Shown: positions 1 through 64,000 of the stretch, one piece after another
How positions within the stretch are numbered: the first letter of the stretch is position 1
Layout of the letters: the number at the start of each line of letters is the position of its first letter
NCBI GenBank assembly: GCA_951406725.2
Contig: OX597820.1
Coordinates: 81,654,001-81,718,000, forward strand
Direction: 5' to 3'
Length of the DNA stretch: 64,000 nucleotides
Source of the DNA: Octopus vulgaris
Lineage: Eukaryota
Position numbers and translations under genes: made by a program
Notes under the pieces: model-generated
Database searches by the model: none
The model's input: only the letters and a program-made list of their open reading frames with translations
What the model was told of the DNA's origin: nothing

Positions 1-487
1 TAAAAGACAAACAGTATATTTTATCTTTTACCTGTTATAATTCTGATTGCTTGAGACGTATAAAGATTCATGATGAAACCGAGAAGAAATCAATTGGTGT
101 CTGTATGTACGCGTGTGTTTCGATACGTAGTTATGTGCGTAATGTTAAATGATATAAAATGCAATAAAATAAGATGGAAAGATATAAATAAAACAGTATC
201 ATGAGATAAGAGTTTAAAATAAAATATAAAGAATAGTCATGAAACTGTGAGACGCTTCCGGGGGAAAAAATCGTTGGAAAACGGATTATAGCTGTGACTC
301 GATCAATTCCTAGTGTTACCTGAAGAAGGAATAGTTATATACCGAAATTTTATATCAGACTATGGATGATTAAATTATAACAGTTATTATAATCCATTGT
401 TGTTGTTATAGTGCATTGTTGTGGCATTCAAAACACATTATTTTTTACAAACAATACACAATGCTTCAAGCGAACTACAGTATTTTC

Positions 488-551
<64 letters not shown>

Positions 552-640
552 ATATCTATATATATATATATATATATATATATGGAGAGAGAGAGAGAGA
601 GTGAGAGATAGATAGATATATAGATAGATAGATAGATAGG

Positions 641-670
<30 letters not shown>
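488..670. repeat. Compound microsatellite (TATC)n-(TA)n-(GA)n-(GATA)n
   Basis: Directly visible. It accounts for the ORFs at 411-615. Confidence 0.95.
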
Positions 671-671
<1 letters not shown>

Positions 672-914
672 GTTTCTTTATTGGCCACACAGGGCTACAC
701 ACAGATGGAACAAATTACAAGGTAGAGCTTTTCTTTTGGGGGATGAAAAAAACAAAAAAACAAAAAACAAAAGAAACAAAAAAAAGATAGATATAGAGAG
801 AGAAAAGGTCACCAGAATTTTGGAAAAAATATTTTTATCTATTCATTCTTATTAGCGCTTTCGTTCGTTTCTGGAACGTGTGTGTGTGTGCATATTTATA
901 TGAATTTTTTATTG

Positions 915-1258
915 TTTACTTGTTTTAGTCAATGCCCTTCGGCCATGCTGGGGCACCGCGTTTTAGTATTTGGTCGAAGAAACCGACCCAGCGTTTATCT
1001 ATTTTTAATCTGCTAGGAATTACATCAGTACTTTTGCCGAACCGGTAAGTTACGGAGTCGTAAGCAAACCAAAAACAGTTGTCGGTGGGTAGTGGGGTAG
1101 AAGCACAATAACACACATACACTCGTCTGTTATATCTATATATGATGGGTTTCCACACACTTTCTATCTACTAAAGTCACAAAGAACGTATTAGTCGGCT
1201 ATAGATATGTGCCCAATGTGGTGCACAGTTGAACTGAACCCGAAATCATGCGGTTGAA
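915..1258 (-). mobile_element. Degenerate tRNA-derived SINE (family with GGCGGTGC.CCAGCATGGCC tail)
   Basis: Plus strand tttacttgttttagtca...ggccatgctggggcaccgc matches the copies at 7945-8286 and 51312. Confidence 0.7.
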
Positions 1259-1495
1259 AATCGACAATAACAACAATAACAACAACGCGACTAACAACAA
1301 ACCAACAACAACAACAACTACCATGATCGCAGCAGCTTGGGCGAACACACAAATACAGTGTATTACAAGAACGATACAAAATGTCGGATAAAAAGGCAGC
1401 AGCAGCGGTAACGGGGCAAGGAACATGGTTGAGGGGAGGGTCATAGCATTACTAAGTACAATGACACAAACACACACACACATACACACACACAT

Positions 1496-1876
1496 GGAAG
1501 CACTCCGTCGGTTACGACGACGAGGGTTCCGGTTGATCCGATCAAAGGAACAGCCTGCTCGTGAAATTAACGTGTAAGTGGCTGAGCACTCCACAGACAC
1601 GTGTACCCTTAACGTAGTTCTCGGGGATATTCAGCGTGACACAGAGAGTGACAAGGCCGGCCCTTTGAAATACAGGTACAACAGAAACAGGAAGTAAGAG
1701 TGAGAGAAAGTCGTGGTGAAAGAGTACAGCAGGGATCACCACCATCCCCTGCCGGAGCCTCGTGGAGCTTTAGGTGTTTTCGCTCAATAAACACTCACAA
1801 CGCCCGGTTTGGGAATCGAAACTGCGATCCTACGACCGCGAGTCCGCTGCCCTAACCACTGGGCCATTGCGCCTCC
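1496..1876 (-). mobile_element. Full-length tRNA-derived SINE (head GGAGGCGCAATGGCCCAGTGGTTAG), tail type 1
   Basis: Pol III A box TGGCCCAGTGG and B-box-like TTTCGATTCC on the minus strand. Body nearly identical to 8462-8950. Confidence 0.9.
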
Positions 1877-2649
1877 ACTACACACGCATACACACATACG
1901 CACACACACACACAAACAAACACAGACGCATACGCATATGACGATACACATCATAGAACAAAATAGAATAAGCAGAGCAAGAGCACACACGAGGACGGAA
2001 AGTGTCGGTGAGGAGGTCACAGATGTGCTGGGCAAAGATTCCGTACAATAAACATGTGTTAGAATGAGAACACTGCCAAATACCAAGAAAATCGTTATTC
2101 CTGCAACTTACTATTCAAGATTTATGAAACTTAATAATTTTACGCAAATTCATAACGTGTTAACGCATTAAGGAATGACGTGACATTAAAACTATAAATA
2201 GGGTAGTTTAAAGTGTAAACACCGATTTCTGCAAATTATTATTAGATTAGCAAATTATACGTAAAACGATATCCAATCTCACACATCAACAGAAAGTAAA
2301 GCATTGGCAGATCATTAGAAATATATATACCAAAATCCCAATGGTAATAATGCATACTTAAACGGTCATAGAAAAACAACAAATAGTATGTACAAAAGCT
2401 AAAATAAAATGAAATTGAATTAAATTACATTAAACAAATAATTTGATGTTAAATGTTGAAGACAGAAATAAGAAACTCTTGAAATACTTTAAGTATAGTG
2501 TCACTATGAATGTATGACATAAACAGTTTAGAAAGAATTATTATTATATCTAAATTTAAATGAATAGATATTTTGAAAAACGTATCAGTGTCATAAATAC
2601 GTTATACCAGAATACACAATTAATAACATGAAATGTCACACACGCATAC

Positions 2650-2680
<31 letters not shown>

Positions 2681-3371
2681 TGTATGTATGTATGTACACA
2701 CACACCCACACAATATATGTATGTATGTATGTTTGTCTGTCTGTCTGTCTGTCTGTATGTATGTATGTATGTATATACCTGTAGAGAAACTCGGGTTGGT
2801 GTCAAAGGGTGTTGTAATAAGCCCACTGAGAATGAGTGATCCCTGGTCTTTGTCAATGCGTCCTTCTAAGAGGAGGTCAACTCTTATATAAAACCTGCTG
2901 CTCTACTGAGCCAGATACCTTGCTCTTTGCTTGTCTCTGGGCTTCTTGGTATACTTAATGTTGTGTCAGCCGCGCTTAACTTAAGACTGCCACGGGTATT
3001 TTTGACGCTTAATTCTTCTCAGCAATGATCAAGTTCATTTAACGAGTAGACAACCATCATATATGTATGCATAAGTACATGATGGCGCGCACACGCACGC
3101 ACACACACATACACACACGCACACGCACACACGCACACGCACACACGCACACGCACACACAACCTTCCACATACACAACACACACAAACACATATATACA
3201 CGCACGTACATATACTTCTACACACACTCACACGCACATAGACACATCTACATCCTCACACGTACACACATACACGCGCGCGCGCTCTCACACACACGCT
3301 GTTACACACATATATGCCACCATCACTCACACACATACACCTCCCTTTTCTTTGCACATTCTTGTTTTTCC

Positions 3372-3408
3372 TGTTTCCGAAGGAGAGCTATGCTCGAAAC
3401 GTAAAACA
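3372..3408 (+). ncRNA. Minimal type I hammerhead ribozyme variant
   Basis: TGTTT-CCGAAGGA-GAGC tat GCTC-GAAA-CG-TA-AAACA: 5-bp stem I, 4-bp stem II, palindromic ACGT stem III, non-canonical 8-nt core. Confidence 0.6.
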
Positions 3409-3509
3409 ACTACTCTTTTCTCTCTCCGAGCGTTTATTAATACTTAGCATGTGCTACGCCCTCACGCTGGGTTTTTCTTTTTCTTCACTTTTTCTCTATT
3501 TTTTCTTTT

Positions 3510-5330
3510 AATTAACGACTATTGAAGCGGTTGCAAGAAGCAACGAAAATATTTAGGAAAAATAAATAAGTAAATGAGTATAAATCGAACTGGTGAGTGT
3601 GTTAATTAATAAGGTATTAAAACAGAATGACTCTCCCCAGACACAATAAAATATGCTTCAACGTACGAATTCACATAAAGAATCTCGCAAACCAAATACA
3701 AAGATGTATAACAACAGAAGAATGAGATTCCAAAAAGCGGCACTTTTTCTGATAAAACCAAGAACTTATACTTTGTAGACAACAGCATATACTCACAACT
3801 CCTACATAACATTGTCATTAGTAATTACACTAAGGCTAGACCGGAAGTTTATGATGACATTAAGAAAGCTAGTGTCATCGCCACTAGGTTTAAATTCGAT
3901 AAAAAATAGAGATCCTTCCAAAATAGAAAATTATTTTAAAAAATAATGATAAAGTTAGAGAGGCAACTAATTTAGTAAAATGGTCCAATAGTATAGAAGT
4001 TGATAACTGGTTTAAAGTAATTAAAAATAAGAATATAGCCAGATTTACACAATTCGATATGGTAGATTTCTATGCGTCTATTTCTAAAAAAAATACTAGA
4101 TAAAGCCCTCAATTTCGCAAGCGATTAAGCTGAGATTAGTGAACAAGATAAGGATATAATCCTCCATGCTAGAAAGACTATGCTCTTTAACGAGAACGCA
4201 GAGTGGATCACGACAGCAGACACAGAGGGTTCTTTCCATATGAGCATGATATCATATGATGGAGCAGATATATGCGATATCATTGGGCTATCCTGCTCCA
4301 CACTTTAGAAAAAACCTTTCCTGGTGTATATTTTGCTATTTATAGGGACGACTCTCTAGCTTAACTAAGAATACCTTTGGATCAACGAAAGATCGTTTAA
4401 GGGAGGAGATTATCCAACTTATGAAAACATTCGATCTTAAGATAACGATAGATACCAACCTGACGGCTGTCAATTTCTTTGACGTGTCTCTAGATTTGCA
4501 AGAGAATATTTACAAACCCTATAGAAAGCCAAACGATTGACTTAGTCGTATCAATATAAGGGTCCTACCACCCACATAGTTTTTAAGAATTTAGTTAAGA
4601 ATATTAATAGAAGAATTTCTAGCCTCTCCTCCAATATAAACATATTTAATAATGCTGCCCTTATACAACAATGCCCTCAAAACGAGTGAATTTAAAGAGG
4701 AAATAGTTTACAACCCCTACAATTAGACCAGAAATAAAGAAAAGGAAACATAGACACAGGAAAATTATCTAGTTCAAACCCCTTTACTCCCACGAAGTGA
4801 CCTTTAATATAGGTAAATATTTCCTGTCACTTATAGATAGACATTTTCCAATACATCACAAATATAGAAAATTCCTTAATAAGCATAACCTAAAATTTAG
4901 GTTTAGTTCACCCCAAATTTTAAAAGCATAATCACGCATATTATAAAACAACACCAAGAAGCCGGTTGTTCCTGCAGGAATAAAGACCTGTGCCCACTAA
5001 ATGGAGCCTCTATGATCGAGGCCATTAATTATGAGCTACTGTAAATTCCACCAACGCTAATAATAGTTTCATCCAAGAGATATGTGGGTCTCACAGTGGG
5101 AAATTTTAAAGCAAGCTTTAACCATCGCACCTTAAGCTTCAGACACTAGAATAAACGAAATACTACTAAATTAACTAATTATATATGGTTCTTAAAAGAA
5201 CAAGGTGTCAACTACATTATTTACTGGAAGATCTTGGCCAAGTGTAACCCTTATACCAACGGTAGTAGCACGTGCGGTCTTTGTAACATGGAAATATTCT
5301 CATCTGAAATAGTTTTTTAGGCCACGCTAC
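3510..5330 (+). mobile_element. Decayed Penelope-like retroelement (RT + GIY-YIG, Naiad-like)
   Basis: Frameshifted motifs QFDMVDFYASI, SYDGADICD, IYRDD, NFFDVSLDL..YKPYRKPN, CSCRNKDLCPLNG, YVGLTVGNFK, TKLTNYIWFLK, CGLC. Confidence 0.9.
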
Positions 5331-5360
5331 ATGTTTAAATCCAAGAATTGAACTCTTTGT

Positions 5361-5400
<40 letters not shown>

Positions 5401-5550
5401 GTATGTGTTTATGTATTAGTACGTGCATAAATATATGGTAGTGTGTGTGCATGTGCATATACATTTTTGTGAGTGTGTACGTATGTAGACATTGTGAACG
5501 CAGGTGTTTTATGTCTGTGTATGTTATTACTTTTTGTGCGAATATGTGTG

Positions 5551-5599
<49 letters not shown>

Positions 5600-5833
5600 T
5601 TATAACTTTAGTATATATAATTTTTAATATTTTTTATCTTTTTCCTTTTTTCTTTTTCACTTTTAGCATCTATTAGAGTTACTCCCTTATCTTTAACGGT
5701 TTTCCGTAGTGTCTATTGTTATTTAACAGCCGAGTACTAATAATTATTAGTACTCCGAGTACTAATAATGACAACAGTTTACTGTTTGCTCTATAAATTA
5801 TACTACATATATGTATATATGTGTGTGTGTGTG

Positions 5834-5909
<76 letters not shown>

Positions 5910-6248
5910 CATATACATGGACGACGAAGTACAAATGTACTCAGAGAGAATCTGGGTATAACAAGAATTATATACGTACTATGAGTAAGAAAAGGTAGTG
6001 TTTGTATAAACATGTGCTGCATTTGGTTGATAACAAGGATGGTTTTGTCGATTGCATAAAGTAGGTGGAGCTTGTGGAGGATGGAGACTCACGAAGACAT
6101 ACAAAGGAAGTGGTGAAAGCTGACCTCAGGATCTTGAGCCTCACGGAGGATATGACGAATGACTAAGATGGCTGGTGATATACGTTTCTTGAGAAACGCG
6201 GATCTCGTCAAAACTGGGTTCTTGGAGCACTGTATGTGTGTGCGATGT

Positions 6249-6322
<74 letters not shown>

Positions 6323-6548
6323 GCTTGTGTGTGTACGTGTGCGTGTGTGCATGTGTACATGTCTATGTGCATGTGCGTGTGCGTGTATGTGTATGTGTAT
6401 GTGCATGTCTGTGTGTATGTCTGTTTATACTCACTAATTGCCGATACAGACCATCACTACTTTTATCAGATTCAACTGTTTATTTCCCTGTATGTGTGTG
6501 CGTGTGTATGTGTGTGTACGTGTGTGGGTATGTTGTACATACTGACAC

Positions 6549-6596
<48 letters not shown>

Positions 6597-7944
6597 CTAC
6601 CCTTTAGTGTCCAAGTGATAACCTTCAGATTTGACTACTTTTTGTCTCACATATTTCTTTTCCACTGCACCACCAACCATGATTTTGTGACAATCTCAGT
6701 TTATGGTCCACTTCATTATATTTGGACGAAGGCTTCTTCGTCCTCACCTACACTTCTACTTTATCCACTGCGTTTATACAATCCACAACTGCCTTCCTTT
6801 TCTCCTGCCTACCAGCCTTCAGACTATCATATGCATATTTCAAATTCTCCACCACTTATCATCTTTCCCCTATTCATGTCTTTCCTTTTTTTAAAGCCTC
6901 TAATCTACGTAACTTCTTAAATTCAAACACTATATACTTTATCTTTAATACGTACATCGTCAAATCTCCGATATATATGTGTGTGTGTGTCTGTGCGCGT
7001 GTGTGTGTGTATATGCATGTATGTATATATGTATATATATGCACGTATTCAAACCCACATGCAGCCGCATACATTCCAACCAAATACACTCTTACCCAAA
7101 AGTAGTATTCTTTTTTTTACACGCATCCACACCACCTGAATACACAAGCACAGTGAAAGGTACACATACTGTCATATGATGGCCTTAGCGCAACTGTATA
7201 TGAGATATATCACAACACCTCGATAAATTGAATACACCAATCATAATGTATACTCATGGCCATAAGCAAATGAAACACATGAAAATGACAGGCACAAGCG
7301 CGCATTTTAGACAGATATCACATTCATACGTACTTCACAAGTATCTATACATGCAAGGTTAACCCAACACACACAACAACCAAGCAATATCCATGATGGC
7401 ATAACAAAAAAATACACACAAAATATGAGCCCCCATTTAAACACATGCGCACATATGTACATAGATATATCAACTAACATTGAAAATGATAGTAGCTCAC
7501 CTTAAAAAAAACACAGTTACATGCATACGCAGGCAAACAAATTTCCTGACAATACACCTATGTATATTGACCTGTATATAACAGATCTCAATGCATGGAG
7601 TAAAATCACTGTAGTGGAAGGATCCTGACCGCCGTCACGTGGCCAAAAGTGGACTGACGCATTTCAATAAAATAAAGAAACTGTGTGAACTGTTCGCAAT
7701 TGACAGTCGGCAGTTGAAAGTCAAAGTTTACAGCATTGATCGTTCGTATCGGATTATTGTGTTCGTTTAATATCATATTTACGTTTGGCGTAGTACGGAA
7801 CACGTTCTCTGTGAACATATTAATTCTGCGAAAGGTTATTCTAGATAACTATATTCAAGTATTTATTTGAGTAATACTATTACTACACTCTTGAGCACAC
7901 CCAAATCTGCACAACCATGACATAACAATTAGATACATACTCTC

Positions 7945-8286
7945 TTTACTCTCTCATTTGACTGCGGCCATGCCTTTTAGTCGAGTAAATCGATCCCAGG
8001 ATGTAGAATAAGCCTAGTACTTATTCTATCAGTCTCTTTTGCTGAACCGCTAATTTACGGGGACGTAAACACACCACCGTCGTTGTCAAGCAATGGTAGC
8101 GTAACAAACACAGACGCACAAACATATACACACATACATACATATATATGCACATTTATACGATGGGCTTCTTCCAGTTTCCGTCTACCAAATCCACTCA
8201 CAAGGCTTTGGTCGGCCCGAGGCTATAGTAGAAGACACTTACCAAAGGTTGGTAAGCAAGGTACTTACCACACAACCACTCCTGCG
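7945..8286 (-). mobile_element. tRNA-derived SINE with internal (TG)/(TA) tract
   Basis: Head GCAGGAGTGGTTGTGTGGTAAG, body AAGTGTCTTCTACTATAGCCTCGGGCCGACC, tail GGCATGGCCGCAGTCAAATGA. Related to 61390-61547 and 34950-35295. Confidence 0.85.
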
Positions 8287-8461
8287 CTCACATACATTAC
8301 ACATATTTACCTCATATGTAATTTTGTACGTTTGAAACCCCATACATTCCTTATCATTGCCGGTCATTCGACCTCAGCCTTATTTTTCATGACTTGATAC
8401 ACATATTCCTCGTCACCACTGCATTTTCTCCCTTTCCTATACATGTTTCCTTGTAGCTATC

Positions 8462-8950
8462 TGTTTATTGAGCGAAAACACCTAAAGCTCCACGAGGCTC
8501 CGGCAGGGGATGGTGGTGATCCCTGCTGTACTCTTTCGATCCGTGGAACAAGCTGCCGGACGAGATGGTGAAGATGCCGACGACCGCTTTTTTCAAAGCC
8601 TCCCTTGACCTCAAGTGGCCTGAACTCTTTACATGAACACCACTGTGTACTTAACTCCATGTCCCCCTACATGGCCTTGCTATTTGCTTTTGAGCCAAAT
8701 TAACTAACTAACTAACTAACTAACTAACCACAACTTTCTCTCACTCTTACTTCCTGTTTCTGTTGTACCTGTATTTCAAAGGGCCGTCCTTGTCACTCTC
8801 TGTGTCACACTGAATATCCCCGAGAACTACGTTAAGGGTACACGTGTCTGTGGAGTGCTCAGCCACTTACACGTTAATTTCACGAGCAGGCTGTTCCGTT
8901 GTTTCGGATCAACCGGAACCCTCGTCGTCGTAACCGACGGAGTGCTTCCC
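8462..8950 (+). mobile_element. 5'-truncated SINE (same family as 1496-1876) with 14-bp TSD
   Basis: Matches the reverse complement of 1496-1795. TCCTTGTAGCTATC flanks both sides (8448-8461 and 8953-8966). Confidence 0.9.
8538..8726 (+). mobile_element. 3' end of CR1-type LINE nested in SINE
   Basis: Translates PWNKLPDEMVKMPTTAFFKASLDLKWPELFT* (WNxLP...FK..LD motif), then a short 3'UTR and a (TAAC)n tail. Confidence 0.8.
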
Positions 8951-9415
8951 TCTCCTTGTAGCTATCAAACTTTCTGAATAGAATGGTTCGAAACATGTGA
9001 CACTTATTATCTTAATCTTTCACGGAGCCTCAAATTGCTAATGCATTTTCTCTTTACGTGGTTGCTCATGTCCTTAATTGTGAGTTACAGTCTCTCTGTC
9101 TCTTTGTCTGTCTGTCTCTGTCTTTCTCTGTCTTCTGTTTCTCTCTGTCTCTCTTTTTCTTTATACATAATACATATGGTGATAAACATGTATACATATA
9201 CATACATTTTGGTATGCGGTAAAGGAGTATGTTGTTGATGTTATCAATAATACACATATAAATATAAATCTTTAACTTTAAGTTGTTTCAGCTTTAAAAC
9301 TGCGGTCATGCTGGGGCACCAATCACAATATATGATTAAATATTAAAAGAACTACTATATAACAAATCATTGTAACTAATTTAGTATATAGTTTGAAGAT
9401 ATTCAAGTAATCATC

Positions 9416-9450
<35 letters not shown>

Positions 9451-9736
9451 ATGTGTGTGTGTGTATGCCTTTAGCTTAAATATAAAAAAGTTCTCTTTTT
9501 CTCTCTGTATCTACACACACACTCACACATACGTACATAAGTTAATTAGAGGATATATTAACCTCTTAAAGCGATGATTACATCCAAGAAAACACTGGTT
9601 CTGTACCTCGTATCTTTGGGAAACAAAGTTACCCTAAGTCAATAAGTATATATTAAGTATGTAATCCGTATTAAATTAAGAGAAGAAAATAGAGAATTAG
9701 TGGTTAATAATTATTTATTTATAAATTGATAATCAT

Positions 9737-9838
9737 TCCTTCTTACAGGTGTTTCCATTTATACTCATTGAATAAATTACAAAGTTATGCATTAAATTTG
9801 CATTTATAAGTTATAAGCAAAATATCATCAGGGATAAG
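9737..9838 (-). ncRNA. Hammerhead-like motif with long stem II in PLE terminal sequence
   Basis: Minus strand reads CTGATGA-TATTTTGCTTAT...ATGAGTATAAATG-GAAACACCTGTA. Stems I and III are partly degenerate. Confidence 0.5.
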
Positions 9839-10293
9839 TTAGACGTTAAAGAAAATGCACGTTGACCTATCTTTTCATTTTAATATACAGGAGTGTGCAG
9901 ACAAATGAAAGATGGGCACTCAACACATTTATAGGGAGTCACATGTATAGTTCAAACAGTTTGATTCAAATTCCTTTAGTACTTTAAGTTTCAAGCGTGA
10001 GATTACTATTCAACCATTGGAATTAGAATCTAATTAGAAGTACTAAAGAAATTTGAATCATATACATATATGTTAATGCTTGGCGTACCCGCTGATGAGA
10101 ACTTCCCCTTGCAAATTATTTTATTTGCTAATCAAATTTCGAAACCTAAGGTCCGGCTGTAAAACATGGTAAATTTTTTTATCTTCCATTCCCTTCGAAA
10201 TTGCTCTTAACTGTGGTTTGAACTTTTTGACTGTTCCTTCTAGCATGTAAGGCGACTTGTTAAGGTTCACCTCTTTTGTGTTTAAATGTACAC

Positions 10294-10338
<45 letters not shown>

Positions 10339-10420
10339 GTAGGGGGTATAATTCCAAACTTACAGGGAAAAATTCAATTTAGCAATTCCAAATCAAATTT
10401 CACAATATATGATATATGTA

Positions 10421-10663
10421 TATAGTTAAGAGAAATAACCTCTATAAAGTAATTCAATAGTGAAAGATTTTATCTATATCATATAGATAAAATTTAAATA
10501 TTCTATAATAAATATCATTCAAAGAATCACTAAATTAAATATATGTTTATTTAATTTTGTGATTTTTTGAATAATATTTACTATAGTATATTTAAATTTT
10601 TCTATATGATATAGATAAAGTTTTTCACTATTGAATTACTTAATAGAGGTTATTTCTCTTAAC

Positions 10664-10668
<5 letters not shown>
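10421..10668. repeat. Imperfect ~250-bp fold-back palindrome next to (TA)n
   Basis: tatagttaagagaaataacctcta... pairs with ...tagaggttatttctcttaactata, and pairing continues to the centre near 10545. Confidence 0.9.
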
Positions 10669-10717
<49 letters not shown>

Positions 10718-10752
10718 TATATATATATATATATATAAAGAGAGAGAGAGAG

Positions 10753-10807
<55 letters not shown>

Positions 10808-10929
10808 TAACGTAAATATGTTTGACCAAAAATTGGCCCAGGCCATGTCTAACTTAATATCACCACCTGATAGCATTTGCTAAATGCTTTTTAAGTCACG
10901 TTTTGTGGTATCATGGCCCATTGAAATAG

Positions 10930-11860
10930 GAAGTTCTTGTTGAGTGAGTTCTATTCAGGTACAGGTGGTCCAGATTCCTTTTAACGGTGTCTTGTTGCTG
11001 TCAACTACAATTCCATTCATTGCTACGAATCTGAAATTGGCGCAATGTCTCACCAATGCTATTGCTGTGGTGATAAAAAAATGGTTAAATGAACCACCTG
11101 GGTTATGCTGCAAGAGGGGGAAGATTATGCAACCTTTCTTTCCTGACCCTCCTGAAGAACTGAAAAATTTCTTCATGGAACTTCCCCACCCCCATTCAAA
11201 GCATTTTCTCCAAGAAATACGACACTATAACAATGTTTTCTAGATGACTTCGTTTGGAGCAAATATTGTGAATGGGGGACGATTCATGCCCACATTCAAA
11301 ATCCAAGGACAAGTATATCATCGAATTGGTAGCATTTTACTACTAGAAAATGAAGACCATAATTTTTTGCAAGTATATTTAATTTAAAAATATGCAAATA
11401 CAAGCTGAAATAAGGTATAATCTTAATGAAGGGCTCCACTTTGACAAAATACAACAACTTCAACAAATGCTTCATAGCAATAATAATTATATCAGGGGTT
11501 TCAAGTGTACCTTTGATAATACACAAAGCAGAAACTTTCAATTGGTGATTAATTCTGATATATATAATTCTGATTATATTCAAGAATGAGTAAATTACAA
11601 TTTAAATGAAGCGTATTATGTAATAGCATTTAGTGTATTGATAAATAACACATACAACTCTTTTATTATTGTCATATAATAAACAAATAGAAGTTCGTGT
11701 ATGAAATGTATGTTCTTTCTACTTCAATTATTACATATTTTTTCTCTTTTAAAACTCACACATAGAGGAGGAGTAAATTATATATGTAATAATACTTTGA
11801 ATATGACTCCCGAGAAAGAGTAAGAGTAATTACCCGATCAACGACGGGGATTACTACTAG
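10930..11860 (+). mobile_element. Helitron remnant (Rep N-terminal region and 3' terminus)
   Basis: EPPGLCCKRGK...IRHYNNVF*MTSFGA...MPTFKIQGQVYHRIGS. 3' hairpin CCCG atcaacga CGGG, then CTAG|T at 11857-11861. Confidence 0.85.
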
Positions 11861-12135
11861 TATAGACTATAAACAGAAACGGGCTCCACTTGATCCCCTG
11901 ACGGACACCACTGGTGACGTTCACTGGGCTTTAGTGTATTATATTATATATATATATATATATATATCCTATATATCCTAGATTATGTCGGTAAAGCGTG
12001 ATGCAACCCCGAAAAACTGGCTCACTAATCAGCATCATTGGGATAAATGCTTGATTTTCATATTCAAAATGTTTCCTATAAGCAAATTTAAAATATACAT
12101 ACATACATACATACATACATACATACATACATACA

Positions 12136-12167
<32 letters not shown>

Positions 12168-12434
12168 CACCCGAGTAAGCACGTAAATGCCAAACAAGTA
12201 AAATAAATAGTACTCGAAAACCGGAGGTAGAGTAATATGCATTTTTTTATTATTAAGGCAGGAAGAATATCACAAAAAATTGCTACTTAGAATTTCATGT
12301 TCCCGATCGTCAAGGTGCTGTGATTCTTGATCACAACTGCCTGACAAACGGGAATGTTACGTAGATGACCTTATATTTGTTTGTTCTGCAACCATATTTT
12401 TATATATATATATATATACATACATATATATATT

Positions 12435-13272
12435 CAGTGAGGGTTGAATATATAGTCATCTAAATTACGCAAAAATGAAAACAACACTACAACACTGACA
12501 CCTCATTTTATCAGATATATTTACCAAAATTAAATGAAAATACCTTGAAATACTAAAGAGTAAATTTATTCAATAAAATCGCCATTGACTTCATCCACGG
12601 CCTCCAGACGACTTCAGAATCTCCTGCAACTCTTCTGGACGGTCTTCTTGTTTAAGTTGGTGAACGCTGCCATAATCCTCGCCATCAGTTCATCTTTGGT
12701 GCTACAAGAAGTTTTGTTGGTCTCTTGCTCAACTGCGCTCCACACATAATAATCAAGTGGGCTGCAGTCTGGGGAGTTAGAGGCGATGTGGTTGCAGAGA
12801 TTTTCTGACAGCAACAACTGGGTTCTTCTGCATGTGTGGCATGGTGCAGAGCCCTGTTGTGAGATGTACGGTCTTCCAGCAGTCTCCCACTTGGCCCAGG
12901 TCTGTACTACCTCCTCCAGGCACTTGATTTAAGCTTCCTCGTTGAGTGTAAGGCCGTGTAAGATGATGAATGGAGGCATAACGTTTCCATCATTGGTGGT
13001 CACTCCAAACACCATGATGTCAAATGGTTGTTCGATTTTTTTATAACCCTCAGATTGACACTCAAACACTCTTAAATGGATCTTCCAGCGTGAATGCCAA
13101 GTAGCACAGCATGCCTTTTCCAAATTCTGGCAGGGTGAATTGAGTCATGGTGCTGTTTTTCTCTAAGACGGTGCCCAAGGGATCCTTCTATACTGAGTAG
13201 TAGTCAATATAAAAATGTGCTTATGAGGTAAATTAAAAATATAGATTGCCAACAATTTACCCATAGCACCCT
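12435..13272 (-). mobile_element. Tc1/mariner (probably maT/DD37D) decayed transposon
   Basis: QQGSAPCH...SPDCSPLDYYVW and MVFGVTTNDGNVMPPF. Degenerate termini in TA context. Homologous to 27123-28030. Confidence 0.85.
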
Positions 13273-13282
13273 ATATATATAT

Positions 13283-13480
13283 TTTTCGTTTTTGGATTTG
13301 GTTTGCACGATTCTTTATGCGAGTTCGTGTGTTGAAGCATATTCTGTTGTGTTTGGGGTGAGTCATTCTCTTTTAGTGCCTTATAATTTAACACACTCAC
13401 CGGTAACTTTTCCACTTATTTACTTGTTTAGTTATGTAAAATTTTCATTGCGTCTAGCAACTTTTTCAATAGCTGTTGAC
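13283..13480 (-). mobile_element. Fragment of the same PLE family as 3510-5330
   Basis: Reverse complement aligns by eye with 3512-3715 (GGTGAGTGTGTTAA, AGAATGACTC, ATATGCTTCAAC). Confidence 0.8.
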
Positions 13481-13486
13481 AACATG

Positions 13487-13529
<43 letters not shown>

Positions 13530-13624
13530 ATATTAGGGTAATAAGAATTATAGAAATTATTATTACCAGTGGACTATCACAAAAAAATTAGTCAATAGAC
13601 TATATATTATTCGCATAAAAATAT

Positions 13625-13959
13625 CGTGTACATTAAAACACATTAAAAGGCTTCCAAATAGGAAAGCCTTGTGCTAGAAAGAGCAGTAGAAAACTAAAAC
13701 CACTAATTAGGGATAAATTCTCGAAAGGAATGAAAATTAAAAACGTTTACCATCTAATTTAGTTCCTAGACCATGGTTTCTGACTAATTACTGGAATTAG
13801 TCGGAAACCATGGTCTAGGAACTAAATTAGATGGAAAACGTTCTTAATTTTCATTCCTTTCGATAATTTATCCCTAATTAGTGGTTTGAGTTTTCTACTG
13901 CTCTTTCTAGCACGAGGCTTTCCTATTTGGAAGCCTCTTAATGTGTTTTAATGTACACG
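13625..13959. repeat. 335-bp fold-back palindrome (165-bp arms, 5-nt loop)
   Basis: Arms are complementary with about 7 substitutions. Loop ACTGG at 13790-13794. Confidence 0.97.
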
Positions 13960-14051
<92 letters not shown>

Positions 14052-15033
14052 TATATAAATACGTACACACATACATATAATTACTCGGAGATATTTGGGT
14101 TATACGAACAAATTTAAATGCGAAACAATTAAAACTAAATTATAAGCTGCATTCTATGGTATCTAAATCTAGATACTAACTTTTCCATTATTTTGGGCTT
14201 TCAGTTGGGAACTTGGACATCTACAACGTTAGAATATATACTGGCTGTAAATTATCGTTTACAAAACATGACCGAGGAAGTGTATATATGTGCGTTGCAG
14301 GAGGACTTACGTAGTAGAGAGAGAAAGAGAGAGCTGAAAAGTGTGAGAGAGAAAAAGAGAAAAAAAAGAGAGAGAAAAAGTGAAATAGGAAAGAAAGAAA
14401 GAGTGAAAGAAAGGAAAACAGACAGTTTGATGTCATAAGCTATCACCACCGACCACTATTTTGTTGTAACTGTCAGTCTTTCAACATTTCTTGCCTGGAA
14501 TCTTCCGATATCCCTAAGAGGGACCGCGAATTTTATTTTAGGCATTATTTTACGTTGGATAAGGGATTGTGTGCAAATGTTAAAAATAAATTCATTGAGA
14601 TTCACTGAAAAATAACGACGTTATTTCTGAACAACAAATATGTGGATGCCTGTGTATATGTGCACAAGTACACAAGATCAATGGATTGGCAACAAGCTAG
14701 ACACAACTTGTCTTTTCTTCTAAGGGTCGCTATAACATGCACCAGTCACAAAATAGGATTGGTGAAATAAAGATCCCACTTCGTGGGAGCAAAAGACTAC
14801 GGCAATTCCCAATACCTTGTGGTATTTTGGTACATCCGTTGAAGTTCCACTCGATTTTCCATTTCATATATGGAGGATCAACAGAATATTTCACCACTGA
14901 TTCAAAAAATTTAATCGATAGTGCATTGAGGTAATTTGCTTGAGGCCAAGTTAATTTGGTCACGACTGGCGTGCCTTTCATCATGCCTGGTTCATCCCAG
15001 GGACAAACAGTAACAACACATTGCAATATTTTG

Positions 15034-15082
<49 letters not shown>

Positions 15083-15083
15083 T

Positions 15084-15167
<84 letters not shown>

Positions 15168-15170
15168 CAT
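15034..15170. repeat. (ACT)n trinucleotide microsatellite
   Basis: Directly visible. Source of the poly-T/V/Y/S ORFs. Confidence 0.95.
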
Positions 15171-16609
15171 ACACTTATGCATGATTCCGCATCAAGCGCG
15201 AACTCAAAAGCCACATTTTTATTTATCTATTTATTTTTAACCAGGAAACAAAAAGTGTCTCACAACATATGTTTTATGTTCATCTCTTCTGCTATCCATC
15301 AATTCCGTAAATCGTAAGTTTCAGGCTGACAGTCAACTTCTAAAACATTCTTCTTCGACAACAACCGCAGTAGCAACAGCAGTTCTAGTGGTGGTGGTGG
15401 TGGTGGTGGTGGCAGCGATGGAAGTGGAGTCGGCGGTGGTGGTAGAGTTGGTAGTGATGGAGGTGGTGAGTGTAGTAACGGTGTGCTGCTGCTGCTGCTA
15501 CAGCTACTATAGTTTCATTGGTTTCTTTGTGGAACCTGAATATGTTTTAAAGTGGAAGGGTGTGGCTTAAAAAAGGTGTAACCAAATAGACATTATAAGA
15601 AACTCAGAATGGGAGTAAAAAACGACGTAGTGAGAGAAGAAGTAAAGAGAGAAGAAGTAAAGAGAGAGGGGGAGAAAGAATGTGTGTCTATGTGTCAGAC
15701 AGAAAGCGAAAATGAGAGTAATATATTGTGAGCCACTCACACGTATGAAATGGTTGTAATTGTAACCAACAGATAAAGGCAACTATAATCGGAACTGAAA
15801 TGTTAAGGAGGAACTGGGATAATACTGGGATTATCTGGTGCGAAATTTTGATTCCTGGTTGAAAATAATTATCATTGGTGCATATTCTTAGTAAACAGTT
15901 CGTCAGGTCACAGTCGATGTCATGTCATTGACGTAATTAGTCAATAACAAATGCCGATAAAATGAATCATATCCCCTTTTACAATTTTAGAACCGCATTC
16001 TATATCGGTCGCTTGAAACGGTTCACCACTCCCACTTGTTACGCAATCTTCATATTTAGCTATTCATCTTCCTCAATCTTTCTTTTGAAACAATATATGG
16101 CCTAACTATGGGAGATAAAGGAAGTCTCACAGTGTGATTAACAGAAGTTATTTTTGCCAACTCTATGACATGAGAGGATGCAAAGATTAAGATTTTTGTA
16201 ATAAAGTGAGCTACATGATGATGATGACGACACCATGATGATGATGATTTATTTTGATATAGGGGCATCAGATGAAACATTAATATGGCAGGTTACAATC
16301 TGAGAGAATATTTCTATAAAAAGATGCATGTTTAGAGTAGTTCCATTCCCCCTAACAGTTTTTGCTACAGTTATCTAACTGTTGATAAATTCACTAGAAG
16401 ACAGCACATCCATCTCTATTCTAAATTTTCTTTCCAAGTGGAAGTTCGATAAGAGCATAACCAAAAATGAAGGTGTCTGTCACTATTCCTTTCAGCCTGA
16501 CTACACAACTTATTTCGCCTTAGTCATTAGAGACAGGAACACTGTTAAAGGTGGTTTGTGGTGCAATCCTCATGATGCACTGAGACAATAACTGGATTCG
16601 TACTACACA

Positions 16610-16750
16610 TTACGGGAGCTGTTCGACATATCTCTACAAGTCAGCAATGCTCGGACACTGCAAGAATACGCAGAGTACGGTTTCATCATTCTGCTCTCAT
16701 CTCGGACAATCGCGCGTGGCCTAAATTCTGTACCTGTAGTGACCCTCGGT
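16610..16750 (-). mobile_element. L1/Tx1 ORF2 C-terminal zinc-knuckle fragment
   Basis: CPR*EQNDETVLCVFLQCPSIADL*RYVE resembles the zf-RVT motif CxxC..ET..H.F..C. Confidence 0.55.
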
Positions 16751-16757
16751 AGCTCTT

Positions 16758-17512
16758 TCAACCCAGGGATTTCTGGATGTTATTCGAAAGGTTTCCGAAA
16801 AAAGATCTGCTACCTAGTCCTCTTCCAAGTCTAGGCCACCGAAACCTCGATTTCCTCCGAGTACTATCTGATGCACCAGTCTTTGCTGTAGCATTTATCG
16901 ATCCGCTGTGGTTTGAGTCCGGAGTTGATTTGCCACGTGTTTTACAATCAGATGATCCAAACTGCTCTGTCCTCTTCTCACAAGTCTTTCCCTGATGTAT
17001 CTTCAAGTCTCTCTCGGTTGCAAAAGTACTACAGCACAGCTTGCATCCAAAGTTGTTTGCATTTCGTTCGCTGTTTAAAATGAATAGCCGTATTCATGTC
17101 CAAGGTCATTTCTGTATCAACTGGGTTTGATTGATTCTCGACTCACCCCTCTCGGTTAATCATGGGACTGTCATTCTCATTGGTACCTGTTACAGCATGT
17201 TACAAAGGCGAGAATTGCAAATCTGCAGCCTCCGCCGGTCTTTCCTGGTGTCGATAGTCTTTCCCATTGTCCGCTCGTCTTTCTGTGCTGTCCTCTTGTC
17301 TTTCCAAGATGTCTAACCGTCTTTTCGGTCTGTCAGTGGTTACCTACCACAAGGTTTTAGATGCTTTTAAAACAACTTCCACATGCAAGTGCTACCAGTC
17401 GAGAGCTCCACATACCGGAAGTCAGCAAGTGTATGGGGTCATCAGGAGAGAATGCACGCCGTTTCGGGGCCTATCACTCGACGCATTAATGCGCACCGCC
17501 CCCCCCCACTGA
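16758..17512 (-). mobile_element. 5' portion of HERO/R2-superfamily non-LTR element
   Basis: CKLCCSTFATERDLKIHQGKTC zinc finger followed by NHS and RFRWP motifs, typical of HERO-clade N-termini. Confidence 0.6.
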
Positions 17513-17699
17513 TATGAGGCTCCACTTGCTAGATCAACTAGTTATCAAATAAAGCTCAATATTCTTCATGCCATTGCTCATCGTCACTTTTTAACCAAAT
17601 CTAGGGGCTAGCCTTTTCCACTGTAGTTTGGATATCGGTTATGGTAGTATTTATTTTATGATGAGTTAGGTCAAAAGATAACAACGGTTGCATCACACC

Positions 17700-18790
17700 C
17701 TCTATATCCGGCTTCGATTAGAAAATGCTCCACTTTCCAGCATGCGTTTTCACATTCCTCGAGAAGGTTTACAGGTGACTTTCTGTTTGCTGATGATTGT
17801 GCACTGATTTCTGATACATTTGAGGGAATTCAAGAAACTGTAGGTTTGCTGCAGCAGCTCATGCATGTGAACTGACTATTAGCATCAAGAAGACTGAAGT
17901 TTTATCACAACCAAAGCCTGTGGCAGAGCATACTCATACTGATGATAGACGACAAGCCATGTAAATGAGTCAGGTCATTTAAATATCTTAGAAGTACAAT
18001 GAATTTGAAGAATACTCTTGATGACGAAATCAATGTTAGAATATCTAGGATACAAATGCTTTTGGAAAACTTTTCCATCATTCATGGGATGAATACGAAA
18101 ATGTTAGTTTGAAATCTAAAATAAGTGTGTACAAATCTCGTATTTTTGAACATACATAAGGTAGAAGCAGGACTCCCTACTACAGACATATAAGGGAACT
18201 TGAAACTTTTCACATGTGCTGTCTGCTCAATATCTGCAACATAAAAGGGCAAGTTAAGATATTAAATGTCAAAATCTTAGAAAAATGTGAGAATTCGGTG
18301 CAGATGAGTAGGACACGTTCGAATGAAAGATGCTCACATTCCAAAAATTCTTTTGTATGGCCAACAAGTGGAGGGATATTAAAGTAAAGGAAGACTTGTC
18401 CTTAGCTATAAGGATAAGTTGAAGGAGTCACTAAGATCTCTACAGGCTAGCTTGATATATTGGGAAAGATATTGTCTAGATCGATCTGAATGATGCATAA
18501 AAAAAATTTGAGTTAAAGAAAAAGAACAATAAAAGAATTATATCCTGCAATTAACAGGCACATTTGCCCAATCCCAAGCAAAATCGAAATCATCAGTGTC
18601 TCCAGTGCGACTTCATAGCAAACTCCATACTCTGGGACTCAAATTACATTCATGCATCCACTTCAAATAGATGCAGCTTCTTTTATTCTTTTCTTTTTTA
18701 AAATTAGTTTTCTTTTTCCCAATTAAAAAAAAAATTATATTCAAATCCTCTCCTTTAAACACTCATACGTCGAAATCGAGCGACCATCAT
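17700..18790 (+). mobile_element. Decayed RTE-clade LINE 3' half
   Basis: FLFADDCAL, ISIKKTEVL, FKYLRST, LETFHMCCL, HIPKILLYGQ, followed by a short 3' end. Confidence 0.85.
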
Positions 18791-19091
18791 AAGCACAAAG
18801 CCTGAAGGAATTAGTTGATCACATTGAGCCAGTTTCAAGGGGTACCTATTTTATTGACCCCCGAAGGGAGGAGAGTGGTGGTTACTTGAAGTGCTTTTGG
18901 TAACTGAAATGTCCAGGATGTATGGGGTTCTACGATCGCTCCTGGGTGGAGCTCGATTCTTTGGAGGCATTTTTATTGTTAACTGTGAGTGTTTCTTTTT
19001 ACTCTTTGCTCATGCTATATGAAAACCGACACTATTTTATGTGTTGCATCGTCATTTTATTTTGTATGCGATCCCTTTGGCCAATAAAGAT

Positions 19092-19126
<35 letters not shown>

Positions 19127-19152
19127 TCACCATCATTATCATCATTATTATT

Positions 19153-19536
19153 GAGTGAGAGAGCAGTGCAAGCCATCAAAGTGACACTGGGGTAAAATAT
19201 ACGATGTCCAATACAGCCATCATGACTACCCGTCTAATAAGGGAACACCACGCATACGTGCGTGACTGGATGATCTCATATCAAGATAAACAGCGTATGA
19301 CCTTGCAGGTGGGGTCCAGTTAGAATTTTGTTCCGGTCGAGTAGCTGATCTCGCTCTAATGGTCCCTGAATGAGGGTTGTTCTATGATGTTGAACGAAAC
19401 ACCCATGTTGCCAAAGGTGAATTATCCAAACCCCAAAGAATTCCTCTCAGCCCATAGCTATGATATTCCCTCACTACTTCTGCTCGTTATCAGAGATGCA
19501 CATATCATCAGCCACTAAGGGACATCCTTAACTGGC
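19153..19536. mobile_element. Unclassified non-autonomous repeat between (ATC/ATT)n and an R4 fragment
   Basis: Higher-GC block with sharp boundaries. Contains GGGTTG..TGATGTTGAACGAAACACCC, reminiscent of HERO-type UTR motifs. Single copy in this window. Confidence 0.35.
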
Positions 19537-19546
19537 TTCCTGTTCT

Positions 19547-19669
19547 CTATCTCATAAAATCCCATAGGATCTTTGCATTTCTATTTTCGACGATGCCTCC
19601 AGATTTGTAGTCGTACCAATTTTTTGCTCTGTCAAGCCCATACTTGTTGCAAAATGTCCAATGGAGGAC

Positions 19670-19670
<1 letters not shown>
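19547..19670 (-). mobile_element. R4/Dong-type LINE fragment
   Basis: LHWTFCNKYGLDRAKNWYDYK..IVENRNAKILWDF motif, which precedes the restriction-like endonuclease. Confidence 0.75.
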
Positions 19671-19726
<56 letters not shown>

Positions 19727-19730
19727 AATT

Positions 19731-19768
<38 letters not shown>

Positions 19769-20709
19769 TATTAGTGTTACACAATATGAAGAGTGTGATA
19801 CAATTTTTAGTAGAGAGTTTGACCCTATTTATTGAATTAAGCAATATTACAGTGGTATATCTCTCTTCCTCGGATTCAAAACAAAAAATACGCAGATATA
19901 CAGAAATTCAAAATTTGAGCTGGAATATTATGCATTCCTCTTTAGACAAGACGGCGTCATCAATTTTCGCTTTTTCCATATCCGGTAACAAGAAAAACGA
20001 AATGTAGAAGAAATAAGAAAATAAAGAAAGGACGAAATAGAACACTTAGTCAAAATCTTTGTGTAATGTGACGGAATTCTGTCATTTTGTTCATTCCTCA
20101 CTCCAGGGCGTGCCGTTTGTAATTCCCAAATATATTTATCCTTATGTGTTTTGAGGACTAAAAGTGCAGTGGAGTCAGAATATTTTCTAAGAATGTGTAC
20201 TTTCGCGTGTTCCTCGAATTCGCAGTTGTAAAATGTCCGGCAAGTTCCGCCGAAAAATTGTTATCGTTCCTGACCTCATACCTATGCCCATTGAATCTTT
20301 AATTTAATTTTTCTGCTGTGCATCCAACAGAAAATCAAGTTGTCTTTGGCTTATTCCGTTGCGTACACAAAATGGAAATCTTTACAGATCTCACCTTCTA
20401 TATATAAGTCATAACATCCCTGTTATAATTTGATATAGCAAACCCTGTTCATTGTGTAACATATGAGTCAAGTTCACTATAAAAGAAACCATCACATGTT
20501 ATAACAGAAATGTGATTTATAAAAAAAGGTAGGACCTGTGAGGATTTTCATTTCGTGTACGGAGCAGAATGCACTAAACGCAATTTATTATATTTTTGGT
20601 GCACAACAGAAAAATTAAATAAAAAATTCAATGGACATGGCTATGACGTTAGGCATAAACGGCTGTAAATTTGAGGAACACCTGAAAGTACGCATCATGG
20701 ACAAGATAC

Positions 20710-20845
20710 TTGGCGGTATTTTGTTTGTCTTTACGTTCTAGTTTCAAATGTTGCCGAGGTCGACTTTGCCTTTCATCTTTTTGGGGTTGATATAATTGAC
20801 TGTCCCCCTCACCTACAGAATTTCAGGCCTTGTGTCTATAGTAAA
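20710..20845 (+). mobile_element. SINE fragment (family of 59474-60100)
   Basis: gcggtattt...gccgaggtcgactttgcctttcatc...tttcaggccttgtg. Confidence 0.75.
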
Positions 20846-21169
20846 AAAAACAGGCTTTTTACAATTGGGTTGTGTGTAATTATGCTCGAGCACTGACCCA
20901 CACCTCAGAAGCTCAACATCTTTTCCAGCTCATGAATCGTTCCAAGCACCGCAGCCATTTGTGCATTTGTATGCCTAATATTTCAGGTATAGCATCCAGA
21001 TTTATCGAACTTGTTCCGAATGCACCGATAACGAAATTCAGGCTGTTGCTTGATGTATTTCCCGTACCTGGCTCACTAAATCCTGGTATTTGCTTTCATC
21101 AGCAGGAACAGCGATGTCTGTCATGATCCGTTCATGTGTGTTTGTGCAAAAATGTGATATCAGGGCGCT

Positions 21170-22793
21170 AAGTCTCCACACGCGCCTGTCTGTAAAGGGG
21201 GTGCGCTGGGAAGTGGTCAGTGCTAATGTGTGCGGGGTGGTGTGATGTGGTGTGGTTTGGTGTGGTATGGTGGTGTGTGGTGGTGTGTGGGTGGTGGTGT
21301 GGTGGTGTAGGGGTATGGGGAAAGGGGCGAGTGGGGGATGGGATGTATGCGGATGATGGGGTTGGAATATGTAGGGGTGGGTAACGAGGATGAGTGATGA
21401 TGAAGTAAGAGGTTGGAAGGGAGAAGGTGGATAGAAGTGAAGAAGGGAAGTAGGTTTTAGTACAAGAGAAGAGAGGTGAGTGGGAGGAAGTAGGTGTGAG
21501 AGGAAGAGAGGAGAGAAAAGGAGGGTTAGATGAAGAGGGGAGGAGAGTTGAGCCCATGTGGTGTAAAGGAGTAAAGAGAGAAGATTCATTCTTGTTCACG
21601 GCAAAGACGGGAGTCCGGATGGCCCCTGTGGAAGAACAATCCGAACACAGACAGGTGTAGTAAAGAATGACCGGTAGAGCGGAAATGGCGCGAGACCGGG
21701 GTGTCGTTGCCGAGTCTGATATCTCGGAGGTGTTCCGCGAGCGGTCAGCCAAGCGGCGTCCCGTGTGACCGATGCATAGAGAAGGACAGAGAGAGCAGGA
21801 GGTGTAGTAGATGACGTTTCTAGAAGTGCAGTTGACGGATTCAGTGATATGATAGAGTCGATGATGGGTGCCTGTGAGGAGGGCGGTGTTGGAGAGATAA
21901 GGGCAAGTGCGGCAGCGTAGGCGGGAGAAGGGGAACGAGCCGAGTTGGGAGGTTGTGCTAGGGAAGAATCTGTAGACCAAGACGTCTAGTAGGTTGTGAG
22001 CTCGTTTGAAGGAGGGGAGGGGTAGGTTATAGAACATATGCGAAATGGAGGGGTCGGACTGGAGTCGCCGGAAGGCTCATAGAATGGTGCGTTGGAGATG
22101 CAGGGTGGTGAGGCGGTAGGTGAGGGTAAACGGGAGACGAGTGACGGTGGGGCGGGTGCTGGTGCAGAAGCACGGTCCGCGGAATGTGCTCTGGGAGGGC
22201 GGTGTGGATAATGGTGAGGGGATATCCACGTAGGATGAAGTGGCGAGCCATGAGTTGAGACTGAGTCTCAAGGCCATGGTCGTCACTGCAGAGCCTGTGT
22301 AGATGGATGAATTGGGAATAGAGGATGGAGATTTTGGTGTGTTTAGGGTGGGTGGAGGAGAACTTGAGATATGAGTGTGTGTCTGTGTGTTTGTATTGGA
22401 TGGAGGTGGTGAGAGTAGAGTCATGAATGCTGACCGAAATGTCATGAAAAACGACTGAAGTGTCGGAACAAGTGCAGGAAAAGTGGGGGGGCAGGATGGA
22501 AAGATTTGACGAAAGAGAGGAACAAGTTTAGATGTTTTCAGGAGTGAGGTCGCACAGATATAGTCGCCAATATAACGACCGTATAGTTCGGGAGTTGGAC
22601 CAGTGAAACTTGAGAATATTTGGGCCTCAACGTAGCCAACGAACAGGTTCGCATAGTTGGGGACGTTCTCGTTCCCATGGCTACTCCTGAGGTCTACTAG
22701 CAAAAATCACCCGCGAACGAGAAGCAGTTAAGTGAGAGGACAAGTTCGGTCAGACGGAGAGTGGATGTGTCAGGTTGGTGGTTGGATCGAAGG

Positions 22794-22795
<2 letters not shown>
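21170..22795 (-). mobile_element. Decayed Penelope-like element (Neptune-like RT, CxxC, GIY-YIG) with pyrimidine-rich 3' region
   Basis: PNYANLFVGYVE, YGRYIGD, RGYP, RCRTCPYL, NCTSRNVIY..SCSLC...IGHTGRRLADR. Confidence 0.9.
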
Positions 22796-22829
<34 letters not shown>

Positions 22830-23129
22830 TATTATGTATATGTATATATGTATATAAATTCATGGTGAGAGATTCATAAACTCACCAAACGTTTATATTT
22901 ATGTTGTTATAGATAACTCCACTATGTGCATATATACATTCACTGAACTATGTATGTACACTTACTCGTTTTAACTATTTGGATTAGTGTTCATACGTAG
23001 CTGTGTTCGTTCGTATGAATGTGTATGGTGGAATATATATACGTATGTATGCATGCGTATATGTACGTATGTATGTACCTGGGAATGTTTGTGTGTGTAA
23101 GACAGTGTGTGTGTATGCATGTATGTATG

Positions 23130-23182
<53 letters not shown>

Positions 23183-23237
23183 GTATGTATAGGTATACAT
23201 AGATATATATAAATTCATATGTATATATGTGTGTGTG

Positions 23238-23285
<48 letters not shown>

Positions 23286-23630
23286 GTATACACGTATATA
23301 CATATACATATGTGTGAATCTGAGTGTGTGTATGTGTGTGTGTTTGTGCGTGTGTGTATGTATTTCCGTGTATGTTAGCAAGTATTAGGTGTCAGTTATC
23401 CAGTCAGAGCGTTTTGATATTGTTTCTCTGGCATCCTGGATCAAACATAACGCACCTGGCAGGTGTGTTTCAAATTATTGTGTTGACCTAAATAATCTCT
23501 TTGTGTATTGCCCAATAAATACAGAACAACAACGCTTCTATGTCCCTCTTTAGTCTTCCTCTCTGCTGGAATTATCTCTCCTTAAATCTTCTCGTTCTGT
23601 CTCTCTCCAGTTAGTATGCATATATGTATG

Positions 23631-23747
<117 letters not shown>

Positions 23748-24617
23748 ATGCGTACATACATACATACAAAAAACACACACACACGCACACATATATAAGT
23801 ACTTATATATATGCATATATGTATATACGTATGTATATGTGTATATCTGTATATATGTATGAATGAATATATATATACATACATATATACATACATACAT
23901 ATATACATACATACGTATATACATGCATACGTTCCTAACGACACATACATGTGTGTATGTATTTATGCATTTACATGTACGTCTCTGTTTCTCTTTCTCT
24001 CCCCTTCTTCCTGATTTTCTTTCCCCCAATTAATTAATCTTTACATCTCATCGTTTTGTTTCTTTATAACGAAAGTAAGGAATAAACCAGTCAAACTAAT
24101 GCTGCAGCGCAGTTTCCATACCTGAACCTATTTTTTATCTATATCATATCTTGATTAAATGTATTTCTATTACAGATTTCTATCTCTCACTTTGCTATCA
24201 TTGTTTCGTAAGCTTTCTAATTTCCGCGAGACTAAGACACATCAAACGGCCATAGGTATCTTGGACAAGATGAAAAAGTCTTCTATGGAGCTATCAATAA
24301 GGAGAGGACAAGGAATGTACAACTCAGCAGTTAAAAAAATATGGTTATCTGAACTCCCAGCTCACATGAAGTATTTTGAGAACAACCCCTTTGCAGTGCT
24401 ATACTCACGTCCACATTTGGACTTCAAAACTGGTCACTACAAGAGTTCAACAAGATAGAGGTACAAACTTGCAAGCTACTCAATGTTACTACAAATATAA
24501 ACATCGTTTAAGATGAAGACAGACTATACTTCCTTGCTGGATGATGGCTGTGATCTTAAATCAGTATTGATGTCAAATGAAGCACTTAAATTTGTATTTG
24601 AAAGTTATTAGTATGAA

Positions 24618-24905
24618 GTGGGGGAGGCAGCGAGTTGGCTGAATCGTTACGACGCCGGACAAAATACTCAACAGCATTTCGTCTGGGTTTACGTTCTGAG
24701 TTCAAATTTTGCCTATGCCGACTTTGCCTCTTATCCTTTCGTAGTCGACTTTGCCTCTTATCCTTTCGTGGTTAACTTTGCCTCTCATCCTTTCGTGTTC
24801 GAGTTTACCTCTCATCCTTTTGTGGTCAACGAAATGAGTATCAGTCGAGTATTGAGACGATGAAATTTATTAACACCAACCCAAATATTTCATTCTTGTG
24901 CTTAT
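24618..24905 (+). mobile_element. SINE with internal 27-bp tandem amplification (x4)
   Basis: ttacgttctgagttcaaat followed by repeated gactttgcctcttatcctttcgtagtc-like units at 24720-24828. Confidence 0.8.
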
Positions 24906-25202
24906 TGTAAATATAATTCTATATTTAGGGGGCTTACACCGGTCAAAAGTTATTTTTGTGGTCATTTGTAAGAATTCAATAGCACAACCTTGATATTTAA
25001 ACCGTTAGACTCTTGTTTAAACTTTAACTGAGCATTTTCTTTTAACATTTTAACTGGCACATTTGGTAACGGTCCTACACACGAGTCTTTGAAGGCAATA
25101 TGGTAATCTTTATCGCTGGATAGACCAAGCATAAGAGATCAGTCGTATGTCTCACTACACCCACTCATACGCACACATTCATACATGCACATACTTTTCC
25201 TC

Positions 25203-25278
<76 letters not shown>

Positions 25279-25285
<7 letters not shown>

Positions 25286-25448
25286 CGCATGACTCAGTGG
25301 TTAGAGCATCGAGCTTACGATCGTGAGGTTGTGAGTTCGAATCTCGGACTGGGCTACGTGTTATGTACTTGAGCAAGACACTTTATTTCACGTTGCACTT
25401 CACTTTCTAGGTGCAATCCCATGGTCAGTCATGACCGAAGGGGGTCTC
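25279..25448 (+). mobile_element. Internally deleted tRNA-derived SINE (family of 53959-54304)
   Basis: A box TGACTCAGTGG and B box GTTCGAATC. The head is joined directly to the tail ACTTTCTAGGTGCAATC...GACCGAAGGGGGTCT. Confidence 0.9.
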
Positions 25449-25452
25449 AGCA

Positions 25453-25508
<56 letters not shown>

Positions 25509-25960
25509 GTAAGATCCAAGGATCGAAGTGTAGGAAGAAAGTGAGCGCCAAGTAACTCGTAGAAAATACAAAAAAATAACTTTCAGGAACAATACTGGTT
25601 TATTGAGGTGAAAGGTTGTGGATTTTTTCCGATCGAAGTACAATAAACTGGAAGAAATTATCTTATATTTCATAGTAGGTAGCCAGGCTTGCCGGATATA
25701 CGAATAAAAATACAAGATTTAAGAAACGGTGTAGATAAAATCCGAGCTACATATGTTTCGTAGCGAGTGGTACTTCGGAAATGGTAAATATACAAGCGAG
25801 AAGTATACCGCAGGTGACTTTCGAGGCCAAGTGCATTTTAATTAAATGAAAGTTTACATTGTCGCAAGGAGGAACATGTTATCACACGGACGATTCGATC
25901 TGAATGTGCAGAAAGCATAGAGTGGAGAATATAATTGTGAAGAGAAAATGGGAATATAAG

Positions 25961-26018
<58 letters not shown>

Positions 26019-27063
26019 GATAAATGATCATGATACGAAATGAAATGAGGAATTTTTCATGTGCCAATGGGAACCGTTGAAACAATTAAACCAATTTATT
26101 ACAGCAAAATAATTTGAGTAATAAAGTTTTCTTCAATTTTATTTTAGTACGGTGATCTTATCACCGTAACGCGATATCAGATTAAAGATAGAGTAGAAAA
26201 CAGGAATACTAGTGACGGAACATCTCAAATAGAATCGTAAATTATTTTGAAATCTCGAAGAATGTTAACGAAGTCAAAGTGAATCATACTCTAAAATGAT
26301 TTAATAACAAAAGAGGTTCTGTTGAGAGTTTCTTTTTCTTTCCGTAAGAAAAGATGAGCTAAATTTGGTTTAGTTTTGAGGGTAATTAGCGATAGGGTTT
26401 GACACACGCACACACACATATACAATCATTCACTTATACCTACATAAACATAAACATGAATACAAAAATAGATAAAGATACAGAAGTACGTGTATGTGCA
26501 TATGTGTGTATGAATATATTTGTAAATAACTGGATGTGTGACACTACACATAGGTATGTCTTGTTTTGAAACACGCTGACATACATTTATATATGTATCT
26601 ATAGTATTCTTGTGTCTATTTATATACATTACAAATGGGGTGTGTACTTTATTCATACACACACACACACACACACACAAAATTGTGTGTGTTTGTGTGT
26701 GTTGGTATTACTGATCAAATTATTTCGTTCGTGAACACTGAACTTTTAAAAAATTCCCATGCATTCAAGAATATTGTAGAAGGAATCTCATAAAGATGGT
26801 ATTTGCTGTCTTTCATTCTCAGAATAGCGTCTTTGTAATGCCGGAAGCTTATAATTTCAAATTCTTCTACGTTTTAATAAACAATGAATCATATTCAGTT
26901 TACAGCCACTGGGCTAACGGAACGCCTTTGTCCTGCTTCAAACAACTAAACTTAATTTATAGTAAGTAAGAATATGTGTATACACACACACACACACACA
27001 TATATATAAACAGAAACTCGCCCCGAAAGGAACTGCAAGAGTAAGTTGGCAAATAATCGTTAC

Positions 27064-27122
<59 letters not shown>

Positions 27123-27126
<4 letters not shown>

Positions 27127-28030
27127 GGTGCAGTGAATATACTGTCGCTTAAATTACGCAAAAATGAAAATAACATTGACATCTCATTTCAATATATATT
27201 CACCGAAATTACATAGAAATATCTTGAAATACTAAAGAGTAAATTTATTCAATAAAATCGCCATTGGCTTCAACCACACCCTCCGGACGACTCCGGAATC
27301 TCTGCAACTCTTCTGGACGGTCTCCTTGTTTAAGTTGATGAATGCTGCCATACTCCTTACCCTCAGTTCATCTTTGGTGTTATAAGAAGTTTTGTTGGCC
27401 TCTCGCTCAACTGCACACCACACATAATAATCAAGGGGGTTAGGTGGCCAGAGTTACCACACATAATAATCAAAGGGAGTTAGGTGATCAGATGTTACGA
27501 GTGATGTGGTCGCAGAAATTGTCTGACAGCCATGGCTGGATTCTCCTGCTTGTGTGGCATGGTGCAGAGTCCTGTTGGCAGACATAGGGTCTTCCAGCAG
27601 CCACCCTCCTGACCCAGGGCAGCACTATCTCCTCCAGGCATTTGATGTAGGCTTCCGTTTTAGTCTGATGTTGTGGGGAAAGATGAATGGAGGTATACCG
27701 TCGCCATCACTAGTGATCACTCCAAACACCATGATGTTTACTGAATGTTTTGATTTTTATCACTCTCGATACATGATCTCAGATTGCACTGTCTGCAGAT
27801 TGACAACAAAAAACTCTTAAATGTTCGTAATTGAGCTTCCTGCACGAACAATGCAATACAGTATGTCGTTTCCAAATTTCTAGCAGAGTGAATTGCGTCA
27901 TGGTGCTGTTTTTTCTCGCAGACAGTGCCCAACTGACTCTACTTTTCGTGTAGTCGACAAAATCAAAAACAAATAAAGCGCATCCGCGAAATTAAAAATA
28001 TATGGTGACAATTTACTCACCGCATGCTGT
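27123..28030 (-). mobile_element. Tc1/mariner (probably maT/DD37D) decayed transposon
   Basis: QQDSAPCH, PLDYYVW, MVFGVITSDG. Imperfect TIRs CAGGGTGCAGTGAATATACTGTC / GACAATTTACTCACCGCATGCTG. Confidence 0.85.
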
Positions 28031-28180
28031 TTATGTATGTATGTGTATATATATATATATATATACTCATACGCACACATGTAACTAGATACACACATGT
28101 ATATATAATATATATGTATATATATATATATATATATATACTCATACGCACACACGTAACTAGATACACACATGTATATA

Positions 28181-28237
<57 letters not shown>

Positions 28238-28251
28238 TATATATTATATAT

Positions 28252-28317
<66 letters not shown>

Positions 28318-28430
28318 TATATATTCATTCCTATGGTTGACAAGTTCATCATAGGAACCAGGTCAGTGATTTTACATATTTGATCCTTAACCGTGAGTCC
28401 AACAAAGTAATTCGGTTGGACTGACGATTA

Positions 28431-28533
<103 letters not shown>

Positions 28534-28683
28534 GTATGTATCTATCTAAAGGACCAAAGTGTCGTGCTATAATTACTTCATTTGAGCGTTCGGTTTCTCT
28601 TGTGTCATATAAATCAATACTTGTGCCAGCCTCTACACACTTCAAGCCTATGATTGAAAACTTTTAAGCATTTATACCTCAAC

Positions 28684-28759
<76 letters not shown>

Positions 28760-29299
28760 CTCTCTATTTCTTAATCACATTCAAACACAGCACACTCACC
28801 ACATACACATACAACACACACACACAGACGTGCGTCCTCCATCCACAATTTTATGTTTTTTACCGGGCAGATTCTTTCTTGATTACATGGTTGGGCTGTA
28901 CATCGGTTGTATGGTAAAATTAATTACCACGTAACCAAGTCCCAACATCAGCCAAGGTTGTTTACATTCACAAATGATAACGAACTTTTACATATATCTA
29001 ATTCTATTTCAGTCAGAAGTTTAACGTTTTCCCGTCATCAATATTGCAATTTGGCTCAACATATCCTTTTCCATTTTGTTTTTCGATCTGGTTGCAGGTC
29101 AGTTTTCTCTTTTTTTTTTATTTCTATAGTAACGTTGATTGTTTAAATCCAGTTAAAAGTAAGTGGTCGATATAAGCGTTATTATTTATCCTGTTGATAC
29201 AACCGATGTAAAGTTGTACTTATATTATTAGTGAATTTAATTCAATATAAAATTTACACTGTAATTAATAAACTATTCGTGTGCAGGACCTAAAGAAAC

Positions 29300-30300
29300 G
29301 GGAAACTGTTGCGGCATTTGCGCATGTACCTGCTTATCATGAGTTTCAGAGTTGGTGTCTGTGTGACGTTGTTTGAAAGTATTTTTCCCGTTCGTTGGAA
29401 ACAAGTAGTTTTTTGCAGGTTTCATTTTCCTTTCTTTTTGTTTTTTTCTGTGGTTCACCTTCCGCTCTTTATACTATTTCCCAGCCCCTTGCCTCAGCAC
29501 ATGTCTGAGTGGCCTGAAGTTTGGGGTGCATGTTTTGTCAGGGTTTTTAGTTTTGTTCTTTTATTCTTCTCGTGTATGTTTTGGGGCGTCCTGTTGTTGT
29601 TGCTGTTGGTAAAGTGGTAGCTTTTGAGCACGGTGCTTCATTTATTTTGTTTGTTGCTGTTACTTCCATTGCTGATCTTGTAGCTTTTATTATTGTTGTT
29701 GCTGCGGTCGCTGCTGCTTTCACGAGTAAATAATTTTACTGTTACAGCCGTTGTTTTATGTTGTTGGTATTGTGGTTACACGCCACTGTTGGTACTGTTG
29801 CAGCTGTGGTAATGGGGTCGGAAGTAGTGAGGATATTCCTACCCATCCCTTTGCAGTGAACAGGATATTTTAAATGGTTTGTATCACCACATAAGTAAAC
29901 CTTTCTTCTCTCAAACCCCACAAACAATTGCAAGCCATCTGGTAGATTAATCAGATTAGGGATGGTTTCCATACTTTCTTAATCCATTTGGATCAATTAC
30001 ATCATTCCAGCTTTATTTTTACCACTCTTCGTCCAGGATAGATTGGTATGAAGACCAATTCATCATTCCTTAGTGACATTACAGAGTACTTCTTGGCCTT
30101 GTCCTCGATTGGAAATCTCACTTTTCCCTCTAACGACGTATGTTTTGATGACCAACATTGGTTTGAAACACTTGTTACTTTAATTATTTGTCACTTGTTT
30201 TACTTTTCTGCATCTCAGTCCCATACATCTGTTTATGATATTTTCTTCAACTGTGTTTTCTTGAATCTTTTGCGGTATGTTTACAGATACAGTACACCCC
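29300..30300 (-). mobile_element. Decayed L1/Tx1-type ORF1 (gag-like knuckle)
   Basis: ETIPNLINLPDGLQLFVGFERRKVYLCGDTNHLK resembles the Tx1 ORF1 CCHC region, followed by low-complexity T/Q/K-rich sequence. Confidence 0.5.
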
Positions 30301-30699
30301 GATTTACTTCGGAAATGTTTTGCATTTTTCAAGTGCTGCGAAGGTAAAGAAATAGCTTCTTGTATCCAAATCACATCAGTGAACATGCTTTTATTTGGGT
30401 TGTCTGTTATGATGATGTAGTTATTTATGTTTTTAGTACTAAAACAAATTGTGATAGTGGTGGTGGTGATGTCATTGTAAGGTGAGGTCGTTCACACTTG
30501 TAATAATTTGTGGCCTTTTCATTTTTGTTGCTGATGCTGTTGTATCTGACGGCAACGGTGGTGGTAGTGCTCTTTTGGCTTAAGATGAGGAAGACAGCTT
30601 TAAGAGGAATATTCCAATCGCTGTTTACACTCCTCCAGCTTGCTGTCAAATATTTCAACGCCATGCTTTGATTTTTCAATGGGTACTCCAAGAAAAAAT

Positions 30700-31720
30700 T
30701 ACAAATTTCACTATGAAGGGTGAAAACTAAACGGAACTAATCAATCTCTAAGTAATATTGTCAGGAAAATAAGAAAACAACTTACAATGCACAGAAGAAT
30801 GCATTCTCAAGTGGCTGTAAACAGATTATATAGGAAAAGAGCAGCAAGAAGAGGATTTATAAGTATCGAAGAAGTAGTAGAACTAGAAAAGACAAGTTTA
30901 GGCTTAAGAAACACACCTTAAGGAGGTAATAAAGGACTATTAAGTGAATTTGTAAAATCCAATAAGAGAAAACAGAAACACTTGAAAAACAGGAAACGAA
31001 ACTTAACGTGGAAGAAATTTCGTTACGTTTTCCAAAGAAATACTAAAGAGATAAATGATCGCAAGGACAACTAGTTATGAGTTAAATAGGAAGAAGTAAT
31101 GAATAAAGTGATCAAGAGAAAAAGTTTAGCATCACAGAAACAGGCCGTAAGAAAAACTTGGATCAAAGGAATGTTAAATCAGTGGCACTGTTCGCCAAAA
31201 TATAGAAAGTACGATGATTCAGATGATACTACAACTCACTTTGTATCGGAAAGTCCATTGTTGTCTCAGAATGAATATAAAAAGTGGAAGCATGATAGGA
31301 CTGCTGAGTTAATTCACTGGGATTTTTGAAGGAATTTGGTTTTTGCATGCACAGGACAGGGTTAAATCCATTTTGTGCGAATAGAAATGCTCGAGAACGA
31401 CAAAGTGAGGTTGTTGTGGGAGTTTTCTTGACAAACTGCAAAACTATACCATACAATATGATAAGAAACAGTATACTGAAATAGGCGTTGTATGTCCATT
31501 AAAAATTGTATGAAATCCTGAAATCTTGAAATACTGGCAGAAAGAAATTAAAGCTATCATTATCCTGCAAATTATCATTCGAGTCTTGGGAACAATGAGT
31601 AAGAATTTGGAAGCAATGTTTGAAAAACTTTATTTTAATATGTAAGTGGGTGTACTGCAGAAAATATGTGTACTAGATTTAGTCAGAAACAATAATCTGG
31701 AATGTCCACAATTCAAACTA
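30700..31720 (+). mobile_element. Decayed R4/Dong-type LINE 3' region
   Basis: RLYRKRAARRGFISIE, LASQKQAVRK, THFVSESPLLSQNEYKKWKHDRTAELIHW. Confidence 0.7.
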
Positions 31721-32094
31721 AGGGCACATATTAAGAATAGGAAAAAATAACTGTTGTATAGAAGATATAAAATGTTCCTAATTCTTCAACATCAATAGTG
31801 AAAAGCAACAGCTCATCAACGATTATGATAATGAATAATAATATTTCTTTCTTTATTAATTACAAAGGGATTAAAGAAATATAAAAATGCAAAATTTTCA
31901 CGAAGGGTTACATAGAAAGAAAGGATAACGTAGAGTTTGAAAAACAAAAATACATTTACAAATTCCAAAAGGAATAAAAAATGTTATACAATATATGGAA
32001 TGACGTACTAATAAATTAAAAAATATATTTACGTGCATGGTGCATTCCAAAAGTTTACGGACGTTTTCTGAAGAGATATTTATTAATTTCAAAG

Positions 32095-32830
32095 AAGTGT
32101 AAAACTCTGATCTCCTTCAAAATAGGATTCCCTGGCTCCAATGCATTTGCAGCGTTCCAGACACTTCGTGACTGCGCCATAGAAGTCTTCTAAAGTGAAG
32201 GTGTCCAGGACCTTAGATACAGCCTTCTTCATCTACAAAACGGCTCCCCCTGAAGTTCTTCGGCATGAGGAAGAGCCAAGAGTCAGAGGGATCAAGGTCT
32301 GAACTATTTTGATGCTCATCTCTATGAAGTAGTTGGTGATGATCAAGATGCTCATCGCTGAGTACCCTGGGAACAAAATTTTTACATGTTTAAATATTCA
32401 TGAATAATTCTGTGTTCAGTTACCGCACAAACTCCAAACTGTGTGCTAGCTGTCTTTATAGACACGCAACGCTTTTCATCCAGAAGATTGTGAATATTCT
32501 CAACCAGTTCTATTCTTTGTTCGTCTCTCACCAATCTCTACCAATCTCTACCATCTTTAAGCCTCATGTAGCAGTCAAAAAGTTAATCCACATGCAGTCT
32601 GCAGCATTTCATAGGTTTCTGTAGTATTTTTGCTTATTTAATACAAAGCATTATTGCATATCGAGCTTCTAAAAGTCTCTACTATGTTCTGCAGACTAGT
32701 CAGCTGTGATAAGCAGTGTTTAGTGTGGTGTGTTCAAAGTACTGTTACAGCTGTCTCCTTCAATCTGGAATAACAAAAGTTGGCAGGTCAGCTTATTGGA
32801 TGCATAGTAATGAAGTAATGATATACTAAA
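32095..32830 (-). mobile_element. Decayed mariner-like element
   Basis: 3' motif (LERCKCIGARESYFEGD) typical of mariner transposase ends. The rest is heavily degraded. Confidence 0.5.
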
Positions 32831-34949
32831 ATTACAGTAATTTAGTACAGTTTATAAAGTCTCTCCTAAAATAACTGAAGCCTTCTGAAATGAACCTCGT
32901 ATACATACAGTTGTACACACACACACGCACAAACATTCACACACACATATACACACATACACACATACATATACATGCATACGTATACATAAATGTACTT
33001 ACATGTACACACATGCACACGCATGCACACGCATGCACGCGCAAATCCATAGATATACACATACGCAAGTATTTACTCAGATATTGGCACCGAAATAAAA
33101 TGGCATACAATAGAGCAATATATATATATAACAAGAAAGATTTTCTGGTTAGGCTGAATTGGATACTTAATGATTCTTCAAATTATGTTCAAGTGCAACC
33201 AAATGCATTGTTTAGAAAATACCATTATCTTACGGGTATCCTTTTTTTTTCTCAAGTACAATATAAAGTCATAATTTTAATTTTACTAGTAGTTCATCTT
33301 CCGTGAATTGATTAAATTTAAAGCTATACATTTTGTGTCAAGAGATGCGTAAGTTTGTCTATTACTTGTTTGTTTAATTTTTGAAGAACGGTGAATCTTA
33401 GTTCGCTTTGTCTTCATTTTCTTTACCGTTTTACTTGAGGGTGGATTTCATTGTCGTTTAGAACTTTTTTCCTCCCAACTTGTTTTCCTTGTTTTATATT
33501 AAGCCATTTTTGCGTATTCCTCCTTTTTCCCTTCTGTAAATATCTTTCTCAACGTACGATGAAGATGTGATACTTCATTTTCATCACTTATATTTCTACC
33601 ACATCTTCACAGAATCATCCTGTTATTGTACAGGCTGGTACTGTTAATGGTCGATGTATTTGTTCACTGGGCCTAAAGATATGCTATTTGCTACCTCCAG
33701 AGCTTTGGTTGATGATGTTCTCAAAACTGGGAGAGGGTCCTTTTCTTGGCTTAATCTTCCCTGTTATTCGGTGAGATTTACTCTGAGAAATTTGACAACG
33801 AGGTTTTTACCCTATATCATACATCCAATACTGTTTCTCTCGGTGCCTTATATGGGGTACAGTTCTGGCATCGCTCCGTAGACTTCGGGAGTTACGAGAA
33901 ATCGTAAATCCATTTTGGCTCTTCTTGACCACAAATCACCTTTCTTAAGCCCGCTTTGATCACTCTCCCATACTTCGACACAAAAGTCACTTCTTGCCAT
34001 GGGTTTACTTTATGTCCTCTATCTTTTATTGAGTCTTGTGTTTCTTTGACCCATGTCCAGTGCCACAAATGTATAGTCAGCATTACGTTTAACAATTTCA
34101 GCCAGTGGCTGCGATTTCAGTCTTAAAAGCAGAGCAAATAGTGAAAGACAGTGGTACACTTTTGGATTTTGTACGAGTGAGTCACCACAATTCAGATTAA
34201 AGTTATAAAGTACAGTGTGTAACCTGGACAACAGAGATTTAAATATAGAGAATACAGAGATGCCAAACTTGATATCTATATGACACTTTCTGTAACACAC
34301 AACATTTGCTGTCCTGTCGACGTAAAGTACATAGATATTTTCTCTAAATAAAAGACCTTATGAGGGAGTGGAAGGTAGAGGGTTGCAACGAAGTCAAAGT
34401 AGCAAGACAATGGAAGAAAATGTGTGGACGAAATAGGCAAAGGTGGAAGTAGGAATAAAGATAGTCTTGAGGTAGAGACGAGGGCAGAATTGGAGTTGGG
34501 AGGAGGTGACGATCGGGATAAATGTGTTGGGGGTTGAGAGTAGAGGTGAAAGTGGAAGTGATGATAAAGGCGAAGGTGGGGTGGAGAAGCGGGAGGAATG
34601 TCGTAATGCAAAAAAAGAAATGTCGATATTTGACACGTACTGCCAATTTGTTTCTGTTTGACACTTATCAGTAACAACAGCGACAACAACAAATATACCA
34701 ACAACTTCTATACCACTTCTACACCACTATCTTCATAAACATTCTCGCTGTGGACATCTCCTATTTTTTTGTCTTATATATATTGTGTCATCCCATAAAT
34801 AATGAGGATTTTTTTCAATTGCATGAACTAAAAGTCGGAGGGGATGGGATAAATTACCTGCATCAGCTTGCTATAAAAGCAGGTAGTAATTTTAAAACAG
34901 CCTTATTCTTAGTGCAAGTATTGAAGAGTACATTTCGATTTTTACACTT

Positions 34950-35037
34950 TTGGTAGGTATCTTCCACTATAGCTCCGGTACGAACAACGCCTTGTGAGTG
35001 AATTTGTAGAAACCACATGGAAACCGGTCATATGCAT

Positions 35038-35084
<47 letters not shown>

Positions 35085-35295
35085 AGTATATGTGTTTGTG
35101 TACGTATATGTGACTTTGTGTTTGTCTCTCCATACACCGCTTGCAAATCAGTGTTAGTTTGCTTACGTATCTGTAACTCACCGGTTCATTAAAAGATACC
35201 AATTTAATACTACCAGATTTAAACATAAATACTGGGCAATTTGATCGACTAAAACCTTCAAAGCAGGCCGTAGTCCAGTGACTGAAGCAAGCAAA
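34950..35295 (+). mobile_element. SINE (family of 7945-8286), 5'-truncated
   Basis: tcttccactatagctc...ccttgtgagtgaatttgtag, a (TG)(AG) tract, and tail gatcgactaaaaccttca...gtgactgaagcaag. Confidence 0.7.
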
Positions 35296-35701
35296 ATAAT
35301 GAAAGATAATATATATTGGAAGAAATGTTCCACCCTAGCTCCAAATGTTCGACGGGTAGCTATCACTGAGGAGGGGGATTCACGCTGAGACACTATATCT
35401 TATAATCTGCTAACTCCATCTGGAATTCGGTTCGCTGTTATTTTACTCACAAAATCTACAAAATCTATACATTCAAATCTCTATCCGAGACAAAATCTTT
35501 TCATGTAGGTAGTCAAAATGAACCGTTTAAAATTCAATGTGCACATCCTCAACTTCACCCCAATTTATTGGGCAATATTAGTAATTGTTGTAATGCAAAG
35601 CAGGGTCATTGTGTCATATTTTTATAGTTTTACTATTAAATCATAGTAGGATATTCTATGTCTGTGTAATCAGTAATATTTCACTGTTCATATAAAACGA
35701 A

Positions 35702-36541
35702 ATCTGATCACTAAGTATCCGGACTGTTGCCATAGTAACGAAGCAAAATTACGCATAGTAAAGCCGATTGGTAAAGACTGAAATTGAACCCTGCTGTTTA
35801 TAACAGTGCTTGGAAGTAACGTGTGTAGCGTGTGATCGTCGCATTGACTATGGCAGAGAAAGTTGTCATGGAGATACCTGCTCAGAGGCCCACGCAAAGT
35901 TGCAGAAAATGTATGGAGAGGAGTGTTTAAACCGCACACTAGTGTACAAGTGGTTCAGACGTTTCCAAGGTGGGCGGGAAAATATCGATATTGATGAAAC
36001 GTCTAGGAGACCCGCAACCAGTAAAACTGAGAAAAACATCGCAGATATGTGTGCAGCTGTTAGGGGAAATCCTAGAATCACCATCCGTGAGTTATTATAG
36101 GATGTGCAGATTAGTTATGGTTCAGTTCAGTCCATTATCACTGAAGATTTGGGTATGAGACGCGTGTCTGCACAGTTTGTGCCAAAACTACTCTCACTGA
36201 TCAAAATGAAATTTCGGGTTTCAGTTGCAGAAGATCTTGATTGTGACAAGGCGATGAAAACGTTTTGAAAACTTTGCATAGGCCTCTGAGGAGGTATCGC
36301 CAAGCTTTTTTCAAAATTTGCTGCAGATTCTCTGCTCAACTTACTCTGTCATGTTCAATGCGATGAACACAAGCTACACACCTTCCTTCCCAGCACTGGT
36401 GTAAAAATCGAAAGTGAGTTAGAACGTTAAAACTTAGTGCGTATGCACAACAGCGTTCAAGGTCAATCTGTGCCAAGCGACTATACGCTGCGTGCTTTAA
36501 CTTCGTTACAATGGCAACAGACCGGATACTTATTGATCAGA
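35702..36541 (+). mobile_element. Non-autonomous mariner element with HTH remnant
   Basis: TIRs TCTGATCACTAAGTATCCGGACTGTTGCCAT / ATGGCAACAGACCGGATACTTATTGATCAGA. Translates YGEECLNRTLVYKWFRRFQGGRE, PRITIREL and RRVSAQFVPKLL. Confidence 0.9.
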
Positions 36542-36546
36542 CCATG

Positions 36547-36587
<41 letters not shown>

Positions 36588-36651
36588 GGCGGCGCCCCAT
36601 CATGCTACAACTCGTGAGCTGAGACTATATCAAATCAATTCATATATACAC

Positions 36652-36729
<78 letters not shown>

Positions 36730-37083
36730 CGACGGGTAGCTATCACTGAGGAGGGGGATTCACGCTGAGACACTATATCTTATAATCTGCTAACTCCATC
36801 TGGAATTCGGTTCGCTGTTATTTTACTCACAAAATCTACAAAATCTATACATTCAAATCTCTATCCGAGACAAAATCTTTTCATGTAGGTAGTCAAAATG
36901 AACCGTTTAAAATTCAATGTGCACATCCTCAACTTCACCCCAATTTATTGGGCAATATTAGTAATTGTTGTAATGCAAAGCAGGGTCATTGTGTCATATT
37001 TTTATAGTTTTACTATTAAATCATAGTAGGATATTCTATGTCTGTGTAATCAGTAATATTTCACCTGTTCATATAAAACGAAA

Positions 37084-37568
37084 TCTGATCACTAAGTATC
37101 CGGACTGTTGCCATAGTAACGAAGCAAAATTACGCATAGTAAAGCCGATTGGTAAAGACTGAAATTGAACCCTGCTGTTTATAACAGTGCTTGGAAGTAA
37201 CGTGTGTAGCGTGTGATCGTCGCATTGACTATGGCAGAGAAAGTTGTCATGGAGATACCTGCTTGATTGTGACAAGGCGATGAAAACGTTTTGAAAACTT
37301 TGCATAGGCCTCTGAGGAGGTATCGCCAAGCTTTTTTCAAAATTTGCTGCAGATTCTCTGCTCAACTTACTCTGTCATGTTCAATGCGATGAACACAAGC
37401 TACACACCTTCCTTCCCAGCACTGGTGTAAAAATCGAAAGTGAGTTAGAACGTTAAAACTTAGTGCGTATGCACAACAGCGTTCAAGGTCAATCTGTGCC
37501 AAGCGACTATACGCTGCGTGCTTTAACTTCGTTACAATGGCAACAGACCGGATACTTATTGATCAGAC
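37084..37568 (+). mobile_element. Duplicated, further deleted copy of the mariner element
   Basis: Same TIRs. The HTH-coding segment is missing. Confidence 0.9.
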
Positions 37569-37572
37569 CATG

Positions 37573-37607
<35 letters not shown>

Positions 37608-37671
37608 GGCGGCGCCCCATCATGCTACAACTCGTGAGCTGAGACTATATCAAATCAATTCATATATACAC

Positions 37672-37731
<60 letters not shown>

Positions 37732-37738
37732 TATAATG

Positions 37739-37769
<31 letters not shown>

Positions 37770-38049
37770 TCCAAAAGAGGTTGTTAATCCAATGAACTAA
37801 GGGATAATATATATCCAATATGCTACCAATATACTACTGGTATAAAACCCAATTATTAATACTCAAGTGGTTTTTTTTGTTATTTTTGTATGAAAATTAC
37901 ACTACTGAATGTAATAAATGGGTGAGGGTAAAAAACTTACTTACCCTTAATTTATACAGCAATAAGAAGATGAAGGGTATCAAGAGGTGCTATTCATCAA
38001 CTTTTAGGTATTATATTAAGTCTATATATTTATTTTTTAATAAAAGCAT

Positions 38050-39018
38050 TATAACAATATACATACATGTATAGCCTAATATGCTTTACATATACAACAA
38101 ATAAAAAATACCAGTAATTAGTAAAATATATAACGTAGATAACAAAGGATAGGATAATATCTTACAGATGTTTCAGCTTATGAATAAATACAAAAGTAGC
38201 AACAATAGTAATATATATTCACCGATACATAGATGTATATAATTATAGCTAATTTAATATATACCTTCTTTTATATATATATAGCTATCTATATATCTGC
38301 ATAATTATCATATATTATATAATACAATATAGTATAGCAACAATAATAATGATAACTAATAATAGTTATTATTATCATTATTATTATTATTATTATTATT
38401 ATGTCAATAGGTGTGTTTTAATATTAGGTCGAGTGGTATTTGGAAAAAGTATGTCCAATTTTATGAAGACAGGAAACATTGCGTTCCTTAAAGCTGTTAA
38501 CAACTGGAATTTTTGTCCCAATAAAAAAAAAAATTTCGTTAATACATAACAAATATTTTCTATTTTTAGTATTATATGCCGATGCTGATGTTAAAATTTT
38601 CCAATTTAAATTATAGTTAATTCCCCCATTCTTAAGTTCCCATATGTAGCTACTTAACCCTGGAGAATTTCTCCTACTTCTGTTTCTAAATGTATAGTTA
38701 TGATAATTAAGTCTCTGTTTCATATTGTTTTTTGTCGCACCCACATATATCTTGCTGTCATATTGTATACTTACTATGCATTGATATACTACTTCCTTTC
38801 TAATGCCGTTATTATTAAATACACAATTACTTATTCTACAATCACATGTTCTGCGTGGCTGTACAGGGTTTATGTTATTGGGATTAACAACTATTATATT
38901 ATTAGATATGTGGCTATTGTTGATCCTAATAATGTTACTATTGCTTATATTATTGTAATCAATAGTGTTAGTATTAATATCATTATTATTTACACTTACA
39001 TTATTGCTGCTGTTGTTG

Positions 39019-39071
<53 letters not shown>

Positions 39072-39084
39072 GTTGTTGTTGTTG

Positions 39085-39164
<80 letters not shown>

Positions 39165-39633
39165 TATGTTTGTATTACTTCTGTTATTTTTTCTACTTAG
39201 AAAGTACCCAGTTTTCTATTTTAAATTGTGATGGTGGTAGCTAGGTTGTGTATTAGACTGTATCCTATTCTTATTTTTGTTATTGAATATCTCCAATATT
39301 TGTTTTTTTTCTTTTGTAAAATGTTTATTTATTAAACTAAAAATTGTTTTTACTATGTTATTTTTGATTTGAATAGCGAAAGGGATTATTAGCCATAAAG
39401 TATCTATTTCGCTCTTTCCCTTATGAGGGTTATTTATATTATATGTAAGTTCTCTGTTATTTTATTTTTATCTATATATTTAATTACACTATTTTTGTTA
39501 TAATTTTTTCTATAATTACTAATGGTTTTATTATTATTTTTATTATTATTTTTGTTGTTGTTATTATTGTTATTATGTCTATTATTACTATTATTATTTC
39601 TTATGGGTTGTCTTATCGTATTTGTAATAATTC

Positions 39634-39697
<64 letters not shown>

Positions 39698-41185
39698 CAT
39701 TATTATCATTATTATTATTATTTTTAAAGTTTCAGCTCAGAGCTGCGGCCATGCTGATGCACCGCCGTTTTGCGCTACACTGTTATTACTAGGAGCCTCC
39801 TCCAATATGTGGCACTTGATGAAGAATGGAGTTTGATATAGCTACCCTTATTTGCACCTCTTGCCGTGAGGTAGGCTCATCTGGGACTCTCGACAGGAAC
39901 AGGTCCAGCTTTGATTTAAAAACCCTTACATCTACTTTGTGCAAGTTTCTCAGACTCTTTGGGAGAATATTAAAAAGCTGTGGGCCCTTGAAACCCAGGC
40001 TGTTGCAGTAACTGGTCCTGAAGCGTGATGGCATTGCTGGGATCTTTGGCACCATGCAGTGTCGTCCTGTTCTGGCATTGGTGTAGCTTTCAATGCCAAA
40101 ATTTGGCACAATTCCTTCCAGGATCTTCCAGATATATATTACTGCATACCTCTCCCGTCTTCTCTTCAGGGAACAGAGTCTTAGCTGTTTCAACCTTTCC
40201 CAGAAGCTGAGCTGTTGCAAAGAGACGATCTTCTTTGTGAATCTTCTCTGGATTGTTTCAATGTCCGCTGTTAATCTCACACTGGTGGGTGACCATAGCT
40301 GTGAGCAGTAATCCAGGCGGCTGATGACGAATGTCCGCCAGAGGACCACCATGGTTTCCTTATCTCTGGTTCTGAATGTTCTTAGGATCCACCCAGCCAG
40401 TCGTCTGCACTTTGTCGCCATCCTGGTAATGTGCACTTGGAAAGAGGTATCATCCCTCATGTCGATACCCAGGTCCCTCACTTATTATTATTATTGTTGT
40501 TGTTGTTGTTGTTGTTGTTATGTTTATATTTATACTTGGTAATGTTATGCTTGTCTAAATTTTGTGGGTTGGAGGTAGTTTCCTTATCTTGGCTATTATA
40601 CTTAATATTATTGGGGAGGTGTTTAATTTTACCGTTATATCCTGCATTTTTTAGTGCTACATTGTATTTTTATATTGTTTATCAAATATCTCTTCATTAG
40701 AGGGGAGGTTTGAAATTCGTTTACATATATTTAGTTGTAGGGCTTTTTTGCGAGAGGTGGTTACTAGAATTATTTATATATCTTAATGTAGAGTTGTTGT
40801 ATTTTTTATATAAGGCTCATGGAGTCCTGTATTTAGGTTACAATTTACATCTAAATAGTTTATAGAATAGTTTTCGTTTGCTATAATTATGGATAAGTCA
40901 AATCTATTAAAGAATTTATGCAAACGTTTTTTCAGCAGTTCAAGCCGTTTATTCGAAAGGGTCTTAACTATGTCAGATTGCATGGAGTTTACCTATATCA
41001 CTGTTGCATGGAGAATTACAATTAATGCACTCTATCGGAGAATACATTTTAAGCATAATTTTAGCGATAAACAACAAATTAGTGAACTAACTTATACGGT
41101 CACTTTTGTTATTTTGTCCCTTATTCGAATTTGGTCCGAATAACTTCCATCATATATTTTTAACCATATATCACCGTATGATTTA
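38050..41185 (-). mobile_element. Decayed Naiad-like PLE interrupted by (AAT)n tracts, a CR1 LINE and, at its upstream edge, a Helitron
   Basis: RT INYLDVNCNLNTGLHEPYIK (40783-40983). GIY-YIG YVGATKNNMKQRLNYH..LSSYIWELK..WKIL (38424-38750). Terminal segment with GAAACATCTGTA. Confidence 0.8.
39729..40481 (-). mobile_element. 5'-truncated CR1/L2-group LINE (open 230-aa ORF2 C-terminus plus 3'UTR)
   Basis: RDLG...SRLDYCSQLWSP...IQRRFTK...ERLKQL...FNILP...FKSKLD. Confidence 0.9.
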
Positions 41186-43496
41186 TCTCTCTCTATATAA
41201 ACGGCAGTTTGTCTGTCTGTGTGTCTGTCAGGTTGTACCCTCACCCTGACCACGGCTTTCAACCGATTCTGATGAAACTTGACACACACACAGCCCAATG
41301 TCATAATTCAAAACTAACGCAGCGAAAATTTTGAAAAGTTCCCCCAGTTCTGAAAACATCGTTAAATTCGACATGGGGTCGAGAATCTAAGCTTTTCATA
41401 TGCAACACATTTTCTGTTGTAGTTTTCGCAACTTGCAATCGATTTTCACCAAACTCATGTTACCCTAAGAAACTTAATTCTGACGTTAGTTTTCCATGCA
41501 ATACCTTACCATCAGAAAAAATCGATAAAATCAAGCCATTTTGGGAAATCGCGTTCAAATTCAAGATGACATATTTTCAACAATATCTTTAACAAATTGG
41601 CAGGAATTTTTTTTTAATTCACAGCGAACACCATATCTGCTCCAAGGAGCTATATGGCCCTTTTTATTCCAATAGGATACTTTATTACTGGAAAAAATCG
41701 GTTAATTAAATCATATGTGGCACACATAGCAAACCGATTTGTGTATTAAACACAAACCACAGACTGTCTAGGGGACGCAACTCGACCTTCTTTAGCTCTC
41801 TTACTCCCTCAAATAACTATCAAACAGCTATCGATAATTCAACCCACAGGAGGAAATCTAGACTTAATCTTCAAGGTATCCCACATACAAACCAAAGATT
41901 ACATCGAAACCTGCAGACTAACCTAAATTTTGGTGAACCAATTCCTACCAGGAAGAAATTACATTCGAGACTTTACCCCCAACACCGCCACTTCAAGCAG
42001 TCAATGCTCTGGTGGCAAAGTGAACCTGCCACCCCTACGGGAACCACCTCAACCGCTGAAGGATCTCGCGGCAGGTTTAACCCCCGAATCATCACAATTC
42101 CTTGAAATCATTCGAAAGTACAACTGCTCATTCCAAATGACCTCTTTCGGGGCCAAAATTCCTCCTAGAGAAGGCTGGATGCCTACTTTCACAGTGCAGG
42201 GACAGGTCTACCATCTTATTGGGTCACTTCTGCCAGACGAGATTCAGCAGTCTTCTTTCCTCCAAATCTACTTCATTGCCGACTACAACCAGCAGGTTGA
42301 TGCACGCCTTGGAATAATACCGGGTACATGCTATGTTCCCCGCAGAGACGTTCTTCTCCGTCTCCAAACCATGCTTCATGCTATCAACAGCTACGTCCGC
42401 AGCTTCAGGTATTCCTTGGACAGTCCTCCGTCTCCAGATTTCACCATTGTCATTGATGCTGATAAACGACCCCACGGGGAGCACGAACGCCGTTACAACG
42501 CACCTGCGTGCAACGAAATTGCCGCAGTCATACACGGAGAGCAACACAACAGCCGTGACATAATCATCTCCTCCCGTGGTAACAGCCTACGCAGGATCAG
42601 CGAGACTCACAGATCTTATGACTCGCTTCAGTATCCATTGCTTTTCCCTTATGGGGAAGACGGCTACCACTTCGGAATTCCTTTACGGCAGCCTTCCAAT
42701 CAAACTACTGCAGCATCAAAGACGGTTTCCTGCAGGGCGTTCTACTGATACCGGTTCATGGTCAGGGAGGGTGAGTTTAACTTATTGCCCGTTGTCGTCA
42801 GCTATTCAACCAGTTCGCCGTCGACATGGCCGCCAAAATGGAATCGGAAAGGCTGCTATGCATTAAACTTAATCAGACCAAACTTCGCTCCGACTCCTAC
42901 ATTCATCTCCGTGACGGCTTGCAACAAGAAAATTACCCTCGCAACATTGGCAAGCCATGCATTCTACCCTCCACCTTCACGGGAGGACCGCGATATATGC
43001 GTGAGAGGATCCAAGACGCCTTGACTTACGTGCGCATTTACGGCCGGCCGGCCGGACCTCTTTATCACCTACACGTGCAATCCCAACTGCGACGAAATCA
43101 CTCGCGAACTCCTCCCGGGTCAAGAGCTATTCTCGCACCCAAAAATACAACCGTCAACTCCATCAATATCCAGCTACTTGAAACTATTCCTGGTGATGTT
43201 CACGTCTACAAATCTATAGATAGGACAGCGGACCCCGCCGAGCTTGCCGATTATCCTGTTGAATTCCTGAATTCACTTGAACCGCCAGGCCTGCCGCCAC
43301 ACATCCTGAAGTTAAAAGTCGGTGCACCCATCATGCTCATAAGGAATTTGGTTCCACCTAAACAGTGCAACGGCACACGTCTGGTTGTGAAACATTTGGC
43401 ACCACATTTAATAACGGCCACAATACTTAGATCGGGATTAGTCGTTGCCTACTAGGGGCTCTTACATACCCGGGCAACGCCGGGCTAAGCTGCTAG
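41186..43496 (+). mobile_element. Internally deleted Helitron with intact termini
   Basis: 5' TC after host A. 3' CCCGG gcaacg CCGGG hairpin and CTAG before host T. Rep motifs MTSFGA, QGQVYH, RRYNAP, YDSLQYPLLFPYGEDG, ILPSTFTGGPRYM, fused to PIF1 motifs ILAPKN, GLPPHILKLKVGAPIMLIRN, CNGTRL. Confidence 0.95.
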
Positions 43497-43639
43497 TAAA
43501 TATATAAATGATTCCACTAATTAAACAGATATATATAATATTATATAATTTTTAAAAATAAATTTGTAATAACTTATCATTGATAGGCATTATATTAGAA
43601 CAATACCCCCTTGGTAATAACGCTGTAACCTAAATTTCT

Positions 43640-43686
<47 letters not shown>

Positions 43687-43732
43687 CATGTGTATGTATA
43701 CGTATGTATGTGTATGTATATGTATGTATATA

Positions 43733-43771
<39 letters not shown>

Positions 43772-43805
43772 GTGTGTTATGTATGTGTATGTATGTATGT
43801 ATATA

Positions 43806-43855
<50 letters not shown>

Positions 43856-44428
43856 CGTGTGTGTGTGTTTGTATGTATGTATATATATATGTATACGTAA
43901 CTTTATCCATATATTTTTTTATTACTTACATACATTTTTTTACACATAGTTTTGTCTGATTTGTTGTTTATGTTACCGGTTATCCATTAACCAACCATAA
44001 CAAAGTCATGGCCTTTCAAAAAAATAGATGACCAATTAGATTATGGAACTGACCGTAACCCCTCCCCATTTCCCGTAAGATTTCAGCTGCTCGATAAATG
44101 AATTAATAAATGACTGAAATTAATAAAGTATCGTGTTTAATACCCGGAAATTTATTTCTTTTAGTACCATCTAATATCACAGGTAGTAATATAAACTCTA
44201 ACCTACATATAGTGGACCATTGTCTAAAACCTTGAATAGAAACATATCGAATGTTTATATGTATATATATATGTTTGTGTATAATTATTATAAGTATATA
44301 AAAAGAAACATACGAAATATTGAAAAAATCCTCCCTTCTCAACACATGTATACAATATGTATGTACCTATGGGTATGTTTGCACTTAAATCTATATCTAT
44401 GTATATATGTGTATGTATATGTATATAT

Positions 44429-44734
44429 GGAGGCGTAATGGCCCCGTGGTTAGGGCAGCGGACTCGCGGTCGTAGGATCACGGTTTCGATACCCAGACCG
44501 GGCGTTGTGTGTTTTTATTGAGCGAAAACACCTAAAAGCTCCACGAGGCTCCGGCAGGGGGTGGTGATCCCTGCTGTACTCCTTCACCACTCTTTCTCTC
44601 ACTCTTTCTTCTGTTGGCCTGCTCGCTTAACCAGTGGGGTGGCGTCATTCGAAGGCTAAAACAATGCGAACGCATTGTGATCAGCGATGTGTAGCAACAT
44701 CTGATGGTCTGGTCGGTCAGGTGATCAGGTGATA
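44429..44734 (+). mobile_element. tRNA-derived SINE, same head as 1496-1876, tail type 2
   Basis: GGAGGCGTAATGGCCCCGTGGTTAGGGCAGCGGACTCGCGG head. Tail ends in GGTGATCA repeats. Confidence 0.9.
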
Positions 44735-45057
44735 TGTATATATATTTCTGCATTCCTCTTTTATATACCTTTTTATTCCTACATAACTACAGTAATATTA
44801 GGATATATTGTTTTTATATTCCACTATTATTTGATAACTTTCTCCTTCCTTTGATTATACTTTATCTAATAAGAATAATATAATACACCTAATAAAAATA
44901 ATAATTGATTCCTCTGTATACATATACATATACATATGAAAATAAAAATATAGAAATATATGTACATGTGTTTATATGTTTATGTGTACGTATGTATATG
45001 TACAAGTGTGTATATGTGTATGTATTTGTATTTATAACTTAACCTTATGAAATTTCT

Positions 45058-45173
45058 AAACTCTCTGACGAAGCCCAGAGACACACCCAAGTACCTAAAT
45101 CTTATCTACCACTGAAGGGAGATAAGTAGATTGGGGTACTTTGGCCTCTTGGCTGAAACTGCTGTAAAATATT
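45058..45173 (+). ncRNA. Hammerhead-like motif with ~83-nt stem II
   Basis: CTGACGA-AGCC.AGAG...GTACC...CTTATCT..AGATAAG...GGTAC...CTCT.GGCT-GAAA-CTGCTG-TA. Stem I is degenerate. Confidence 0.6.
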
Positions 45174-45324
45174 ATCCTATCTTTTGTGATCTACGTTATA
45201 TATTTTGATAATTACTGGTATTTTTTATATATTGTATATGTAAAGCACATTATGCTATACATGTATGTATATTGTTATACTGGTATATTAAAAAAAAATA
45301 AAGAGATAATATAACGTCTAAACG

Positions 45325-45700
45325 TTGGTGAATACCACAGTTTGGGCAAACTGTGGAACCTGCCCCAACCTACTTGAAGGTTCGGATTTTCTTTTCAAAC
45401 AAAGACAGAGGTTCACAATTAAAACTAGTTTTACCTGTGTCTCTCAGAACCTAATTTATGTAATAACTTGCTCGGGTTTCGGACACCACTATAGTGGACA
45501 AACGAGTATGACCTTGAGAAAGAGAACCACTCTACATAAGGAGCAAATCCGTTTCCCGCAATACAGAAAAATTCCTCTCAGAGAACATATAGAAAGATGT
45601 GCAGGTAACATCAAACCAAATTTCACAGTCTTCCCTTTCTACCAGTGCAAAGACGCAATCTCTCAACTAGAACGTTTAAATAAAGAAAAGTAATATGCAC
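45325..45700 (+). mobile_element. PLE GIY-YIG fragment (Neptune-like)
   Basis: NCGTCPNL...FTCVSQNLIYVITCSG..HYSGQT...RTTLHKEQI...HIERC. Confidence 0.85.
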
Positions 45701-45999
45701 GCATAACCAACTTTTATCTTTTTAGATATTTCAATTCCCGATTACATCACTGTACATAAATCCCCTACTAAACAAGATTTTTGAAAATTGTCTCTGTCTG
45801 TACACATATATAATCCCCACTCATTACCGAAAGCTGAACAGTTATCTCCCTTACCCACAACAATAACAATAATAACGACAACCAATTACTTCCCATTATT
45901 TATCTACTTGTGAAGTCATTAACTCGTGAATTTCATCACACACAACATGGACCAAATTTCTTCTTAAGAAAAAATATATATTCAAATAAGTAAAACATA

Positions 46000-46034
46000 A
46001 TATCATGAATAGCGATAGCGAAACCGGTCGATAT
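46000..46034 (+). ncRNA. Minimal hammerhead variant with A3-U8 core
   Basis: ATATC-ATGAATA-GC gata GC-GAAA-CCGG-TC-GATAT, about 300 bp downstream of the GIY-YIG ORF on the same strand. Confidence 0.6.
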
Positions 46035-46092
46035 ATTAAAAATTATATTAAAACTATGTAAGTGTGCGTATTTTCCTTTTTTAATTTCTTAC

Positions 46093-46140
<48 letters not shown>

Positions 46141-47236
46141 ACAGGCGTGTGTACCCTTGCGTTTGTCTTCCCACACTCCCCTTGTAAACTAGCGGACTCT
46201 AAACAATACCTACTAATTTCTTCATGCCACCCAAAACATACCAAATCCAGTATTCTATAATCCCCAGGCCAACATGAAAGACTCATTGAATTAAAACAAA
46301 TACACCTTGAAAGAAAATATATGTCCACTTAGATTAAATATGCATCGTCAACAAATACCTGGTCTCAAAACGTAATCAACATCGTGGTACATGCACGAAG
46401 ACCAAATCTCCCAAATTTCTTCAATTCCCATTCTATCAATGTGCAGATAATATTCCAGAAAAACAAGAATTAATTAGGAATTTTCGTTTATTAAAAATTA
46501 TGATCCACTGCTAAACAGGCTATAAACAAGCATCAGCAATACACAATTTCCCTTTTTCTATAAATAAATTATTGTACATTGTCCACTTGGGTTCGTTCTT
46601 AAGAAAACCAAAATCCACGTAGCAGCTATCTTGTCTCCATAATTCGTTCTCTTACTGACCCAACACCTTGTTAAAGAAGGGATCTGTTTTAACACGTTGA
46701 ACTACCACTAATTAATACCATTAAATACCATTATTAATAACAATCATTCATTATCTGTAACACTTTCATGTAAACACTTATTACATCACTTATTCACATC
46801 TATCTTTTCTAGCTACTATATGACATTTTCAATGGAGAACATCTTTTATGCGACCTCTTCGAATGTTGTCATATGAGCTTAATACATGAACGTTGACCAA
46901 TTAATCTGTTCGTTAAATGGTAGTGTTCTGCGCCACATCCCTACTATAAAAAAAACTATTTTATAACAGCGTCCAGAATACACATAGTCCGCGAGACAGG
47001 TAAATATACTAACCATTTTTGAGAATTTAATGTGAAACCGGTAAAGTGTATTCCTTTACTTTAAAATAAAATTAGTTCTAATATATTCTCTGTACATTAT
47101 TAACGCAATTCCTTCTATTTCGATACTTGTTTGCATTAACAAAAACAATACATACATACGTACACGCACACGCACACGCACACACATACGCATACATATA
47201 TATGTATATATACATGTATATATATATGTATATGTG

Positions 47237-47268
<32 letters not shown>

Positions 47269-47306
47269 TGTATGTATGTATGTATGTACGTATGTATGTA
47301 TGTATG

Positions 47307-47362
<56 letters not shown>

Positions 47363-47574
47363 AGAGAAGGGAAGAAATGGAGCTGAACGAAGATTCTACA
47401 AAATTCCTTTTTATTATTTTCTACACATGAAACTTCAATTATCCGCCCTAAGGCACGGTTGCGATACCCCATGGTCGTAACCTCAACCGTGCTTTTTCTG
47501 TTGTGATTTTTGCTACCCAGGTATCGGTTAAATTTTGAATAATCCGTAACAAGATAATTCATTTATCCATTTCA

Positions 47575-47646
<72 letters not shown>

Positions 47647-47649
<3 letters not shown>

Positions 47650-47765
47650 CCTGCTTCCTTAGCCCAGCGGGGTGGCGTCATTCGAAGGCTAAAACAATGC
47701 GAAGCGCATTGTGACCAGCGATGTGTAGCAACTTCTGATGGTCTGGTCGGTCACGTGATCACATG

Positions 47766-47768
<3 letters not shown>
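47647..47768 (+). mobile_element. SINE 3' fragment (tail type 2) in TA array
   Basis: Matches 44614-44734. Confidence 0.85.
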
Positions 47769-47813
<45 letters not shown>

Positions 47814-48014
47814 AATGTATGTATATTTTTCAATGTGTACAAATAGCAAGGAAAAAATAAATAAATATTTACCAGGGTAGCAAAAATTCATATAAGTGCT
47901 AAGGATATTTCAGCCAACCTATAAAAGTAGAAATTCCTGTATTAAGTGAAATACTTTTGTATTACTTGGATAAATTAATGGAGTCAAACACATGCGTTAT
48001 TCAAATCACTTATA

Positions 48015-48092
48015 CTTCCAACATATGTTTCGAAAAATCGTTGAGAAGGAATGAAAATGATGTAAACAATGCAATCATCTCGTCGGGGAAAA
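48015..48092 (-). ncRNA. Degenerate hammerhead-like motif
   Basis: Minus strand reads TTCC-CCGACGA-GATGATTG...CGATTTTTC-GAAA-CATATG-TT-GGAA. Confidence 0.5.
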
Positions 48093-48369
48093 GAAAGAGA
48101 AACAAGACACATCAATAAGCCATTTTAATCGAATGTTATTACCGCGTACGTAAGTATATGATGTAAGGAAAACACTAGTAAGTTATTTTTTGATAAACCG
48201 TTAATAGATTTAACGTCAAAGATAATTTAGAGAATGAGAAGGAGGAGAAAGAAAGAAATTAACAGAAAATAATGAGTGGAAAAAACGTAGTGTGATAGAT
48301 GAATGGAAATAAAGTTTAATAGTGTGGATATAGACATATGAAGTGGAAATTAAATGTATGAAGACATTT

Positions 48370-49060
48370 AGAGGTCGAATTTTACGCATTGGTAGAAATT
48401 TCTTAGACTTTCTAAATTATCTGCTAATGTTGATATCTTTAAGGATAAAGCCGAATTTCATAACTCTGCCTTACTTAAAGCATGCTATAATGAAGAAATT
48501 TCCTGTATTAACCCTACTGACATTAAATCTACCTCTATTAATCAGGGCTTGAAAACACATCATAACGGTAATAACAATATAAATTTTATTTCGGACAACA
48601 ACAATAGATCGAAGAAGGTAATTTTGCAGCGCAAGGGGGATAGCCGTTCTTTATATCCCTTTATACGTAATAAAAATAAATCGACGACTTTCAAAGATAA
48701 TTACACTAATAACAAGGTGTGTTCTAGTAAAATAGTTTGGTTGATCATTCCATTTGATGAGCAGATCAAATCCAATCTCTCTTATCAATTTCACGAAGCT
48801 ATAGCTTCGTGAAAGTATTTTCCAAAACATTCCAGATACCATTCCATTATAAATTCAGACCGAATTAGGATAGGTTTTTCAAATCCAGTTAACGAAAATA
48901 ATAACAGTGATATTATTTACGCTAACTATTCTTTGAACAATAATAGTAACAATATTAATATTTCTGATGTGAGTTGGAATCGTATTCGTTTCCTTAGCAG
49001 TCATTCCAAGACTAGAAACTCTGTTTATCAATATAAAATTACTTCCGGTTCTGATGTCTT
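48370..49060 (+). mobile_element. PLE fragment (thumb/linker region, Asn-rich)
   Basis: KAEFHNSALLKACY, KIVWLIIPF, FPKHSRYHSIIN..RIRIGFS are homologous to the linker of the 3510-5330 element. Confidence 0.65.
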
Positions 49061-49077
49061 TTATATGTATATATGTG

Positions 49078-49143
<66 letters not shown>

Positions 49144-49147
49144 TATA

Positions 49148-49363
49148 TAGTGACGGTTTGTTGCCAACTTAATGTGACACAAGTGTTCTGTGTCCTTAAG
49201 TTTTCAAACAGGGGAGATGTTTAAAACTCTCCTGTTTGAAAACTTAAGGAGACAGAACGTTTGTCACGTAGCCAACTAGAAACGGTGTGTCTTGGGGCTA
49301 GATTGCAGTAGCATTCTTCCCTTTCCTGGAACTGCTGCATTAAGTTGGCAATAAACCATCACT
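49148..49363. repeat. Nested inverted repeats (multibranch fold)
   Basis: Outer AGTGACGGTTTGTTGCCAACTTAATG / CATTAAGTTGGCAATAAACCATCACT. Inner ~41-bp arms at 49174-49267. Confidence 0.9.
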
Positions 49364-49651
49364 TTATCGTGTTGCTACTGCATAACATTCTCTGCGAGAT
49401 TTAGAGATGTTACTATTTCTAATTTTATATATATATATACACCTAGACATACACACACGCACACGTCAAGACCACCAGCCCTCTTCCTCACGCATATACA
49501 TTCTCTTTTCCACACACGCGCACCTTCGTTTTGGGGATCACCTTTACTTTGTTATCTCCCCTAGTTCTTCGCTCTCCTGTGTGACCCTTCTGTCCGACAT
49601 TCACCATGATAGATCGGTAGCCACTACACACATTTTTTTCACTCCTTGTTC

Positions 49652-49687
49652 CTTTCTGTGGAAGAGTGTTGGCTCGAAACGTTAAAG
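49652..49687 (+). ncRNA. Minimal hammerhead-like variant
   Basis: CTTT-CTGTGGAA-GAGT gttg GCTC-GAAA-CG-TT-AAAG. Downstream GAGCGTT..TAATAC motif is shared with the 3372 copy. Confidence 0.5.
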
Positions 49688-50285
49688 ACTTTTTCAATTC
49701 CTGAGCGTTATACTAATACATCTGTTTGTTTTCTACACCATCTGTCTTCGTTTTTTTGTTTTTTTTGTGATTTCTCCCCTTATATATATATACATATATG
49801 TACATACATATATACATGTGGATATGGATATGCATATATGGGTACAGGACGTATGAAAACGTAAACAGCATGAAATACAAAAATAAAGTTGAGTACGTGA
49901 ACAACGAGAGAATCAAATAGAAAACTAGACAAGTAACTTAAGCAATGATCCTTCATCAGTTGTCGGCTGCCCTTCTACTCCTTATTTCGAGCATTGAACG
50001 ACAATATAAGACTTTGAAGGCAGTTGCTCCCGCGAAGTGTCAAAGGTGGTAGCAAAAACAGGACGGTGGAGACATACACGGAAACCGAACGAAAACAAAG
50101 ATGGAGGGTCGATAGACCAGACAAGGTATAATAGTAAACGCTGGAGAAATATTGATAGAAGAGGAAATAGGTAGGAATACGTGCAGTCTGTACGACAGCA
50201 CTGAAACATGATTATATGGGGAAAAGAAATTTATGTATGCATGCATGCATACATGCATGCATACATACATACATACATACATACA

Positions 50286-50341
<56 letters not shown>

Positions 50342-50551
50342 CGCACACAAACACGTGTGAACACTCATATTCGTGAATGTTTTTTGTGTATGTATACATA
50401 AGTATATCAAGAAAGAGAAACAAGAGGGAGGGAGAGAAAGAAAGCAAGTGTGAGAGGGAAGTATAACATGCTGGAAAATTAGTATATAAACATTAATGCA
50501 TATACATATGGATACATTCTCAGTATATTTGCTTATGTATGTATGTATATT

Positions 50552-50625
<74 letters not shown>

Positions 50626-51189
50626 AAGTGATACACACACATGCATATATATGTGAGTGTCTATATATGTATGTATGTAAACATGCATGCATGTATGTAT
50701 GTAAATATGTATATAAATATGTATGTATGTACATGTGTGAGTATACAGAGGACAACTCCCTTCCGAGGAAACATTTTTCTTAACCGCAAATCTAAAGGCA
50801 ATTCACAAGTCTTTTAACCTCTTAAGAAATTGTATCACCACAGCTGTTGTAGCTATTGTCACTGCTGCTGCTGTATTATTATTATTATTATTGTAGTAGG
50901 TTTTATCCTTTTTTACTTTTGCCATCGTCGTCGACGTCATCATTTTTGAAGTAATATTTCCTATGCATTATAACAAACAAGTGTTTCACTGTGCGTGGTC
51001 GTCTGAAACCCAAGAAACCTTGTGGCTGATATGTTTCTGTTTTTGTTTTTCTAAATTTAAAATTCCCTATTAATATTATATTTATAAACTTTGTCTTTTA
51101 GTATCTCGTATAATGTAATTCTATACGGACCACGTCAATTTTATATATAGAATTGCAATTATTGTAGAATACATACATACATACACATA

Positions 51190-51242
<53 letters not shown>

Positions 51243-51311
51243 GAGAATATTACTTCCAAGTACACAGGAAAAAACATTTAAAATTAGATGTACTAAAATG
51301 AACATCTCTCA

Positions 51312-51570
51312 ATCTTTTTACTCTTTTACTTGTTTCAGTCATTTGACTGAATGTGGAGCACCGCCTTGAAGGGTTTTATAGTCGGCCCTAGGACTTATTC
51401 GTATATATATAAAAGTAATTTTAGAGACAGTTTTGATTGAGTTGAAGGTGGTTCTATCTCTAAAATTACTTTTATATATACGAATAAGTCCTAGGGCCGA
51501 CTATAAAACCCTTCAAGGCGGTGCTCCACAATCAGTCAAATGACTGAAACAAGTAAAAGAGTAAAAAGAT
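51312..51570. repeat. ~260-bp palindrome with SINE-tail arms
   Basis: About 115-bp arms, nearly perfect, around a ~28-nt spacer. Confidence 0.95.
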
Positions 51571-51699
51571 GTATGTATGTGTGTATATAATATATATATA
51601 TGTGTGTGTGTGTGTATATGCATAGCCACTTATCCAGTGTGTTTGCTGGCATGAATTGGTCCCTCCTTACTATATACGACTTGCATTCGTGCAACAAAG

Positions 51700-52135
51700 T
51701 TCTTACAGTTCACTCTGACACCAGAAATTCTTTAGCATTGGACCTTATTGATTTTCCTGGATCCTCATCGACAATGTTTGAACCCATTAGATAAACTGTA
51801 AAGTCCTTATAGCATCCAAACTTCTAGAGCGCTTTCCTTTTTTGATACAGTTGAAGCATTCCCGTCAGAGGCATCTATTTCCGTCCGAGCTTTGTGTAGA
51901 AAAAGTCTTGCAGCATTTAAAAAAGTTGACTATTTCTAAACCACTTTGTTCCGCACATATAGCAACTATGACTGCATGTCTTTTCATTATTGTGTTACCA
52001 TTTTATTTGCCATAGGGGATCTGAAAGAAATAAAGCCTTTTAATTGATTTGAAGAGAGTAATATTATACCAGTAATTAAATGCCCTCAAATATCCCACGC
52101 AGTCTTTACTTAACGGCAACCATATTTTGACAGCG
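51700..52135 (-). mobile_element. Tc1/mariner (maT-like) 5' fragment
   Basis: MKRHAVIVAICAEQSGLEIVNFLNAARLFLHKARTEIDASDGNAST is an HTH-like transposase N-terminus. Confidence 0.55.
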
Positions 52136-52900
52136 CGCTTTTTATTCATTTTTGTTTTTCAGCTTTTTTATTCTGTGAAAGATTAGCAGCGGTCATGACC
52201 TTTGCAAATTATTTTACAATGATAAGTTCGATATGATTGATAATAAGTATGTAAATTGGCGTGGTTGGGAGGCTTCGAGAGAAGTGAGTATAAAGAGAAC
52301 CGTTAGTATTCTCTTTAAAGTTTGGATGAGCCTAATTTTTAGAGTGGAGTTGGGTGGATATATGGATAATGAGAGAAAGGAAAGAAGAGAAGATGAGACA
52401 GAGTAGAGAGGATGAAATGAAGGAAAGGAGTGTATATTGTTATGGTAGTGGTAGGGAGAGGAAGTGAAAGGAAGAAGAGACTGTGCACAAGTATGCTGCT
52501 ATTGGTTATAAGGTGTTATTGACTGGCAAGTTTATCAATCAGTTTTTTGGCTGTTTTTTAAAGTGTAAATAATAAAGGAGCACTAAGTTTGGTCTGTGAT
52601 ATTTAAGGCATAAAAGTAGAGTCTATCTAGCTCTATGAGGGGAGAACAAGCTGCTATCCCAGCTGTTGTGATTTGGAATTGATGAATAGTGAATTAGATT
52701 GCAGTGTCGAATTCAACTCCTACGATAAATTTGCGTATAGAGGCAAGTTCTGTTTAATGCTGGAGTGTATGGCCTTGTAGCTTAGGAGACGATTAATTTT
52801 CTTGTCTCGAAGAAAAAGAGAAAACGTCATTCATATGACAAGTTAACGAAGTGACAATATTGAAATAGCAACTAAATCTTTCTTATATGACGCCCTAAAG

Positions 52901-53400
52901 CAGGGCTTCTGAACGGGAGTGCATATGCACCCCTGGGGGTGCACAGGAAAATCTGGGGTGCAAGAAACATTTTTGGGATGAAAAGTATTTTTCTCATTTT
53001 TGTTAATTTACTAATTGATCAGCCGTCAGCTCACTGGAGTTTTGCATGAAGCGTAGACAATAAAGTTCACGCAGTGCGTGCGCTTTGGCACGCAAGTACG
53101 TACGTATTAACCACAATTATGGTTGTTCGTTGAGCACGCACCCCCGCATGGATCAATGATATTTCAGGCTTGCTCAGGCGTCTCATGGATGTGTAACGAA
53201 CGCGCGAGATATACGCGAGACATCTCACGCGTACGTTAAGCGTGCACCTCTATATAGTTTGGCATAGCTACTGCGCCGATCATTGCTGTCAGAGATTATT
53301 CGCTAGAAATTCACGTCATATCAACAAACTTTTCGGACCACGCTTTTATTGGTAAATGTTTTGTTGATACTTTATGCATTTTAGTTGTTCACTTATTATC
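52901..53400 (+). mobile_element. Possible hAT/Charlie-like 5' end
   Basis: CAGGGCTTCTGAAC start followed by a GCACCCCTGGGGGTGC sub-terminal palindrome. No matching 3' TIR or TSD identified. Confidence 0.4.
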
Positions 53401-53606
53401 CTTATTGTCATATTTACTCCTCAAATTAAATTTATTGACATCAAGAGCCAAAAAATGCGATGGGTTAAAGGTTGGGATTGATCAGAGAATAGGCAATCCA
53501 TTTATTTATCAAATAACATCCGAAATAAAAGATAACAATTCATTTATCATCATAATATCGGTACTTAAATACTTTATATATTTTGTTCCCCGAATTCTGA
53601 CCAACA

Positions 53607-53902
53607 GTTCCTTCTCAAGCCATGCCTGGCTCATAAGGGCCGGTTTCCCGGTTTCATTGGCGTATAGGTTCCCCAGTTGGACGAGACGCCGGTCCGTCGC
53701 AGGTGAGCTGCTAGATACAGGAGGAAAGAGCGAGAGAAAGTTGGGGCGAAAGAATAAGCAGAAGTTCGCCATTATCTTCTGCCGGAACCGCGTGAAGATT
53801 AGGTGTTTCGCTCATAAAAACACACATCGCCCGGTCTGAGATTCGAACCCGCGCTCTCTCGACCGCGAGTCCGCTGCTCTAACCACTAGGCCATGTGCCT
53901 CC
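53607..53902 (-). mobile_element. tRNA-derived SINE, related head, tail type 3
   Basis: GGAGGCACATGGCCTAGTGGTTAGAGCAGCGGACTCGCGGTCG...GGTTCGAATC. Confidence 0.9.
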
Positions 53903-53958
53903 ATTGACCAACAGTTAATTATTACTGATCTTCAATGCGTACTTCCATGCAACCAGTA

Positions 53959-54304
53959 GTAAAGGGTAAAGACCCCCTTCGGTCATGACTGACCTTGTGA
54001 TTGCACCTAGAAAGTTACCCTCCCAGGTACAAGTCCGGGTAAGCTTGTTTATGGAAGACCAGCAGTCGCCCATGCATACCATCCTCCCCTCTCCATGCCA
54101 CCAGTGTTATCCAAGGGAAAGGCAATTGCCGATACATCTTGGCACCAGTGATGTTGTAACTCATTTCTACAGCTGAGTGAACTGGAGCAACGTGAAATAA
54201 AGTGTCTTGCTCAAGAACACAACACGCAGCCCAGTCCAGGATTCGAGCTCACAACCTCACGATCGTAAGCTCGACGCTCTAACCACTGAGCCATGCGCCT
54301 TCAC
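53959..54304 (-). mobile_element. Full-length tRNA-derived SINE
   Basis: GTGAAGGCGCATGGCTCAGTGGTTAGAGCG head, CTTGAGCAAGACACTTT core, (TTTACCC) tail. Confidence 0.9.
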
Positions 54305-54768
54305 TGTAGTATCTGAGGGTGAATATCCTTTTTCATAGCTATGTTTTGGGGTTCATCAAAACTTTGAAAATCTTCGTGGGTGTATCCTGACTTCTTGCAA
54401 TGTTTACTCGATTCAATTCGCAGGAAGTGAAATAATTCAGCTATTTTTACGAATGAAATTAAGATATTTTAGAATTTAAGATCACTATATTGTAGTTTAT
54501 ATTGTTAAAGCCTTTCTTAATAATATATTTATATTTATATTCAGCATTTCCTATTTCCTTGAATGACAATTAGAGATGAGAGCAGAAACACTTAAAGCAG
54601 CTGCTGTTTTTATATTTTTCTGTACATCAGCTGCAACTTGAGCATAGCATCTACAAAATAGACTCTTAATAGCAGATGTTCTGCGTGTGTATGTATGTGT
54701 GTGTGTACACGCGCGCGAGTACGTGTGTACATACTCCTATATGTACAGACGTAAACACACACACACAC

Positions 54769-54816
<48 letters not shown>

Positions 54817-55259
54817 TTATAAAATACATGTGGTTAGGTTAAATTTGTATAGTGATTAAAGAAAACATTTATGGAAGGAAGGACTCAGTGCATTGAAATG
54901 TGGATTAAAGTTTTTTTTTCTTTTTTGCATGCGTACATAAATGTTTTTTTATGAGAATGCATGCGTATATGTGTTCAGAACTTCTCTAGTTGAAATAGAT
55001 AATATCTGGTTATAAGCAACTGAATCAAAATCTCATAAAAAATAATCATGTGTATTATACTCAATGCAAATACATAAAGAAAAGACAAATTAACTGCAGA
55101 AATCGTCTGTTATGAACATATGGTGTTAAAAATACAACTATAATAGTAGTAGAATAAAATCGTGCAGCAGCGATGGTGAGAATGTTAGATGTGCATTTCT
55201 CTTTCGTTCGGATTTGTCAGTAGCATGAAATCACTTTTCAAAAAGAATACATTAATACT

Positions 55260-55415
55260 GGCTTCAAATTTTAGCACAAGATCAGCAAGTTCAACTGGTA
55301 CGAATTTTATCGACCCTAAAATATGAAAGGCTAAGTTGACCCCGGCAGCAATTGAACACAGAACGTAAGGACGAACGAAATGCCGCTAAGCATTTTACCC
55401 GGCGTGCTAACGACT
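55260..55415 (-). mobile_element. Degenerate SINE (family of 59474-60100)
   Basis: Reverse complement gtcgttagcacgccgggtaaaatgcttagcggcatttcg. A more decayed relative lies at about 56105-56245. Confidence 0.75.
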
Positions 55416-58400
55416 CTGAAAGTACGCCGGTTTAATGAATACACCAATATTGTTGTTAGTTCTCATAGTTTTTATTAACTTGGAACTTTTATATTTAAAT
55501 ATACACAGCAGTTGAATAAAGAGAACAACTTTCTGGGGATATTGAAAAGAATAAGTACAAGGTTTTTTTACTGTACGATATGCTACTCGTAGATAGTAAT
55601 GCAAAGAGTTCATTACTAATGAGAACAAATTAAGCGGGAAGAATGAGAACGTCTCGCCACAAAGCTGGCTGACATGGCTTCGAGTAGTAGCTGATACCGT
55701 TCTTGGCAGAATACTAAGTGAAAACACCTACTATGGAACTGAGTGACATAGTTCTATGTAAACCACAGATGTTCTATAAGGAAACTCAAACACGGTGAGA
55801 AACAAGGCTCCGTGTGGACTTCTGGATGGATCTGTTTGAGGTCCGATTCGTCAACTATTATAATGCGAAACGAAGTTTCTAGAATGTTTGACCAAACTAT
55901 TTGGCGAAGAAAATTTACGCATTTCCTTTGAAGTTTATCGCGTCAACTGTTACAAGTCAACCAATACAAATTGGTTAAATCATGTTCATAGAGGTATCTC
56001 TACCTGATTTAGAAATATCCTTATGCAGAGGTTCTGACCTTGAATTGTGAGAGAGATGATTTCGAATCTTGGTTGAAGTCTTGTAACAGTTTTTATTTTA
56101 TTTAGACACAAGGCCAGCAAATTAGAGAAGAGATGGTTAGACGATATAATAAGCCCTAGTACTTGACTAGGATTTATTTTATCGACCTCCAGGAAGATGA
56201 AAGGCAAAGATAACCCCGGTGAGAATTAATATCAGAATGTAAAGAGAAGGAAAATATATCATTGGTCAATCCATCTGACTTTCTAAAGATTCTTCTAACC
56301 CACCACACTTATGATGAGGATAGTGATATTTTCTTTATCAAGGTAAACTGGTCAAGAGATAAAATAAGACAATGGACTATAAAGAACAAGGGGTTTACAA
56401 TACATCTGGGTTGGACCAACAAAGTTATAATAAGGAAACAGAGGAAAATGCGAGGAGGTAGTAGAAGTCATGGATTAAATATTTAATGAAACATGAAATA
56501 AGTATAATATATATAACTTGTAAATTAAAATAAGTTGTATTTTTTTAAATGTAAAATTGTTACACGCCTTCACACGTATGAGAGCCCACTGACTAGGTTC
56601 GGTCGGAGTATACAACCACTCTGGTCTTCTGTCGTTCAACGAGTTCTGGTGCAAACAAAAGGTGTGTGTTAGCATGTTTTTGTATGGGATTTTAGGAATA
56701 TCCCAAAGTGTTCGAGTTCTCTTTCATTTACTTATAAACTTATATAAGGTACGTTACTAACACTGACATTTTCACTTTTAAAAGAGTATTCCGAAAATAG
56801 TTCGCATAGAATTTGAAGGATGCTTTGATATATGTCTACTGGGGTTTCGTAAACCTGTCTCTCTACTTACTGTAAAATCGCTTTTTATTGAAATTCACTT
56901 ACTTGTTAGATTTCTTTCTTTATTTATTTTTACATTCTTTGTGATGTTTTCTCTTCTTGGTCCTCCTGCACCTACTCCTGATCATGATAAGACGATGGAG
57001 CGGTGTTGTTGCTTGCTTCGTTCGGAGGGTAGATTCTTTACACTTGTTTCTAGAAATGAGCACGATGAAACCTTTTTTCGATATTTCCGAAGTTGTGACT
57101 AATGGCACTGTGAAACTGGGGCTGGCTGGTCTTGTTTCTGCCACTGCTTTCCTTTCTTTTCTTCTCGGCTTCTGTAGATTTTTACGTTCTTCGGGATAAG
57201 AATCTATTAAGTGACTTTTACTACCGCATGTATAACAACTAGGTCTTATGCTATGTTCCTTAGTCTCGTATTGTTTATCTCCCCACTTTCAACTGGGCAA
57301 AGATGTGGTATGCTCTTTATGTTTCCAGGGCTCTTTAGAACTTAAAAGCTCATCCTGACCTCTCCAGATCACATATTCTCTCAGCACATTCGCGCTGATC
57401 TACACTACTAAAATACTTGGTGATATCAAGAAAGGAAAAAGCAGAGATTTGTTAAAATGCAGAAAACGCCATCTGTTCTGCAATTTTGGATTTGAAAACT
57501 TTATAAATAATGAGGAAATACTTATCTGCGACTAGGAATATTAAAAGCGTTAATAAAATTTCGAAAGATTCCAAGAACAACAAAGCAAAAAGCTAGAAAG
57601 AACTATTTAGCAATTCATGTGGCTAAAGTGGCATGGAAGTGAAGAAAGTGTAGCTGAGAGATGGAAGCCTTAAGCAAGAAACTGAATTGCTAATTATTGC
57701 TACTCAAGAACAAACCATAAGAACAAATTTGTTAAAAACAATGTATGGAAATGAAAAATGTATGTAAAAGAAAAATATTTACCGTGCTGTCAGTGCAGTA
57801 AGATAGCACAAAAAGTGAATGTGCTAGTAAAAGAATGTGTTAGTGAAAAAATGTGTTAGTAAAAGATAGTATTTGGTTGTCAGCCAAGCTTGTGAGTTCG
57901 AAGGGACGAAAAATTGGCATGATCACTGCCAGAGGCTATGGTATACGATACAGGATTTTATGGGCTTTCTCCATAGAGACTGATCACAATATTGAGTCAG
58001 ACTAAATATGATAGTAGAATGCAGAACGAATAAACATTGTCAGATCATAGATTTTTTTCCATCTCATAATGATAGTAGAAAATGACAAAATTGAGAACTA
58101 TCAGGGCTAGCCAGAGAGTTGAAGAGACTATGGAACATAATCGTAAAGATTGTTCTTGGGGAAATTGGTCCACTCAGAAAGTGCTATCATGTATTCTGCA
58201 AAAGTCATCAAAACAATTCTTATGATTTGAGGAGACTTGGCAGCAAACCTGATAACAAATTTATTCACTAAATTTGCATGTTATTTAGCTTTTGTAAAAT
58301 AATAGCAATATAAACCACCTCAGGTTGAATGACAGATTACTTCTAGTTTAATAACATTAAAGACTTGAAAAAGGGCACTGGAAAAAGGAAACTGAATGAA

Positions 58401-58906
58401 ACCCAATAAAATCAGCAAAACCTTACCATGTTTGTATCGTGTCTTCTTTGTTTCACCTGTTATCCGTGGTTAATTTTTCTTCGTAACAGCACGCAATTTT
58501 TTTTTATCTACGATTTTTATCTACTTCTCAGTGACCCCTGCTCTACTCTTTTAGTCTCCCTTCTTTCTTTCTTTCTCTCTCTCTCGTTCTCCTCTTTCCC
58601 CGTCTCTCTTTCGCTCTTCCGTCTGTTTTTCTCATTATAGTCTATTCTCTTTTCCCACCTATTTTTTTTTTGTTCGATTCTAACCTTTCCACAATGCTTT
58701 TATGTTTTACTGATTCTCATTCTCTGACTTGCTGCCGGCTACTTCACTCTCTGTACTGTCACTTTCATTGTTCGAGGGCTATCATGCCCATGCATTTCCT
58801 CTGAACGTTACAGCTTGCACAGTCGTTTCCCGTTCCGTTTCTGATGCAAAAGTATGGAACCCATGTGCGGATCTTATCCTGCATGTTTTACTAGTTGTCT
58901 GCGCAT

Positions 58907-58954
<48 letters not shown>

Positions 58955-59027
58955 GGTATGTTGATGTAAACAAGAAAAATAGAACTCAAAATATGAGTAT
59001 ATGTATACTTTTATTAATATTTAGCAG

Positions 59028-59214
59028 AAGTAACAGAGTGACTCAAGGTCCGGGAGTTTCGTGTATTGGCACAATACCAATGTATGAAACTATCGGACCT
59101 TGAGTCACTCTGTTACTTTTACTATATGTATATATATATATACATATAGTAAAAGTAACAGAGTGACTCAAGGTCCGATTGTTTCATACATTGGTATTGT
59201 GCCAATACACGAAA
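59028..59214. repeat. Double fold-back (A-A'-A) palindrome
   Basis: AAGTAACAGAGTGACTCAAGGTCCG occurs forward, reverse, forward. Axes lie at about 59073 and in the (TA)n at about 59135. Confidence 0.95.
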
Positions 59215-59224
59215 TTGGTCCACT

Positions 59225-59284
<60 letters not shown>

Positions 59285-59473
59285 TATGTATGTATATATA
59301 TATTTATGCTTGTGCGAATGCATTTTAGCGATCAGATCACAGTTGCAGAGCAGAAATTTTTACATGTCATGAAATAAATTCAAAGTGAATTAAGCAGGTT
59401 TATGTGTTGTTAAATAGTTTGCCTTTTATTTAATCACATTACTAACATGCTGCCTAATATTTCTCCAATTTTA

Positions 59474-60100
59474 AGGTGGTGAACTGGCAGAAATTTTAGC
59501 ATGCCGGGCGGTATTTCGTCTGTCTTTATGTTCTGAGTTCAAATTCCACCGAGGTCAACTTTGCCTTTCACCCTTTCGAAGTCGACAAATTAAGTAGCAG
59601 TTGTATACTGAGATCGATCTAATCGACTAGCCACTCCCATAAAATTTCGGGCCTTGTGCCTAGAGTAGAAGAGAATATTTTTCCAGTTTTATGGCGGTGA
59701 GCTGGTAGAAACGTTAGCACGGCGGGCGAAATGCTTAGCGGTATTTCGTTTGCCGCTACGTTCTGAGTTCAAATTCTGCCGAGGTCAACTTTGCCTTTCA
59801 TCCTTTCAGGGTCGATTAAATAAGTACCAGTTACACACTGGGGTCGATATAATCGACTTAATCCGTTTGTCTGTCCTTGTTTGTCCCCTCTGTGTGTAAC
59901 CCCTTGTGGGCAGTAGAGAAATAGGTATTTCGTCTGTCTTTACGTTCTGAGTTCAAATTCCGCCGAGGTCGACTTTACCTTTCATCCTTTCGGGGTCTAT
60001 AAATTAAGTACCAGTTGCGTTCTGTGGTCAATCTAATCAACTTGCCCCCTCCCCCAAAATTTCGGGCCTTGTACCTAGAGTTGAAAAGAATATTTTTCTA
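59474..60100 (+). mobile_element. Cluster of three SINE units
   Basis: Three repeats of gttctgagttcaaattc..ccgaggtc.acttt.cctttca.cctttc, with two different tails. Confidence 0.9.
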
Positions 60101-61389
60101 GTTTTATTCCGTCCGAACATACCCTAAAGATATATTATCTCAATTCAAAATCCAACTTTAGTTGTAATGTTTTTAAGTTTTCTCATCTTCATTTCTAAAT
60201 TTTTTTCAGAGTTACTTATTTAAAAATAACTGTACCTGCGCCTGTACGTTGCCTGCGACTCCATTCTTCTTCAGGCAACGCTTCTTAGAAGCACAAAAAT
60301 AATTGTTATTGGGTAAAACTCAAAAAGCATCAAGGCTAAAATATTTTTATTTCAAAATATTAGACAATATTAAAAAAGTGAACATTATAAACTGACAAAA
60401 ATTTAATTATGTAAGAAAAGTCAATGAGGAGCTCGGAACGAAGACGGAAAATGTTAATAAAGCAGTAGTTGATGAAGCGAATAAACAAAGTCCGAAATCA
60501 TTATTGCAAATATGAAACAAAAGTAGTCTGCTCACATTCATATTCTTCAGAAATACCTTGAGCACACCGACAGTCTTCTCATTGATTAAGCCTATGAAAC
60601 CATCATGATAAACCAAGCATTGTATTGCCAGCATAAAGCATATCGATTCGGTTTCTTCCTAATTTTCTGAAAACGTATATTTATAAATGAAATTTTGGAG
60701 AGATACGTTTCGAGAGTGTAGAGTACGATGGTGTTAACAAAATAAAAATCAAGGAATTTAAGATCATTTTCCTCTCTCCATCCCCAATGTGTTTTTTCAC
60801 AACTCTCTTTAAAATACATAGTTTCAAACGACATTTTGCAGAAAAACGTTTGTTTTGAAAGTGTGGAGTCCAAATTTTTTTTAACAGAAAATTTAAGAAA
60901 ATAGCGATATTTCGGCTCGTTCACTCTCCCTACTGATCCAACTTTGCTCCCACCAATCTCCTAACATAAACAGTTTTCATTTATTCAGATTTCTCTGTTT
61001 GAAGCATTAACTTCACGTAATCCACACTCTCAAAATTGTATTTCTGCAAAATGTCATATAAAATGTCGTTGCCGAATCGAGCACTTGATGTTGAACAGTT
61101 TCGAGAAGAAACCGTTCACCCAAACGATGTTTGAAGCATTAACTTCACGTAATCCACACACTCAAAAATGTCATTTAAAATATGCATTTTCATAAGATTT
61201 ATGACGAAACACAGTCGGGAAGAGGAAAATGTTCCCAAACTTCTTCTGAAAAGGATTAGTGGTATCAACATATTCTACACTCTCTCGATGTATCGCTGCA
61301 ACATTTCATTGAAAAATATGCGTTTTAGAAATTAAGGTAGAAACAAAATGGGTAGGGTACCAATTTGTAGCTATATATAAATAGACATA

Positions 61390-61547
61390 GGCGTGGCTGT
61401 GTAGTAAGAAGCTTGCTTCCCAACCACATACTTCCGGGTTCAGCCCCACTGCGTGGCACCTTGGGCAGGTGTCTTTTACTATAGTTTCGAGCCGATTAAA
61501 TCTTTGGGAGTGGATTTGGTGGGCGGAAACTGAAAAACGCCCGTCGT
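61390..61547 (+). mobile_element. SINE 5' half (family of 7945-8286)
   Basis: GGCGTGGCTGTGTAGTAAGAAGCTTGC...GGGTTCAGCCCC...CCTTGGGCAGGTGTC. Confidence 0.85.
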
Positions 61548-61644
61548 ATATATATATATAGTTTTATATGATCCCCTTATATGCATAAACCACGCTACTA
61601 ATAGTTTCAAGAACATAGAAACCCAAGTACGTTCTTCAGGCGTG

Positions 61645-63670
61645 ATTTCTTTCTTGCCCACAAGGGTCCAAACATAGAGGAGACAATACAAATAAGGAAG
61701 AAGTCGATATACCGAATGGTTTTACACATAAAGATGACTAGAAGTTTAAAATTTTGATTAAAATGAATGATAGACAAACCAATTTCAAACACAATGAAGT
61801 GGGGACGGGCTCTGCTTCGACACCGCAAGCCCTGTGTCGCCACTGTAACATTTTAATGACCATATGGATACACTATGCGGGTTCATTCTTTCTAATGATG
61901 TTCGCAACAGCCTTCCATCTTTTCCCATATATCTCAGGCAACAGGCATTTTCTCTCCAGCTTTTTTTTCCTATTAAGGTGGAAAATAAAGAAGTTTACTA
62001 GCACAAGACTGGAGATAAACGCATTCTGCTGCCAGTTGGTGAAGACGCATGCCAGTAGGTGCCCAAACAAGTCTGGTATACTGTAATAAAGCTCGTAAGG
62101 GAGACCATCTAGCCCAGGTGACTTGTCCTCGCTACAGTCGGACACAGCTTCCTCCACCTCTGCAGCTGTTATCGGCCCTTCATAGCATTTTGCTTCCCGC
62201 CTCGTGAGACGCGGTATACCTTGAGGTCCCTCCTGCACTCCGGCCTGCCGCCCTTCCCGAAAAGCATGGCGAAGTGCTCCTGGAAGACCTTACACATCTC
62301 GGGTTCGTTTACCAAATTCCCTTGTTGATTCGTCATAGACCTTATTGTGCCATCATTTTCACGTTTGGTCTGTATCACACGGGCCCATCCGGCAGCGTTG
62401 ATTCTCTCTCGTCCCATTGCACGTTGCTTAGCCCTGACTATATATCCTTCGTGTTTAGCTCGAGGTGTTGATTAAGAGCCAATCTCGCAGCTAAAACTCG
62501 GGGTGCAGAGCCAGAGTGCAATGCTTTATTTAGGGACCTAACTGAATCCCTTTATACTCTATTTTTCTTAACCACTAATTCTTTGCTGTATCTAATAGAC
62601 TAAAATTTTATAGCTCTTTTGAAGGCATACCACCATTTGTTGTTTTAATGATGGCTCCAGACAATGCCCTCAACACTAACCTAATCCGACTCCTGTACTA
62701 CTCATGAATCAAAAGAGACTTATTGAGTTTCCAGTAGCCGGATCCCTGTCTATGTAACTTATCTAAGTCCAGCCTACAGGTCACAAATTTGTGATCAGTG
62801 TAGCTGACGTGGTAAAATTGTGGACGTCTAACTAGGTTTTTATCTTTCTGCCTAATTATAATCCTATCTAAATAAGATCTAGATGACCCATCACTATTAG
62901 TCCGTGTCCGCAATGGAGCGTCTGAAACATCTAGTCTGTACCTATCTGCCAGCTGAAACCAACTGAGCACAGTTCCATCCCCCTCCCTGCAATCGTGTAC
63001 GAGCCAACGTAATTTACTCGTGCATCGCAGAATGTGTAAAGTCACCTAGCATCACTATAGTTTTAGATGTTCCTAGAAATTTCTCTAGGCCTCGAAAAAA
63101 GTCAGTCTGTCCAGCTCCCGAGGGAGAGTAGACAGCTACCAGCCTCAAGACCTTACCACTGCTGGTAGTCACTCAAGGACGATCAACTTGTCTTCCGGGT
63201 CGATAAAGATTGTTTTTGTCTCTAAATCCAAACTTTTCCTGAGCAGCACAGCGACACCTCTCCCTCCTTCAGGTAGGCATGAAGAAATAAATTTCTAATA
63301 ACCATTTAGGAATGGGGTAAAGTCTCTCTGACTACTCAGTTTGGACTCTGTGGCAGTTACAATATCCATACTATGTGACCTGAAGTCATTAAGGAAGCGA
63401 CCTTGTTTCCAATTTGATTCCAAGTCGCAAACATCCAAGCACCCTACATTTAGTGTATCCATAAACGGTCCTACTTACGGGTTGAGATGGAGGATAGTTA
63501 TTTTATCCATCAAGCCCGTATTTATGGCTGCCACCAGCCAAGCAGGGTCTACCTCGTGTGGTATATCTCCTACCTTAATCTTGGAAGTCCACTTTCGAAG
63601 ATAAGTTGGTACGTGTAGCACCTCAGCTGTTTTGAGAGTTTCCGTGTAAATTGGTGCGCAATATAGCTAC
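61645..63670 (-). mobile_element. L1/Tx1-clade LINE, decayed, RT domain deleted
   Basis: APE motifs SYLDRI, YTDHKFV, GYWKLNKSLL. SPGLDGLPYELY is joined directly to the C-terminal KRW motif. 3'UTR ends CCCTTGTGGGCAAGAAGAAAT. ORF1 remnant at 63470-63670. Confidence 0.85.
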
Positions 63671-63715
63671 CATCATTTATAATTCTGCTTGTTATTGCGT
63701 TACTTAGCCCATCGG

Positions 63716-63990
63716 TAACGCTTTCACGTGATTAGAGAAAAAGAGGGAGAAAGGAAAAGAAGGAAGGAGAAAAGAGGGAGAGAAAAGCGTCCATGACTTG
63801 AGGTATAGGGAATGTAATTGTAACGCTTTCACGTGATTAGTTGACGGGAAAGAGAGGTGAAAGATAAAGGAGAGAGAAAAAGAGGATCAGGCGAAGAGTG
63901 AGACAGAAAGTGGAAAAAAAATGGGAGAGAAAAAGACGGATAGCGAAAAAGAGGTAGAGAGAAGCGTCCATGACGTGAGGCAGGGGAATA
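63716..63990. repeat. Two tandem purine-rich monomers upstream of the Tx1 element
   Basis: GTAACGCTTTCACGTGATTAG ... AAGCGTCCATGAC.TGAGG occurs twice. Confidence 0.85.
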
Positions 63991-64000
63991 ACAATAATTT

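What the first reader, a model, noticed from the sequence alone, without database searches (positions are those of the whole stretch)
59028..59230. Twice-folded palindrome: first axis at an HHR stem II hairpin, second on (TA)n
Seen: the minus strand reads GAAA-CTC ccggacctt GAG-TC-ACTCTG, a stem III with a GUC cleavage triplet. An inverted copy starts just beyond the GTATTGG/CCAATGT hairpin, and the unit is mirrored again about a TA tract. This is an independent family showing the same architecture as 13.8 kb, plus a second snap-back on self-complementary (TA)n. The serial template-switching explanation is inference.
Basis: partly seen in the sequence, partly recalled or inferred. Interest (0 to 1): 0.7.

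Follow-up and report, generated by a model that had tools for sequence, protein, structure and literature searches.

The report
Penelope palindrome with later fold-back scar
This triple mirror-image stretch is an old head-to-head stub of what is likely a Penelope-type jumping gene, carrying part of a predicted self-cutting RNA, whose second mirror and a short patch matching DNA 1 kb away were likely added much later by one DNA-repair accident; both parts are ordinary.

Summary
The three arms are real, but they record two events. Fold 1 (58954-59135, axis 59073) is a family trait: 39 head-to-head loci genome-wide, a ~44-nt tail on exactly one arm in 34 of 39, in microsatellites. This is the footprint of Penelope-like elements. 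The predicted CAGAGT-CTGANGA half is absent (0 hits). Longer copies do hold a complete hammerhead, with a U3-A8 core (23 of 24), a variant already published for Schistosoma elements. True stem II is GTGC/GCAC and both arms keep it, so axis 1 is not a stem II snap-back. Fold 2 is a one-off (1 locus against 39). Arm 3 differs from its template at 1 of 79 bases; arms 1 and 2 differ at 10 of 54. Arm 3 ends in an 18-nt match to DNA 1,050 bp upstream, found only twice in 2.8 Gb; a related species shows the exact donor allele. Best reading: an old retroelement stub, then a later break at the TA junction repaired by fold-back and a template jump. No parent ORF was found, and no contig spans the patch junction. 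The scan found both kinds before, on other DNA of this genome. Interest is low.

The parts
58913..58953 (+). (CA)n tract at the left insertion boundary
   Evidence: sequence
58954..59072 (-). Arm 1: tailed, 5'-truncated copy of the element end (element sense = minus strand); 93% identical to the family reference over 119 nt
58954..58997 (-). One-sided tail (44-nt complex part), present on arm 1 only
   Evidence: tail on exactly one arm in 34 of 39 family palindromes
59030..59072 (-). 3' part of the hammerhead in arm 1: stem II 59072-59061, GAAA 59060-59057, stem III 59057-59041, C17 at 59040, stem I 3' strand 59039-59030; the 5' core is missing, so this copy cannot form the ribozyme
59073..59073 (.). 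First axis: 1 nt between the two 5'-truncated ends, both at the 5' foot of stem II (+6/+7 from U3); no overlap, no filler
59074..59135 (+). Arm 2: untailed, more decayed copy (9 differences from the family majority in 54 nt; stems II and III damaged)
59129..59142 (.). (TA)7 around the second axis (59135/59136), at about the place where untailed arms of the family usually meet their microsatellite (+66 to +70)
59136..59214 (-). Arm 3: inverted copy of 59057-59135, 1 mismatch in 79 nt; unique to this locus
59211..59228 (+). Templated patch: 4-nt GAAA shared with arm 3, then 14 nt matching 58165-58178
58161..58178 (+). Donor of the patch, 1,050 bp upstream; 17 of 18 identical here, 18 of 18 with the allele seen in run X6 (organism C)
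59229..59284 (+). (TA)18 then (GA)n: right-hand remainder of the target microsatellite
   Evidence: sequence

Best explanation
The locus is an old head-to-head stub of a repeat family that is likely the end of a Penelope-like retrotransposon, and its third arm with the 14-nt patch is a younger copy of local DNA, likely made by one break-repair event at the adjacent TA tract. Step 1 (inferred): the element's enzyme nicked a microsatellite and copied the short front end of its RNA twice, from two start sites (tailed and untailed). The two truncated copies were joined at their 5'-truncated ends, which cut off the U3-A8 half of the hammerhead. Step 2 (inferred): much later the TA tract at the untailed end broke. 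The left end folded back on self-complementary TA, copied about 72 nt of its own strand across the first axis, jumped through a 4-nt GAAA match to DNA 1,050 bp upstream for 14 nt, and rejoined the right-hand TA tract. Shown: the anatomy, the family statistics, the order of events from shared mutations, and the donor match. No function is implied.
For: Family trait: 39 head-to-head loci against 1 tail-to-tail locus, this one. Tail on exactly one arm in 34 of 39, on both in 0, on neither in 5 (Fisher p = 1.6e-6). Arm 5' ends agree within 2 nt in only 9 of 39, as expected if the two arms end independently. Full hammerhead in long copies: U3 in 27 and A8 in 26 of 30 aligned copies, gaps included. 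Genome-wide pattern free at both positions: U3-A8 23, C3-A8 1, C3-G8 0 of 24. The hammerhead fold scores -10.6 against an MFE of -11.5 kcal/mol with nearly the same stems. U3-A8 is published for Schistosoma PLEs (PMC4209133, passage). Inverted pLTR, tail and (TA)n targets are published (PMC3846280, PMC8557442, passages), as are two RT start sites (PMC11167929). Timing: arms 1 and 2 differ at 10 of 54, arm 3 at 1 position (p = 9e-4); median arm identity in the family is 0.86. Patch: the 18-mer occurs twice in 2.8 Gb, both here; best local match 17 of 18 against at most 14 in 300 shuffles; run X6 has G at 58176, making the match exact. Runs X6 and X8 each hold an 80-nt contig that matches arm 2 and the axis and then leaves the arm 3 path, consistent with fold 1 without fold 2. 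Fold-back inversions of 2-150 bp are described in yeast (PMC11724301, abstract and Discussion).
Against: No RT or GIY-YIG ORF was linked to the family, so Penelope membership rests on non-coding anatomy. Rfam gave no hammerhead hit among the 150 listed of 288 matches for the window or on 6 family loci. No contig from any of 4 runs covers 59218-59236, including the genome's own species, so the patch junction is not confirmed in reads and absence in other species is not proven. The last 23 letters of the X6 and X8 contigs were not printed; that they are arm 1 is inferred from length and symmetry. Arms 1 and 2 might differ partly because they came from two different RNAs (note e1-9536500, not tested). 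7 of 24 core-intact copies are symmetric about a native 8-nt palindrome, which fits self-priming as well as two-copy joining. The 39 loci were selected by two exact 14-mers and a 21-81-nt spacer, and two of them (L083, L105) look like duplicates.
Confidence: 0.75

Rival explanations
1. A Penelope enzyme made the second fold: its endonuclease re-nicked the TA tract of the old insertion, and its reverse transcriptase or a host polymerase extended the nick on local DNA, folding back and jumping without inserting new element RNA.
For: The second axis lies where untailed arms usually meet their TA target. (TA)n is a preferred PLE target (PMC8557442) and PAc cuts both strands of AT-rich DNA (PMC11167929).
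Against: No new element sequence came in. The event is 1 against 39 in this family. None of 790 TA tracts in 600 kb of evenly spaced samples was the centre of such a fold. Host repair explains the same product (PMC11724301).
Confidence: 0.12
2. One reading: both folds come from one serial template-switching reaction, first at stem II and then on (TA)n.
For: All three arms are contiguous. A stem II snap-back product exists in the family (L114 among 39; L021). Hairpin-driven conversion could in principle keep arms 2 and 3 alike.
Against: This copy has two stems II, not one shared stem. Arm 3 shares all of arm 2's departures from the family and arm 1's. Adjacent arms 1 and 2 did not homogenise. 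The patch comes from genomic DNA 1 kb away. Contigs of two other species fit fold 1 alone.
Confidence: 0.05
3. Arm 3 is an assembly or library fold-back artefact.
For: Near-perfect palindrome with no spacer; no short-read contig crosses the patch junction.
Against: The patch carries G where this genome's donor and runs X1, X2 and X4 have A and run X6 has G, so it was not copied from the present donor. Run X1 has an 80-nt contig with arm 3's own base and 0 differences over 59146-59210, at depth 8 against 62 for single-copy flank, which fits hairpin drop-out. That base could also be an allele of arm 2.
Confidence: 0.04
4. The family is a hairpin MITE (DNA transposon derivative) and the hammerhead shape is incidental.
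For: Short palindromic copies in TA-rich sites; no ORF found; no Rfam hit.
Against: No locus has the tail on both arms (0 of 39). The axis moves from copy to copy. Unpaired long copies extend at least 250 nt upstream of the core on one side only and hold a complete core.
Confidence: 0.04

Closest known systems
EN+ Penelope-like element insertions with inverted pLTR and one-sided tail (Adineta vaga Pen2a, PMC3846280; general scheme in PMC8557442; PAc, PMC11167929)
   Same: Head-to-head 5'-truncated copies, tail on one end only, microsatellite target, hammerhead near the pLTR end, TATA-like box 35 nt upstream of U3, palindrome at some junctions.
   Different: No ORF found for this family; the copies are old (median arm identity 0.86); clade unknown; this locus has an extra third arm not seen in 38 other palindromes.
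U3-A8 type-I hammerheads of Schistosoma mansoni Cercyon PLEs (PMC4209133)
   Same: U3-A8 in place of C3-G8; type-I topology; G10.1-C11.1.
   Different: Here stem III has 4 bp with a 9-nt loop rather than the minimal helix III, and there is no extra base between positions 9 and 10.1; cleavage untested; the window copies lack the 5' core.
Local fold-back inversions and templated insertions at DNA breaks (yeast, PMC11724301; MMBIR/FoSTeS and polymerase-theta insertions named from recall and from that paper's Discussion)
   Same: Inverted copy of the sequence next to the break, length within 2-150 bp, microhomology at the switch, short patch from nearby DNA.
   Different: A germline event in an animal genome; the priming hairpin is a (TA)n tract; two consecutive templates; the enzyme is unknown.

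Membership tests
Penelope-like element (EN+) | ORF with telomerase-like RT and GIY-YIG endonuclease | tested here: inconclusive
   No such ORF adjoins any fetched family copy; one indirect protein search gave 30 loci, of which only the query's own locus held the family sequence. A small sample of an old family.
Penelope-like element (EN+) | Inverted 5'-truncated copy adjacent to the pLTR | tested here: met
   39 head-to-head loci; inverted upstream copies also in long loci L046, L049, L060, L075
Penelope-like element (EN+) | Short tail on one end only | tested here: met
   34 of 39 one arm, 0 both, 5 none; longer-arm ends cluster at +115 to +125 in 35 of 39
Penelope-like element (EN+) | Insertion in microsatellites | tested here: met
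   Flanks printed are mostly (TA)n, (CA)n or (TACA)n; read by eye, not counted against a control
Type-I hammerhead ribozyme | Core 3-UGAN-8-A ... GAAA ... UH with a 3-8 pair | tested here: met
   In the family as U3-A8, 23 of 24; not in the window copies, which are cut at +6/+7
Type-I hammerhead ribozyme | Three helices | tested here: met
   Stem I 3+5 bp, stem II 4 bp, stem III 4 bp in the family majority; fold energy near the MFE. Covariation was not tested.
Type-I hammerhead ribozyme | Match to an Rfam hammerhead model | tested here: not met
   No hammerhead family among 126 matches at E <= 10 on 6 loci
Type-I hammerhead ribozyme | Self-cleavage after the GUC triplet | not testable with these tools
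   needs in vitro transcription
Fold-back templated insertion (break repair) | Inverted copy of sequence directly adjacent to the junction, younger than its template | tested here: met
Fold-back templated insertion (break repair) | Microhomology at the template switches and a local donor | tested here: met
   TA self-complementarity; 4-nt GAAA; donor 1,050 bp away, unique in the genome
Fold-back templated insertion (break repair) | Pre-event allele seen in a relative | tested here: inconclusive
   X6 and X8 contigs fit fold 1 alone, but no run covers the patch junction
MITE / foldback DNA transposon | Equal terminal inverted repeats and a fixed centre | tested here: not met

The most novel reading that the evidence does not exclude
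Penelope enzymes return to old insertion sites, nick the TA tract and drive DNA-templated fold-back and template jumping without delivering RNA, so that these elements act as a source of local inverted duplications and patchwork scars in octopus genomes; this locus would be one such product.
Probability: 0.1. Interest if true: 0.55.

Novelty: new member of a known kind. Interest (0 to 1): 0.2.

Why it matters
As it stands it matters little: it is one dead repeat copy with one repair scar. The family adds a cephalopod example of the U3-A8 hammerhead core. Its junction statistics bear on the open question of how Penelope inverted ends form (self-priming, as hypothesised in PMC3846280, or joining of two separately primed copies): one-sided tails, mostly unequal arm ends, and a fold hot spot at a native 8-nt palindrome. 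The locus is also a datable natural example of a TA-primed fold-back with a local template jump. It would matter more only if such scars proved enriched at Penelope sites.

Tried and rejected
Rfam: no hammerhead listed for the window or 6 family loci; only sub-threshold miRNA models that match hairpins. Two 14-nt family motifs were not found in the supplement of PMC8557442 (line breaks there could hide a match), so the family is not matched to the named octopus Naiad or Hydra elements. Parent ORF: not reached by walking upstream, where homology fades into microsatellites about 300-450 nt above the core. The protein search with a Hydra-like fragment from L058 was swamped by an abundant repeat. 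The idea that the patch is the end of another repeat family was rejected: only 2 genome hits. The idea that CATATA right of axis 2 is native family sequence in register was not supported: 1 of 44 untailed arms shows it, this one. The idea that TA-centred fold-backs are common in this genome was not supported: 0 in 600 kb with 790 TA tracts. No RNA holder was listed. Missing contig cover of 59218-59236 in 4 runs proves nothing either way. Literature: no paper held 4 of 5 terms on fold-back, TA repeat and cruciform; 2 were listed for a related set; none listed describes octopus Penelope palindromes (listing only); 0 papers for C3U/G8A. Supplements of the bioRxiv preprint 10.64898/2026.07.22.740005 were not seen and could list cephalopod families. 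Look-ups by sequence in earlier scan notes found nothing relevant.

Full report
Observation. The sequence holds three inverted arms. An 18-nt motif occurs three times in the window against 0.03 expected. Arms 59057-59135 and 59136-59214 are 99% complementary around (TA)7. The unit starts at 58954, beside a (CA)n tract. The genome has 2.8 Gb in 227 contigs; earlier scan notes call it an octopus, which I did not test.

The family. A 106-nt query gave 1,012 first-look candidates; 40 were scored, and nearly all matched on both strands at one place. Two hits in 600 kb of evenly spaced samples suggest thousands of copies, a rough extrapolation. A pattern of two exact 14-mers found 39 head-to-head loci and only one tail-to-tail locus, this one. 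All 39 were fetched. A 44-nt tail is on exactly one arm in 34, on both in 0 and on neither in 5 (p = 1.6e-6). Longer arms end at +115 to +125 in 35 of 39; untailed arms mostly meet a microsatellite near +66 to +70 (read by eye). An inverted truncated copy, a one-sided tail and (TA)n targets are the published footprint of EN+ Penelope-like elements (PMC8557442 passages; PMC3846280 passages), and the tail matches two RT start sites in vitro (PMC11167929, first two of four parts read). No ORF was linked to the family, so membership is likely, not shown.

The hammerhead. Longer, unpaired copies show the real 5' half. In 30 of 32 long copies that could be aligned, position 3 is U in 27 and position 8 is A in 26, and none reads CTGATGA. 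A genome-wide pattern free at both positions gave U3-A8 in 23 of 24, C3-A8 in 1 and C3-G8 in none. Stem II is GTGC/GCAC with a 4-nt loop, stem III has 4 bp, and stem I has 3 plus 5 bp. The hammerhead fold of the family majority scores -10.6 against an MFE of -11.5 kcal/mol. U3-A8 is described for Schistosoma Cercyon elements (PMC4209133 passage). Rfam listed no hammerhead match. The window's arms are cut at +6/+7 and lack the 5' core, so they cannot form the ribozyme.

First axis. It lies at 59073, at the 5' foot of stem II, and each arm has its own stem II. Snap-back on stem II would leave one shared stem; that pattern is clear in 1 of 39 loci (L114) and in L021. Four of 39 loci have both arms ending at +5 to +9, like this one. 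Arm ends range from -7 to +34 and agree within 2 nt in only 9 of 39; the estimates are ungapped and rough in decayed copies. Among 24 core-intact copies, 7 are symmetric about a native 8-nt palindrome just upstream of the core. Unequal ends and one-sided tails fit joining of two separately primed copies, a reading I took from earlier scan notes. The symmetric class also fits the self-priming hypothesis of PMC3846280. A TATA-like box starts 35 nt above U3 and many arm ends fall at -3, which may be a transcription start; this is inference.

Second fold. Arms 1 and 2 differ at 10 of 54 positions, close to the family's median arm identity of 0.86; arm 3 differs from its template at one position (p = 9e-4). 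Arm 3 carries arm 2's and arm 1's departures from the family and crosses the first axis, so it was copied from this locus after those changes, unless the templates already carried them. It ends in GAAA and runs on for 14 nt that match 58165-58178. The 18-mer occurs twice in the genome, both here; shuffled controls reach at most 14 of 18 in 300 trials against 17 observed. Run X6 (organism C) has G at 58176 where this genome and runs X1, X2 and X4 have A. The patch has G, so it likely preserves the older donor state before a CpG change, which argues against an artefact. In one search, X6 and X8 each gave an 80-nt contig matching arm 2 and the axis and then leaving the arm 3 path; I infer that it continues into arm 1. 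X1 gave an 80-nt contig with arm 3's base at depth 8 against 62 on the flank. No run covered the patch junction, so neither presence nor absence is proven. TA-centred folds of this kind were absent from 600 kb with 790 TA tracts.

Mechanism. Inferred: a break at the TA tract, fold-back priming on TA, synthesis across the old axis, a jump through GAAA to a template 1,050 bp upstream, and rejoining to the right TA tract. Yeast fold-back inversions of 2-150 bp arise in this way (PMC11724301 abstract and Discussion). Which enzyme cut the DNA is unknown; a Penelope nick is a minority rival.

Novelty. Both layers are known kinds. Earlier notes on other DNA of this genome describe head-to-head Penelope palindromes with hammerheads, a U-A core sister family, fold-back scars and patches from nearby DNA; they are unchecked leads, not support. 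No note matched this family by sequence. Literature searches showed no description of this family. Of the retrozyme preprint 10.64898/2026.07.22.740005 I saw two passages only. Verdict: real, explained and ordinary; interest 0.2.

Noticed in passing
window 13615-13969: Palindrome with 175-nt arms, 94% complementary, next to (TA)n, with a GAAAC-CATG-GTC motif like a minimal hammerhead 3' half; a different family from this one.
   Followed up: no
window 51312-51570: Palindrome of a very abundant repeat, arms 98% complementary; the pairing continues inward past a TATA-like run and leaves about 30 nt of unrelated filler. Possibly another head-to-head Penelope stub with a patched axis.
   Followed up: no
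window 10412-10676: AT-rich palindrome, 86-nt arms 93% complementary, between (TA)n tracts.
   Followed up: no
L121, L123, L125, L127, L134, L136, L142, L116: Family copies symmetric about a native 8-nt palindrome directly upstream of the hammerhead core: 7 of 24, plus L116 among the 39. A hot spot for the first fold.
   Followed up: partly
L104, L083, L105 (axis region): Short fillers at the axis that repeat neighbouring element sequence (for example 7 nt in L104), suggesting slippage while the two arms were joined. L083 and L105 look like duplicates of one locus.
   Followed up: no
family reference, -35 to -3 from U3: TATA-like box 35 nt above the core, and an initiator-like motif (consensus recalled) at -3 where many arms end; a possible internal promoter and start site.
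   Followed up: partly
L149:2737, L158:4276, L160:7383, L196:5810, L200:9776: Five near-perfect short-gap palindromes with complex arms of 44-105 nt in 600 kb of evenly spaced samples, about one per 120 kb.
   Followed up: no
L058:1918-2415 (+): Open frame with a CxC...CPLxG and HYTG stretch resembling a Hydra-type Penelope endonuclease region (resemblance from recall), inside a 676-nt palindrome.
   Followed up: partly
window 61873-63045 (-): Broken frames resembling a LINE endonuclease and reverse transcriptase (resemblance from recall, not scanned).
   Followed up: no
window 59510-60107: Three copies of a very abundant 138-nt repeat (enormous contig depth).
   Followed up: no
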